A DNA stretch of 64,000 nucleotides, from positions 1 to 64,000 of the IMG/VR virus record IMGVR_UViG_3300014039_000541. One strand, given 5' to 3'. Shown in pieces: positions 1 to 64,000 of this stretch. Below the pieces are notes generated by a model that was given only the letters and a program-made list of their open reading frames with translations, made no database searches and was not told the DNA's origin. Numbering within the stretch: position 1 is the stretch's first letter; the number at the start of each line of letters is the position of its first letter. Source of the stretch: a virus. Lineage: Duplodnaviria > Caudoviricetes. The position numbers were made by a program, and so were the translations under genes.

Positions 1-1899
1 TCCACTAAAACAGACGGTAACGCTGTATCTAGTTCATCTACATTACAAAGTGACATTACATTATATGCTCGATGGACGCAACCTGACGCATATATTAAAG
101 TATATTGGGACCCAAAAGGAGGTACATTTACAAAAACTGATAAAACTAGTACAACAACATCTACTATATATGATTATCATGGAAAAACATTTAAATGTCA
201 ACCTTCTGATTTAGGATATAATAACTATCCAACAAAAACAAATTATACATTTAAAACATGGTGTACTAATGCAGGTTTATTATGTTATTCAAACACATTT
301 CCACTTAGTGTAAATAATAAACAAGGAATAGTCTGGGATTTTTATGCAACTTGGGCTGTAACAAATATAACAATTACATGGAATGGTAATGGTGGTACAT
401 GGGATGACGGAAAATTATCTCAAACATCTAAAGGAACATATGGGAAAACAATAAATGCATATGGTTCAAATCCTACAAAAACTAATACAACTTCTGAAAC
501 ATATACGTTTAAAGGCTGGGGTGAAACATCAAGTTCTATAAATACTATAACATTCCCTTATAGTTTGACAAATCCATCAGGTTCAATAACATTATATGCT
601 ATATATTCAAATTCAACAAGAAGTTATACAATAGAATGGAAGAGTTACCCTATATATAATTTCTATTCTAAAGATGACCAAACATATGAATCATCAACAA
701 CGACAACAGAAAACTATGGTACAAAATACAAAGATATATCTATTCCTACAGGTGTTAAGGTTACTTTATATAATTCAGACAAAACAGAGCAATATAAGTC
801 AAATGGAAGTTGGTATACTACTGAAACTGGTAATATAGTTATTAAAGATAATGACACTACAGTAACAGGTGATACTACATTCTATTTACATTTCAGTACA
901 AATTATAAAGTTATATTAGATTGTAATGGCGGACAAGTATCTAGTTCAGATAAATCAACAAAATGGGAAATTTACGTAACATCATTTAAATATGATGATT
1001 ATAAACCTGTTAAAACTGATTATACATTTGCAGGATGGAATATAAGAGATACTGACACATCTGGAACATTAACAGGTTCATAGAAAGTTTCAGAAGCAAA
1101 AACATATTATGCAACATGGTCTAAAGATTCTGTTACAATTACATGGAGAAATCACACAAATGGTGCTGTGGTAATATGGGCAGATGGTACAGCGGAAGAT
1201 AAAAAAAGTTCTGTTAAAAAAGGTACAAAATATAATGAATTATCAGCGCCAGCATCATTTGCTGATATTATTGAAGATGCTACGTTCATACGATATACTG
1301 CAGCATGGTATACAAAACCATACGGTGGTACTTTAATTTCAAAAACAGAAACAGCAATAACAACTGCGACATATGTATATACATAGTTTACATATGTATC
1401 AGCTAAAGTTAGCCTTTATCCAAATGGTGGTTCATTAGTAGTAAGTGATACAACATATACAACCAGTCCATATGTTATATATGTAAAATCAATCAATTTA
1501 GGCAGTTATACTCCAACGAGAAGTGGATATAACTTTAAAGGATGGGCAGAAACAAGTTCTGCAACATCAGGTTCAACTTCTACTGTTACAATTAAAACTG
1601 CTACACCTTATTATGCCGCATGGAAACAAGTATTTACAGTTACATGGAATCTTAATGGTGGTACATATAATAGTTCAACCACTAATCCTACTCAATCTGT
1701 TGAATCCGGTAGTACAGTATCATTCAGTACTTATACACCTACTAAATCTGGATATACATTCCAAGGTTGGGCAGAATCAAATTCTGCAACTTCCGGAAGC
1801 ACATCAGGTAATTCAGCTGCAATTACATCGAATAAAACATTCTATGCTATATGGAAGTCTGCAGCACTTACACCAATACTTCTTATATTAGCAAGTTAA
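1..1899 (+). CDS. Surface/virion protein with tandem Listeria-Bacteroides (InlB B-repeat/Flg_new-like) repeats; 5' partial; TAG=Gln
   Basis: Frame 1 is open from base 1 to TAA 1897-1899 apart from TAG at 1081 and 1384. Repeated units of type 'W..NGG...PTKSGYTFQGW......T.YA.W'. Confidence 0.8.
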
Positions 1900-1917
1900 T
1901 ATAATAATACATAAATT

Positions 1918-1958
1918 AAAGAACTGTAAATTATCAAAAAGATTTACAGTTCTTTTTT
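1918..1958 (+). terminator. Rho-independent terminator
   Basis: AAAGAACTGTAAAT...ATTTACAGTTCTTT inverted repeat followed by a T-run. Confidence 0.75.
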
Positions 1959-1997
1959 ATTTAATAAATATTATACATAATATAAGAATATTAATAT

Positions 1998-3122
1998 ATG
2001 AAAAAGAATATATATAAGTTATTAAAATTATATGAATCATCGTCCGATCTATTTGATGATGATATTTTAGGAGATGAAGAAAATACAGGCTTAATAGATT
2101 AGGAAATATCATCAAAAATAGCATCGAATGATTTAAAACCAGTTATCATAGATTTATTAGGTGTTGATAAGCCTCGTGCATGGAAATATGATAGAGATAA
2201 GGATGGAAATCAAATATTAACACATGAAAGTAAAATATCATATGGTATGGATGCATATGGAGAAAAAGTAATGAACCAACTTAAAGCAAAAGGATTTACT
2301 GAATATACAGCATCAAATTGTCCATATGCATTTACACATGGCATAGATTATATGAAAGCTCAGAAATTACTTCGTCCAAATTATAATTTTCCTTCACCAG
2401 GGCAACCAATGTTTAATGCATATAATGCTGATATTGAAAAGTATACAATTTGGGTATGTCATACATTTCCTAAAATGCCGTCAATTATTCAAGATATATT
2501 TAAAAAAGATATGTATTGTCATAAAATATTATTATCTGAAGATGAAGGCATAATTTTTATGGAACATCGATATACAAATGAAGGTAGATATTCATTTAAA
2601 GATATTGCAACCATTAAATTAACAGGTAAAGTTATATATGATGAGAAGGATTCTGATGATTAGAAAAATATCATTAAGAATACTAAAGATAGAGAAAAAC
2701 GATTATCATTTTTAAAAAATAGGTATAAAAAAACAGTAGGTACAGGAATAACGCAATTTATTAAATATTTTGATTTAGATAAAAATAATGAGCCTTATGG
2801 AGTTATGTATTTTAACTGGAATAAATCTATTAATGCATCAAAGGTATCAAAGCAATATAAAATACCTGTATTCTTATTATGGTTATTATAGAAAGATATA
2901 TATCCATTAAATGAATTAGAAAAAGAAGATGATTCTGCTGAATATGAATTAACATCAAAGGGTATAACATTTGATTTTTATGCTATGATAGATACAAGAT
3001 TTGCAAATAATGAAAATACGGCAAAAGATCCTATAATATTAAGAAATGCAACTCCTAATTCATGTATAACTGTTAAACTATCAGATTATGCTTTAGAACA
3101 ATATCATGATATTTTCGATTAA
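1998..3122 (+). CDS. Hypothetical protein, 374 aa, TAG=Gln
   Basis: ATG 1998, three in-frame TAG (first two at 2100 and 2661), TAA 3120-3122. Includes track ORF 2247..2663. N-terminus KLYESSSDLFDDDILGD. Confidence 0.75.
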
Positions 3123-3134
3123 TAACAATATATA

Positions 3135-3163
3135 AAAGGAAGATCATCATTGATCTTCCTTTT
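3135..3163. terminator. Bidirectional terminator between convergent genes
   Basis: AAAGGAAGATCA...TGATCTTCCTTT inverted repeat with A and T runs on the flanks. Confidence 0.65.
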
Positions 3164-3455
3164 TAATTTCTAGAATATATACACATTTATTTTCAATTTT
3201 CATACTAATAATAGATGTGATAATTTTATCTTCATCTATTTTATTTCCTACACTCAAAAATGGTCCTCCATCTGGATCTATAAAATTAATATCTGTATAA
3301 TCTGGTTTACAATTAATATCATTATTAAATCCGACTCTCATATAATGAAATATTTCATCTGGTCCATGTAACTGATATTCATGTTCAGATATTTGCTCAA
3401 GATAAACACCTTTATAATATCTATTATATAATTCTATTCTTTTCTTAGTTTCCAT
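3147..3455 (-). CDS. Hypothetical protein
   Basis: 102-aa ORF with protein-like composition, TGA stop. Confidence 0.65.
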   Translation of the reverse strand: METKKRIELYNRYYKGVYLEQISEHEYQLHGPDEIFHYMRVGFNNDINCKPDYTDINFIDPDGGPFLSVGNKIDEDKIITSIISMKIENKCVYILEIKKEDQ

Positions 3456-3490
3456 AAATCTTTTACTAATTTCTGTTATATAATTTATAA

Positions 3491-3811
3491 ATGAAAATTA
3501 TTAAAATGTTTTATAAAATATATTATATTGATTTACATATTGTAGAAGATATTAAAAAATTATTAGATAAACTTCATAAATTAGGTTATCCAGAAACATA
3601 CTTATCCGACTTTAGTTTTTGTCCATATCTTATTATTCATAAAGACTTTGAACATAACAAATATCCTGTATATGAAAATATAAATAAAGGATATTTAGAT
3701 AGTATGATGTCTAAAGTTATTCTTATTGAATGTAAATCATCATCAGAATTAATTGAATATGCTTATGAGTTAACAAAAGATAATAATTCTATAAGCAATG
3801 GTCTTTTTTAA
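3491..3811 (+). CDS. Hypothetical protein
   Basis: 106-aa ORF filling the gap; the start may be at an internal Met. Confidence 0.55.
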   Translation: MKIIKMFYKIYYIDLHIVEDIKKLLDKLHKLGYPETYLSDFSFCPYLIIHKDFEHNKYPVYENINKGYLDSMMSKVILIECKSSSELIEYAYELTKDNNSISNGLF

Positions 3812-4572
3812 TGAATTTTAAATATAGGTTCTCTATATAATGATATTTTATTACATGTATTCCAATCAAAATTAGTATTAAACATCAATGGTAATCTAAA
3901 AACATTTATATATTCATCATTCATAAATATATCACAGTCTGAAGTTATGATAATATCAAAATTATCTGGAATATTATCATTTAAATATTGAATTGCATCA
4001 ACATCAAATACACATCCTTGAAATACTATATACTGTGATATATTATTCTTTATTTGATATTCATTCCGTATTTCTTCTAACCATTGTAAATTATCAACAA
4101 ATGATTTATCTATCATATTATTATCTTTATGTTTATTGTTATTTAACATATTCATAAAGATAATATCATTAAATATTGTTCTATCATCATATATTGGTTC
4201 TAATTCTATCTTCTGTATATATGGAATGCATCTAAATAAATTAATGTCTAAAATACCTAATCTATAATTTGTTTGTCTATTATGAAATTTAAATCCATTT
4301 AATGATTTAATTTTTAATGTAACATTATAAGGATCATTTACATTATATGAAAAACTATTCCAATATCCATCATGGTATCTTCCTTTTGTCTCATTAAGAT
4401 ATGCTCTCCATACATCATAATTAGTTCCTCTCATATTAAGATATGAATTTTTCTTAAGTTCCGTAATATTATTACCTATTAAATTAGTTAATGATTCAAC
4501 TCCTGTATCATTAAATACAGAAGATGAATCATCACCAATTAAAATATCATCATCAAAAAGATTATCTATCAT
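3808..4572 (-). CDS. Hypothetical protein
   Basis: 254-aa ORF coupled (TAATG) to the topoisomerase subunit; N-terminus MIDNLFDDDILIGDD. Confidence 0.7.
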   Translation of the reverse strand: MIDNLFDDDILIGDDSSSVFNDTGVESLTNLIGNNITELKKNSYLNMRGTNYDVWRAYLNETKGRYHDGYWNSFSYNVNDPYNVTLKIKSLNGFKFHNRQTNYRLGILDINLFRCIPYIQKIELEPIYDDRTIFNDIIFMNMLNNNKHKDNNMIDKSFVDNLQWLEEIRNEYQIKNNISQYIVFQGCVFDVDAIQYLNDNIPDNFDIIITSDCDIFMNDEYINVFRLPLMFNTNFDWNTCNKISLYREPIFKIH

Positions 4573-5996
4573 TATTTAAAATCATTTTCAAGAGATTTTC
4601 TCAATTCACTTAAATCATTAAGATACATGTCCTTAATAGTTGTTTTCTTAATATACTTAAGTTCTTTTTCAATCTCCTTATTCTTCTTAATCAATTCTTT
4701 CTTCTCTTCATCAGTTAACTTAGAAATCTGAATTTGTAATACAGTTTCAGGTAAATTATATTTCTTCAAATCATCCTTTACATCTTTTCTCTTTCTATTA
4801 GAGATAACTAATTCACCACTGTTAACTAATTCTATAAATTTACAAATATTATTGTTTTCCTCATAACGTTTTTCCATGACAGAAACTAATCTATCTTTCC
4901 TATCATTATATTTGTTAAGACGAATATTAACAAAATATTTAATAAGTTCTTCCTTATTGATAAAATGCTTTACTTTCTTATGTTCATCAAGAACATAAAG
5001 TAAATCATCTGGTACATATGTATATAATCCAATTTTCTTAAAAAGTTTATCTTTACGTTCTGGTTTCATCTCACGTTCAAGTTGTTTCTTAGGAAATATC
5101 AACCAATAATTCAACTTATCATCCTGAGAATAATTCTTCCAATCCTTAAGATACCCTTTTTCTACCATATCATTAAGTTTCTTCTCAAACTTATCAAATC
5201 CCATATCATATGGAAGGTCTGTTACCTGAAATATATCATTCTTAATATCTACCTTATATACACCTGAATTCAACCATTTACCAGCATCTTTATCAAATGT
5301 AAATCTATCTTCTTCAATACCTCTAACATAAGGTCTAATAATAGTTTCCTTAATATCACCTGTATTCAATACTTCTGTACATGCGTCGATAATATCAATA
5401 GGGTTATAAGAAAATGAACTGAATTTATAACCTGGTGCCATACCTTCTGCACGTGCAGTAATAACAGTAGGAATAATAGGCCAATAATTTACTGGTTCAA
5501 GATAAGCACCTTCATCAAAAACATATTCAAGAAGATCTTCATCTACTTTATAAAGTTTTGCGTATGGAGATAACTTACAATAAAGATAACGTGGAGCTGA
5601 AACAGCTTTTTCATCACGTAACGAACCATGTTGACCAGTTATGGTAATAGGATGCAGGTTATCACGGAACTCTGCAGACATTGTAAACATTGTATTTACC
5701 AAACTCGCGTCACCATGTTGATATAATGTTAAATTATAAACATCGCCAACCAAATTCAAATTCTTGATCTCAGACCCATTTTTCATACCTCCATGGAAAG
5801 CAGCATGCATAATCTTTCTAGCTCCTACTTTAAATCCATCAAGAAGACTCGGTAATGCTCTTGTAGCAATTACATATTTTGTATAATCCTTATAATCTGT
5901 ATTTAAAAAATCTGTTATAGTTCTTACTACTTTCTTATTACTATCTTCAATAATATGTGCGTCTAAACCTTTAACTTTCTTTGTTGTTACTTTCAT
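4572..5996 (-). CDS. DNA topoisomerase II, GyrA/ParC-like (T4 gp52-like) subunit
   Basis: RALPSLLDGFKVGARK, YQHGDASL and catalytic SAPRY motifs; no TAG codons. Confidence 0.93.
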   Translation of the reverse strand: MKVTTKKVKGLDAHIIEDSNKKVVRTITDFLNTDYKDYTKYVIATRALPSLLDGFKVGARKIMHAAFHGGMKNGSEIKNLNLVGDVYNLTLYQHGDASLVNTMFTMSAEFRDNLHPITITGQHGSLRDEKAVSAPRYLYCKLSPYAKLYKVDEDLLEYVFDEGAYLEPVNYWPIIPTVITARAEGMAPGYKFSSFSYNPIDIIDACTEVLNTGDIKETIIRPYVRGIEEDRFTFDKDAGKWLNSGVYKVDIKNDIFQVTDLPYDMGFDKFEKKLNDMVEKGYLKDWKNYSQDDKLNYWLIFPKKQLEREMKPERKDKLFKKIGLYTYVPDDLLYVLDEHKKVKHFINKEELIKYFVNIRLNKYNDRKDRLVSVMEKRYEENNNICKFIELVNSGELVISNRKRKDVKDDLKKYNLPETVLQIQISKLTDEEKKELIKKNKEIEKELKYIKKTTIKDMYLNDLSELRKSLENDFK

Positions 5997-6021
5997 TTAT
6001 TAAAATTATAGTTTCTTATAT

Positions 6022-7194
6022 TTATAATGTATTTTCTAAATATTGTTTTAATTCATCTAAAGAATAAAAAGTTTTATAATTTAAATTATTATCATATGCG
6101 GTTTTTATTTTTAATGGATCTCTTACAGTCCAAACATCTATTGCTGTATTATAAAATTTTGTATTTTTATTTTTCCATTTATTAAGTTTTTCTATATCAT
6201 TTAAATCATTTTCATTAAATACATGACCACCATGTGTCCAATGATAATTACATTCTATATATAAATTTAATGATTTGACATAAAAGTCACAATAAAATGG
6301 ATATAATTCGGTTTTATATTGAGTTAATACATTATTAATGCCAAATTTATTTTCTAATAAAGTTTTAGATTCATTTTCAGGTTTTGATGTATTAAATGTA
6401 CCTCTTAAACGTTTTGTTATATTAGTTTTCTTTTGAATAATATCTCGTTTATTTTCAACTTTATTTTGAATTTCTTCAGACATAAATGGTTTTTCCACTC
6501 CATATTTTTCAATATTTGTTTTTCTTACTTTTTCTGGATTAAATACACCACCATATTTTTTTATTTGTGTATCTATTGTTTTTTGATTTATTTGCTTATT
6601 TTGTGCTGACCATTCAACACCATAACGAATCAAATTTGTTTTCTTTATTTTATCTTTTACAAAATCTAACTACATTATATTATCAACACCATATTTTTCT
6701 AATAATGTTTGTTTACATTTATTTCTATTATTATAATGTGAATCACCATATCTGACAAAAAGAGTCTATTTTGTCTTTTCTCTAATTTCATTCATTTTTA
6801 ATTTTCGTTTATCCTATATTCTTTTTATAATATTAGGATCTTTCATATATGAATGATCTATTTTATTTTGAAATTCATCGGTTTTCATATATTCGTATTG
6901 ACATTTACGTGAACATGTTTTCCCATATAACATATTTGAAAGACCATAATATTTTACATATTTTCCACAAATTGGGCATTTAGGTTTTTCTTCTATATTA
7001 TATTTTATTCTATGAAGTATTTCTTTATAACTACAATTATTAGAATCGTTAAATCTATGTAACAAATATTTTTTTATATCATTATTATTTTCAATTATTT
7101 TATTGGATGATGATCTTATTCTATGTGGCATTGTAGTTGATGTGAAAAATAAAGAAATTATATATTCATCATTTATCTATTGTTTTTCTTCCAT
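6022..7194 (-). CDS. Putative free-standing homing endonuclease, 390 aa, TAG=Gln
   Basis: ATG 7194 with 4 in-frame TAG joins track ORFs 6814..7131 and 6022..6633. CPIC...CSRKC Zn ribbon, repeated K.T..EKYGV units, C-terminal Vsr/PD-(D/E)xK-like SKPE...CDFY...IECN..WTH. Confidence 0.75.
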
Positions 7195-7203
7195 AATTTT
7201 AAT

Positions 7204-8145
7204 TTAATAAAATGTTCCGTTTACATTAACTGACATATCATCGATGTTTATAGATACATATTCTTTCCAAGGACAAATCTTATTTGTTATTTCTTCAGGA
7301 ATACCTGAATTTTTAAATATATGATATAAATCCATTTGAGGACCATAATCAGAATATAATTTCCTAATATTCATATGTGTTTTATTTCTTCTAATTTTAT
7401 TAAATCTATTTTTGCCAGAAATATTATGACTATTTGGATTATTAAGAAATTTCTTTGTTTTACGAGGATACTTTCCTTTTTTAAATATATATGAAAGATA
7501 ATCATTATTATAACCAAAATATCGTGGAAACATAAGGCATCTCATTGTTTCCTTATAGAACAATTTCTTTTGAGAAACACTTACTTTATACATATATTTC
7601 TGTTTAAGATATGATCCTAATGCTTGACACATCAATGTTTGATCATTATGATATGACGTCCTCATACTTTGATATTCTTCATTGAATACATCTTTATAAA
7701 GCATATCAGCAGCAATTTTACATGCATCATATAACGTATGAATTGGTTGATGTTGCTCTTTATAATACTTTATTACATCATTAAACCAATCTTTTACACA
7801 ATATTTAGGTGCAATAACATGTTTATCTTTTAAATAATCTGAATACTTATCATACATGATTTTATTATAATCAGAAAAACCATAATACCATGCCATAAAT
7901 TGATCGAATTTTAAATTACTATCAATATCTTTTTTACTTAAAATACCGGTATCTATATCATCTTCCCTAATTATAAAATCAATATGTGAAACATTTTTAT
8001 TAATAAAATCAGTTAAAATATTATTTAATATATTAGCTGATTTAGAATTCATACATAACTCTATTAGTTCTATAACTTTATCTTTAGATAAATTATAACC
8101 ATATAATGGTTCTGGAAAACTATTAATTATTTCTTCTTTTGACAT
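7204..8145 (-). CDS. Hypothetical protein
   Basis: 313-aa ORF, no recognised motif. Confidence 0.7.
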   Translation of the reverse strand: MSKEEIINSFPEPLYGYNLSKDKVIELIELCMNSKSANILNNILTDFINKNVSHIDFIIREDDIDTGILSKKDIDSNLKFDQFMAWYYGFSDYNKIMYDKYSDYLKDKHVIAPKYCVKDWFNDVIKYYKEQHQPIHTLYDACKIAADMLYKDVFNEEYQSMRTSYHNDQTLMCQALGSYLKQKYMYKVSVSQKKLFYKETMRCLMFPRYFGYNNDYLSYIFKKGKYPRKTKKFLNNPNSHNISGKNRFNKIRRNKTHMNIRKLYSDYGPQMDLYHIFKNSGIPEEITNKICPWKEYVSINIDDMSVNVNGTFY

Positions 8146-8177
8146 AATAATCTTTATATATTAAAACTTTATATTTT

Positions 8178-8678
8178 TTAACATCCACCACTCCAATGAT
8201 GATATGGAGAACCATATGTATTACCACATCCTCCTGATGAATAATCATCATAATATTCTCTTGCTGTTTTTGTAACAGTTTTCTTCTTTTCCTTTTGTTT
8301 AACTGCCGTTATTTTTGAAGGAAATAAAGGATCTATAAAAGAATCATCAACATTTTTAAGAATTAAATGTTCTCCTTTATTATCTTGTATTCTAACATAA
8401 TCATCCATATCAATTACCGGTTGTTTTGGTAATATTTTATACATGAGGTCATTCATTATAGTTCGTTTTTCTTCCTCCTTCTTTTGTTTATAATCTTTAA
8501 GTTTTTCTGATAATTCAGAATCATCTATAGAATTAAGAGTATTATCTATATTCTTTATAGCTTCATCTATCTTATTAACAGAATCATAACTTGTAAGTAA
8601 TTCATTTCTATTTGCATGGGATGCTATATAATCACCTACATATTTTGTTATTGTATCTATAATATTTTTATAATCCAT
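8178..8678 (-). CDS. Hypothetical coiled-coil protein with Gly/Ser/Cys-rich C-terminal tail
   Basis: 166 aa, ending YYDDYSSGGCGNTYGSPYHHWSGGC. Confidence 0.7.
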   Translation of the reverse strand: MDYKNIIDTITKYVGDYIASHANRNELLTSYDSVNKIDEAIKNIDNTLNSIDDSELSEKLKDYKQKKEEEKRTIMNDLMYKILPKQPVIDMDDYVRIQDNKGEHLILKNVDDSFIDPLFPSKITAVKQKEKKKTVTKTAREYYDDYSSGGCGNTYGSPYHHWSGGC

Positions 8679-8696
8679 TTTTATTTTTATTTAATT

Positions 8697-9569
8697 TTAT
8701 GACCATCTCTGAACAATTTCACCATTTTCATATATTATACAAAAGAAATATTTCTTTGAAAATAATGGTCTTATTAGTATTTTCAATAAATCATTTATTG
8801 ATGCATGTTGTTTATGTGTTTTATAAAAACAACATCTTTTTATTGTAAAATCTGAATTTGATTTATATCCTAAATATGGTGATAAATCAAAATGTTTATT
8901 ACTACAACCATAAGCGAATGGTTTAGGTAATTTAAATCCAAATATATCCTCTAATGAAACATAAAGTTCATCATGTTCAAACATTTCTGCTAACTTAAAA
9001 TGAGAATACCCTAATTTTTCAAAATGTTTAATATTATCAATAAAATCTTCTTTTGAATCTAAATATCCTTTAATAGCATTTAGTGTTAATGAAACTTTAT
9101 TCTTATATGGAATTTCTTCAAATAATCTATCTCTATTATAAAGTGAAACACTATGTCTTATTTTGTCACCAACTTCTTGATCGTAATGTTGTGGTGATAT
9201 GATTAAATGATCTATCACTTTTATAATTTCAAAGAATGTTTCCTTTTCTGTCCAGCATGGTATAGGCATTGATGTAATTACAGTAACCGGTAATTTAGCA
9301 AATCTTTTTATATTCTTTACCAACTTAAGTAAGTCTTCTATATAAAGCATAGGTTCACCACCAGACACAGTAATTTCATCAATTTTATCTTTTATATTTA
9401 AAACAGATAAAAATATCTTATCAATATCTGGTTTTGAATTTCCAACGCCTTTATTAAATGCATCTATACAAAATGGACATTTATTTGAACAATTCTTTGT
9501 AAAATGTATTTGTGCTTCATTTAATATTTGATCACAAATATTATTATTTAATTTAAATAATTTTTTCAT
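8697..9569 (-). CDS. Radical SAM protein
   Basis: CxxxCxxC motif (CSNKCPFC) and VSGGEP motif. Confidence 0.88.
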   Translation of the reverse strand: MKKLFKLNNNICDQILNEAQIHFTKNCSNKCPFCIDAFNKGVGNSKPDIDKIFLSVLNIKDKIDEITVSGGEPMLYIEDLLKLVKNIKRFAKLPVTVITSMPIPCWTEKETFFEIIKVIDHLIISPQHYDQEVGDKIRHSVSLYNRDRLFEEIPYKNKVSLTLNAIKGYLDSKEDFIDNIKHFEKLGYSHFKLAEMFEHDELYVSLEDIFGFKLPKPFAYGCSNKHFDLSPYLGYKSNSDFTIKRCCFYKTHKQHASINDLLKILIRPLFSKKYFFCIIYENGEIVQRWS

Positions 9570-9613
9570 AATTCATCTTTGACCATAACTAACTATTATT
9601 TTTAATTTATATA

Positions 9614-9621
9614 CAAAAATA
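9614..9621 (-). promoter_or_regulatory. Bacteroidota sigmaA-type -7 element (TATTTTTG)
   Basis: Matches TAnnTTTG 45 nt upstream of the radical SAM ATG. Confidence 0.45.
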
Positions 9622-9700
9622 CATTTATTTTATTAATTAGGAAACATAAAGTCTTTACTATTAAAACAAATAAATATAAAAAGTTTTAATATTAAACACA

Positions 9701-11161
9701 ATGTCATTATATAAAGAATTAATGAATGGTATATCATATAGTTTAAAGAAATCATTAAATGAAATGGCAAAACGTATTGACCATAGAACATTAGATAGGA
9801 AATTATGGTTAAGTGTTGCGTCAGTTTGTTCAAGAAATAAAGCAACTGAATGTGAGTTGGTAAAACCTATGAAGAAACTTACTAAGGATGATTTACTTAA
9901 CAGATATGTTGCAGCTTTAATTATTATGAAAAAACCATGTCCAAAAAGTGAAAGGGATATAGATAAAATTAAAGTATTCAAATTATTTGGACACAGAATA
10001 TTAGATTTGGGTGGAACTATAGAAGAAATTCAATAGCTATATAATATTAATATGGGTATTTCATCTGAACCTGTACAAAAACAACCAGTTTCTAGAAAAA
10101 CACGTGTAACTGAACCTGTAATTTCAACTCCTAATGTTTCAAAACCACGTGCTAAACGTTCACCTATTAATAAAAAATATATTACAATACTAGATTCACT
10201 TATACAACATATACCTGTATCATTATATGATAGCAATGATTTAAAAACCAGTTTTGTTGGTAGTTATAACAAAGCATTTGATAAATGTGAAGTAGATATT
10301 GAAAAATATGTAAATAGTTTAGTTAGAAAATCTGGATAGAACTTTGATAAACTTATCAGTTTACTTCAAAATGATATTGTTAATTTTAATAAATTATTTA
10401 AAAGTACAAATGATGTATTATTTGAAATTTATGAAAATGTAGGCACTAGAAAAAGAGGTTGGGATACATTTTATCAATATTTAACTATTGATATAAAGGA
10501 AAATTCATATGATTGTTTTATTCATAATGAAGCTGCGTCATTCGCACCAGATGCAAGACGACGTGATTTCAATGAAAAATTTGATGGAAATAATTTATTT
10601 AAATATAATTTCACTGCATGTAGATATTTTGAAAATAAACCTAATATGATAAAATTATTTTCAAAAGGAGTATTTTTATATATTGTTAAACCTTATGTTA
10701 AATATAAACAAACAGGAGATGAATCTGGAAATGCAGAACATAGTGAAGAAACATTAATTAAATATAATATGGATAATAATCCTTCTAATTATTTTGAATG
10801 GGTAAAAGAAAATATTAAGCAAATATTAAAGAATAATCCTGATAAATTAATTAATGTTAATTATAATGATTGGAGTGGAGCTATTAAATCATTATATTAT
10901 AATACCGATGTGCGTAAATTTATTATACAATGTTATTTACAGTCTGGAAGTTCAGATATGAATAAATCTGATGTATTAATTAATTTAACAAAACTTTCAC
11001 CATCTGATACATATAGGAACAAATATATATCTAATAATGGATATACATATAGAGATTCAGACGATGCAGTTTATACATGTGTTGTTAAAGATTTAAATGC
11101 TTTTGGAGAAAAATTGTTTAATATTATCAAAGAAGATATTATAAAAGGTAAATTAATTTAA
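9701..11161 (+). CDS. Hypothetical protein, 486 aa, TAG=Gln (possible head-packaged protein)
   Basis: Track ORFs 9701, 10052 and 10646 share one frame, joined by TAG at 10034 and 10337. N-terminus MSLYKELMNGISYSLKKSLNE. Confidence 0.78.
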
Positions 11162-11167
11162 TATATA

Positions 11168-11201
11168 AAAAGGAAGATACTTATTATTGTATCTTCCTTT
11201 T
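11168..11201. terminator. Bidirectional terminator
   Basis: AAAAGGAAGATAC...GTATCTTCCTTTT between convergent genes. Confidence 0.75.
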
Positions 11202-11755
11202 TATTCTTTATAAAATAATCCTTGTCTATTAAATGTATCTATTTCATTTTCAATATCCATCTTTGCACCCAATTGCATTATCCATTCATTTAATGGTATA
11301 TTATCTTTCAATAATTGATTTATATTACTATAAAATCTCTCACCATTTATATTAATTTGTTTTTGTGTATAATTATCTATACCATTATCATTTGCTTCAT
11401 TTGTATTAGAAATAAACATAGATGTTGAGAATGTATTATGTAAGTTATTATTAATTACAAAATCTGATGCATAACACCAACAGCATATTATATTTTTTGC
11501 ATGAACTAAATTTACATTAAATTCATGTAATAAATATTTTTCTTTATTAAAATTTGGAAATAATAAACCTTTTGCTGTACCATGTCCCAAAAATAATATA
11601 GTATCATCTTCTGATATAATTGCATTATTAACTATATCTTCATAACCATCTATATCTGGTGTTATTTCTATAAGATGTATATTATCTAATCCTTGCCATG
11701 CATTTCTAATAACTTGACAATCTGGATCTAACATATTTGAAAATATAATAGTCAT
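11201..11755 (-). CDS. Hypothetical protein, possible caspase/gingipain-fold (clan CD) peptidase
   Basis: ILFLGHG followed about 35 aa later by IICCWCYAS, a His-Gly...Cys dyad arrangement. Confidence 0.5.
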   Translation of the reverse strand: MTIIFSNMLDPDCQVIRNAWQGLDNIHLIEITPDIDGYEDIVNNAIISEDDTILFLGHGTAKGLLFPNFNKEKYLLHEFNVNLVHAKNIICCWCYASDFVINNNLHNTFSTSMFISNTNEANDNGIDNYTQKQININGERFYSNINQLLKDNIPLNEWIMQLGAKMDIENEIDTFNRQGLFYKE

Positions 11756-11774
11756 AATTTATTCATTTTAATAA

Positions 11775-12653
11775 TTAATCATATATTTCATGTTTATACG
11801 CAGATAATGTATTTTGCATAAGCATTGCAATCGTCATAGGTCCGACTCCTCCAGGTACAGGTGTAATATAACTACATAACGGTGCAACTTCATTATATTT
11901 TACATCTCCACATAATCTAAATCCTGACTTTTTTGTATTATCAGGAATTCGTGTTGTACCAACATCAATAACAACTGCATTTTCTTTTATCATATCTGCA
12001 GTTACAAATTCAGGTTTACCAAGAGCTACAATTAATATATCTGCATGTTTTGTTATTTCCTTTAAATTCTCAGTATGTGAATGGCATACTGTTACTGTTG
12101 AATCTCCATATTGTTTTTGAACCATCAATGTAGACATAGGTTTACCAACAATATTACTACGTCCAATAATAACACAATGTTTTCCTTTTGTTTCAATATT
12201 ATATCTTTTCAATAATTCAAAAATACCTTTTGGCGTAGCTGATATATAACAAGGTAAACCTATATTTAATCGTCCTACATTAATTGGATGAAAACCATCT
12301 ACATCCTTTTTATAATCAATTGTTTCAATTATTTTTTGTTCATTAATATGTTTAGGTAATGGAAGTTGAACTATAAAACCATCTACATTCGGATTATTAT
12401 TTAATAATATAATTTTATTAATTAAATCTTCTTCTGATATATTATCTTCATATTGGTATACTGTACTTTTAAATCCACATGCTTCACAAGCTTTAACTTT
12501 ATTTCGTACATATGTTTCAGATCCTCCATCATGACCTACTATTATTGCTACAAGATGTGGTTGTCGTCCTCCTTTATTTATAATATTATCAACTTCATTT
12601 TTTATTTCTTCTTTAATTTGAGTTGATATTAATTTCCCATCTATAATATTCAT
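11775..12653 (-). CDS. folD: Bifunctional methylenetetrahydrofolate dehydrogenase/cyclohydrolase
   Basis: [28 protein letters not shown] and [11 protein letters not shown] motifs. Confidence 0.97.
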
Positions 12654-13594
12654 TTTTCTAAATTATTTTTATTTCGTTCTAATGGTGAAAATAAAGTTAA
12701 AAATGTTATAGATTCTGGATCATACATATCTTTTATTGCTGTCGCCGAATCAGATATGGTTTTACCCGATGTGACTGTATCATCTATAACCAGTATTTTC
12801 TTACCATTTAAATACTTACCATATGTTATTTCATCTTTATACAATTTATTAATGCCTAATGATTTTATAATACATTTTCGTAATTCTTGTTGGGGTATAA
12901 ATTTATAAGAAAAAATACCATCATTACCTTTGTTTTCTTTAGGTTTCATCATATTAGAAATTGCTTCATATAATAAATCATGTATATGTTCCTGCTCATC
13001 TTCATTATAATGTGTTTCTAGATAATTAGTATCAAGAAAATTTTCATACACATCATTAGCACCATATTTATAAAAGAAATCCTCATATGATGTTTCATGA
13101 TTTATAAGTCTCCTTATTCTATATAAAACTTCGGTATTTAATTTATTAGAAGATGGTGTGGTAATAATAACATCAAAATTTTCTTTAAGCTCTTTTGTTA
13201 CTGAAACAAATCTACGTAATAATGCAAATATGTCATATGATGGATTTTTAAATTTCCATCCTCTTATATCTTTAAGTGCATATATAACAGGATTTCCATC
13301 ATGTTTATCTTCAGTTTCTTTACGTTTAAATATTGAAATTACCTTATAACCTTCTACTTCATTATATATAGGTTTTGGATTCCATGGATCATTTGTATCT
13401 ACATAATTCTGATGATTTGGATTAAATGATACAAGTCGTTTTCTTTGATCTATATCTATTCCTTCAAATATATTATCTATACAATTATTTATAGATATTA
13501 ATATATTTGATTCATTAATATCACTAATATTATATTTCTTTAATATATCTTTAACGGATTCCGATATATTTTCTTTTAATAATTCTTTATTCAT
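12650..13594 (-). CDS. Type I phosphoribosyltransferase-domain protein
   Basis: PRPP-binding motif [13 protein letters not shown] near the C-terminus. Confidence 0.8.
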
Positions 13595-13627
13595 AATTTA
13601 TTTTTTATTTAATTTTATATATTATCA

Positions 13628-13635
13628 CAAAGATA
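13628..13635 (-). promoter_or_regulatory. Bacteroidota sigmaA-type -7 element (TATCTTTG)
   Basis: Exact TAnnTTTG upstream of the PRTase-folD operon. Confidence 0.6.
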
Positions 13636-13658
13636 CACACATTATTATATAATAAAAA

Positions 13659-13693
13659 ATTCCATATGTTTAAAATTTATTAACATATGGAAT
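13659..13693 (-). terminator. Terminator hairpin after the topoisomerase large subunit
   Basis: TTCCATATGTT...AACATATGGAA inverted repeat. Confidence 0.6.
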
Positions 13694-13700
13694 TATATAA

Positions 13701-15605
13701 TTAAACTTCATTCTTAAGTAATGATTTTCTCTCTTTTGCAATACCCTTTCCAAACCATGTTTTAATAGTCATATCAGAAAGTTCATCTTTCTTAAAGAAA
13801 TGAAGAACAGAATTTCTCATCATATCCTTATAATCTTCATTCGTACTTGAACCAAGACCTTTTAAATATGTTATCTTGTATCCTTTCAATGAATTTTCTT
13901 TCTTCCTAAATTCATCCATCGTATAAAATTTCTGAACATCGTTTCCTTTAACAGCTTTAATAATAGGTGTAATACATCTACAAATTAAACCTGCATCATA
14001 AAGTTCTGGCCATAAATTAAAGAATGTTAAAAGAAGACCTGCGATTTTACTACCATCAAAATCAGCATCTGTTGCTATAACCAATTTACTGAAATTCAAT
14101 TTCTTCACATCTACAGGTTCACCCCATTGTAAACCGATGATATTAAATAAATCAGACAACTCTTTATTTGCCATAATCTTTGTTGGAGCAAGTCCCATTA
14201 CATTAAGAATTACTCCTCGTAACATATATGCTGCTTGTGTTTGTGGGTCTCTTGCTGCTCTAAATCCTGCGCGTGCAGAATCACCCTCGAATATCCAAAG
14301 CTCTCTATCAGCTGATCTTTTAGAATTTGCATCAATGAATTTATCATTATTACGAATTTTCGCTTTAGCTTGTCTATTAAGTTTTCTTAATGTTTTTTGA
14401 TCCTCTACTTCACATTTTTGTTTATACCAATCTATTACAATATCTACAATCTCTGATTTCAAAACAGACTTAATAAATGAATCTGGTACCTTAAATGTAT
14501 ACTTATTATCATTTGAAAATCTTTCAACTACTGTTGTCAAACATTCCTTTGTCTGTGAATCATAAGACGGATTATTAACATGGAATGTACAGAACATTGA
14601 ATATTTTCCATCTACATTCTTTGGTGTAATATCAATTTTTTCTTTTGATAAAAGATATGCAGATACAGCAGAATTAATTTCATTTCTAACCGCTTTGATA
14701 TGTGTTCCTCTTGAGCATTCAGCACCATTCACAAATCCAACATTAATACCATTATCAGGAAATACCCAAACTTGCATGATAGAATCAGAAAACTTCAACA
14801 TTTGTTCTGTATCTACATAATCAGAAAATAAATCAATATACTCATCAAATGCACGAAAATGCCATTCAGATTCTCTAACAACATCATTACCATTTGTATA
14901 TTTAAAATGAACAGTTAAACCTATATTAGCGGCAGCTGCATCAATACAACGTTTTTCTATAATATTAATAAAATCTTCCGAGAACTCATTACCACATTCA
15001 AATCTAGAAAAATCAACGTCAAATGTACTTTCTGTAAAATGATCTTTCGTGGTCTTAACTTGTAAATCATCATTCATTTCTCGCATGTTATTCTTCCATG
15101 ATCTATAATATGAATGTTTCTTATCTGCTGTATATATAGAAAAAAACGTAGAGAATATATTACAAATTTTACTACCAAGACCGTTTGTACCTATTACATC
15201 TCTATCTTCTGAATCATCAAAATTACTACTTGTCCTTAGTTGTGAGAATATAAATTCAGGAATATAAATTCCTGCTTCCTTATGTTTAACAACAGGAATA
15301 CCACCATTATCTCTTACGATTACTCGTCCATGCTTATCAATGGTAACAGACATTTCTGTCAATCCCATATTATCTATTCTTCTATACTCATCACATGAAT
15401 TTGATATAATCTCATCCAACATCTTTAACAATGCTGGTGTATATTCAACATCAACTAATTTCATCTTTGCATCATCTGATGAATATAAAAACATTTGCTT
15501 ATTCTCATTCTTTACGGAACCTATATACATACCTGATCTATTCAAGATATGATCTAATTCCGACATACTTTGATACTTACTTTCTAAACTCTTCTTGCTT
15601 ACCAT
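13701..15605 (-). CDS. DNA topoisomerase II, GyrB/ParE-like ATPase+TOPRIM subunit (T4 gp39+gp60-like)
   Basis: HILNRSGMYIGS, EIISNSCDE, DNGGIP, GTNGLGSK, EGDSA, TDADFDG and YLKGLG motifs; no TAG. Confidence 0.95.
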   Translation of the reverse strand: MVSKKSLESKYQSMSELDHILNRSGMYIGSVKNENKQMFLYSSDDAKMKLVDVEYTPALLKMLDEIISNSCDEYRRIDNMGLTEMSVTIDKHGRVIVRDNGGIPVVKHKEAGIYIPEFIFSQLRTSSNFDDSEDRDVIGTNGLGSKICNIFSTFFSIYTADKKHSYYRSWKNNMREMNDDLQVKTTKDHFTESTFDVDFSRFECGNEFSEDFINIIEKRCIDAAAANIGLTVHFKYTNGNDVVRESEWHFRAFDEYIDLFSDYVDTEQMLKFSDSIMQVWVFPDNGINVGFVNGAECSRGTHIKAVRNEINSAVSAYLLSKEKIDITPKNVDGKYSMFCTFHVNNPSYDSQTKECLTTVVERFSNDNKYTFKVPDSFIKSVLKSEIVDIVIDWYKQKCEVEDQKTLRKLNRQAKAKIRNNDKFIDANSKRSADRELWIFEGDSARAGFRAARDPQTQAAYMLRGVILNVMGLAPTKIMANKELSDLFNIIGLQWGEPVDVKKLNFSKLVIATDADFDGSKIAGLLLTFFNLWPELYDAGLICRCITPIIKAVKGNDVQKFYTMDEFRKKENSLKGYKITYLKGLGSSTNEDYKDMMRNSVLHFFKKDELSDMTIKTWFGKGIAKERKSLLKNEV

Positions 15606-15660
15606 AAATCTTATTTAATCGAAAAAATCTTTTTATTATATATCTAAAAATGTTAAAAAG

Positions 15661-15924
15661 TTATTTTTTACACTTATTTTTTATCTATAACATTAGATAC
15701 CGACATTTTACATAATACTGTATTAATTAATGTTTCTTTATCAGGTATCAGATAATTTAATATATCATAATTAAACTCACTTAAATCTAAATTATTAATA
15801 TTATTACGTATATATATATTATATCTATATCATTATCAGTTTGTAATGTACCTATTGATTCTTCTATTGCCTACTTTACACTTATTGATATATCTTTAAT
15901 TAATTCTTTATATAATCTTTCCAT
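15661..15924 (-). CDS. Small hypothetical protein, 87 aa, TAG=Gln (absent from ORF track)
   Basis: ATG 15924, MERLYKELIKDISISVK(TAG)AIEESIG..., TAA 15661-15663. N-terminus resembles that of the 9701 gene. Confidence 0.6.
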
Positions 15925-15996
15925 ATTAATTAAAATATTTTCTTATTTATTAACTTATATTTGTAGTTTATATTTTTTTATTATAATTATTTTATG

Positions 15997-16004
15997 TATC
16001 TTTG
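15997..16004 (+). promoter_or_regulatory. Bacteroidota sigmaA-type -7 element (TATCTTTG)
   Basis: TGTATCTTTGTA with an upstream TTTTTTATT tract; 53 nt before ATG 16058. Confidence 0.65.
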
Positions 16005-16057
16005 TATTAGTTTAAATTAAATAAAGTATTATTAATTTTTTAAAAAACTTATACGTT

Positions 16058-16732
16058 ATGAAGAAATTTATTTTTATGATTATCGCAATGTTTGCGATTA
16101 CGGTTACAAGTTATGCAAGTAAAAAGGATACTACAGAGATTCATAATCTCCGTGTAGAGAATCAAAAGTTGCAACAGTATATTAATGAATATGGTCCAAA
16201 AAATGATGGATATTCATTTGATGATATATCACCAGTAATGGAATATGCATTGGAAACTGGTACAGGCGAAATCCGTGCTTATGGTATTGGTGAATCAAAG
16301 AACCAAATGTTTGCACTTAACAAGGCAAAGGCTGCGGCATCTGCAAGTATTCGTCAAAAGATGGAACTTTATATTCGCTATGGCATTGATCAATATAATG
16401 ATGAATTGGAAACAGATGAAGGATCAACTATCAGTAATAAATCTCGTGAGCAAATCGTAACTGCATGTAAGGGAATCACTGAAGGTATTTCTGTTGTTAA
16501 AGTAGCAAAATATTATAATCGTTATAAGAATATGTATCGATTTGAAGTTTGTGTAAAGTATGATAAGGAGAATATTATTGATACAATGAAGAAGCAAGAT
16601 CGTACGATTCTTAAGAAAGAAAAAGAATTTGAACGTGATATGATGGAAGCATGGGATGAACTTGATAGTTATCAAGCTGATAAAAAGAGAAAAGCATCTG
16701 ATGATAATGAATCTGTCTCATCAGAAGATTAA
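16058..16732 (+). CDS. Secreted LPP20-like protein
   Basis: Signal peptide MKKFIFMIIAMFAITVTSYA; RAYGIGES...A...AK..A motif. Confidence 0.65.
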   Translation: MKKFIFMIIAMFAITVTSYASKKDTTEIHNLRVENQKLQQYINEYGPKNDGYSFDDISPVMEYALETGTGEIRAYGIGESKNQMFALNKAKAAASASIRQKMELYIRYGIDQYNDELETDEGSTISNKSREQIVTACKGITEGISVVKVAKYYNRYKNMYRFEVCVKYDKENIIDTMKKQDRTILKKEKEFERDMMEAWDELDSYQADKKRKASDDNESVSSED

Positions 16733-16791
16733 CTGATAACATTAAATAAAATTAAGTAAAATATAGTTTAACATTAATTATATTATAGGTT

Positions 16792-17337
16792 ATGAAATAT
16801 ATTCTATCTTTCCTTATTTGTATCTTTATGTATACAAATAGTTTTTCACAAGCAATTAGTGAAAAGAATAAAGTAAAACTTCGTAATAAAGTCGTATCAG
16901 AATATATAGAAAATGGTGTAACAGGATGTAATGTTTATAAGACATCAAACGGTAATGTTCTTGTTTCCATTATTAAAATTGCAAATAATAGGAATCCTGA
17001 ATACATTGATAGAATTGCTAATATGAAGGCAACTCGTTCAGTCGTTGAATTTCTAAAAGGTGCTAGGAACCGTTCTTATTCTGTATATAATGTAGAAGAT
17101 TCAGAATCAAATCTCTATACAGAAAATTCTGATGGAAATAATGATTTGGGTAATTCTGATATAAGTGCATCAACATCAACGAATATGAATGAAAATTCGC
17201 ATAATTCAGATAGTTATACGTTTACAGATGAAATAGTTCAATCATCTATTGGTGAAGTTAGGAATCTTTCTATGTTAAAGAAGATAACTGAACGAAATAC
17301 AAATGTTTACATTTATTATATTAAGTTAAAAAAGTAA
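16792..17337 (+). CDS. Secreted hypothetical protein (LPP20-like fold possible)
   Basis: Signal peptide MKYILSFLICIFMYTNSFSQ; RIANMKATRSVVEFL segment. Confidence 0.6.
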   Translation: MKYILSFLICIFMYTNSFSQAISEKNKVKLRNKVVSEYIENGVTGCNVYKTSNGNVLVSIIKIANNRNPEYIDRIANMKATRSVVEFLKGARNRSYSVYNVEDSESNLYTENSDGNNDLGNSDISASTSTNMNENSHNSDSYTFTDEIVQSSIGEVRNLSMLKKITERNTNVYIYYIKLKK

Positions 17338-17344
17338 ATTCATT

Positions 17345-18286
17345 ATGAGAAGATTTATTATATTTTTATTTCTTTCTATTATAACAATTAGTTGTTTTGG
17401 AAATGATGTTACTATTGTATCAGAGGGAACTGGTAAGAATAAATCAGAAGCAACAATGTCTGCATTAAGATTTGCATTAACAGAAGCATATGGTACATAT
17501 ATATCATCTCGTTCATCTATTGATACAAATGATTTGTTTTCGGATGAAACTGTTATGATTACAAATGGTAATATCAAATCATATAAAGAAATATCATATA
17601 ATGAATCTTCTCATACTATTAAGTTAAGTGTTGTCGTATCACTTGATAAACTTAATAATTATGTAGAAAATCATGGTTCATCAGTTTCTATTGATGGTTC
17701 TAGATTAATTGCTAATAGAGAAATTAAAGCAACGAATAGAGGAAATGCTGATATATCATTTAATCATTTCTTAGAAAAACTTACTGAAACTGCATGTAAA
17801 ATGTATAATTATTCATTAACTGTAGGTGAACCAAAAGTCGAAGGAAATTTTGTATATCTTAATATTTGTATTAAATGTACAGATAACATAGAACAACAGA
17901 AAACCTTTAATAATATATACAATAATTCATTAAGAGATATTTATAAAAAATATGATATGTCTGATGAATATGTAAGGTATCAAGTAAATAATTATCAAGG
18001 TATTGTTAATAAACTTAATGTATTTGGGTTTTATAGTTTTATATTAAAAGATAATTTAGGTAATAAAGTAGAATTTATTTGGTCTGATACTGCATTGAGA
18101 GAACATACACGTTTGATGTGTTGTGAAAAATATAATAATGGAGCCGGCATTTATTGTAAAAGTTATAATTACTTATGGATGTATAGAAATGGTTCTATTA
18201 GAAATGGTAATAATATAAAGTTTACATTAAAATATAAAATTAATGACTTTAAAATGCTAAAAAATATTGAAGTTTTACCAGATTAA
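17345..18286 (+). CDS. Secreted/lipoprotein-like hypothetical protein
   Basis: Signal peptide; V..EGTG....EA..SALR.AL..AYGTYISS (LPP20/FlgT-N-like). Confidence 0.6.
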   Translation: MRRFIIFLFLSIITISCFGNDVTIVSEGTGKNKSEATMSALRFALTEAYGTYISSRSSIDTNDLFSDETVMITNGNIKSYKEISYNESSHTIKLSVVVSLDKLNNYVENHGSSVSIDGSRLIANREIKATNRGNADISFNHFLEKLTETACKMYNYSLTVGEPKVEGNFVYLNICIKCTDNIEQQKTFNNIYNNSLRDIYKKYDMSDEYVRYQVNNYQGIVNKLNVFGFYSFILKDNLGNKVEFIWSDTALREHTRLMCCEKYNNGAGIYCKSYNYLWMYRNGSIRNGNNIKFTLKYKINDFKMLKNIEVLPD

Positions 18287-18310
18287 TTTTTTTATTTAAA
18301 ACAAAATGTG

Positions 18311-18318
18311 TATCTTTG
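18311..18318 (+). promoter_or_regulatory. Bacteroidota sigmaA-type -7 element (TATCTTTG)
   Basis: Same motif context as 15997; upstream of a small-gene cluster. Confidence 0.65.
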
Positions 18319-18365
18319 TATTATAAAAATAACAATTAAAAATAATAATTTAAAATATAAAAATT

Positions 18366-18548
18366 ATGGTTGTAAATAATTTACCAAATAAGTTTAACGA
18401 GTATAAAACTGAATATCCTTATACTGTTGTAAGAGAATGTCCAGATGGTTATTGGTATTATGGAGTTTACAATAATATTGAATATGCATCTCGTGTTGCA
18501 ACTAGTATAGGTAATGGTCTTGTTGTTGAATCTAAAACAATTGAATAA
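18366..18548 (+). CDS. Small hypothetical protein
   Basis: 60 aa, AATTATG start context. Confidence 0.6.
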   Translation: MVVNNLPNKFNEYKTEYPYTVVRECPDGYWYYGVYNNIEYASRVATSIGNGLVVESKTIE

Positions 18549-18550
18549 TT

Positions 18551-18919
18551 ATGGATAATCATATTTTAAGTGACTTAAAAAATAAGTTTATTGAAGAAGA
18601 ATCCTTTCGTCTTAAAGAAAAAAAGATAAAAGAATTACAACATTATAAAGAGCATGGTTTTAAATCATGGGAAGAACTTTTATCATATATAAAAACAGGT
18701 AAAACTGTATACAATTATAATGATACATTATCTTGGAATCATAGAACAAATTTGATAAGGTATCATCATCAGACAAGTGATGGTAGTGATTGTAATTTCT
18801 GGTATACTAACAGTTATTTTACAGAAGAAGAATTTCTTAGTTGGAAACATGATGTTGATAACCGCTATCCAGAGAATGCACGTAATGAATATGGTTATAT
18901 TAATGAATGGGTAAGATAA
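18551..18919 (+). CDS. Hypothetical protein
   Basis: 122 aa, tightly packed in operon. Confidence 0.65.
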   Translation: MDNHILSDLKNKFIEEESFRLKEKKIKELQHYKEHGFKSWEELLSYIKTGKTVYNYNDTLSWNHRTNLIRYHHQTSDGSDCNFWYTNSYFTEEEFLSWKHDVDNRYPENARNEYGYINEWVR

Positions 18920-18922
18920 GTT

Positions 18923-19273
18923 ATGAGTAAAAATAAAATTTTAACAGTATATATTGCAAGAGATAATAGAACATATAAAAAAGATGATACAGATCATCTA
19001 GAACTATATGGAAAATTGCATATATTTTATGATACTCCTATATGGAATTATGATACATGTAAATGGGAGTTAGCCCGTCAAATTGGTGATGAAGTACCTG
19101 GATATATGTTTCCGAACATTAAAGAAAAAGAATGTCGTAAATTTATCTCTTTTTCTAATGATCATCAAAATCAATTATCTACATTATGTGAAATGTATGT
19201 TGCAATGAATAAAATGAAGCAAGAAAATGATAATAAAGAAAACAAAGAACAAAATAATGTGCAAATGGTATGA
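18923..19273 (+). CDS. Hypothetical protein
   Basis: 116 aa, YIARD motif near the N-terminus. Confidence 0.6.
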   Translation: MSKNKILTVYIARDNRTYKKDDTDHLELYGKLHIFYDTPIWNYDTCKWELARQIGDEVPGYMFPNIKEKECRKFISFSNDHQNQLSTLCEMYVAMNKMKQENDNKENKEQNNVQMV

Positions 19274-19457
19274 TGTATTATCATATTATTTTCAATTAAT
19301 ATTTTATTACATTACATTTATTATACCGTTTCCATTTATGTGGTTATATTGTGTATGTATAGATTTTTATCTAAATAAACCTTATGATCCTAGATATGAA
19401 TATGAATTTATACCAGAATATGGTGAAGTAACAGATAATTTTGGAAATGTTTATTAA
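19227..19457 (+). CDS. Small putative membrane protein
   Basis: 76 aa with one long hydrophobic/aromatic segment. Confidence 0.45.
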   Translation: MIIKKTKNKIMCKWYDVLSYYFQLIFYYITFIIPFPFMWLYCVCIDFYLNKPYDPRYEYEFIPEYGEVTDNFGNVY

Positions 19458-19486
19458 AAATATTTTTTATTTATAATAATTATATG

Positions 19487-19494
19487 TATCTTTG
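19487..19494 (+). promoter_or_regulatory. Bacteroidota sigmaA-type -7 element (TATCTTTG)
   Basis: Same motif context; 33 nt before ATG 19528. Confidence 0.65.
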
Positions 19495-19527
19495 TATTGT
19501 TATTAAATTAATTAAAATACAAAGATT

Positions 19528-19743
19528 ATGGCAGATAAAAAATATTATATTGGTTCTGGTAATTATTTTGGTAAATGTGAAGCAAATAATACATTTTATA
19601 ATGAGATGTTACCTTTGTTAAAGAAATTAAAAATTGATGAAACAGATATTGATAAAATAGCAAATATCGTTTCTGAAATTTATAATTCAGCATATAATGA
19701 TGGGTATGATAATGCAGAACATGAAGTCTCTGAATATTATTAA
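19528..19743 (+). CDS. Small hypothetical protein
   Basis: 71-aa ORF. Confidence 0.6.
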   Translation: MADKKYYIGSGNYFGKCEANNTFYNEMLPLLKKLKIDETDIDKIANIVSEIYNSAYNDGYDNAEHEVSEYY

Positions 19744-19757
19744 AATAATAATTAATT

Positions 19758-20114
19758 ATGAATATTATAACATTAACTGAGCTTATTAATACATTAATTA
19801 ATGGTAATGATTATCCATCTGGAATAAATATTACCATCAATAGAAATGAATTAATATATGATAACACATTATCAGTATATAATAATTTATATTATAAGCA
19901 TCAACATACAGGTGCTTATTTATTTGTACAACATACAGATGATGAGAATTATGTATCAATTCATATTATTCTTCCAAATGAATCACCAAAAACTGACTAT
20001 TGGAAACATCATTTAGCAGATGATTTTGGAGATAATCCATATGTATGGGATAAACTCGATGATAATTATGAATCAACAGAATTTGATGTAGAATATAAAT
20101 TCGAAATCACTTAA
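19758..20114 (+). CDS. Hypothetical protein
   Basis: 118-aa acidic ORF. Confidence 0.6.
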   Translation: MNIITLTELINTLINGNDYPSGINITINRNELIYDNTLSVYNNLYYKHQHTGAYLFVQHTDDENYVSIHIILPNESPKTDYWKHHLADDFGDNPYVWDKLDDNYESTEFDVEYKFEIT

Positions 20115-20138
20115 ATGAAACAGATTTTAGAAACAATA

Positions 20139-20188
20139 TATGCAAACAAACATTAATTATACACAAAATATTAATGTTTGTTTGCATA
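20139..20188. repeat. Perfect 19-bp inverted repeat
   Basis: TATGCAAACAAACATTAAT / ATTAATGTTTGTTTGCATA with a 12-nt loop. Confidence 0.85.
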
Positions 20189-20203
20189 AAATAATAATTA
20201 TTT

Positions 20204-20872
20204 TTGATGAAAAAGAAAACAAATACAGAATTATTTCATGAATTAGAAGATGAAATAAAAAAATATGATAATAATATTTTAAAAAATTATCCACAATATA
20301 AAATACTTTATTCTTGTAATACTAATTTGAGAGGTATACCTGTAAATGAATGGGAAGTTACATCCATTTCTGTATCATATATAGATGAAAATAGTAGAAC
20401 TATTTTTTATCCAAAAATAAAAGATAAATTTCGTTATTCTAAAAAAGATATTGAAATATTACAAGATTATTTTAATAATATTAAAAGAGCAAAATATGAA
20501 ATTTGGTATTATTTATATTCTAAGCAGAAATATGTAGATCTTAAAGGTGAAATTTCATATGGTACTTGTAAATGTGGCATAAAATATACACAAATTAATA
20601 ATAAAGAATATTCACCAAATAAACAAGATTGCTTAAATTATAAGTGCCAATTTGAAAATAAACAACGTGAATTAAAAAAGAAATATTATGAATATAAAAA
20701 AGGATATACACCTTGTGATTATTGTATGAAGCAAGTTCCAACAGATAAGTTAGTTCATAAAACAATTATATCACGTGCAAGAATACAAGGTATTATGAAA
20801 GTTGTTTCACAAGAAATGAATTTTTGCTCAGGCGAATGCGCATATTATATGCAATGTTCATTAGAAGGATAA
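20204..20872 (+). CDS. Hypothetical protein with C-terminal Zn finger (CxxC...FCSxxC)
   Basis: PCDYCMK...NFCSGEC. Confidence 0.6.
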   Translation: MMKKKTNTELFHELEDEIKKYDNNILKNYPQYKILYSCNTNLRGIPVNEWEVTSISVSYIDENSRTIFYPKIKDKFRYSKKDIEILQDYFNNIKRAKYEIWYYLYSKQKYVDLKGEISYGTCKCGIKYTQINNKEYSPNKQDCLNYKCQFENKQRELKKKYYEYKKGYTPCDYCMKQVPTDKLVHKTIISRARIQGIMKVVSQEMNFCSGECAYYMQCSLEG

Positions 20873-20889
20873 CATTAATTTTTATTATT

Positions 20890-21189
20890 ATGAAAGATTT
20901 ATTGGGTAGAGTAATTAAGATTGGTGATGTTGTCGCTATAGCAGAATCTAAACATGCTGATATAATAGCAGGAGTTGTAACTGGATTTACAAAAATAAAA
21001 GTATCAATTAATCCATTTTTTGTTTATAATCAATTTAGTGATACTCTTAAAACAATTTGTACATATGACAAAGAAAAAGGTGGGTATCTTCGTGAACCTA
21101 ATCAAGTTGTTATAATGAATAAAGAAGACTTCACTATGATGACACAAAATGAATACTATAATATGATTAAGAAAATATCGGAAAATTAA
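20890..21189 (+). CDS. Hypothetical protein
   Basis: Likely starts at MKDLLGRVIKIGDVV (ATG 20890) rather than at the track's upstream start. Confidence 0.6.
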   Translation: MKDLLGRVIKIGDVVAIAESKHADIIAGVVTGFTKIKVSINPFFVYNQFSDTLKTICTYDKEKGGYLREPNQVVIMNKEDFTMMTQNEYYNMIKKISEN

Positions 21190-21190
21190 T

Positions 21191-21274
21191 ATCATATTCT
21201 CTCTGTATCGCATTAAAATATGTTAAGCAATAAACTATAAGGCTTATATAGAAATAATGTGATACAGAGAGAAT
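21191..21274. repeat. Long imperfect inverted-repeat element, copy 1
   Basis: ATTCTCTCTGTATCGCATTA ... TAATGTGATACAGAGAGAAT arms. Confidence 0.7.
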
Positions 21275-21318
21275 TTTATTATTTTACATAATTATTTTTT
21301 TATTTCAATTAAAATATG

Positions 21319-21326
21319 TATCTTTG
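21319..21326 (+). promoter_or_regulatory. Bacteroidota sigmaA-type -7 element (TATCTTTG)
   Basis: Same motif context; 29 nt before ATG 21356. Confidence 0.6.
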
Positions 21327-21355
21327 ATTTACAATAACAATTAAAAATTATAATT

Positions 21356-21640
21356 ATGATATACGGATATGTTTCAATATATAATTATATTAAATGTGAT
21401 ATAGATACTGATTATCAAGATGAAGCTGTATCAGAAATAAAGAAAGTTCGACTATTTCTTTCAGAAAAAGAAAGAGATGCTTCCGCACAAGCAGAATATA
21501 TTTCATCTCGTTATAATAATGATATAGAAAAATTTGCTACAAAATCCAAGCAAGGTAATTTAGTTATTCTTGATAGAAAAGAATATTATAGAATGAAAAA
21601 AGAAATTGAAGAACTTAAAAAACAACTTAATAAAGAATAA
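21356..21640 (+). CDS. Hypothetical protein
   Basis: 94-aa ORF. Confidence 0.6.
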   Translation: MIYGYVSIYNYIKCDIDTDYQDEAVSEIKKVRLFLSEKERDASAQAEYISSRYNNDIEKFATKSKQGNLVILDRKEYYRMKKEIEELKKQLNKE

Positions 21641-21704
21641 TATATAGAAAATAGATGAATATAATGTAAACATTGTAATTAATAATAAAAATCTTAAATT
21701 TTAT

Positions 21705-21792
21705 ATCATATTCATCCCACATCGCATTATAATATCAAAGATAGTAAAGTATTAAGGTATAGTAAAAATAACGCGATACGGAGCGAATATGA
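21705..21792. repeat. Long imperfect inverted-repeat element, copy 2
   Basis: ATCATATTC...ATCGCATTA ... TAACGCGAT...GAATATGA, related to 21191..21274. Confidence 0.6.
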
Positions 21793-21815
21793 AGCTAATC
21801 AAAAATATATAAATT

Positions 21816-22415
21816 ATGGTTAATAATTTTGAACTTATAAAATCAAAACTTCACTTTCGGAATGAACGTTCCTTTTACTTTATTCAGATTCTTAAACGGA
21901 AGAAGGAAAATCCTGAAATGAAAGCATATTCAATTCCTATTGAAAGTTTTTATATTTTCAGTGTTGAACAGTTTGAAAAGATTGAACATCGTATCATCGA
22001 ACTTTGTGACATGCATAATGCACGTGCATATATTAAGATGAATTGTTTGGATGCTGAATCTGTAATGCTTGAACAGATTTCTCTTATTACACAGGAAATT
22101 CGTAAAGGGAATTGGAAACATATGAGTAAATCACTTAATTCTGCATGTGGTATATGTGGTAAGCAGGATGGCAATGAAAAATTGTATCTTGTAGATTTAG
22201 ATAATATTGATATTGGTTCTGATGATTATAATGAAATTGTTTCATATATTAACAATGCTCAACCTATTAATGTAACCAATAAAATTTACATGAGTGTTCC
22301 TACAAAAAATGGATGTCATCTTTTAACAACTGGATTTGACATGTCAAAATTTAAACAGACATTTAAATCTATTGATGTTCACAGTGACGGAATTACTTTA
22401 CTTTATATTTCATAA
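21816..22415 (+). CDS. Hypothetical protein with AEP (primase-polymerase)-like motifs
   Basis: LVDLD and PTKNGCHLL resemble AEP motifs I and II. Confidence 0.5.
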   Translation: MVNNFELIKSKLHFRNERSFYFIQILKRKKENPEMKAYSIPIESFYIFSVEQFEKIEHRIIELCDMHNARAYIKMNCLDAESVMLEQISLITQEIRKGNWKHMSKSLNSACGICGKQDGNEKLYLVDLDNIDIGSDDYNEIVSYINNAQPINVTNKIYMSVPTKNGCHLLTTGFDMSKFKQTFKSIDVHSDGITLLYIS

Positions 22416-22418
22416 ATT

Positions 22419-24716
22419 ATGGAGAATTATAAAAATTTTAAATCAGAAACTGTAGGTATCCCTGAATTTGATAAAATTAGAAATGAAGGAAGACTTCTTA
22501 TAGAATATGTCAGGGGCTCTACTTCATATGGTCTTTCAACAGAATCTTCAGATATTGATTCAGGTGGAATTTTTATCTGTTCAATTAAAGAACTTCTTGG
22601 ATATAATTCATATAAGGAAGAAGTTGCTGATGCAAAGAATGATAACAAATGGTATGAATTAAATAAATTCATTTCACTCCTTGTAAAAGCAAACCCTAAT
22701 ATTCTTGAAGCTTTGTTTGTAGATGATAGATTTATTATAGGCGAAATTCATCCTATTATGAAATATCTACGTGAACATAGAGACATGTTTTTAACTAAAC
22801 AATGTTTCACTTCATTCTATAAGTATGCAGAATCACAAATTTATAAGGCAAGAGGTCTTAATAAAAAAATTGTAAATCCTATTACAGAACGGAAAACACC
22901 CCTTGATTTTACATATACATTTAGAAAACAAGGTTCACAAAATATTGTTAATTTTCTAAAGGAATATGGACTACGTATAGAATATTGTGGTTTGTGTAAT
23001 ATTAATCACATGCGAAATAATTATCACATGTTTTATGATTGGGGTAGACACCTATATGAACATCCTGAAGATAAGGAAATTCTTATTAATTCAAGATTAG
23101 AACTTAATTATGATAGAATAAAAAGATTTCCTTCTATTGATGATGAACCTATTATTCATTATAGAGGGTTAACTACTGAAATTGTTTCACATACAACTCA
23201 ACTTCGTTTATCTTCTATCGATGATAAAGATGATTTACCTATTTGTCAAATATCATATAATGTAGATGGATTTCAAGATCATTGTAGAAGATATAAGGAA
23301 TACAAAGAATGGGAAAAGAATAGAAACCCTGTGAGATATGAATCGAATCTCAATAAAAACTATGATTGTTATTTAAATAATGAAACAGAATTTTTAACAA
23401 TAAATGGGTGGAAAAAATATGATGATATATCAAATGATGAATTAATAGCTTCTTTTGATAATAATCATAATATACAATTTGTACCCATTTTAAGCAGATT
23501 CTCTGATAGTTATTCGGGTATAATATATACATTTGAAAATAGATATACACGTTTTTCTGTCACAGATAACCATAAAATGTATGTTTCACCAATTCATAGA
23601 AATATTTCAACAAATTTCTCTACAAAATATATAAAAGAAAAATCAAATTGGCAATTAATTAAAATTAAAGATTTATTTAATAATAAACGCTCATATTTTC
23701 ATCAACTTCGTCATTTAAATAATAATAATAAAGATTATAATATAACAGATGATGAATTAATTATATTAGGCGCATTTTTATCAGAAGGTACTTTTGAATA
23801 TAATAAAAAGCATGAAATTAATGCTATACGTATAGGTCAATATGAGCATAAAGATTTTACAAATATTATTAGAAATATAAAAAGTATTAATATTAAAGAA
23901 TATAAATCAAATAGAAATAAAAAAAATGATATAGAAATTTCATGGATAATTAGAGATTCAAATATTCTTAATATTTGTAAACAATGTAATGGATATTATT
24001 CTTATGAAAAAGAATTACCATCATTTTGTAATAAATTATCAAAACGACAAGTTGATATATTATTAAATATTATGATTTTAGGTGATGGTACAAAAAATAA
24101 AAATAAAGGTCATTATGTTTATTATACGTCTTCAAAAAAATTAGCAGATTCATTATATACATTATTAATATGTAATGGATATAATTGTCAATTTTATGGA
24201 TGTAATGATAATTATTTACATAAAAATGGTTATATACGTAAAGATGGTATTATCTTACCAAAATATCAAATTTTTATATCAAAAAATACAGAATCAACTA
24301 ATGCAATTCATTTTAATGAAAATGATAAACATTGGCACATTAAAAATGTAATTAATGAAAGAATTGTATGTTTTGAAAATAAAAATCATACGCTTGTAAC
24401 TAGAAATAATTATAAAGTTGCATTTCATGGAAATTCTAAGAACATGATGCATAGCTTTCGTCTTATTCATATGGCAAAAGAAATTGCATTAGGAAAAGGA
24501 ATGAAACTCTATAGAACTGAAGATCATTATTTTCTTATGAATATTCGAAACCATAAATATGAATATGATGAATTAATTAAATTAGCAGATAAAGAAAAAG
24601 AAGAAATGTATGAAATTATGAAACATTCTTCTATTCCTGATTCTGTTGATGAAACTAAATTAAATGAAATTCTAATTAATTTACGAATGATGCAAATTAA
24701 AGAAGAAATGAAATAA
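22419..24716 (+). CDS. DNA polymerase beta-superfamily nucleotidyltransferase (RlaP/YcgL-like) containing an intein
   Basis: RGSTSYGL...SDID.GIF, KANPNILEALF, and YD|...|SKNMMH motif split by the intein; mature protein about 409 aa. Confidence 0.85.
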   Translation: MENYKNFKSETVGIPEFDKIRNEGRLLIEYVRGSTSYGLSTESSDIDSGGIFICSIKELLGYNSYKEEVADAKNDNKWYELNKFISLLVKANPNILEALFVDDRFIIGEIHPIMKYLREHRDMFLTKQCFTSFYKYAESQIYKARGLNKKIVNPITERKTPLDFTYTFRKQGSQNIVNFLKEYGLRIEYCGLCNINHMRNNYHMFYDWGRHLYEHPEDKEILINSRLELNYDRIKRFPSIDDEPIIHYRGLTTEIVSHTTQLRLSSIDDKDDLPICQISYNVDGFQDHCRRYKEYKEWEKNRNPVRYESNLNKNYDCYLNNETEFLTINGWKKYDDISNDELIASFDNNHNIQFVPILSRFSDSYSGIIYTFENRYTRFSVTDNHKMYVSPIHRNISTNFSTKYIKEKSNWQLIKIKDLFNNKRSYFHQLRHLNNNNKDYNITDDELIILGAFLSEGTFEYNKKHEINAIRIGQYEHKDFTNIIRNIKSINIKEYKSNRNKKNDIEISWIIRDSNILNICKQCNGYYSYEKELPSFCNKLSKRQVDILLNIMILGDGTKNKNKGHYVYYTSSKKLADSLYTLLICNGYNCQFYGCNDNYLHKNGYIRKDGIILPKYQIFISKNTESTNAIHFNENDKHWHIKNVINERIVCFENKNHTLVTRNNYKVAFHGNSKNMMHSFRLIHMAKEIALGKGMKLYRTEDHYFLMNIRNHKYEYDELIKLADKEKEEMYEIMKHSSIPDSVDETKLNEILINLRMMQIKEEMK
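23367..24434 (+). mobile_element. Intein (356 aa) with LAGLIDADG endonuclease
   Basis: Begins CYLNNETEFLTINGWK, block B VTDNHKMY, LAGLIDADG-like LGAFLSEG and IMILGDG, ends AFHGN before Ser+1. Confidence 0.88.
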
Positions 24717-24720
24717 GTAT

Positions 24721-24760
24721 GAAAAAAGAGATATGTCATTCAAAAACATATCTCTTTTTC
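24721..24760 (+). terminator. Rho-independent terminator
   Basis: AAAAAGAGATATG...CATATCTCTTTTT. Confidence 0.7.
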
Positions 24761-25347
24761 TATATATAATATTTTCAATATTCTAAAATCTAAAAATTAA
24801 TTTTCTAAAAAGAAAGTAACCAAAGAAAAATCATATTTTCATTAATTAATTAAAAATTGATCCTACAATATTTATCTCTATAAAAACTTACCTTCATTTT
24901 CAGAAAAGAAAGTAATCAAAGAAAAGAACCAAAAGAAAATTAAAAATTAATTTTTCTTTATTTAATTTCTTAAATATCTATCATTTCCTTAATATCTTAA
25001 TATTAATTATACTCGAATTTTTCAAAAAAGTCTACATTTTTAAGAAAAAAGTTTAAATTTTATTAAAAATAATTTATAACTTATTGATAATCAATATAAT
25101 AATTTTTACTATTTATACAAATTCTAAATAATATTTAATAATTTTAATTATTTAAATAAAAATTAGAATTTCTTTATTTAAATTTCTTAAATATCTTAGA
25201 TTCTCAAAATACCAGTATTTATTTTACTTACTTTTACGAAAAAAGTCTACATATTTTTAATAATTTTTTCTAATAAAAATTAAACTTTATATTAATATAT
25301 TAGTATAATATATGTTAATAAAACATAAAATTAGATTAAAATACAAG
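24761..25347. other. Long AT-rich non-coding region with direct repeats (candidate origin or regulatory hub)
   Basis: No ORF. AAAAGAAAGTAA(C/T)CAAAGAAAA at 24808 and 24904, AATTTCTTAAATATCT at 24964 and 25181, AAAAAAGTCTACA at 25024 and 25239. Confidence 0.45.
25282..25309 (+). promoter_or_regulatory. Candidate phage promoter AAACT-N17-TATAAT
   Basis: Same motif and spacing recur at 30326, 32267, 33615 and on the minus strand at 25006-25033. Confidence 0.5.
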
Positions 25348-27363
25348 ATGCAATATACAAATTATAGAAATATTAAGAAACTGGGGTTACTTATTATTGC
25401 ATTTGAGGGTACTGAACATCTTTATAATATCATTTCCGAACTTAGAGAATCTGTTGATTATGTTTCTATTGGATTGTAGAGATTATCTTATCATGGAGAT
25501 AAGATTTCTGAAATTGATTTACAAGAGATTTTACGATTACGTGACGAAGATAAACTTGTAGATAATATCGTGGAGATTGAACTTGATACAACAAAACCTG
25601 CGAGAGAGCAAGAGACTGACAAGAGAAACATGTTAATTCAAGACGCGGAAGATCATGGATGTACACATGCAATAGTTATAGATTCCGATGAATATTATAC
25701 AAAGAAAGCATTTGAGAATGCATGCAAAATGATTGATGATAATGATTATCCAATTACATATTGTCAATATATAAATTATTATCATGATTACAAACATTTC
25801 TTGGTTTATCCATTCAAGGATGGAATGTATGTTCCTTTTGTTACGAGAGTTCAATATAGACATTCATTCGAATGTACAGATTTTCTTTTGCCATCAGATC
25901 CTACACGAAGATTTGTAAGACCATATTCAGGAGTTGAAAAAGTTGTTGGTAAAGATGGAAAAGTTCATAAGATTAAGAATTATACAGTAGATTATCATGT
26001 ATTCAAATGGAATGAGGTGAAGATGCATCATTTGAGTTGGTTACGCGCGGACATCAGAAAGAAACTCGAAATGTGGTCTTCAAAGAAATGCTTTGATAAT
26101 TATGATGATTTGATTGATAGAGCTGTTGATTCATTTAATAAGTTTGATGAAAATTGTACACAAGCTAAAGCATTGATGTTGTTTAACACTCCTGGTAATT
26201 CTGTAGATGTTAAAGCATTTCCAAAACAATATATACATCCAAAAGTTGATTATCGTACAAGGTTAAGAAAAGTTAGAAATCCTAAAAAACTTTTAGTATT
26301 ATCAATGTGTAGTACAGTTGATCCAATTTATAATAAGTTAGAGGAAACATGTGTAAAGACATGGAAAAATACATATCTTAATAATGAGAACACATTATTA
26401 AATGAATCGAATTGGAATCAATATCATAGTAGTAATGAACCTTATATTGATATTGATTTTTGGGTTTATACAGATGCTGAAGAAGGAGAAGATACTCACG
26501 TAGATGAAGCTAATAAAATAATTTATATTAAGAGAGAATATAAAGATAAAGATGATGCATTATATCATACATATTCAAAGACAATTTTTGCGTTAAGAGA
26601 AATTAAGAAGTTAGAACTTAAATATGATTATTTAATCAGAACAAATAATTCTACATGGATTAATCTCCCTTTATTGAATGAGTTCCTTGCATATCAAGAA
26701 GATGATTCACAATTATTCACCGGAAGAATATATGGAAGTTTTTGGTCCGCATTTAATATTTACGCAGGTGGTGAACTTATGGTATTCTCAAGAAGAAATG
26801 TTGATATTCTTGATAAGTTATCAGGAGATGATCCTATTAAATTTGAGAAAGCAATATTGGGGTGTGACGATAATTTGATATTCGGTTTATGGAATAAACG
26901 TTTGATGAAATTAGGATTAAGAGAATCTGATTATATCCATTCATTTGAAGATGATTTATTCATTTCACCTGAAAATCATAAAGATTATGATTTTGCACAT
27001 ATAGCAATTCAGACTAGGACATACTTTGATAAAGAAAATAATCAAAGAGACAATAAATCTGATATTTTAAAGGAATATTCTCATTTAGAAAACAGAGAGT
27101 ATTATGATATTGAAAAGATGAAAGATATTCAAAAAGCATGGAATAATAATAATGAATCTCTGAAGACATTATATAATCGTATGATGGAAAAATATTACGA
27201 TAAATTTATTCATCCGATTAAATATAGTAAACAAGATTGGTTTAAACTTGATGATAAAGCAAAAACATATTGTAAGTTTGAAACAACAATGGATAGAGAA
27301 GAAGGACTTGAATATTTAAGGAAGAGACAAAAAGAATGTGGTTATGTAACAACATTAATTTAA
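25348..27363 (+). CDS. Two-domain glycosyltransferase (GT-A DxD domain + GT31/galactosyltransferase-like domain), 671 aa, one TAG
   Basis: ATG 25348 with a single TAG at 25477 extends track ORF 25570. IDSDEYY and MHHLSW, then YDYLIRTNNSTWINL and GCDDNLIFG. Confidence 0.72.
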
Positions 27364-27374
27364 TTAATAATATA

Positions 27375-27413
27375 AAGGAATAGAGTATTTTTTATAAATC
27401 TCTATTCCTTTTT
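27375..27413 (+). terminator. Rho-independent terminator
   Basis: AAAGGAATAGAG...CTCTATTCCTTT. Confidence 0.7.
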
Positions 27414-27479
27414 CTGTTAAATGATGTTAACTAAATAAACTTTTATCATTAATCATTTTCTTTTTTGAAAATAATGATG

Positions 27480-27487
27480 TATCTTTG
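27480..27487 (+). promoter_or_regulatory. Bacteroidota sigmaA-type -7 element (TATCTTTG)
   Basis: 30 nt before ATG 27518, with TTTG further upstream. Confidence 0.65.
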
Positions 27488-27517
27488 TATCGTTAAATTA
27501 AAATACATAGATTATAT

Positions 27518-28585
27518 ATGCAACATTTATATCAATTCTTGCAGAGTAAGAGATTACCTGTTAGAGAAATATTGAGTTGTAATTGTCAGATAACAACAAA
27601 AGTTGACGGCTCTGCATTTCAATATTATAAACATCAAGGAAATGTGTATTATTCGAAGAGACCTAATGCACCGTATATTCCTGGAAAGAATATCATTGAT
27701 GAGTTTGACCTTATCATGAATAATATGTATAATAATGCATATAATATTCTTGAAAGTAATAAGAATAAAATTCCTGATGATATAGAGATATTAAATTTTG
27801 AAGTTTTTGATAGAAATAAAGATAATCATATTATTAAATATAATGGTGAATATAAGAATGATATTGTTCTTTTATCTGGTTATGATATGTTAGGAAATAT
27901 TGTTCCTTTTGAAACATTGAAGAGTATAGCAGATGATTTAGATATTAGCTGTATAAATCTCCTGTATGACGATTATTTTTCTCAAGAGTATATTTCTTTA
28001 CTGATGGAAAATAAATGCGATACAGAGAAGATATGGTATCAAATTTCGAGTCTTATAAAAGATAAGATAGATATTGAAAATATAGAAGGCTTTGTATTGA
28101 CGTTTAATGAACATACGGACATAGAAAATATCAATAGAATATTGAAGATTCAATCTCCGAAATTTCATGAAAATATTATGAAACATTTGGAAGATGAAAA
28201 GAAATCAAAACAAGATGTTAATCTTGAATGGATTTATGATATGTTTATTGAATCTGGTAAATATTTTGAAAATATTGATGAACATCCTATTACAAAATTA
28301 TGTCAAATGTATATGGCAACAGAGATCACAAATGAAGACTTTTCGAACATCGAAAATACTTTGAAAAAAGTTGAGATTTTGAGAAATCAAGAAATAAATA
28401 TATCACTAATATCCAGATATTACTATATGTTTCCTAATAGTATGGATGATATAGAATATCCTACAATATTGAAATTCCTGTTTCTTGTATTCAGGAACAA
28501 ACGAGTAAAGACACCATTATGGTGTTCATTAGAATATCAGTTAAATAAAGTTAATCATTTTATAGATAATTATATATTTAATTGA
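27518..28585 (+). CDS. RNA ligase-like covalent nucleotidyltransferase
   Basis: Motif I TTKVDGS, III NFEVF, IV IEGFVL, V LKI. Confidence 0.6.
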   Translation: MQHLYQFLQSKRLPVREILSCNCQITTKVDGSAFQYYKHQGNVYYSKRPNAPYIPGKNIIDEFDLIMNNMYNNAYNILESNKNKIPDDIEILNFEVFDRNKDNHIIKYNGEYKNDIVLLSGYDMLGNIVPFETLKSIADDLDISCINLLYDDYFSQEYISLLMENKCDTEKIWYQISSLIKDKIDIENIEGFVLTFNEHTDIENINRILKIQSPKFHENIMKHLEDEKKSKQDVNLEWIYDMFIESGKYFENIDEHPITKLCQMYMATEITNEDFSNIENTLKKVEILRNQEINISLISRYYYMFPNSMDDIEYPTILKFLFLVFRNKRVKTPLWCSLEYQLNKVNHFIDNYIFN

Positions 28586-28632
28586 TAATATAGACAATTT
28601 AATTAATAACGCATATAAAAAATAATTTAGAT

Positions 28633-29568
28633 ATGGTAATCGCAATGCAAAATCAGTTTAGTGAGGATTATATGAACAATAATTACGGTATTGATTCAGT
28701 TGATGACGACAAGAATTATGTTATCGACGACACAATGAATGTTGATGTAAATCTTGAAGCTTTAAAGCGTGAGGGAATTACAGAAGACGAAATTGACGAA
28801 ATGTTTAATCTTGATGATGAAGCAATTAATAGTTCTATTAATGCTTTGGATTCTAAGAAGATTAATAAGTTGAAGAAACAAACATCAAAAGCAAAGAAGA
28901 AGCTTGAAGATGATATTATTCTTGTAAAGAAGTTTGTAGATAATCCTACACATGATAATTTCAATAAGTTGTGGGAGAGATTTTATTTCGGAGTAAAAGG
29001 ACATGCATTTAAGTTTATGCATGACTGGGACCTTGCAGATGATATGACACTACAGACATTTACTCGTGCATGGGAGTTCCGTGATAAGTATGATATTGAG
29101 AAGGCAAAGTTCTCTACATGGTTGTATACAATTTGTCGTAACTTGTGTCTTGGGGAAATCAATAAGAGAAATAAGGAAAACATTGTTGGTAATGATATTT
29201 CTGATATGTTTGATTCTGCTATGTTGACTTCAAGTTCAGCAATGTCTACAAATTCTACACAGTATACAGTAGAGAATGGTGATTTAGTTGCGAATTCAGC
29301 AGATGATCTTGTGTTGAAGATGTATGATACTTCTCTTAATGAGATTGAGAAACTCGGCGGCACTTATGCAAAGGTTCTTCGTATGAAACTTGTTGATGAC
29401 ATGAAGATTAGAGAGATTGCAAATCAACTTAATATGAATGAATCAACAGTTAAGAATTATCTATATAAAGGAAAAGAAACACTTGAGTCTATTATGAAGA
29501 CAAAGCATAAGGGACTTTATGAAATGTATCTTGAATCTGCAGGAGATGAAGCCGCAAAAATGATGTAA
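28633..29568 (+). CDS. Phage-encoded sigma-70 family (ECF-like) sigma factor
   Basis: Region 2 ADDMTLQTF...AKFSTWLYTICRN and region 4 HTH IREIANQLNMNESTVKNYLYKG; long acidic N-terminal extension. Confidence 0.88.
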   Translation: MVIAMQNQFSEDYMNNNYGIDSVDDDKNYVIDDTMNVDVNLEALKREGITEDEIDEMFNLDDEAINSSINALDSKKINKLKKQTSKAKKKLEDDIILVKKFVDNPTHDNFNKLWERFYFGVKGHAFKFMHDWDLADDMTLQTFTRAWEFRDKYDIEKAKFSTWLYTICRNLCLGEINKRNKENIVGNDISDMFDSAMLTSSSAMSTNSTQYTVENGDLVANSADDLVLKMYDTSLNEIEKLGGTYAKVLRMKLVDDMKIREIANQLNMNESTVKNYLYKGKETLESIMKTKHKGLYEMYLESAGDEAAKMM

Positions 29569-29578
29569 GAATCAAAGG

Positions 29579-30082
29579 ATGAAACTAATTGATAATATAA
29601 AAGATTGGTGGTATTCATTTAAAGATGACTACCATCAATTTTCAAAAGATAAAATGATTAAGAAAGCATTTCATAAATTAATTCAGAGTGAATCTAATGA
29701 TCGTGAAAGTTTTTTTAATCAAAGTAATTTACGAGCGACAAATGATTTTTATGAAGTCGTTCAGGTTATTGATATTCCAGAAGAGTATCAAATAAAGGGA
29801 CAGCAATGGCAAATAATGGATAAGTTAAATGAAAATTCATTTTTTGTCACAAGATATTTAAGAGATGAACTTCAATTAGGTGATAATGTTTCTATTCCTG
29901 AATATTATCACATAGAAGACCCATCAAGTGGGAAACCATTTAGTTGCAGGTATCTTGCTGTTTGGAATTATCAACCTGTATTGAAATCAAAAAAGAAAAT
30001 TTATATTGTTAATACAATAATCGGAACTATTGGAACAACAGTAGTGTCAGGATTAACATGGTTAGCAATAATTTTACTATAA
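29579..30082 (+). CDS. Hypothetical protein with C-terminal transmembrane segment
   Basis: 167 aa with a hydrophobic C-terminus. Confidence 0.65.
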   Translation: MKLIDNIKDWWYSFKDDYHQFSKDKMIKKAFHKLIQSESNDRESFFNQSNLRATNDFYEVVQVIDIPEEYQIKGQQWQIMDKLNENSFFVTRYLRDELQLGDNVSIPEYYHIEDPSSGKPFSCRYLAVWNYQPVLKSKKKIYIVNTIIGTIGTTVVSGLTWLAIILL

Positions 30083-30291
30083 TGAAGAAATACAGAAACA
30101 TTTATTTTTTGAAAAGTATGTGGGCATAGGGTCATGGTTCACGTGATATAGAATATTATGGTACAATGTATAGTTTTTCTAAATAGATAAAAGATTTTGA
30201 TAAGAAGTTTGATAGAAATCAAGATCTTATTATAAACTGTACAGAATGTATGAAAAATAAAATAGGTAAATTTATTAAAGTGAAGAAATAA
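30082..30291 (+). CDS. Small hypothetical protein, 69 aa, TAG=Gln (absent from ORF track)
   Basis: TAATG coupling to the previous gene, two in-frame TAG, TAA 30289-30291. Confidence 0.5.
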
Positions 30292-30325
30292 TCTAAATAT
30301 TTCTTCACTTTTTACATTATATGTT

Positions 30326-30353
30326 AAACTATTTTAGTAATATATAGTATAAT
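30326..30353 (+). promoter_or_regulatory. Candidate phage promoter AAACT-N17-TATAAT
   Basis: Recurrent motif; 27 nt before ATG 30381. Confidence 0.5.
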
Positions 30354-30380
30354 ATAAAAATAAATTTACGTAAATTTATA

Positions 30381-31214
30381 ATGACAAAGAAAAAGATTAC
30401 AGTTGAAGAAGGAGCAAAACTTGATGAGCTTAAAGAAAAGAAGAATCTACCTTCTACTACAGATAAGAAAGAAGATGAACTTACAAAAGCAGGAGTTCCT
30501 GAGTTAACTGAAGAACAGAAAGAGTATGCACGTGTAACAGTTCGTAATGAGTTTAATAAGAAGTTTTCAAAATGGGCTGAGATTGATCCTGTAAATGCAA
30601 CAGATGATGATATTGCACAAGCAAAGAAAGATTTCGAAGATTGTTTGAATGCAAATAAAAATAAGAAGTATATGCTTGCTACACATGATGATGGACTTGC
30701 ATTGACAACTGCTAAATTCCTTAAAGATTGGAATGCAAAGTTTAATACATGGGAGAAAGGATCATGGCGTGGACTTATTCAGTTTGATAAAGTAATTACA
30801 AAAATTATTACAGAACTTGAAGGTGATAAAAATAAGGATTTTGAGATTGATTATTCTACATTGATTTTCTTGTATCAGAGTATGGGAGACCCTAAGGGAA
30901 CAGGACTTGATACTGCCAGAGAAATGGCGAAGTTTGAAAATTATAATGAGGAAACAGGAAAGGTATTTGAAGAAGATATTCCTGTAACTTATAGTGGTAT
31001 TCTTGAGAAAGTAAATCTTGAAGTTAAGAATCTTTCTAATATTGATAAGAAGTTGACAATTCTTAAGGAGAGAGTAAACCTTGCTTATGCAGGTTTGAAG
31101 ATGAATTTAAAGATTTCTGATATTGAGGAATTTATTGAGTTTCATGAGGCAATTACCGCATCTGCTGCAGATGATGATCCAGAGGTAAAGAAAGCACTTG
31201 GTGAAAAGAAATAA
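30381..31214 (+). CDS. Hypothetical protein
   Basis: 277 aa, helical and charged, no TAG. Confidence 0.75.
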   Translation: MTKKKITVEEGAKLDELKEKKNLPSTTDKKEDELTKAGVPELTEEQKEYARVTVRNEFNKKFSKWAEIDPVNATDDDIAQAKKDFEDCLNANKNKKYMLATHDDGLALTTAKFLKDWNAKFNTWEKGSWRGLIQFDKVITKIITELEGDKNKDFEIDYSTLIFLYQSMGDPKGTGLDTAREMAKFENYNEETGKVFEEDIPVTYSGILEKVNLEVKNLSNIDKKLTILKERVNLAYAGLKMNLKISDIEEFIEFHEAITASAADDDPEVKKALGEKK

Positions 31215-31259
31215 TTATCATTTATTTTAATATATACATAAAGTATTTTTATTATTTTT

Positions 31260-31297
31260 ATAGGGATTTGATACATGTGAATGTGTTGAATCCCTAA
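31260..31297 (+). terminator. Hairpin/terminator
   Basis: TTAGGGATT...AATCCCTAA with G-U pairs, followed by a T-rich tract. Confidence 0.55.
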
Positions 31298-31367
31298 TTT
31301 GTTTTAACTATGTAATATAAGATATGGTATAGAATATTTCTGTATACATACAAAAAATATTTGAAAT

Positions 31368-32264
31368 ATGAGTACTTTTAAAGAATGTACATATAATACT
31401 ATAAAAAATACAGGTGAATTAATTAATGGAAGATTATTATATTCATGGTTATTAGGTGGGAATATATCACAACCTGTATATTTTGGATTAAAAGATACAG
31501 ATAATAATTGGAACGGAAATTTAGTATCAAAAGGGACCTCATCATTTTATTTAACATCTGATACAAATGGTTGTACAGCAGAAGTTAAAGATTCTACATA
31601 TACACCAACTACAGCAGATGCGAATACAGCAAGAGAAATATGGTTAAATATTCCTAAATCAACTGCTTCAAGAACTATAAAATTTAGTTATAATGGAACA
31701 ACTGTACTTACAGTTATTTAGAATGTAAGAACAACATATAACTTATATATTGTAGAACCATATATATATAATAATATATCAGAAAATGATATATCATCTC
31801 CTGTATATTATTTAAGTATGGATAATGAGTATAATGAAGAATATATAGCAAGGTCAGAAGCAAATAATATTAATGTTCAGATGAGTAATTTTAAAGAATA
31901 TTTGATTTGTATATTGGACGCTGATATGAATACAATAATATCAAGTGATAATTTATTAAGTGGCACATTTAAACTTAGTAATCTTATAAATGATTATAAT
32001 TTAACACATATACAAGGAGATGTATTTCCTGATACTAGTTATAAAGATTATATTGCATCATTCGCAAGAGGTATGTATGATTCGGAACAAGATTATTATA
32101 TTAATAATTTATATTAGACAACGGAATATAATGGTTCAACAATATATATATGGAATCCTGCAAATTTAATTATACATGATAATACATTTATATGTGTTGG
32201 CGAGTTTTCATTAACTGGTAGTTCATCAAATTATAGACTTGGTAAATATACAATAGAATTATAA
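31368..32264 (+). CDS. Ig/BACON-like domain protein, 298 aa, TAG=Gln; paralog of 46287..47171
   Basis: Track ORFs 31368 and 31818 joined by TAG at 31719 and 32115; TAA 32262-32264. Confidence 0.7.
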
Positions 32265-32266
32265 TA

Positions 32267-32294
32267 AGACATTTTATGTTTTTTATAGTATAAA
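32267..32294 (+). promoter_or_regulatory. Candidate phage promoter AGACA-N17-TATAAA
   Basis: Recurrent motif upstream of the clamp loader gene. Confidence 0.45.
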
Positions 32295-32331
32295 AATTAA
32301 ATAAGAAAGATTTATTTAATTTTATTGTATA

Positions 32332-33318
32332 ATGGAAAATACATCAACGAATACAAGTAATAATACTCAACATGTAACGCAGAAATTGTTTACAGAAATG
32401 TTGAGACCACAAACATTGGATCAAGCAATTATAGTTCCGAGAATTAGAGAGGTTCTTCAACACGGGTTGACAACTAATATTTTACTTTCCGGTTCCGCTG
32501 GTGCTGGTAAAACTTCCCTAACTCGCATCTTAACTCGCGGATACCAAGTTCTTGAAATTAATGCATCTCTTGAAAATGGTATTGATACCATTAGAGATAA
32601 AGTTATTGCATTTGCATCTCAGTCATCTCTTTTTGATGGTGAGGAAAAACTTAAGGTTGTTGTTCTTGAAGAGTGCGATGGTCTTTCTCTTGAAGCTTGG
32701 AAAGCTCTTCGTGCAACAATTGAAAAATATCATAAAACTGTTAGGTTTATTGCAAACTGTAATTATATCGATAAGGTACCAGAACCTATTCAATCAAGAT
32801 TTAATGTTATTATAATTGATCCACTTACAAAAGAAGAAGAAGATTATCTATTTAACGGTTATCTTGAGAGAATTAAATATATTCTTACAAAATTTAGAAT
32901 TCAATTTACAGAAGAAACAGTAACATCATTTGTAAGAAGTTCATTCCCTGATATGCGTTCACTTCTTAATAAGATCCAAAATCTTTATACAAGAGGATTA
33001 AAAGAATTATCAGTTGATATGCTTGCATCTTCTTATGATTGTTCAGAGTTGTTTAAGCTTATAATTGATAAACCGGATCCTGTAAACAATTATAAGAAAC
33101 TTGTTGCAGATTGGTCAACACGCTCAGATGATGCAGTTCTTGCAATAGGTAAGGATTTTCCTGATTTCATATTGACAACATGTCCACAATATGGTTCAAA
33201 ACTTCCACTTATTCTTATAGCAACAGCAGAATATAATTCTATGCTTGCAACATCAATAGATAAGTTTGTGACATTGCTTGGACTTGTATTTAAATTGCAG
33301 TTAATTATACATCAATAA
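32332..33318 (+). CDS. Clamp loader AAA+ subunit (T4 gp44/RFC-like)
   Basis: LRPQTLD, Walker A GSAGAGKTS, EINAS, Walker B VVLEECDGL, IQSRF and FPDMR motifs. Confidence 0.93.
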   Translation: MENTSTNTSNNTQHVTQKLFTEMLRPQTLDQAIIVPRIREVLQHGLTTNILLSGSAGAGKTSLTRILTRGYQVLEINASLENGIDTIRDKVIAFASQSSLFDGEEKLKVVVLEECDGLSLEAWKALRATIEKYHKTVRFIANCNYIDKVPEPIQSRFNVIIIDPLTKEEEDYLFNGYLERIKYILTKFRIQFTEETVTSFVRSSFPDMRSLLNKIQNLYTRGLKELSVDMLASSYDCSELFKLIIDKPDPVNNYKKLVADWSTRSDDAVLAIGKDFPDFILTTCPQYGSKLPLILIATAEYNSMLATSIDKFVTLLGLVFKLQLIIHQ

Positions 33319-33394
33319 TTTTTAGAATATAAAATAAAAATGTATCTTTGTATTATTAGTTTTATATGAAGATACATTTTTAATTTATAAATAT

Positions 33395-33595
33395 ATGGCA
33401 ACAAATAGTAGTGAAATTCTTACATTTCCTTTTAAGGTAAAGAAGAAATCAGGTAAACCATTTAAATCAATGTTAAAAATAAATACAGCAGTAGGAACAG
33501 TTAAAAATGAAAATGATCCTAATAAAAAAGATGCATTTATTTTTAAAGAAGATAATTCTGTTGTGAATGTAGATATGTGTGAAATTATTATGTAA
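33395..33595 (+). CDS. Small hypothetical protein
   Basis: 66 aa, KVKKKSGKPFKS; preceded by TATCTTTG at 33343-33350. Confidence 0.6.
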   Translation: MATNSSEILTFPFKVKKKSGKPFKSMLKINTAVGTVKNENDPNKKDAFIFKEDNSVVNVDMCEIIM

Positions 33596-33614
33596 TAATA
33601 AATTATTAAAAAGT

Positions 33615-33642
33615 AGACTAACTATTAATATATAAGTATAAT
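33615..33642 (+). promoter_or_regulatory. Candidate phage promoter AGACT-N17-TATAAT
   Basis: Recurrent motif upstream of the Hc1-like gene and the tRNA. Confidence 0.5.
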
Positions 33643-33708
33643 ATATAAATTATAGTGAATATTTCATTATAAATAAATCATAAAACAAAAATTTAATTTA
33701 GAAAAAAG

Positions 33709-33888
33709 ATGAACGATATTTTGACAAGTATTAATGAGGCATTCGCTGGTTTCCAGGCAGATGCAACCGCTCAGGTAGAGAAGGGTAATAAGGCTGCAGG
33801 TCAGCGTGCACGTAAGGCATCTCTTGCAATTGAGAAGTTGCTTAAGACATTCCGTAAGGAGTCTATCGAGGCTGCTAAGACAAAGTGA
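33709..33888 (+). CDS. Histone H1-like nucleoid protein (Hc1 family, Bacteroidota type), 59 aa
   Basis: MNDILTSINEAFAGFQADATAQVEKGNKAAGQRARKASLAIEKLLKTFRKESIEAAKTK; below the ORF-track cutoff; TGA stop. Confidence 0.85.
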   Translation: MNDILTSINEAFAGFQADATAQVEKGNKAAGQRARKASLAIEKLLKTFRKESIEAAKTK

Positions 33889-33963
33889 TAATTAACATTG
33901 TTTAACTTAATAAAGAATTATCTTTACATTATTTAATTAGAAGTAAAGATAATTTTATTATAT

Positions 33964-34035
33964 GCATGATTAGCTAAGTGGTACAGCAGGAAACTTTAAA
34001 CTTCCAGATCACGGGTTCGATCCCTGTATCATGCA
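33964..34035 (+). tRNA. tRNA with UUA anticodon (ochre suppressor type); amino acid identity uncertain
   Basis: Acceptor GCATGAT/ATCATGC, D arm GCT-AAGTGGTAC-AGC, anticodon arm GGAAA-CTTTAAA-CTTCC (TTA at 33996-33998, A31-C39 mismatch), T arm ACGGG-TTCGATC-CCTGT, discriminator A, no encoded CCA. Confidence 0.85.
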
Positions 34036-34065
34036 CATCTAAATTTAAAATAAAAGTATAAAACT

Positions 34066-34110
34066 ATGGAACTTCAACATTGGTAAGTTACATGTGATCG
34101 TGGACCTTAA
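34066..34110 (+). other. Candidate leader ORF MELQHW(TAA)VTCDRGP(TAA)
   Basis: A-rich AAAACTATG start context, in-frame TAA at 34084, Arg-Gly-Pro-stop end; relatively GC-rich stretch in an AT-rich spacer. Confidence 0.45.
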
Positions 34111-34181
34111 TTTTTGTATATTTTAATTTTATATATTAATCATAAAACTATTATTAAACAAAATTAAAACTATACAAAATT

Positions 34182-34565
34182 ATGAAAACACAAAAAGAAA
34201 ATGTAATAAGATTTAAGAATTATCTTAAGAAAAGAATATCAGAAAGAAAACAACTTAAATTAATAGCGAACAAATCATCAAAAGATAAAGATTATAATTG
34301 GATTAAATCTAGTCATGCTAAATCAGAATTAGAAGAAACATTAGAAGATATACATGCACTGTATATTGCATATTATATTGTAAAACATGATTTAATTAGT
34401 CAAGAAAAAGAACTTGATTATATGATAGAATGTTCAAAAACATTTAAGAAACATTATACTGTATATACAACGAAACAATGTTTTTTATCACAATATGGAT
34501 ATGTAAACAAGAAAATAAATGAATATCTAAATAAGTTTGGTTATGAAAGTGAATTTATTAAGTAA
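34182..34565 (+). CDS. Hypothetical basic protein
   Basis: 127 aa, LYIAYYIVKH motif; overlaps the next gene. Confidence 0.65.
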   Translation: MKTQKENVIRFKNYLKKRISERKQLKLIANKSSKDKDYNWIKSSHAKSELEETLEDIHALYIAYYIVKHDLISQEKELDYMIECSKTFKKHYTVYTTKQCFLSQYGYVNKKINEYLNKFGYESEFIK

Positions 34566-34920
34566 ATTAAAAATATTTACTAATAAACATAAAGTTATTA
34601 ATTTTAAATTAGAAACAAATAATAAACTTTATATATTAGTAAGTAATCAATTGAATCCTATATATGGAGCAGTTCAAGGAGGTCATGCAATAGCACAGTT
34701 TTTAATTGAGCATCCTAATTCTGAATGGAAAAATAATACTGTTGTTTATCTTTCATGTGATATAGATAATTTTTTAAATAGACAAAAGAAACGTAATCAA
34801 TTATTAAAAGATGAATTACATAGTGTATTTAAGGAACCAGATTTAAATAATCAAATAACAGCAATAGCATGTTATAAGATACCTCAAAAATATGTAAAGA
34901 ATTTGAAGTTGTTGAGATAA
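34537..34920 (+). CDS. Peptidyl-tRNA hydrolase (Pth2-like) protein
   Basis: KLYILV..QL.PIYGAVQGGHAIAQF ... FKEPDLNNQITAIAC ... LKLL, matching the Pth2 pattern 'aaQ..HA ... D ... T.ia'. Confidence 0.7.
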   Translation: MVMKVNLLSKLKIFTNKHKVINFKLETNNKLYILVSNQLNPIYGAVQGGHAIAQFLIEHPNSEWKNNTVVYLSCDIDNFLNRQKKRNQLLKDELHSVFKEPDLNNQITAIACYKIPQKYVKNLKLLR

Positions 34921-34932
34921 TAAACAATATAT

Positions 34933-34973
34933 AGAGATAATAGATAAGTAAAAATATTCTATTATCTCTTTTT
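34933..34973 (+). terminator. Rho-independent terminator
   Basis: AGAGATAATAGA...TCTATTATCTCT followed by a T-run. Confidence 0.7.
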
Positions 34974-35019
34974 ATTTAAATAGAAATAAATAATTAAACT
35001 ATTAATAGTATTTTTAATT

Positions 35020-36117
35020 ATGAAATTAGTTAACGAGAAAATAGGATATGTGGATGAAAAGCAGTTTAAACTTTCAACTGTAGTGAATGCGATGGTTGAA
35101 TTTTTAACATCTCCTGATATTCATTGGGATTCTAATTATGAAGTTAAAGGAAAGCCTAATGTAAAGGATATAGATGGATTTGGTTATCATACTTTTACAT
35201 TTGATTTAGATAATAATAAATTAGGATTTATAAAAATTATTATTGTTAATATAGACAAAGATAAAGTAAAGTCTACATATAAATTCCAAGGATTTTTAGA
35301 CGATGAAGAAACAGCTTTTTATTCACCTGTTGATTCTACTGTAGATAAGAAGAAAAATAATTGTGGATATATCTATATTAATTATGATATATTTAAAGAA
35401 TATATTTCAGATAAACAGAAATTAACAGATGAATTAAAGGAATATACATATCATGAGTTAAGACATTATTATGATAATATAATGGGCGTATTCGGTGGAC
35501 CATTGAAAGAACTTATACATATTACATTGATAGCTGATGAATTTGATATTAATAAACAAACATTCAAGGAGAAGAATAAAGAAGCATTAACTAAACATGA
35601 TACAACATATAAGTCATTGCAGAATCTTCTTTATGTTTCACAACCAACTGAATTAAATGCTTGGTATCATTCATTCGTTCAACATATGATGGTATATCAG
35701 AAGAAGAATCCAAATGCAACAAAAGATGATATTATAAATTATATTACAAAACCTGAATTAAACGGTAATGATTATGCATGTTTCATTTACAGTTATGCTA
35801 TTGTATATAAGACATTCGGTAATTATGCTAAAGCTATAAACGGTTTGTGTTCACAAGATCCTGTTAAGTTGTATTATTATATAATTAATACATTGAATGA
35901 ATGTCAACCATCTGATAAGACTATTAAACAGATGAATGATTTATTTGAGAAGAATTATATTGATTATTTCACAGATACTGTTGATTATAAAACATTCGGT
36001 ATAAAGTTAAGTGCATTCATTAATGATTATTACATGCATTATGTGTATAAGAAAATTGCGCCTAAGTATTTACATACATATAAGAATATGCAGAAGTTTA
36101 TTTCTACACTTGTTTAA
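35020..36117 (+). CDS. HEXXH zinc-metallopeptidase-like protein
   Basis: YHELRHYYD plus a downstream PTELNAW as candidate third ligand. Confidence 0.55.
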   Translation: MKLVNEKIGYVDEKQFKLSTVVNAMVEFLTSPDIHWDSNYEVKGKPNVKDIDGFGYHTFTFDLDNNKLGFIKIIIVNIDKDKVKSTYKFQGFLDDEETAFYSPVDSTVDKKKNNCGYIYINYDIFKEYISDKQKLTDELKEYTYHELRHYYDNIMGVFGGPLKELIHITLIADEFDINKQTFKEKNKEALTKHDTTYKSLQNLLYVSQPTELNAWYHSFVQHMMVYQKKNPNATKDDIINYITKPELNGNDYACFIYSYAIVYKTFGNYAKAINGLCSQDPVKLYYYIINTLNECQPSDKTIKQMNDLFEKNYIDYFTDTVDYKTFGIKLSAFINDYYMHYVYKKIAPKYLHTYKNMQKFISTLV

Positions 36118-36138
36118 AAATAATTTATATTTAGAAAA

Positions 36139-36849
36139 ATGAAAGCAAAAGATATAGCAAGTTAGTTAGGAAGTTTGGCAGCTGCAGCTTCGTCACAACC
36201 AGGAAATTACGATGCTAATGATATAGATACAGATATTCCTGACGAACTTCAAGAGCCGGATCCGATATTCGTTGTTGAGCATGAAGAGGTAATGTCTACA
36301 GATACAGCAAAAGCATTAAAATCCGTTAAGTAGATTGTTAATACCATTGTACCTGAAGCATATCAAAATAACCCTATTATAAAAGATAAAATATTACAGG
36401 ATGCAGATTAGTTAGGACAACTTTATTATCAATAGAGTATGAACAATGTTATGATAAAGGTAATTATGGATACTATATCTAAAGGAGATACATCCGCAAA
36501 ATTATTTGATTCATATACAAAGTTAATGTCTATCGCGAAGGATTTCAATAAGTAGATTAATGAGATGCAGAATCAATTCAGAAAATATTATATTGATACT
36601 TATCTTGATCTTCAACATAAGGAAGATGAAGATCTTATTGCAGAAGATAATGGAGTTAATAGGAAAGCTGTAACGACTTCAAAAGAAGAGCCATAGCAAG
36701 TTACATATGAAGAAGTAAAAGAGTCTCATACAGGAGACAATATGGACTTACGAGAGACTTCTACACGTGATACAACAATAAAGGTATAGGATTGGAAAAA
36801 AGAAATATATAAAAAGAGATTTGAAGAAAGTAAAAAAGCAGAAGAATAA
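36139..36849 (+). CDS. Hypothetical helical protein, 236 aa, TAG=Gln (absent from ORF track)
   Basis: ATG 36139, seven in-frame TAG, TAA 36847-36849. Confidence 0.7.
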
Positions 36850-36873
36850 TTGGATATTCTTCTGCTTTAATTT

Positions 36874-39800
36874 TTATAATTGATAAATTGTACTCATGCC
36901 TATAGTTGTTATTTCATCTTTAATTCCATGTACATAAAACTATACAACTAATTGTAATATACCTATTTCTTTCCTACCAGAATTATTTTCTGATATATAA
37001 TCTGTTATTATACCTCGTTGATTATGTAATATCTTAAAGTCTTTTATCTTTAACATTGAATCTTCAAAATTTTCCGATGATATTTCTTCTATTTCTCCAC
37101 CAGATCTTTCCAATGTATATCTTATATTATGAATATAATCTCTAATAACATACTCTTCAATACTATCTAATCCTTCTTTAGGTAAATCTTTAACGTCAAA
37201 CATTAAGTTATATATATTAGTTGTAACAGAAGTACCATATTGTTTAATAGATAATGAATGAATCTACTCATGTTGTATAAGGTCTCTATCAGATTTCTTG
37301 TCAATTGTCAACATACATTGTAATTCACCAATTTTTGATTTATGTGATTCTGTTGCTTCCTTTGCAGTAAATTTAACTTTATTTGTTTTTGAAACATTAC
37401 CTTTCTATGTTAGAAGATTACATGTACATCCTTCTTGTTCGACAATGGTTCCGTCACTATAATAAATTTTATACTTAACAGAAACATTATTAGAGTTATC
37501 AGTAGATGCACCAGTTTCATTCATATTATAAATAACAGTTTCACCGTAAGTTGATAATGTATTTAATGGTGAGAACTATGATTCAAATCCCACAATAAAT
37601 ACATCTTTATAATATATGTCACGAGTACCTGTTTCAAATTTACCTACGGTATCTTCTCCTTTATCTACATAAACAAAACCATCTGCTTCATTTATAACTC
37701 TATTACCATATACGTCACAACAAATCATATTAGGCGATTGTGAACCTAATAATTCTGGTTTAATAGTTAATATCTTATTTGCAGATTTAAACACAACTTG
37801 CTTATCTATTAATCCTTGTTCTGTTTGCCATGTTTCCTAATCTTCTATTATATATGATTTCCAATCCCAATGAACTCTTAACGGAATATCTTTATCATTA
37901 AATTTCTATGATAATATATTCTATGAAGAATCTGGTTTTAATATAATATTTCTACCATTTGATATTGTAACAGGTTTATCTTTGAATACATAAAGATTTT
38001 CATTTGTATATTGAAGACTTGCGTCTATCCATATATTCTGTAAAAGTTTAGGATCATAATCAAATACCTAGGCGGAATATGTAGTATCGAGATAACTGTC
38101 AAATAACAATGGTTTTGGTTCATATGTCACAGAAGTTCTCTATACGACACCTTTATTATATCTGGATGTAAATTCTTCTCCATAACTATTAACACGTAAT
38201 ATATACTACGCTGCACGTAAATGTGCAGGACACATCTTTAATTTATATGGATTAAGTGTCGTTAATTTACCACCAACATTTAATGTACGTTCTGCTTTAT
38301 TATGATATAACTTATTATTGAATTTCTATAAATCAACTACACCATTTAATGTATATGTAAATGTATTATCTTCATTCTATGATATATTAATAATTCTATA
38401 TGCTGTTTCATTATCTATCGCATTATTTGTATAATCATTATGAATTTCTGTTTCATCAGTATAACAAATTTTAACAACTTGATTCTCCATGAATCTTTGT
38501 TTGGTATCATTTGTAATATGAACATAAGATAAATTATTGGATGTATCAACTGTTAATTCTTTATCTATTGTACTATTACCTTTGGAATCTTCAAACACAT
38601 ATTCATTTGCTGTATATACATATGCGTTCATGGAATTAATGAAGAATGCAGATGAGTTAATAGATGAGTTAACATTTTTATCAATAGATTTCTAATATAT
38701 ATCATCAAATGCTTTTTCATTTAACATGTTTGACTTTTTCTTTACTGTTATGTAAGAATTATTTAAGTCAAACCTATAATAAGATGAATCTATAATAGAT
38801 GAATCATGCGTATAGAATTTTTCTACCTCAAATGGATATATATCAACTAATATATCTTTTTGAATGCAATCATATATACATAAGCCAACATATGATGAAT
38901 TTGCTAATATTTCTCTACTTGGACTTTCATCAACCAATATGAATTTATATATATCATTAGTTTTCTATATACTTAAAACCTATTCAGTGAAGTTATTGAA
39001 TACTATGAAATTACCAGGTTTTGGAGTATCAATAGCATATGATATATTATCATATTCTATAGTGTTAGGTGAATCAACCAAAGGATCAATATCATATATT
39101 CTATATGTCTAAGGGTAAATAGGATAATTACCAAACTTGTCTATATCTTTAAATAACTATTCTTGCTCTGTATTTTTTAATTTATCACCTAATGAATTTC
39201 TATTATAAAAATCTTTATTATTTACAACTTCTTGTTGATTAAGAATAATATCAAGACTTATAGGCTTTGTAGTAACTGTAGTAGTATCATCACTGTTATT
39301 CACGAATATATTATTATAATAATCATATGCGTTTACCGAAACAGTATAATTACCTAATCTGTTTACAGACACATCTACATATCTGTTAGTAGAAACACAT
39401 TTATCTATTTCCGCATTTGATGTTGCAGTTTTTAATTTTGAACTATCAACAGTATAAATAGGAACTCTATCAGATAAGTAAGTATAATTTACAGTTATTG
39501 GTTGTTCACTACTTTCTAATTCTTCTCCGAATACTAATTCACATCCGCATGCCTTACCATTATTAATATTTAAATCTGATTGCTTATTCCTAAATAATAT
39601 TCTTCCTTCTATAATCTCAAGAATGTAATCACCTGGTAGTAACTCGTCATTATTACCGCATTTATAATTACGGATAATTATCTAAGGTACATTCCATTTA
39701 TTCTATGATGTATATATGAATTCTGAATCTAAACCATTATAAGTTTTTGAACTTATTTTCTTATTTGTTTTCTATGCCCAATATAATTTATACTTATCAT

Positions 39801-42357
39801 AATTTCTTTCATTTTCCATAGGATATAAGAAAACTTTCTAGAAGTCTTTATATACAGGTTCATCAGTTTCCTACTCATATAAAGCATAATATTCTTTACC
39901 ATTTTTCTGATCACTCACAACATTAATTGAATATGCAATATTAGTTTTCCAGTCACCGTGACAATACCTTAAATTACCTTGAGTTATTTCAATTATAGGC
40001 AATTCAGATTTATCGATTTTAGAAAAATTCTATGTATCATCATAAAATAATATTTCATTATCCTATATAAGAATAGGGTTCTATATATAAGAAGAATCTG
40101 TAAATTCAGCTAATGTACCAGATGAAACATCTTTATTTGTTAATACAAACTAATATTCCTATACAGGTACTAATGTTTCTAATGGAGCAGAAACATATAT
40201 TGACGAATTCAATGTTTCATTATATACTTCATTTATGATAAAATCTTCTATTTCAAAATCATCATAATCTCCTATTGTTAAAGAATCAAATTCATTTAAT
40301 GAGCATTTCAACATTGCTGACGAATCTCTAAATAAAATATCATTTATACACATATCATCAACAGATGTATCTAAATGTGAAAGAGATGCATCTAATGTAT
40401 CATTATGATATTCATTATTAGATGAATCTGTTGTTACATTTATATATGGATTATTATGAACAATCTTAGGTGTTACTTTAGCAATAGTTGTAATATCCTA
40501 CAAATGATGCTATGTAACATATGCCTAATTTTTCATTCTCTCAATGATTATTCCTTCACCACATATATCAGATATATAACAGTTGACACCCAATATATAT
40601 TTTTCTAACCATTGTTTTACAGAGAATAATTTTGCGAGAATTTCATCCGTTCTGTATTCATATATAGGTTTAGTTATAGGAAGTTGAAAAAATACATCTT
40701 GTTTTTCAGTAAATCCAGTGCTCAAATCTTGGTGATGTGTATCTTTATTATATGATGATTTATATAAACCAGATTCAGGTGAAGTTGTTGGATTATCTTT
40801 TGCTGGATTATCCAAACGTCTTGTATACATGGTGATTTTTTCACCTGTTTCATCATCTATTTCATTAAGGTGATATATCATGGATAATCTGTTTATCTTC
40901 TTATAACGTTCGAACTCACCATATGTAACACCTATTTTCTTTAACTTAGTATTTAACGATTCACCTTTCTATAAATCATATGTCTGTAAAGTTACATATC
41001 TATCTTTGTTATTCTAATCCTTTATTTTATACCATTCCTTAAATATTAAGTCGCCATATCCTAAAAATTTGATAGCTCCCATTAATGCTTTATATGTACC
41101 AACATAAGGGAATATCTGATCATAATTAATCATAAGTTCTTTAGACTTTGTATTAATTAATGTCCAGTCAACACCCTATTCATCAACATCTTGTTCCTTA
41201 AATATATTAGGATATTTAACAGGATCAGGAATTCCAAAATTTCCTAATAATGCTCTAAACCTTTCATCTTCCCCTTCAACTTCAGTTAAGAATGTAAACA
41301 AACCTAAAATATACTTTTTCTTTGTTTGTGTATTAACAAGATACATTGCCATTATATTTTGATAACATCCTTCAACCTCTGTTTGAAATCCAACAGAGAA
41401 ATATATTGGTGTATTTTCAGGTGTTTGATTAAATTGATCATAAAAATTTAATTTAGTATTAACCTCATATGAATCTTCCCATATAATGTTTGCAACAGAA
41501 TCAGATGATATGAATCTCATTTCAGAATCTTTTTGAAATTCAAATCTCAATGTATAATCAGTGTTTGAATTATCGAAAGTAGGTCTACCATTTCCATCGT
41601 TAGTATTAGTAATAATAATAAATGTACTGGCAGCTACAAATTCTGTTGAAACTTTATCCTATTGAATCTATCCAGTATATCTCACACAAGGAAATAAATC
41701 ATCATAATTAAAATTATTAACAATAAGATAATTAACAAATGTTCTCTAACCTAACATTTTATTATCTTTCTATGTCTCATCATCAAATTCTGCAATAGTT
41801 ATTAAGTTATTATCTATTTTATAATATATTGCCTTTTCATCTTTAATTTCCTCTGTATTTACATTATCAAATATATAATTAATTGGATAATCCTATGTAA
41901 TAGTTTCAGATAAAGTATGAAAAGTTAATCTTACCGTATTATATACATAATCTGTTTGTTCTTCAAATTTTTCTTCCCATCTATGCTCATTTCTATTATA
42001 TATAGTACCAGTGGATTTTGAATAATCAACTTTTTTATTAAATAATATTAATTCTTTAATATTATTTAATTCCTTTGTAATTATAGTTTGTCCTGTTTTA
42101 TGATTTACAATACTGGTATTTACTGTTATTCCAGCGTTAAATAAGAATAAACCATGTTTATCTATTACTGTTGTTAATGTATGATTACTATCTGCAATAT
42201 CATACATGAAATGTCCTGATGGTGTTTCAATAAAATACTGCTCTAACTATGCATGCGGAATTATTTCCCATTGAATACTGTATACTTTTTCAACAGGAAT
42301 TTCATATCCTTTTTCTGTAAAGAAAATTAATTTATCTCTTTCATCTATATTGTTCAT
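36874..42357 (-). CDS. Large baseplate wedge/structural protein, about 1827 aa, TAG=Gln
   Basis: Nine track ORFs from 36940 to 42207 share one frame; the ends checked are TAG and gaps were spot-checked. Contains GTYKALMGAIKFLGY (P2 gpI/T4 gp7-like wedge segment). Confidence 0.7.
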
Positions 42358-42367
42358 CTTTCAATTA

Positions 42368-42622
42368 TCAATTTAAATTTGTAGCATTTTTAGGATATGT
42401 ATATGCGTATGCCAACTTTATCTGTTTAACCTAATCTATCAAGAATTCAAATAATCTTTCTATTTGTCTGAATATTGTATCATTCATAGGGTTAGCGAAT
42501 AATTCAGGTGAAATAACATTCTTCAATATATGATGCTTATAATCATAACCTAAATTTTTATAATCATCATACATGTGGTCTTCCTATTCGGTAAATGAAT
42601 TAATATACTTAAAACGTGGCAT
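42368..42622 (-). CDS. Small structural-module protein, 84 aa, TAG=Gln
   Basis: ATG 42622, two TAG, TGA 42368-42370. Confidence 0.6.
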
Positions 42623-42659
42623 ATAATAAATATTCCTTTTATTTCATTATTTATTATGA

Positions 42660-42696
42660 AAAAAGAGAATAACTCATTTCTGAATTACTCTCTTTT
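42660..42696. terminator. Terminator hairpin
   Basis: AAAAGAGAATAA...TTACTCTCTTTT. Confidence 0.55.
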
Positions 42697-42711
42697 AATA
42701 TTTTATATTTA

Positions 42712-43086
42712 TTATTGTTGGTTTACAATAATACCTAAACATTTCTTTTCATTTATACTAATATCTATCAATGCATATTCATATGGATCATCTGCATTCT
42801 TACCAAACATTACATCAATAGATAATTCCCATTTATTACTGTCATAATAAACATACTCTATAATTTCCTATCTGATTGCAGTTAATATTTCTTCTTTATT
42901 TAGATTCATTCTAAATAAGTATTTTTCGAGATCACAACCAAACATAGGTGTTCCTAATACTTCTCCAGGTTTTGTACCCAAAACAACTCTTATCTATTGG
43001 AGTAATTGAAATACTTCATCCTATGTTTCTACTTTTGGTTCATAATCAAGGTCAGTAGGAAGTTTACAATATAATTCTCTTGTCAT
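42712..43086 (-). CDS. Baseplate wedge protein, T4 gp25-like, 124 aa, TAG=Gln
   Basis: VLGTKPGEVLGTPMFGCDLEKYLF signature; three TAG; absent from ORF track. Confidence 0.82.
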
Positions 43087-43091
43087 AATTA

Positions 43092-45008
43092 TTATGTAAT
43101 AGTCTTAAAGTTTTCCAATGTTAATTTATTATTCTATGTATATCCTATCAACTACATGTTAAATGCAGATAATGATTCATAAGATTGAACGTCTGAATAT
43201 TCTACACCATCTGGAGATGTAAATCCACCTCTAATCAATGGTAATATATCTCTGACTTCTTTTGAATTACCATTATAATCTGCATATGTCCGTGTTAATA
43301 TAATATCACCATAAGAATCAATACCGTAAAATCCTCGCTCACAATATATATTCTCATTTTCTACATCTGCGTCAAACCAAACTTTAACAGAATCAATTCC
43401 GTCTATTGCTTCGAATAATGCAGTAATGTCAGATAATGGAATAATATCCTTACGTGTGAAATTAATAAGATAATTTGATAAAGCAGACAAACATGCAGAA
43501 TATACACTCTATATATTATATCCTTCCCAAATCTTCACCTGTGTATTAACTGCAAATCTTGGTGTCTTTGGTTCAAGAATCTTATTTTCAACTGTAATGA
43601 TTTTCTACCCTGAATTATCAATTAAGTTAATGATATTATTCTGTTCATCCGTTGATAATGTAAATACAGATTCATCTACAGTGAAATAATTAGAAGATGA
43701 TGAAATCCGTTTACTTAAATCAGGAATCAATAAAAGATATACAGTATTATCCGCGAGATCAGTATCCTCAATTTGCTATTGCGCGAAATTTCGTTTACTT
43801 AAAATATCCTGAAGATTATTATATAATTCCTTCGCTTGATCTGATTGTTCACCATATACAGAAACTGCATCTTGCCAGTCACTGAATGTATTTTTATACA
43901 TCGTATTATATACATCGTAATTAAGCTATGCCATGTAATTAGCTTGTTTCTATGTATAGCCTTTAATTATTTCTATTGTGGAGAACATATTCATTCTCTT
44001 AAAGAAATATCTATAATTAATTTCATTCGCTAATACAAATGATCTAGATGTATGAGGCGCAATTAACTAAGTTAACATTATATCCTCTGATGCCGAACCA
44101 AATATAACGTCTGTATCACATTGAACTCTAAAATTATCAGCTAATGAAATTTCAGAACCATCTGTTGCATATCCAACACCTTGTATCTCAAAATATTGAT
44201 CTTGATCTAGTATTTGTTTTGGTAAGTTTCCACCTGCACCATCTGTTACTACATATTCTACATAAATAGTTGAGCCTTGTGAAGGTGTTTTTCCCATTGC
44301 ACCATTACCGAATATAACATCAATTCCACCGTTAATACCGGTTTTAACCATACATGCTTTCTAATCAAATCCTGCATCTATAAGAGAATCAACCATATCC
44401 CATAATTCACCGTTTACATAAACATTAATAAAATATTCATCAATATCTGCATAATTTCTTTCTGTGAAATTATAAGATTGCCATTTACCACCTGATGCAG
44501 TAGCTGCTTGATATTTAACTGTTCCTTGTATAATGGTTGCAGTTATATAATTACCTGCTGTCATTGTGATCTAAGCAGAATCTGCACCAAATAGAATAGT
44601 ATAAGTTGCACCATTAATTGCACAAAGGAGTTTTGTTCTATTAGGTATGAAACAAACTGTTCCATTCAAATCTTGATTACCGGTGTCATAATAAACTATC
44701 TTAACAGCACCACGAGCTGCAATAGCTCTACCAGCATTATGTCCCGCTAATCTTGCCAATCCTCTAATCTAATCAGGTCTATATGCTGTTTTTATATTTA
44801 AACCTGTTATAGAATCTTCTATATAATAGAAAATCATTCTACCGAGATGAAGAATTACAGAAAGTAACTATGCGAAAGGTGAAGCCATTGTAAATTGCTA
44901 CCCTGTAACATTATATGTTTTCTTCACCCATGCAACAGCATCATTCCATAATTGTTCATATTTAAGACGGTTCAGCTTGAATATTTTTATATCATAAATT
45001 GATGCCAT
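43092..45008 (-). CDS. Baseplate wedge protein, T4 gp6/baseplate-J-like, 638 aa, TAG=Gln
   Basis: Track ORFs 43152, 44067, 44361 and 44571 in one frame; GLARLAGHN...A, VIFGNG..GK.P, VEYVVTDGAGGN. Confidence 0.82.
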
Positions 45009-45010
45009 TT

Positions 45011-46228
45011 TTATTTAATTTTCTCTAATTTTTCTAATCTTTTTTCAAGTTTTTCTAATGTTTTCTTTAAATCATTATTTTCAGATTCAAGTTTAGAAAT
45101 TCTCTATTCATGTATTTTCTTCGTCTTTTGAAGATCACCTAATACAAGTGAAATAGCGGCTGAATAGTTAACACGCCAATGATTAAGATCATCCTTATCC
45201 ATCAAATAAGATAAACCGTGTTTTTCAAGGTCCTGTGCGATAAATCCATATGAAAGTTCAGAAGTATCAAGCCATCGGAATTGAATAACATCCGGTATAT
45301 AAGTAGATGTATCTATTTCCTAAACATCTGTTTTCAATTCAATATCAGAAGAAGCGTAAAAAGCATTTGCGTAAACATTCTTTCTTGAAACATAAACATT
45401 AGTCTCTATATTACCGTCATCCGCGATATATTTTGTTTCGCCAATATCACGTCCATTATAAGATTCCTCTGTAATACCGAGAATATAATATTTCTTATAA
45501 TCAGCAGTTGTATATGAAAGTGAACCCGCGTTATATGTTTTCCACATTAATTGGTTATTCGCATAATTAAATACAGGGACTTTACCATTTTCCTAAATAG
45601 TAGGTTTTAACCATGTAATACCTGGTGTATTTGCACCATATTCATTAGACAGTGAACCCCAAAAAGATATATATCCTGTAGAAGGACATGAGAATACAAG
45701 ATTATTACCATTATAACCTATACCAGGAAGATCTTGTATTTTTCCAGTTCCTCCTTTCATTCCAAATACAATACCTCCTGACATTTTACCACCAATTAAA
45801 GGGAGATATGTAGATGTATTATAATCTTGAAAACTATCAATTTTCGTATTTACTTTATCTATTGAACTGTTAAGCGAATCTAAATTATCGTTTATAGTTG
45901 TCTTAATCTCATCTATAACTTCAGTCGCACGAACTGCTGTATCAATCGCATAAAGTGAAACATCCAGGCGATAAAGTCCTGATGCAGTATCAGATTCTAT
46001 TTTTGTTATATAATAAAATGGAAGTTGCGCTTTATTTAACGCGTCTGATATATTTGATTTTGAAACTGAATTTAACTTATTTCCTACTACCAATAATCTG
46101 TTATTAAGAGATGTTCGGTAAACCTGTCCATTATAAGTCTGCTCAAAATATAGAGTCTCTATACATGTCGCCAATGAAATAGGGTTACCATCTCTTGTAT
46201 ATTGTTGTCTAACCTAAGCTGTCTACAT
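45011..46228 (-). CDS. Tail fibre/spike with C-terminal intramolecular chaperone (peptidase S74-like), 405 aa, TAG=Gln
   Basis: Starts ATG TAG ACA GCT TAG; YLPLIGGKMSG, ASSDIELKTDV, YGFIAQDLE, then a coiled coil. Confidence 0.8.
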
Positions 46229-46286
46229 TCAAATTATTTTCATTTAACTTATTTATTCATGAAAATATTAATATGTGATTATTATA

Positions 46287-47171
46287 TTATGAAATAAAAT
46301 AAAAACATGGGATAGTATTATCTTCAGATGGTAGCCAAGTTGCAATGTGTTCATATAAATAATACTTGCCTACCATAGAAGACTCATGTGCTGTATGGTC
46401 ACAATAAAATAAACTAATAGCTTTATTCCATGGTGTATGAGTTGTTTCACCGCGAACTTTATAAATATTATATTGTCCATACGTCCTATTATCATCATAA
46501 TAAATAATATTATAATTTTCTCCATATACTATAGTATGTTGATCATATGTATCAATTCTGTTGTCGTCAGGTACTTTACTAATAATCTCACCCAAATTTA
46601 TTGCGTGTTGAAGTACCATACCATTTATTATAACATCCTCGCTATATGAATTACTTGATATACAAATTAACGCTGATAAATCTACCATTTCTGGATATAA
46701 CGGTTTTAATGGATTTGTTATATTTTCTTCTGTTACTAATGATATAAAATCTTCTGGACATTGATTAAATATAAAATAATTAGATGTATAACCACTTAAT
46801 TCTACTGCATACATATACAATTCATTAGTATATTCAATACTAGCTGTTTGATTTATTTTAAATAATGGTGTATTTTTATACGTATATGTAATTATTCTTG
46901 AACTCTAACTATCATTTTTAGTTATATTACATACTATTAGTAACGCTGTTCCTTCTGTACTTCCCTATTCATTTATTGTATATGCAGAACAACCATCATA
47001 ATTAGAACTTATATCATATCTTGTTTGCTTTAAATTACCTTCATAATTTTCATCTTGATCTTCTAATCCAAAATAAAGAGAACTGTCTTGATAAGATAAT
47101 GTTATATTGGTTTGCTCAGTTTCATCCTTAATTATTGTTATAACATCATTTAATTTTTTATATTTTGACAT
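46287..47171 (-). CDS. Ig/BACON-like domain protein, 294 aa, TAG=Gln; paralog of 31368..32264
   Basis: Track ORFs 46965 and 46287 joined through two TAG. Confidence 0.7.
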
Positions 47172-47326
47172 ATTTTAATTTTTATTTTCTGTATCTATAA
47201 GTATATCTAAAATACCATATATTATTATACATAACTATTTTATTTAAACATAATTAACAAATTTTTGTATAATATATGTGTTGTTATATTCAAATAATAA
47301 ATAACAAAAATATTATTTTTAATTTA

Positions 47327-47989
47327 ATGGATAAAGTTTTAATAGGATTTGATTTTTCAATGAATAAACCTGCAGCTACAATATATTTTAAAGGTTAGTA
47401 TTATCATTATTTCTGGCCATTGAAAGTTACCAATAAAGTATAGAAAATGTATGAAGATGTAAATGTTCATATAATTAACAGAAATATGTCTTCAGTTGAT
47501 ACAAAGAAAGTAGAAAATTCATAGTTGGTTTTGATTCATACTATAAGGTCTACAGATTTAGCAAATCTTATAATCTCTGATATAGATGATTTAATAGAAA
47601 ATACATTTAATCTTTCAGAATATGAATTATATGTATGTTCAGAAGGTTTATCATATGCATCAAAAGGTGACGCGACACTTAATCTCGCAACATATAAAGG
47701 TGTTCTTCTTTCAAAAATATATGAACATTATGGTGATCATCTGTCAAGACTTTATACATATTCACCTATTACTTTAAAGGCAACAGCCGGATGTTCATCA
47801 AAAGAGGATCGCGCTGATAAAACAAAGATGATTAAAAAATATATTGCATAGAATAATAATATTAAGTTACGTCTTTGTTTAGCAAATGGTTATATGAAAG
47901 CAAAAACAAATTATATTCCTGGTATTGATGATTTAGTCGATTCATATTGGGCATTAAAAACGATGATGTTAAAAGAAAATATATCTTAA
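47327..47989 (+). CDS. RuvC-like Holliday junction resolvase/nuclease, 220 aa, TAG=Gln
   Basis: IGFDFS, EGLSY, PITLKATAG and DDLVDSYW catalytic-type motifs; four TAG. Confidence 0.78.
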
Positions 47990-47996
47990 TTTAATT

Positions 47997-50657
47997 ATGT
48001 CCGCAATATTAAATATGACAATCAATAATTCATATGATATGTTTGCTAATTAGAAAGTATCATCAGGAACTGTTGTAACAGAAGAAATGAAATCAGGACA
48101 ACATAAAACTACAACAGAAATGGTAGATATTAATGCGTATGATTATGGTATCATTGATGTTGGTATGACTTAGTTTGATGATACATTAAATTATACAGAT
48201 AAAGTTAAACAAGCATAGATAAGAATTGAATTATATAAACAACAACTTCAAGAAGCAAAAAGTTGGATAGAACCTTTATAGACAGAAATAAACAAAGTAT
48301 AGTCTGAATATGATGATTATAAATCACAATATGATACGGCAAAGAAAGAAAATACAAACGAAGCATTAATAAGTAATCTTAAAAATATTGTATCTAATTA
48401 TAAAAAACAATTAAAAGATTTATAGTCTTAGTTTGATAAGAATAAAAAAATTACATAGACTCATCCGAAACTTATTACTAATTATACAAATTTCTATAAT
48501 GATTTGATAAAGTATGGTAGTAAGAAAGCAATAACAAAAATAGATGAGTTTGGTAATGTTGAGCAAGCATAGCAAGTTGATTTAGATAATCTCGACATAA
48601 ATCAAGCACCGGGTATGTCTATATCAGGAACCATAACAGACGCAGTTACACAATATCTGGAAGTTACCGTATAGTCTTTAATTGCTGGTGGTGCTAGTAA
48701 TATAATGAGTAGTTTGGGAATTAATTAGGAAACATTAGGTATGGCTAAAACTATACTTAACCTTATGGATTCTGCATTATTCAATATTGTTGGCATCATT
48801 AAAATGGTTCCAACAAATATACATATGGTGCCAAGTGCTAAAGTAGCTATGAATAGTATATGTACATCTTTAAAAGATATGTATCAAGCTATATATATTG
48901 ATTTGGAAAATTAGTATTATGAAACTATTAATGATGCAATTACTAATTTGCCTACAATGTAGGAAATGTTAAAAGAAGCATAGGAAGTTCTCATTAATTC
49001 TATATGGTCAATGATAGATATGCAATGTGTTAAATACACAGGGCATACATTCGCTGAACTTTATTTCATGTGCTCAGATTATATTCATTTATATAAGGCA
49101 TGGAAAGAAGCACGCAAGGAACGTAAACGTTAGAAAAAAGAAAAAGAGGAAGCAGAAAAAGAATCTGGTATATAGCATACATCTGGTGGAACTATACATA
49201 AAAAGATAACAGTTGAAACTGATCCAGATCTTATTAAAGAATCTTTAATGGAACAATTAGCACAAGCTTCAGACCTAATATATAATTCATTTATTATTAT
49301 ATAGATAAAAGATGCTATAGATGATATAAAGATGTTAATAAGTTAGTTTAATAATGTTGATTTAGATGTATTATCAGAAGGAATAGATTCATTTGAAGAT
49401 TTAATGGATATGTTAGTTGAAATGGGTTTGGATAATGATGGTGCTGTTATAACATTAGAGAAAGCAATACAAGAAGGTATAAATCAATTCTCCAGTAATC
49501 TAACAAGTTTATAGAATTAGATAACAGCGCAAGCAATCTCATCTGGACTTACTATCGCGTCCACTGTCGCGTCCAGTACATCAATTAGTACAAGTATTAA
49601 GGCTGAACATTTATACGACTTTACGAACGATTTAAACACATTTACGATGACTCTTAATATTTACAATGATCCTACAACAAAGAAAGCAAAAAAAGAATTA
49701 ACAAAAGTTTTATCAAATGCGCATCAAAAAGATGAAACAAAGATCTTTGAAGCATCTGATGTATTGTCTATTATCAATGCTATAGATGAAGGATATGTAA
49801 TGCAAAAAGATTAGACTTTAAATTTAGTTAATTTTACATTTAAGATTCATTTCGAAATAAAAGGATTTAATAAAACATTAAACGAAACAATAGATGCCGT
49901 TAAAATCGCTAATGAAATTGCATAGGAAACTGCAAAGGAGAAAAAGAAAAATGATGCTATTGCATAGTTTGAATTAGGTATAGTTGAAGAAGAATATACA
50001 GGAGATCCAACTAAAGCAACGTAGAGACCTACATTCCAATTAGTTCATGAATTATTCTCAATATTAAATGAGATATTTCCATAGTTAAAAATAATAATGA
50101 AACTTATAAGGAACTATAAGATTAATAAAGCAAAAGTTGAAGCAAATGCATCTGGTAATCTGCTCGGTATGGTAAAAGTATTAGCCGCAATTAATAAATT
50201 ATTTAAGAAAGCTAATAAGAATAAAACGAATTTCTATACTGTAAGATCATTAAAATTATATAATTACATAACAAAAAGTATTGTTTATATAGGTTCTGAT
50301 ATAGAAGTTAATATAGATATACCAAATACAAGAAAACTTTATCTTTATTTAAAAAATGCTAATTTAAATTATGATGTAATTAAATAGGATTTACCTACCA
50401 TTCTTTATATAGATTAGGAGTCTATAAAGGAACAGATGGATGCAATGAAAAAAGATTTAGATAAAGCAAGTAATTATTTTGATGATGCCTCTTTATTTGT
50501 TCAATATCCTGATTCGAAATATCCAGATGGAACATTATTAGGTTTAGATAAAGTTGAAGATGCAGATCCAGAAATTTATTATAGTGATTCATCATTACCT
50601 TTATATGGAAGTTAGGTCTTAAGATGTTACGGTAAAGATTACGATATATATGAGTAA
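47997..50657 (+). CDS. Large helical/coiled-coil hypothetical (virion?) protein, about 886 aa, TAG=Gln
   Basis: ATG 47997, many in-frame TAG, TAA 50655-50657; includes track ORF 50097. Confidence 0.68.
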
Positions 50658-50679
50658 AATATATTTAGATTATGATTAA

Positions 50680-53565
50680 ATGACGAAAGAAGAAAAAATA
50701 TATTTGGATGATTTAATAACAAAAGCAATGACGGTCGATACAGATGAGATAGAAGGTTAGCAGACAATAAATCTTAATGATATAAATTTATGTGCTGTTG
50801 ATTATTCAAAATCTGATATTACATCTGATTATGATGATTTCATGAATATAGATGGAATAACCGATTAGTCCATATTATAGAAAATGTATGACGACAAGGA
50901 TTTATGGAAATTAATCATAACACCGCCGGAAGAAGTACCTGATATATTATCTGATATTGATACAAGTACAAGAGTTATAATTGAATTTTCAGACGCTACT
51001 GTTAAAGATCCAAATCCAGTTGAATATTCTCTTAATATAAAACCAGGAGATACAATAGACAACAATACTATAATAGGGTCTGTTATGTAGGAAGGAAAGA
51101 TGAAACCAATTAAATCCATATTTGAAAAAGGACATGTAATGAGTAAGAATGATGACACTGAATTTTTCAGATTATATCCTTCTAAATGTGACAGACATAT
51201 AGTATTGGATAATACATTAATAGGATTGAATGAAGATTATAATGTTGTTAATGATGTTTCAGAAATAAATGCTGAATTTTCAAAGGAAGGTTCATTATAT
51301 GCTCTTATAACTAATAACTTATGTTAGTCCCTTTTGCCATGCGTATTAGCAAGGAGATATAGAGGGACATATACAAGAACAAAAACCAGAGTATATACAA
51401 CAGATAGTTTAGGACATTGGGAATATGGAAATTGGTATTTAAATTCTTCTGATGCAAGTTATGATACATTAGGGTTAGATACATCATTAATAGTTGATAG
51501 CAGTTTATATAAAGAATATAAAGATAACGCAAAATATGATACATCTTTATTTGTTTTCGATATAACTAATGAGAAATTAAATACTGGTGTTACAATATAT
51601 GATACGTCCATTATGATGAATCTTCATGAATCACAAGATGTATTTGGTTCATCTATTATCGCAGAGGATGTTACAAAAGCTGACATGAAATCCTGGAGAA
51701 AACGTGCAAAGAAAAAACGTAAAAGAAAGAAAGTAAAAAAAGAAATAAAAGATAAAGCATACAGGTAGACAAACAGAATTAAAAATTCTGATAATCCATA
51801 TGAAGCAATATAGAAAGAAGGGAAACGTTTATTAGATGCAAGAACCAAATATGTTGATGATATTATAAAATTATATAAATCATTAGATACATTGCCATTA
51901 TGTAAATATGACCCTAATTATACAGATTGTAAATTCCTAGTAAACAACAATATAGACGGTAAAACATATACTGAAGCGAATAGATATGATGATGAATTCT
52001 CTTATATACCTATCGGAGATTCGGACCATTATTAGAATTATTATTATAGTTTACTTGGAAATATTAATTTATTATCCGGATCAACAGATACTTATTCATA
52101 GGAATATTATAATTTAATAACAGATATTATCAACAAAAGATTAGTAGTAGAATCAAGACATAGTGAAGATCTTATGTATGATTTCATGGATTTATTTAAT
52201 AAGAATGTTAAATAGTTATTCAATATATATGTGAAGAATTTAACAAATGATATTATAAAAAGAGAATTTAATAAGCTAAAACCATTAATTGCTACTTATG
52301 TATAGAATGAAAATAAATCATATAAGGAGTCTATAAGGAAATAGTTCACTGTTGATAATAAAGAGAAATATGGGTAGGAATTAGATGAAGAAGCAATTCA
52401 AAATGCAGGTGAAAAATATACAGGAGATAATGAATATAAACAAATATATGATTATATCTCTTCTTTATATTCATATGATTCAGATGAAGACACTGACACA
52501 CCTAATGAGATTTGTTCATAGTTGGCAACAATGTATACTTATATAAAATCATACGGTGATGGAAGTTCTAATCCATATAAGGATATTAAAGATAAAAATG
52601 AACCTTATATATATTTAAAATTAATATAGGAAGAATCAAAGAAAATAAGAGAATTTTGGGATAAAGTTCTAAAAGAATATGAAGATTGTTCATATGATAA
52701 ATGTTATAATTCACTTATAAATTTATCTGAAAAAATGGATGAATATGCATAGTGGCCAACACCTTAGGATATAACAATAGATAACATATATTATCAACAT
52801 TATTTGTTTGAGAACATATATCCAAGTGATTTAGATAGTTCAATTAATGACATAAGTATAGGCGATTATAATTTTCCTGATGAAGTTGATTTCCCTGAAA
52901 TACCAGATGATGTTTCAGTTGATGAAAATTGGGCTATTGATGAAATGAATAAGCATGAGTAGTTACCGCCAGATGACATAAACGCAATAACTTTTAAAGA
53001 TTTTCCATATTGGAAAAAATATTTTGCGCTAGCTACACTTATATGTATTGTTCCAACATTCTGGAATTGTGGTCTTGATATATTTCCATTTATATAGTGT
53101 ATACCTTTACCATGTATATTCATTGCTATTAAATCAATATATATACCGATGTTCAATATGATAATGGTATTTGGAATTGCTATACGAGGAATGTACCCAT
53201 GGCCAATTATTTTATATGTTAACACAAGTGATCAACCTATATCTATATTAACGCCGTTAATTGCTATATTAGATAGATTAAAAAATGTATTTTATGGGAA
53301 ATTAGATAAGATAGAACAAGTTCCTATATAGTCTTTAGCTAATGCGTATATAGCTAAATTAAATAAGGAAATTAATGATTTGAAAAAAGAAAATATTAAA
53401 TTAGATAATTTTAAAACAGTTATAAAATCATTGAATGTTCCAAAAGCAGAAAGTATAAAGAGATAGTTTGCGTCTATAGTAGATCCATCAATCGATATGA
53501 GACAAAGACTTACAAGATTAGAAACATTATCAAGAAAATCAAAAGCTAATTACATGGCTAAATAA
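50680..53565 (+). CDS. Large hypothetical (virion?) protein, about 961 aa, TAG=Gln
   Basis: Track ORFs 50884, 51100, 51334 and 53149 in one frame; basic KKKRKRKK patch; hydrophobic Pro-rich segment near the C-terminus. Confidence 0.68.
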
Positions 53566-53570
53566 TTATC

Positions 53571-54269
53571 ATGGCATATACAAAAGATAAATTTTTTACA
53601 GATATTAAAAAGATGAATAAAACAAATGACAAATATGAAGATAAGGCATACGAGTCTATTGTAGAAAATCTGTTTTTATTAAATAAAAGAGGTAAATGGA
53701 AAGCAATGGGATTAGATGAATATGATTCAGAATCTAATTCTAAATTAACTTTAATTCCTGGACATATCTATATGTTTAAATATATTACCGATACAGCAAC
53801 TAAATATAATGACGGACATATTAAGTTTGAATATTATGACACATTACCATTGGTATTATGTACGGGGAATAATAAGAATATTATATCGGGTATTAATCTT
53901 AATTTATGTAGTTATGAATTAAGAACATTAATATTGAATGATGTATATAATTTAGATCCTGATTTCTTTAATACTAAAGCATCGGAGCAAGCACATCAAG
54001 GTTAGTTGCCAATATCATAGAATATAAGTAAATTCTTCATAAATGATGATGGTTAGACAAAGTTATTAAATTATATTAAAAAGAAATATAACTTATAGAA
54101 TACAGGATTTATATTCAGAACATATAATATTAAGAAAATAAAAGATATTAGATTTATAGAACCATGGCAATGGCAATATATTCCTTTCTTAAAATATAAA
54201 CAATCAGTTAAAGAATCTATATTAAATATGATATAGAATATAACAGGGATTAGTAAAATTAAAATATAA
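53571..54269 (+). CDS. T4 gp2-like DNA end protector protein, 232 aa, TAG=Gln
   Basis: PGHIYMFKY...YYDTLPLVL...GINLN...FRTY pattern; five TAG; TAA 54267-54269. Confidence 0.65.
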
Positions 54270-54277
54270 AATTAAAT

Positions 54278-54655
54278 ATGATTTATTTTATTTCAGGACA
54301 TAGAGATATAACAAGAGAAGAATTTAAGAAATATTATGAACCTAAAATTCAAAAAGTTCTTAAATACGATAAGGATGCTAAATTTGTGGTTGGTGATTAT
54401 CAAGGTGTAGATATAATGACTCAAGAATATATTGTATCTTTGGGTTTTTTAAATAGAATAACTGTATATCATATGTTTGATAAACCTAGAAATTTGGCAG
54501 ATCCATATATACAACGTTCTGGTGGATACAAAGATGATATTGATAGAGATTCTGCGATGACACGTGACAGTGATTTTGATATTGCTTTTGTTCGTGAAGG
54601 TAAAGTAAATTCAGGAACAGAACAAAATATAATGAGAAGAGTTAAATTTAGTTAA
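54278..54655 (+). CDS. SLOG/YspA-like nucleotide-binding protein
   Basis: FISGHRD, VVGDYQGVD, RDSAM and SGTEQNI motifs; no TAG. Confidence 0.6.
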   Translation: MIYFISGHRDITREEFKKYYEPKIQKVLKYDKDAKFVVGDYQGVDIMTQEYIVSLGFLNRITVYHMFDKPRNLADPYIQRSGGYKDDIDRDSAMTRDSDFDIAFVREGKVNSGTEQNIMRRVKFS

Positions 54656-54661
54656 ATAAGG

Positions 54662-54700
54662 AAAGGATGATTAACTTTATATATGGTTAATCATCCTTTA
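54662..54700. terminator. Bidirectional terminator
   Basis: AAAGGATGATTAAC...GTTAATCATCCTTT between convergent genes. Confidence 0.75.
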
Positions 54701-54703
54701 TTT

Positions 54704-57700
54704 TTAATTTAATGGATACAAATATTTGTTTATGCTATTTAATTGTATATTTGATAAATCATTACTATTACTATAAAAACCAATATCTTTTGGTGTTAAT
54801 TTATACTATCCTTCTTTTACAATAGATGGACGTCTTAACATTAAAACAACATTATATTGCTCTTCATCATTAAACATCATACGAGGATATATATTATAAC
54901 ATAAATTATATGGCATTTTATCAACATTATTTTTGCCATTAATAACTGATGCAAAATCAAAATCCAATTGTTTAATATATTGTTTATTCTATACAGGATA
55001 TTTTGTATTATTAGTATTATCTTTTTCGTTACCATTATTTGTGGTATAATAAGGATAGCACCAAGATAATTGATATAATAATGATCTAAATAATAATGAT
55101 GGTGTATAAGAATCTGTTTTATCAGGTTTATTTACATTATATGTTTTGACTTTGTTTTTACCTAAATCAAAAAACTATAATTCATTCTATGTTTTTACAT
55201 CGTTTAATGATAATATATCATTTAATGAATACTAACCATTATCTGATGTTTTCGGTAAATATTGATAACCATTACCATATGTTTCAAAATGTCCGTTAAA
55301 TGGATTATCTGTATCATAATGATAATCTTTTTCATATATATTATTCCATTTCATCATGGATTTCAGTAATTGTTCCGAACGTAATTGTATATCATTATAT
55401 TGATGTACATATACAGCAGAATTATTACTTAATTGACTATACTGTGACGCCAATAACCTTTTATTATTAAATATAATACTATATTGATCGTTTATTAAAC
55501 GTGGTAATAATATATTGGAATTATATATAAATCTTAAATAATTTTCTGAAATATCATCTTTATCTTCACATAACCATTTTTTACTATACAATTTATCAGG
55601 GATTAAATTATATATATTATTTATGTTCTATGTAAATATTGACATCTTCTATATATTATCCTATAAATATCTACACTTAAATGCAATAGAATTCCAATTT
55701 GGTATTCTACCTATATTTTCTTTTGTTCTATTAATTGTTTTTCCCTAAGATATTTCATCATACTTATAAGGTAGAATAGCGATATTAGTAATATCAGAAT
55801 TTCCAAACCATTTTCTTAATCGTAAATCTTGTTGTAATATTCTATTAGATAATGTACTTTGCTATGCGTATGATGCAATATATGAAATAGGTGCAATAGA
55901 GCATTTTAATATATTAGATGTATATAAATAAGACTTATTTACATTTGTATTTTCTAATGGTAATATATGTTCATCAGAAACTATTTCAATTTTATCAATA
56001 TATTCCTATAACGTAAATGAATACGGTTCAGGATTTTCAGATTCCATGTAAAATCTCAAATGCCATATTCCAGAATTAGCTTCATCTATAGTAAACTCAT
56101 AATAATCATTTATGATTTCTTTAATATTATTTTTATCTAATAAGTCTTTAGCAGATATATTGAAAATGTCTATACCTGGTTTTATTAAAGTAAATGATAT
56201 TTTATCTTTAGTCCATTTATATCCTGTTTCATTAGCTTCACTTATAGTAGATGAACCGTCTTTACTATCAATAAAATTATGATTCAAATATAAACGTATT
56301 TTTAGATTAGTGTAATATTTCTTATAAAATCCCCAATTATCATCATTAAAATTATCAATCTATATTGAAGTAAATGTTTGAAATTGATTACATAATATAC
56401 CATTATCATAATTATTAAGTCTCTCTAATGACTCCAAATCATTATATATATGTAACTTTATATCAGGAATAGTTCGTTTTTCTTGATAACCAGAGATAAT
56501 TCTATTATATGTTACAATATTACTATATACTACATTTTTTTGAGATTCACTTAAATCTGCTGTTTCATTATCAATAGTATTATATTTAAATGTGTATAAT
56601 ACTTGATTAATAGGAATTTCGATAACACTTGAATTATATAAATCTGTTAAAAATTTATTATCAGATATTTTATTAATAACATCTGTAGTTATATCCTATT
56701 TTGATGTAATAATACCAGTTATTTTATAAATGCTTGTATCATTATTTAACGTTATCTTGGTATCATTTATTAATGTATCATTTTCATATACACTGAAATT
56801 ACATACATATGTTAATTTATCTTTTAATTCAACATACATATTATTATCTTCAATATTTATGTTAAATATATCTGTATAATCATATGTTCTTGTTTTATTA
56901 ACAGCATTAATATTAACAAATGAAGAATTAATATCAAACTCAGATGTATAGTAATTAAAATCGGCTCTTGTAACATTACTAAAATATTTCATACCGGATT
57001 TATCACCTACAAATTGATATATTAAATGATGTCTATACCTCTATGAATTTAAATCTGATTTATCTAGCGATATTGTCATTACGGATGAATCATTATAATT
57101 ATATTGCTTATATTCATATCCTGAATAAAAACTTGTATCAAATAAATTAGAAAATTTATTTTCCTCTTTTGTTTTATCAACGGGACTATTATTATAATTA
57201 TATACTATTATATCATTATTTGCCGTATGATATTTTTTATAATAAAACTTTGTTTCCGGTAACTATACCTTATCATATGTTAAATATTGTTCAACATCTT
57301 CTGTTATTATAATACCTTTTATATTTGTATTAATACAATACTAGTTTAATAAATCTTTATTAACACTTGTATTTAATAATTTATTTGACACATCATTAAG
57401 AGTTTGATAATCATATGTATTAATTAATAATTGTTTTATATTTGTATCTTTAATTTCTTTATAATATAAATTATCATAATTTCTTATATAGTTACCTGTA
57501 AGGTCTAATGATGGCATTTTAAGTGTTGAAGGATTTTCATCTACAAAAGTACCTCTTATATAATTAGGACCATATTGGTAATGTACACTTGAATCTAAAT
57601 TATTCATATCATTATAATTCCAATACATATGTGTATATCCATATACATAATTTTCTTTAGATACATCTATATTATTAAAGAAATCATCTACATTCATTAT

Positions 57701-58609
57701 GAATGATAGAGTGCTTGAATCATAATTATCTTCCGTTAACGTATAGCAATTTCCATGTTCATTTAATTTTAAATCTTTATTATATAAAACATTTGAAGCC
57801 TCTATGTTACCAATGTTATCTGTTTTTATATATAAATTATCAATATATAATTTCTAATTTGTTTTAAATCCTATATAATTTGTTCCATTTGATATAACAT
57901 CTAATGAATTTCCTGATGTTTTTAAACTTAATAATTCTTTATTGCCAGCTATATTATGTGTATATTTATGAATATCCTTGCCATTATTTAAATATGTATA
58001 TGTGGTATCATTTTTTATATTACATTTAATAGGTATTTCAGAATTTTCATCTATTACAACTATATCTTCATTATAGTTATTAATATCCATTACAGATGGC
58101 TTATTCTTATTAATATCTGTTATTCTTGTTATAGTCACAGGATAATCATTATATAATTCATTAGCAATAAACATTCCATTCTTTAATTCTCGTGTTGAAC
58201 CAGAACCAACAATATTTAATTTATGATGTTTGTTTTCATCAACCATAAATGGATGAGTATATGAAATATGCTCTAATAACTATGTGGATGTACATGTTGT
58301 TAATTCATCTGTTACTTCTATTATATAATCTATAGATGAATCAACAGAATCTTTATGTCGAATATACAATAAATCTCCAACATTATATTTTGGATTTAAT
58401 CTTAATTCATCTTTAGCATATGTTATATCATACTCTTTATCATCATAATCAATAGAACTATTTTTTAATGTACTTGTATCAAGATATGTGAAGAATGATT
58501 CTAATGTTCCAAAATATATAGAATTTCCAGACTTACCTTGCTTACCTTGCTATCCTGTAACACCTATACCAGGTAATCCATGTTTATATATATAATTTTC
58601 CATTTTCAT
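54704..58609 (-). CDS. Large structural protein, about 1301 aa, TAG=Gln, short N-terminal collagen-like segment
   Basis: Track ORFs 55232 to 58246 in one frame; TGATG coupling at 58609; GVTG(TAG)QGKQGKSG. Confidence 0.7.
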
Positions 58610-59763
58610 CAATTATTCTTTTTTAATCCTGATATTGTTCGGTCTTTAATATTTACATATGATTCCAATCCATTAATCAAAGACACGGTAACATTAGGTA
58701 AATCATTATATTTAACTTTATTGATTAAGTCATTTAATTTTACATAATCATAATTCTATACAATATTATAATCATATATTTTATCATAACATAATCGGAA
58801 ATCCTAAAATTCTTTATTCTAAAAATGCAATATAGTATTATTTGTTTTATCTTCCAGAATTTTATTAAAACTATTTAGTGAATCCTAATTTTTATAATTC
58901 TATGGTACAGATATTTTATATACAACACCATAATATATTACAGATGAATCATTATGTGTATAATTATATATTGATGCGTCTATATTACATGCAACGTTTT
59001 TACACATACTTATAAAATCTGTAATATTTTTATTATTAGTTTGTTCTACTGTATATACAGGCGAATAATCATTAGTCTTTACTGTATTTGTATTATTATA
59101 TTTTGTATAAACATTTGCATCAAGATATATTGGATAATTTGAACTTAACATAAATCCGTTATATTTTTTACTAAACTTTATATCAAGATTCATATCATGT
59201 TCGCCACTATACATTGATTTCATACTAATATAATTAACATCCTTATTACCTATATCATCTTTCTGTATTATTGATAATAAACCATTTCCTGTTGTATTAT
59301 CATTTTGGTCACATATAGTAAGTTTATTTGATCTTAATGAACCATTCGCATCACCAAATAATACTTCTTTAATTACCTTACCTTTCTCATCTGTAATATT
59401 TTTATTTTCAAACGTACCTATTTGTGTAATTATTTTTTCTATATCCTAATTGGTTACACTTGTACCGTTTTTTATTACTCTTATTAATTCATTTATATCT
59501 TGTAACATAAATACTTTTCCTTCAGGATCAAAGAACTAATCATTATTAACAAATTTTCTGTTTAATAAAATATCTTTTGTCTTTAATGGTAATAATCTTG
59601 AAGTAATTTTCTATGCAAATCCAGTGAACTCACCAGGAAGTGTGTATTCACTGAAGAATAAACTACTTCCTGGCGTTCCTTGCTCACCGTCTTTACCTTG
59701 TATACCATAAGTGGCAATACCTGGTGCATATGTATCATTATGAAATCTCTAAGAAATCTGCAT
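58609..59763 (-). CDS. Structural protein, 384 aa, TAG=Gln, short N-terminal collagen-like segment
   Basis: ATG 59763, YAPGIATYGIQGKDGEQGTPGSSLFF, TGA 58609-58611. Confidence 0.7.
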
Positions 59764-59768
59764 ACTTT

Positions 59769-62700
59769 TTATCGCTTATAAATTTTAACTGTTGGATATA
59801 TATTCTTACCAGTTGTTTCATTAATCACAATAGTTAGAGTATTTAAATTTTCTTTTGGTTCTATATTTGTAGAATAATTTTCATACTTATAATATGTGTT
59901 TAAATTAGCTGGTTTTTCAGTTACTATATTTATATTTGAATTTGGTTCTGTGTCTTTTGCATAAAGTTCAACTTCAATATTTGACTATGCATTATAATAT
60001 ACTGATAATGTATGATTTATATAATTTTTCTAACCTGTATATTGAGAATCTTTAAAATAATTCCAATTTTCATTAAATGATTCATTATTTATAAAATGAT
60101 TAAATATTGCGGATGTTAAATTTATAGTTATAACTGTATTACCTTGATTAATATCAGAAATATTATATGAAGAATCTGAATAATTAACAGATAATATGTC
60201 ATTCGCAGTAGGATAAACAAATTTATTAATTAATATATAATCATTATGAATAACCATACAGTGTGAACCTAAGAATGATTTATCATCAATTCCTGTTTTA
60301 TGTCCATCAATACTTATATAATCATTTTCATTAAGATATTTACGATAATAATTATTATCCCATGTCGCGCTTAATAATGAACGATTATCTACTAAATAAT
60401 AATTTTTATTTAATCTCTATAAATTAGTGTCTTCAAATACTTTATTACCTGGATAATTCTGTATTCTATTAATATTTTTTATTTTTGTATTAGATTGCAA
60501 TAAATCAACATTAAGAATATCTCGTAATTCATCATCTATATAAAAATCAACCATATTATTCGTATTAGGTGTAAACCATCCGTAATTAAATTTAATCTAA
60601 TTAGGTATTGATAATGTAAATATTAATGGATTATATTCTTCTGTATTATGTATTAATTTAACATCTGCTTTTTCTGGGATAATATATACATCAATATCAT
60701 TAGTAAATGTATCAACATATCGTTTTAACTTATCCTTCGGTGTTTCTAATGATATTAATTTTGATATATACTTCTTAAAATGTGTTAAATTAGTTCCTGT
60801 TATCAATTTCGTGTTAGTTAATAAGTTTGTTTTATCATTTTTATATGATATAATAAACTAATCACTATTAAGAATATTTGATAATTTTATATTGTTAACA
60901 TTATTTACATTATTTTGTTTCTTTATAGTTAATCCTAATTTATTTTCATTTAATGTTATTAATTTCGGATTTAATACATTTGTTATATTTAAATGCTAAC
61001 TTATATTTTTTCCTATAGTTGTAGTACGTCTTATAACATTTTCAAGGATCTATTTAGCTGTATGATTATATTCACCATCTGCCTTTGTAATAATATACGC
61101 ATGACTATTACTTGATATTGAATTTACATGAGTTAATGTACCTGGATAATCAATATACTCATAATTTGTTAATACACCAATATCATTATAATTATTAACA
61201 GAAACATATTCATTACAATCAACTGAATTTTCCATATTAAATGAAACAAACTATGGTAAATTAGTTGATAATGTTGTATTTACTATCGGTACATCATACT
61301 ATGTAAATAATGAAGACCATAAATTATGTTCATCTATTAATGACATTAATTGTTTATGAAAATTATTTTTCTTATGAGCATGAATACCATTATTCATACA
61401 GTTAAGTGTCCTGAAATCAATATCATATGGTGCGTTAAGAACTGCATAATCAGCATAACTCTAATATTCATTTGTTGTAACATTCTTTATGTTAGATGTG
61501 CCTTCATGTGCATAATCAATATAGAACTAATGATTAATCAATAAGATGAACCTTTCTTTTAACGATATATAAATCTCATTAGTTTTTGATAAATCATAAT
61601 CGGTTAAAACAAATGCTTCAAACCCTGAATAATCTTCAAGATGAATATAACTATTAACAACCTTTGTATTTAACTTAATATTAAATTTAATACCAGAAAA
61701 TATAAACTCAAGACTTTTAATATTAGAATTATAATATACAGATGCTGTATCAATATTAGTATTATCTATCAATAATTTTTTAATGGAATGCTGTACAGAA
61801 CTGTTTAATATACTTTCCTTATATGTAATTGATTCATTATTAATATACAATATATTATCTACTTTATTAGTTACATATTGATTTGTATCATAATCTGCTA
61901 CATTATAAGTATTTTCACAGAAATTACCATTAAATTCATAATTTTCATTTAATGTATTAACATCTAATATGTTATTATTATCATAATATTGTCCATTAGA
62001 TTTCCATAAACATTGTACAGATGGAACAATAGGATATAATAATTCACTATTACCTGTATTATTAGGATTTGCAAAATAATTATTTGATTTTAATTCTGGA
62101 ATTACAGTATCATAATTATATTCCTAATATTTTTGTTTGTCTGCTATTTTTAATTTAGTATTTTCTATAACAGATATTGAATTCAAATTATTTACGTTTA
62201 TAGTTGTACTTATATATGCTGTTTTAGAAGGTGTTATTATAAATGTCGTTCCTTTAGACACATTTACTTTATTGAATTTAAGTTTACCATCTAAAACTTC
62301 ATACATCACTCCATGTTGTATTCTATAATCCGTTTCATCTGTTGCAATAGTTTCACCTGCCGGAATATCAATATATAAATTATCCTCATTATGTAATGTT
62401 CTGCTTAAATCAATAGTTGTATCTATATCTTTAATATTAGTAATACCCATTATAGCAACTGCGATTTCTGTAGGTTTATACAAATGAATCTTATTAGTTA
62501 TTAATAACGAAGGATTAATAGTAGAAATCATGCATGTATTTACATCATATGGATTTGTTATTACACATAAATCCTATGTTTTATTAATAAACTACTATTG
62601 ATTATCTAAACTATAATTCTTATAATTATCTGGTTCCCATACGTTATTTCTCAAATATCCATTTGTAATATTAAATACATTAACTGTATCATAAATACCA

Positions 62701-64000
62701 TTTGTGTTATAAATTAATGGATACTTAATTTTATTAACTAAGTCACTAATATCTGTATTAACAGAATATGTATAATTAAGTTCTTTTGTAGATTTAAACT
62801 TAACAACATTATTGTAACGCCAACCTAATGTTTCAAAACAATAATTGGAGAATGCACAATAATAATTATCAAAATAATCTGATTGATTTGTCAATGCATG
62901 CATTTCATAAGTTATATTACTATTAAAATATGAAATAGTATCATCTTTAATATTAACAGGATCTTCTGATTCAACATAACAATGTAAATCACTTATATTA
63001 TTTAAATAATTATGTTCAAAATTATTATCTATATTCTTTATCCAATCATTTTCATTATCATCCGGTTGTATATCATTTTCAATATATTTAATACCATTAT
63101 GTTTAATAAATGAAATACTGTTATTATATTCTTTATTTGTTGTATATAATGATGATACAAGACCATTTACTTTATCAAATCCAAAATAATCATAATGAAA
63201 ATCATCAAACTTTGGTGTTAATATATGTTGAACATACATATTATCATATGATGAAATTATAGAAATACTCTTATCATTATAAGATCCAACTTTAATTATA
63301 TTAGTATTAAATTTCTCAATACATTTTATAATACGATTAATCTGTACATCTAATGTTGCAGTTATATCATTATATTCCAAATCCTATGAATAAAATGAAA
63401 TTCTATAGAAATAAGTATTTTCAGAATATCTACATTTCTATTTGGTAACATATGGATTTATATTATAATCAGTCTCTAATAATCTATCATCATTTGATGC
63501 AATTATTTCATATACAATATGTTCAGTTGTAAACTTATTCGTTTCATATGTATTACCAGCATTAGTAACAGAAGATTTAATAGGATAATCCTATGCAATA
63601 AATTTAATATGTTCACCACATTCAATAGGTTTATTGAAATGTAATATTATAAAACTTTTATCAGTATCTTTATCTATCTTAATTTCTGATGAATCTAATG
63701 ACATTAAATTTGAGTCTGGAGTATTAGTGACATAATTCTTAAAGAAATTCTTTAAATCAATATCAGTCTAAACTCTACCCACATTATTATTTGTTATTGC
63801 GAAGAATAATCTATCATAATATTTCTTATCGAATATTACTTTATAAATATTCTCATCTCCTTTATAAATATCACCATTTTCATCATATTTAGTTAATACT
63901 GTATTTCCTGTACTATTCTTAGAAGAAACAACATAACCATAATTAATGAAATCATTTGCAGTTAAATATAATCCAAAATAACGATGCATAGAATATTCTT
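59769..64000 (-). CDS. Very large structural protein, 5' partial (>1400 aa), TAG=Gln
   Basis: Seven track ORFs from 60030 to 63989 share one frame; TAA at 59769-59771. Confidence 0.7.

Follow-up and report, generated by a model that had tools for sequence, protein, structure and literature searches.

What does a phage do with a tRNA gene whose anticodon, UUA, matches the stop codon that ends most of the phage's own genes? The question is raised by a stretch of viral DNA 64 kb in length (hereafter the window), which is the first 64 kb of one virus record of 107,373 bp. A sequence-only reading had described, in a genome with TAA as its main stop codon, an intact cloverleaf with a UUA anticodon, and both ARAGORN and Rfam bore this structure out. 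ARAGORN found a single tRNA within the window, reported as 'tRNA-Stop' with anticodon tta (Table 1). The only Rfam match in the window was RF00005, over 33964-34035, with 59.5 bits (gathering score 29; E 2.4e-10) and with model positions 1-71 of 71 covered. The cloverleaf drawn by ARAGORN has stems of 7, 4, 5 and 5 bp, and the canonical loop signatures (U33, a purine at 37, GTTCGA in the T-loop, G18-G19 in the D-loop) are all present. The T-loop is GGTTCGAT and the D-loop AGTGGTA; save for one T-loop column, both are invariant in 13 of 13 copies. CCA is not encoded. In the Rfam alignment, the anticodon loop reads C32-U33-U34-U35-A36-A37-A38, and two pairs are non-standard, A13·C22 and A31·C39, the second of which had already been pointed out as a mismatch. 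The acceptor stem begins with G1-C72, C2-G71 and A3-U70 and is followed by A73. Around the gene, a scan for sigma-70 promoters performed at chance level (14 found, 13.7 expected), and a scan for terminators returned 0.

The 3.9-kb stretch around the tRNA gene matched six phage records, all of them Prevotella megaphages (Lak-C1, A2 and A1), at ~80% nucleotide identity, and no phage record beyond these six. These Lak-only matches identify the window as part of a Lak-type Prevotella megaphage with a genome of roughly 540 kb. The GC content is 25.8% (Lak-type genomes, about 26%), with 22 to 32% within the window, and CheckV estimated the completeness of the 107-kb contig at about 20%.

ARAGORN also called a tRNA(tta) at the syntenic place in Lak-C1, A2 and A1. 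These copies are 89% identical to that of the window and have the same flanking genes. With a search pattern that set no constraint on the anticodon loop, we found tRNA(tta) in three IMG/VR Lak contigs; one further viral contig carries it as well. Among 21 metagenome loci reached via the clamp-loader gene, 6 carry tRNA(tta). Ten of the 15 loci without it show a clamp-loader identity of 78% or less; at these, synteny may be lost and several flanks are short, hence they are not evidence of absence. Four others are close relatives with almost no downstream sequence or with a partial match only. The remaining one, L074, has 90% clamp-loader identity and 4 kb of downstream sequence, yet no tRNA.

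We aligned 13 copies of the gene (L069 was excluded as the same contig as L036). The anticodon UUA and the mismatches A13·C22 and A31·C39 are kept in all 13, with a mean column identity of 98%, compared to about 80% or lower in the flanks; the spacer downstream of the gene is barely alignable among the relatives. TTT or CTA at the anticodon in relatives, which the sequence-only reading had named as grounds for giving up its interpretation, was seen in none of the copies. In a count of cloverleaf pairs over the 5 distinct sequences, 89.5% of the pair cells were standard. Compared to the genes of Lak-A1, A2 and C1, that of the window has a different acceptor stem, in which pairs 3-70, 4-69 and 5-68 are changed on both sides in a compensatory manner; only 4 of 500 shuffles reached this. 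The three changes may be a single event. In contigs from three metagenome runs of one study, the differences listed include none at 33929-34038 and 40 in the flanks; the comparison covers DNA contigs of relatives, and 15 more differences lie beyond those listed. For 33000-35000, the runs listed were four, all of them DNA contigs from this study, with no RNA run among them. Judged from these alignments, the cloverleaf is under purifying selection, and the tRNA(UUA) gene is a real, well-conserved, single-copy gene of Lak-type Prevotella megaphages.

The presence of an ochre-anticodon tRNA in Lak phages is already published and not a new observation. Crisci et al. 2021 (iScience, PMC8346664) reported, in the accessible text, a suppressor tRNA matching TAA in 51 of 51 Lak genomes, together with one or two TAG-decoding suppressor tRNAs in 38 of 51 high-quality Lak genomes; the TAA-matching tRNA is the same gene as that in the window, in the same phage group, with the same anticodon and at the same position. 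The accessible part of Devoto et al. 2019 (PMC6784885) mentions 'multiple types of suppressor tRNAs' and an RF2 encoded by all complete Lak genomes, and in the portion available of the preprint by Borges et al. (10.1101/2021.08.26.457843), the legend of Fig. 2C tabulates TAA suppressors too. The accessible portions of these three sources and of the Devoto preprint (10.1101/356790) propose no function for the Lak TTA suppressor tRNA, and our literature search found no paper discussing the role of a phage tRNA with a TTA anticodon or of a phage ochre-suppressor tRNA.

To describe how stop codons are used in this phage, we called genes as ORFs of at least 100 aa with TAA and TGA as the stops, and kept them by greedy non-overlap. 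ORFs of at least 150 aa cover 30,306 nt of the window under the standard code versus 56,352 nt with TAG as sense, and frames of 1828, 1409 and 1302 aa at 36-64 kb are open only with TAG as sense; reading TGA as sense adds almost no open-frame coverage. TAA ends 80 of the 88 genes called in the 107-kb contig and TGA the other 8, so that TAA had been named correctly as the main stop codon. Genes free of TAG (45 of 50) and genes with at least two TAG (30 of 32) end with TAA alike, and in Lak-A1 it ends 422 of 474 called genes.

In alignments between the contig and Lak-A1, TAG faced a non-TAG codon at 249 positions (both directions), and the partners were codons for Gln (133), Lys (25), Asn (20) and Glu (18), among others. 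Lys made up 25 of the 116 non-Gln partners of TAG versus 58 of 307 for CAA/CAG (Fisher p 0.58). Because Gln accounts for 133 of the 249 partners without an extra Lys signal, TAG acts as a Gln codon, and it is read as glutamine in the late genes of the phage. An additional reading of TAG as Lys was considered and is not supported, Lys being no commoner there than at CAA/CAG sites; were tRNA(UUA) to insert Lys, TAG sites should tolerate it. In the 32 TAG-using genes of the contig, 319 TAG stand beside 348 CAA and CAG, so that TAG makes up 48% (319/667) of Gln-type codons; the proportion in TAG-using genes of Lak-A1 is 42%. The density of TAG in such genes is 16-19 per 1000 codons in the contig and Lak-A1.

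We then asked if TAA is ever read as sense. A tblastn comparison of the 88 genes, translated with TAG as Q, against Lak-A1 aligned 25,236 codon pairs in 67 HSPs. No more than 2 TAA lay inside the alignments, both at query residues 16-17 and resembling start miscalls; no credible in-frame TAA was found among the 25,236 codons. Four same-frame gene pairs in the 107-kb contig are separated by a single TAA (at 7204, 22415, 84051 and 100939). Co-directional neighbours in the same frame were not enriched in either genome (127 of 399 in Lak-A1, 20 of 73 in the contig; one third expected by chance), and 50 of 179 neighbours were in the same frame in the short-spacer subset of Lak-A1. With no credible internal TAA and no excess of same-frame neighbours, neither recoding of TAA nor selection for read-through fusions is apparent, and the regulated readthrough once proposed for this tRNA finds no support. 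The two other functions offered in the sequence-only reading, support of UAG decoding and disruption of host termination, may still apply. TAA is the main terminator of the phage and not a sense codon. The result for the contig and Lak-A1 agrees with Crisci et al. 2021 (PMC8346664), whose accessible text reports no evidence for TAA recoding in Lak; according to Devoto et al. 2019 (PMC6784885), too, TAA does not seem to be recoded.

The sequence-only reading had implied that the CUA tRNA to be expected in a TAG-recoding phage is missing. This is wrong for the genome: ARAGORN found a second tRNA in the contig, with anticodon cta, at 101731-101803, outside the 64-kb window. Its closest relative in a stand-in host (see below) is tRNA-Gln(CUG), at 69%, and its acceptor (U1-A72, G2, G3, A73) has the form common to tRNA-Gln of host and phage. 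Between the contig and Lak-A1, the CUA tRNA shows two compensatory changes in the anticodon stem. In view of the compensatory changes in both the UUA and the CUA tRNA, both look like working genes. Each of the two complete Lak genomes that we examined has two CUA tRNAs.

To look for the parentage of tRNA(UUA), we used as a stand-in host an isolate genome of Prevotellaceae, reached via the Hc1 gene, with 42 distinct tRNAs called by ARAGORN. The best matches there were tRNA-Lys(UUU) (66%), tRNA-Gly(CCC) (65%) and tRNA-Lys(CUU) (64%), and no tRNA-Gln was among the best 8. Against the 35 predicted tRNAs of Lak-A1, the best match other than the orthologue was 64%; identity to the phage's own CUA tRNA was likewise 64%. 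Among these 35 and 42 tRNAs, none is a clear parent. The D-arm motif is not diagnostic: in a search of viral contigs, it recurred in phage tRNAs for Arg, Met, Gln, Lys and Ile. A suppressor derived from tRNA-Gln was considered and rejected, tRNA(UUA) having G1-C72, C2-G71 and A3-U70 (or U3-A70), not U1-A72, G2-C71 and G3-C70. The earlier statement that its G1-C72/A73 acceptor is not of the Gln type is thereby confirmed (the local tRNA-Gln has U1-A72, G2 and G3), and so is the remark that its loop is one base from that of Lys (UUU), since the loop of the stand-in host tRNA-Lys(UUU) is CUUUUAA, compared to CUUUAAA, and differs at position 36 only. The likeness to tRNA-Lys consists of A73 and this loop, yet overall identity is 64-66%, about the same as to tRNA-Gly at 65%.

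U35 is central to recognition by both GlnRS and LysRS, and by identity rules the charge of tRNA(UUA) is likely to be Lys or Gln. The acceptor stem, unlike that of tRNA-Gln, argues against a Gln charge; the codon-partner comparison argues weakly against a large contribution of Lys at TAG.

The tRNA gene is placed at the end of a TAG-free replication block. The order of genes is fixed: clamp loader, small ORF, Hc1, tRNA, 127-aa gene, Pth2-fold gene (127 aa) and 365-aa gene, all of them TAG-free. The shift from TAG-free to TAG-using genes takes place ~2.1 kb 3' of the tRNA gene on the same strand. The downstream gene order and the synteny of the Hc1 gene hold in all 10 relatives that were checked. 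Relatives of Hc1 at 45-73% identity were found at 35 loci in genomes of Bacteroidales and other Bacteroidota. The inverted repeat between Hc1 and the tRNA gene may terminate transcription of Hc1, or else form a hairpin with a part in processing or regulation; in 7 relatives, each of its arms departs from the window's sequence at two positions, in a complementary way that preserves pairing.

Table 1. Coordinates of tRNA(UUA) and the neighbouring features in the window.
Feature	Coordinates	Strand	Basis and remarks
tRNA gene, anticodon UUA	33964..34036	+	73 nt including A73 and C74; ARAGORN, Rfam RF00005, conserved copies
Anticodon TTA (tRNA positions 34-36)	33996..33998	+	ARAGORN: position 33 of the gene; column invariant in 13/13
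Clamp-loader ATPase gene, TAG-free	32332..33318	+	phrog_168 E 4.6e-50; PF00004 E 5e-9
Hc1-type histone-like gene, 59 aa, ends TGA-TAA	33709..33888	+	PF07432 E 2e-22; immediately 5' of the tRNA
Perfect 12-bp AT-rich inverted repeat, 15-nt loop	33916..33954	+	Ends 9 nt 5' of the tRNA; T-rich run after
127-aa protein gene, first downstream	34182..34565	+	ORF; 52-54% identity to Lak relatives, fast-diverging (tblastn)
Pth2/Bit1-fold protein gene	34537..34920	+	phrog_3668 'hydrolase' E 1.1e-8; AlphaFold2 and Foldseek
365-aa protein gene, last TAG-free gene of the block	35020..36117	+	ORF; 82-84% identical in relatives
First TAG-containing gene on the strand	36139..36849	+	7 in-frame TAG; ORFs with TAG=Q

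Neither the first 127-aa protein downstream nor the 365-aa protein gave a lead in Pfam, PHROG or the ESM Atlas. For the product of the gene between them, there was no Pfam hit at E<=0.01 and no sequence hit in the PDB. Translation probably begins a few codons after the first one of the ORF; the homologues are 125 aa long. An AlphaFold2 model built from a 38-sequence alignment had a pLDDT of 82.9. Using this model, Foldseek returned 12 matches in the PDB at E<=0.001, and the best 10 of the 12 are all of the Pth2 family (2zv3, 3erj, 1wn2, 1q7s, 1xty), with TM 0.50-0.63 and, in the structural alignments, 14-21% identity. The invariant columns of the protein are Y43, G44, Q47, G48, G49, H50, E100, P101 and D102. 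From the model, the protein is predicted to have the fold of peptidyl-tRNA hydrolase 2; at 14-21% identity and with no catalytic residue mapped, the Pth2 call refers to the fold and not to the activity.

Termination of phage genes was compared with that in the stand-in host. In Lak-A1, T occupies position +4 after TAA in 51% of TAG-free genes and 62% of TAG-using genes, compared to 31-47% at +5 to +12; such an enrichment of T at +4 is also usual in bacteria without a suppressor. A tandem in-frame stop was present in 57 of 379 genes versus 36-50 in offset controls, which is a weak signal, and TGA back-up stops after TAA were not enriched. If TAA were read through, the extension in Lak-A1 would have a median of 5 codons and would reach at least 30 codons in 12% of genes, whereas in the stand-in host (399 kb) the median would be 16 codons and 35% would reach at least 30 (Mann-Whitney p 7e-14). 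Of the 285 genes called in the stand-in host sample, 185 stop at TAA. An RF2-like class-I release factor, 378 aa long and TAG-free, is encoded by Lak-A1; it has GGQ, and its RF2-type recognition loop reads S-P-Y, whereas the loop of RF2 is S-P-F. No RF-1/RF-2 domain was found in the 107-kb contig, which is about 20% of the genome and therefore uninformative for the phage.

Based on these results, we tentatively favour the reading of tRNA(UUA) as an auxiliary wobble decoder of UAG with its activity at UAA contained, and would put its chance somewhat short of even. By standard wobble rules, the anticodon U34-U35-A36 pairs with UAA and UAG, and bacterial ochre suppressors act with modest efficiency on UAA and, through wobble, also on UAG; it is from these rules and this analogy that an auxiliary UAG decoder is suggested. 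Such a tRNA would add UAG decoding capacity in the TAG-using genes, where UAG makes up 42-48% of Gln-type codons. At UAA, it would be held in check by competition from the phage RF2-like factor, which would read UAA and UGA but not UAG, by the preference for T after TAA, by the very short, AT-rich read-through extensions and, possibly, by A31·C39, a conserved mismatch that may make the tRNA weaker. Against the reading as an auxiliary UAG decoder stands the classical rule that, in split codon boxes, a tRNA with U34 decodes codons ending in A better than those ending in G, by which UAA should be affected no less than UAG. In addition, the late genes do not avoid TAA (it ends 30 of the 32 TAG-using genes), and protection against read-through shows weak signs only, namely the tandem stops, with no TGA back-ups. 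The two CUA tRNAs in both complete Lak genomes also suggest that extra UAG capacity may not be needed. In its favour, the accessible text of Crisci et al. 2021 (PMC8346664) gives the TAA-matching tRNA for 51 of 51 Lak genomes versus a detected CUA tRNA in only 38 of 51; the 13 genomes without a CUA tRNA may, however, be detection failures, because Lak tRNAs carry introns.

An ochre suppressor aimed at the host is rather unlikely, in our estimate. It would make ribosomes run through UAA, damage host proteins and load the rescue systems of the host, while the AT-rich phage would tolerate it, shielded in part by its own RF2 and the Pth2-fold enzyme. UAA is the commonest stop in the stand-in host (185/285), the extensions there are longer than in Lak-A1 (median 16 versus 5; at least 30 codons in 35% versus 12%), and each of the 10 relatives checked has a Pth2-fold gene two genes downstream of the tRNA; the universality of the tRNA (51/51) would fit as well, and the accessible text of Crisci et al. 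2021 (PMC8346664) names interference with bacterial translation among the possible purposes of recoding in general. However, 89-91% of the phage's own genes, early and late alike, end with TAA, and back-up stops of the TGA kind show no enrichment; the mismatch conserved at A31·C39 suggests, if anything, a weak tRNA. That same mismatch and A13·C22, both strictly conserved, would be unusual for a working decoder, and tRNA(UUA) may instead have a non-decoding role, which we regard as unlikely but worth keeping in view: as a decoy for host anticodon nucleases that attack U-rich loops such as that of tRNA-Lys, or as a replacement for the tRNAs they cut, in binding a release factor, synthetase or modification enzyme, or as a source of regulatory fragments. 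The near identity of its anticodon loop with that of the stand-in host tRNA-Lys(UUU), save for position 36, and the lack of any sense use of TAA would agree with such a role, and the Devoto preprint (10.1101/356790) calls, in its accessible part, the relevance of non-CTA Sup tRNAs 'uncertain'. Yet the whole cloverleaf is kept, including the T-loop and, by compensatory change, the acceptor stem, as charging and use on the ribosome require, and no defence or anti-defence gene was recognised beside the tRNA gene with Pfam and PHROG.

Programmed read-through of particular phage TAA stops, which would yield C-terminally extended or fused isoforms, is very unlikely. The four same-frame gene pairs with a single TAA between them would be candidates, but neighbours in the same frame are no commoner than expected, the Lak-A1 alignments never cross TAA inside a gene, and no TAA recoding was evident in the text available of Crisci et al. 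2021 (PMC8346664). Even less can be said for the remaining explanations, a reassignment of TAA now under way (UAR = Gln, as in some ciliates) or a decaying relic, to which we give hardly any credence. The UUA and CUA tRNAs together are the set of ciliates with UAR = Gln, but TAA ends 80 of 88 genes and no credible internal TAA appeared in 25,236 aligned codons; a relic is at odds with the 98% column identity, the compensatory changes and the retention of the gene in 13 of 13 copies.

tRNAs that match stop codons are known from several other systems. The ochre suppressors of Escherichia coli, supB from tRNA-Gln, supG/supL from tRNA-Lys and supC from tRNA-Tyr, are point mutants obtained in the laboratory. 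Like tRNA(UUA), each of them is a normal elongator tRNA apart from its UUA anticodon; the Lak gene, in contrast, is wild-type, conserved in its lineage and without a recognisable parent, and differs from the Tyr-derived suppressor in having no long variable arm. The CUA suppressors of phages (Lak, crAss-like and others) are also stop-matching phage tRNAs in genomes that switch code between early and late genes. The CUA tRNA of the contig matches the recoded codon, whereas the UUA tRNA matches a codon that is still the main stop. Ciliates with UAR = Gln nuclear codes have a pair of tRNA-Gln(UUA) and tRNA-Gln(CUA), the same anticodon pair in one genome as in Lak; in these ciliates UAA is a sense codon, whereas in the Lak-type phage it ends about 90% of genes.

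Since the tRNA itself has been reported before, the window adds detail only. The compensatory changes in the acceptor stem prove selection on structure, both A·C mismatches are strictly conserved, and the gene order around the tRNA is constant and takes in a Pth2-fold gene. Counts of aligned codons and of gene ends show that TAA is not sense, and phage genes are much less exposed to read-through than those of a likely host family. A bolder proposal, which we consider doubtful, puts tRNA(UUA) rather than the CUA tRNA at the heart of code switching in Lak, in a two-part system of 'stop-codon competition' with the RF2-like factor. The tRNA would open UAG and UAA, RF2 would reclose UAA for the phage, perhaps less well for the host, and the Pth2-fold enzyme would clear the peptidyl-tRNA debris. 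If this were true, Lak would be a living intermediate between TAG-only and UAR = Gln codes, and a virus that keeps a tRNA reading its own main terminator. If tRNA(UUA) were the main or the ancestral decoder of UAG, the view of code switching in phages would change. A tRNA kept throughout a lineage against the lineage's own main stop codon raises the question of what keeps termination and decoding in balance while the code changes in mid-infection.

Just 5' of the tRNA with anticodon UUA, the window contains a hairpin (coordinates of this and the other features are listed in the table) that is retained in relatives by means of two complementary double changes. This hairpin may be the terminator of the Hc1-type gene, or else a processing or regulatory signal. 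On the 3' side, a conserved 28-nt block lies 30 nt from tRNA(UUA); Lak-A1 (one of the reference Lak megaphages) and the other relatives have an insertion of about 135 nt between the two. The Lak-A1 version of the block differs from that of the window by a single A/G, and the block can be read as a mini-ORF of 6 codons ending with TGG-TAA. In the metagenome locus L074, a close relative with a 90% identical clamp loader, ARAGORN found no tRNA in the 4 kb of downstream sequence, and in the relative L069 the distance from clamp loader to tRNA is 2.6 kb versus 0.65 kb. The spacer region is therefore plastic.

Features near tRNA(UUA) and related genes elsewhere in the contig and in Lak-A1
Feature	Location	Strand	Remark
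Hc1-type histone-like protein gene, phage-encoded	window 33709-33888	+	TGA-TAA double stop at end
Perfect 12-bp AT-rich hairpin	window 33916-33954		just 5' of tRNA(UUA)
Conserved 28-nt block (ATGGAACTTCAACATTGGTAAGTTACAT in the window)	window 34067-34094; L003 (locus of a relative) 3511-3538		
Small conserved protein, predicted peptidyl-tRNA hydrolase 2 (Pth2/Bit1) fold	window 34537-34920	+	two genes 3' of tRNA(UUA)
tRNA, anticodon CUA	G000 C1 (the 107-kb contig) 101731-101803, outside window	+	second stop-matching tRNA
RF2-like release factor gene	L160 (Lak-A1 record, 368-369 kb) 823-1959		

Relatives of the Hc1-type protein were found at 35 genome loci with 45-73% identity. Because these loci are mostly in Bacteroidales (Dysgonomonas, Alistipes, Bacteroides and Prevotella), capture of the phage gene from the host lineage is suggested. 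The Pth2-fold protein, to which no Pfam family was assigned, has homologues on many contigs of 300-550 kb each, with the invariant motif Y-G-x-x-Q-G-G-H ... E-P-D.

IMG/VR classifies the 107-kb record as a provirus. No bacterial flank was seen in this record, and a passage of Crisci 2021 (PMC8346664) describes Lak phages as non-integrating. This classification is probably artefactual and due to the record being a fragment.

The RF2-like release factor gene of Lak-A1 is TAG-free and needs no frameshift. RF2 carries S-P-F in its stop-codon recognition loop; the Lak-A1 factor has S-P-Y. The predicted tRNA set of Lak-A1 includes several odd members, among them tRNAs with long introns, one of the CUA tRNAs (see below) and a 73-nt 'tRNA-Lys(ttt)' that carries A at position 33, in its loop.

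The CUA tRNA of the 107-kb contig is of the Gln type (U1-A72, G2, G3 and A73), with 69% identity to a Prevotellaceae tRNA-Gln(CUG), and the gene directly upstream of it contains 8 in-frame TAG codons. Lak-A1 and one complete IMG/VR Lak genome each encode two CUA tRNAs and one UUA tRNA; the second CUA tRNA predicted in Lak-A1 shows a U1·U72 mismatch. Contig-wide, CAG is depleted in the 32 TAG-using genes (31 CAG, 317 CAA and 319 TAG), and the 50 TAG-free genes contain 93 CAG versus 248 CAA. It looks as if TAG stands in place of most CAG in the TAG-using genes.
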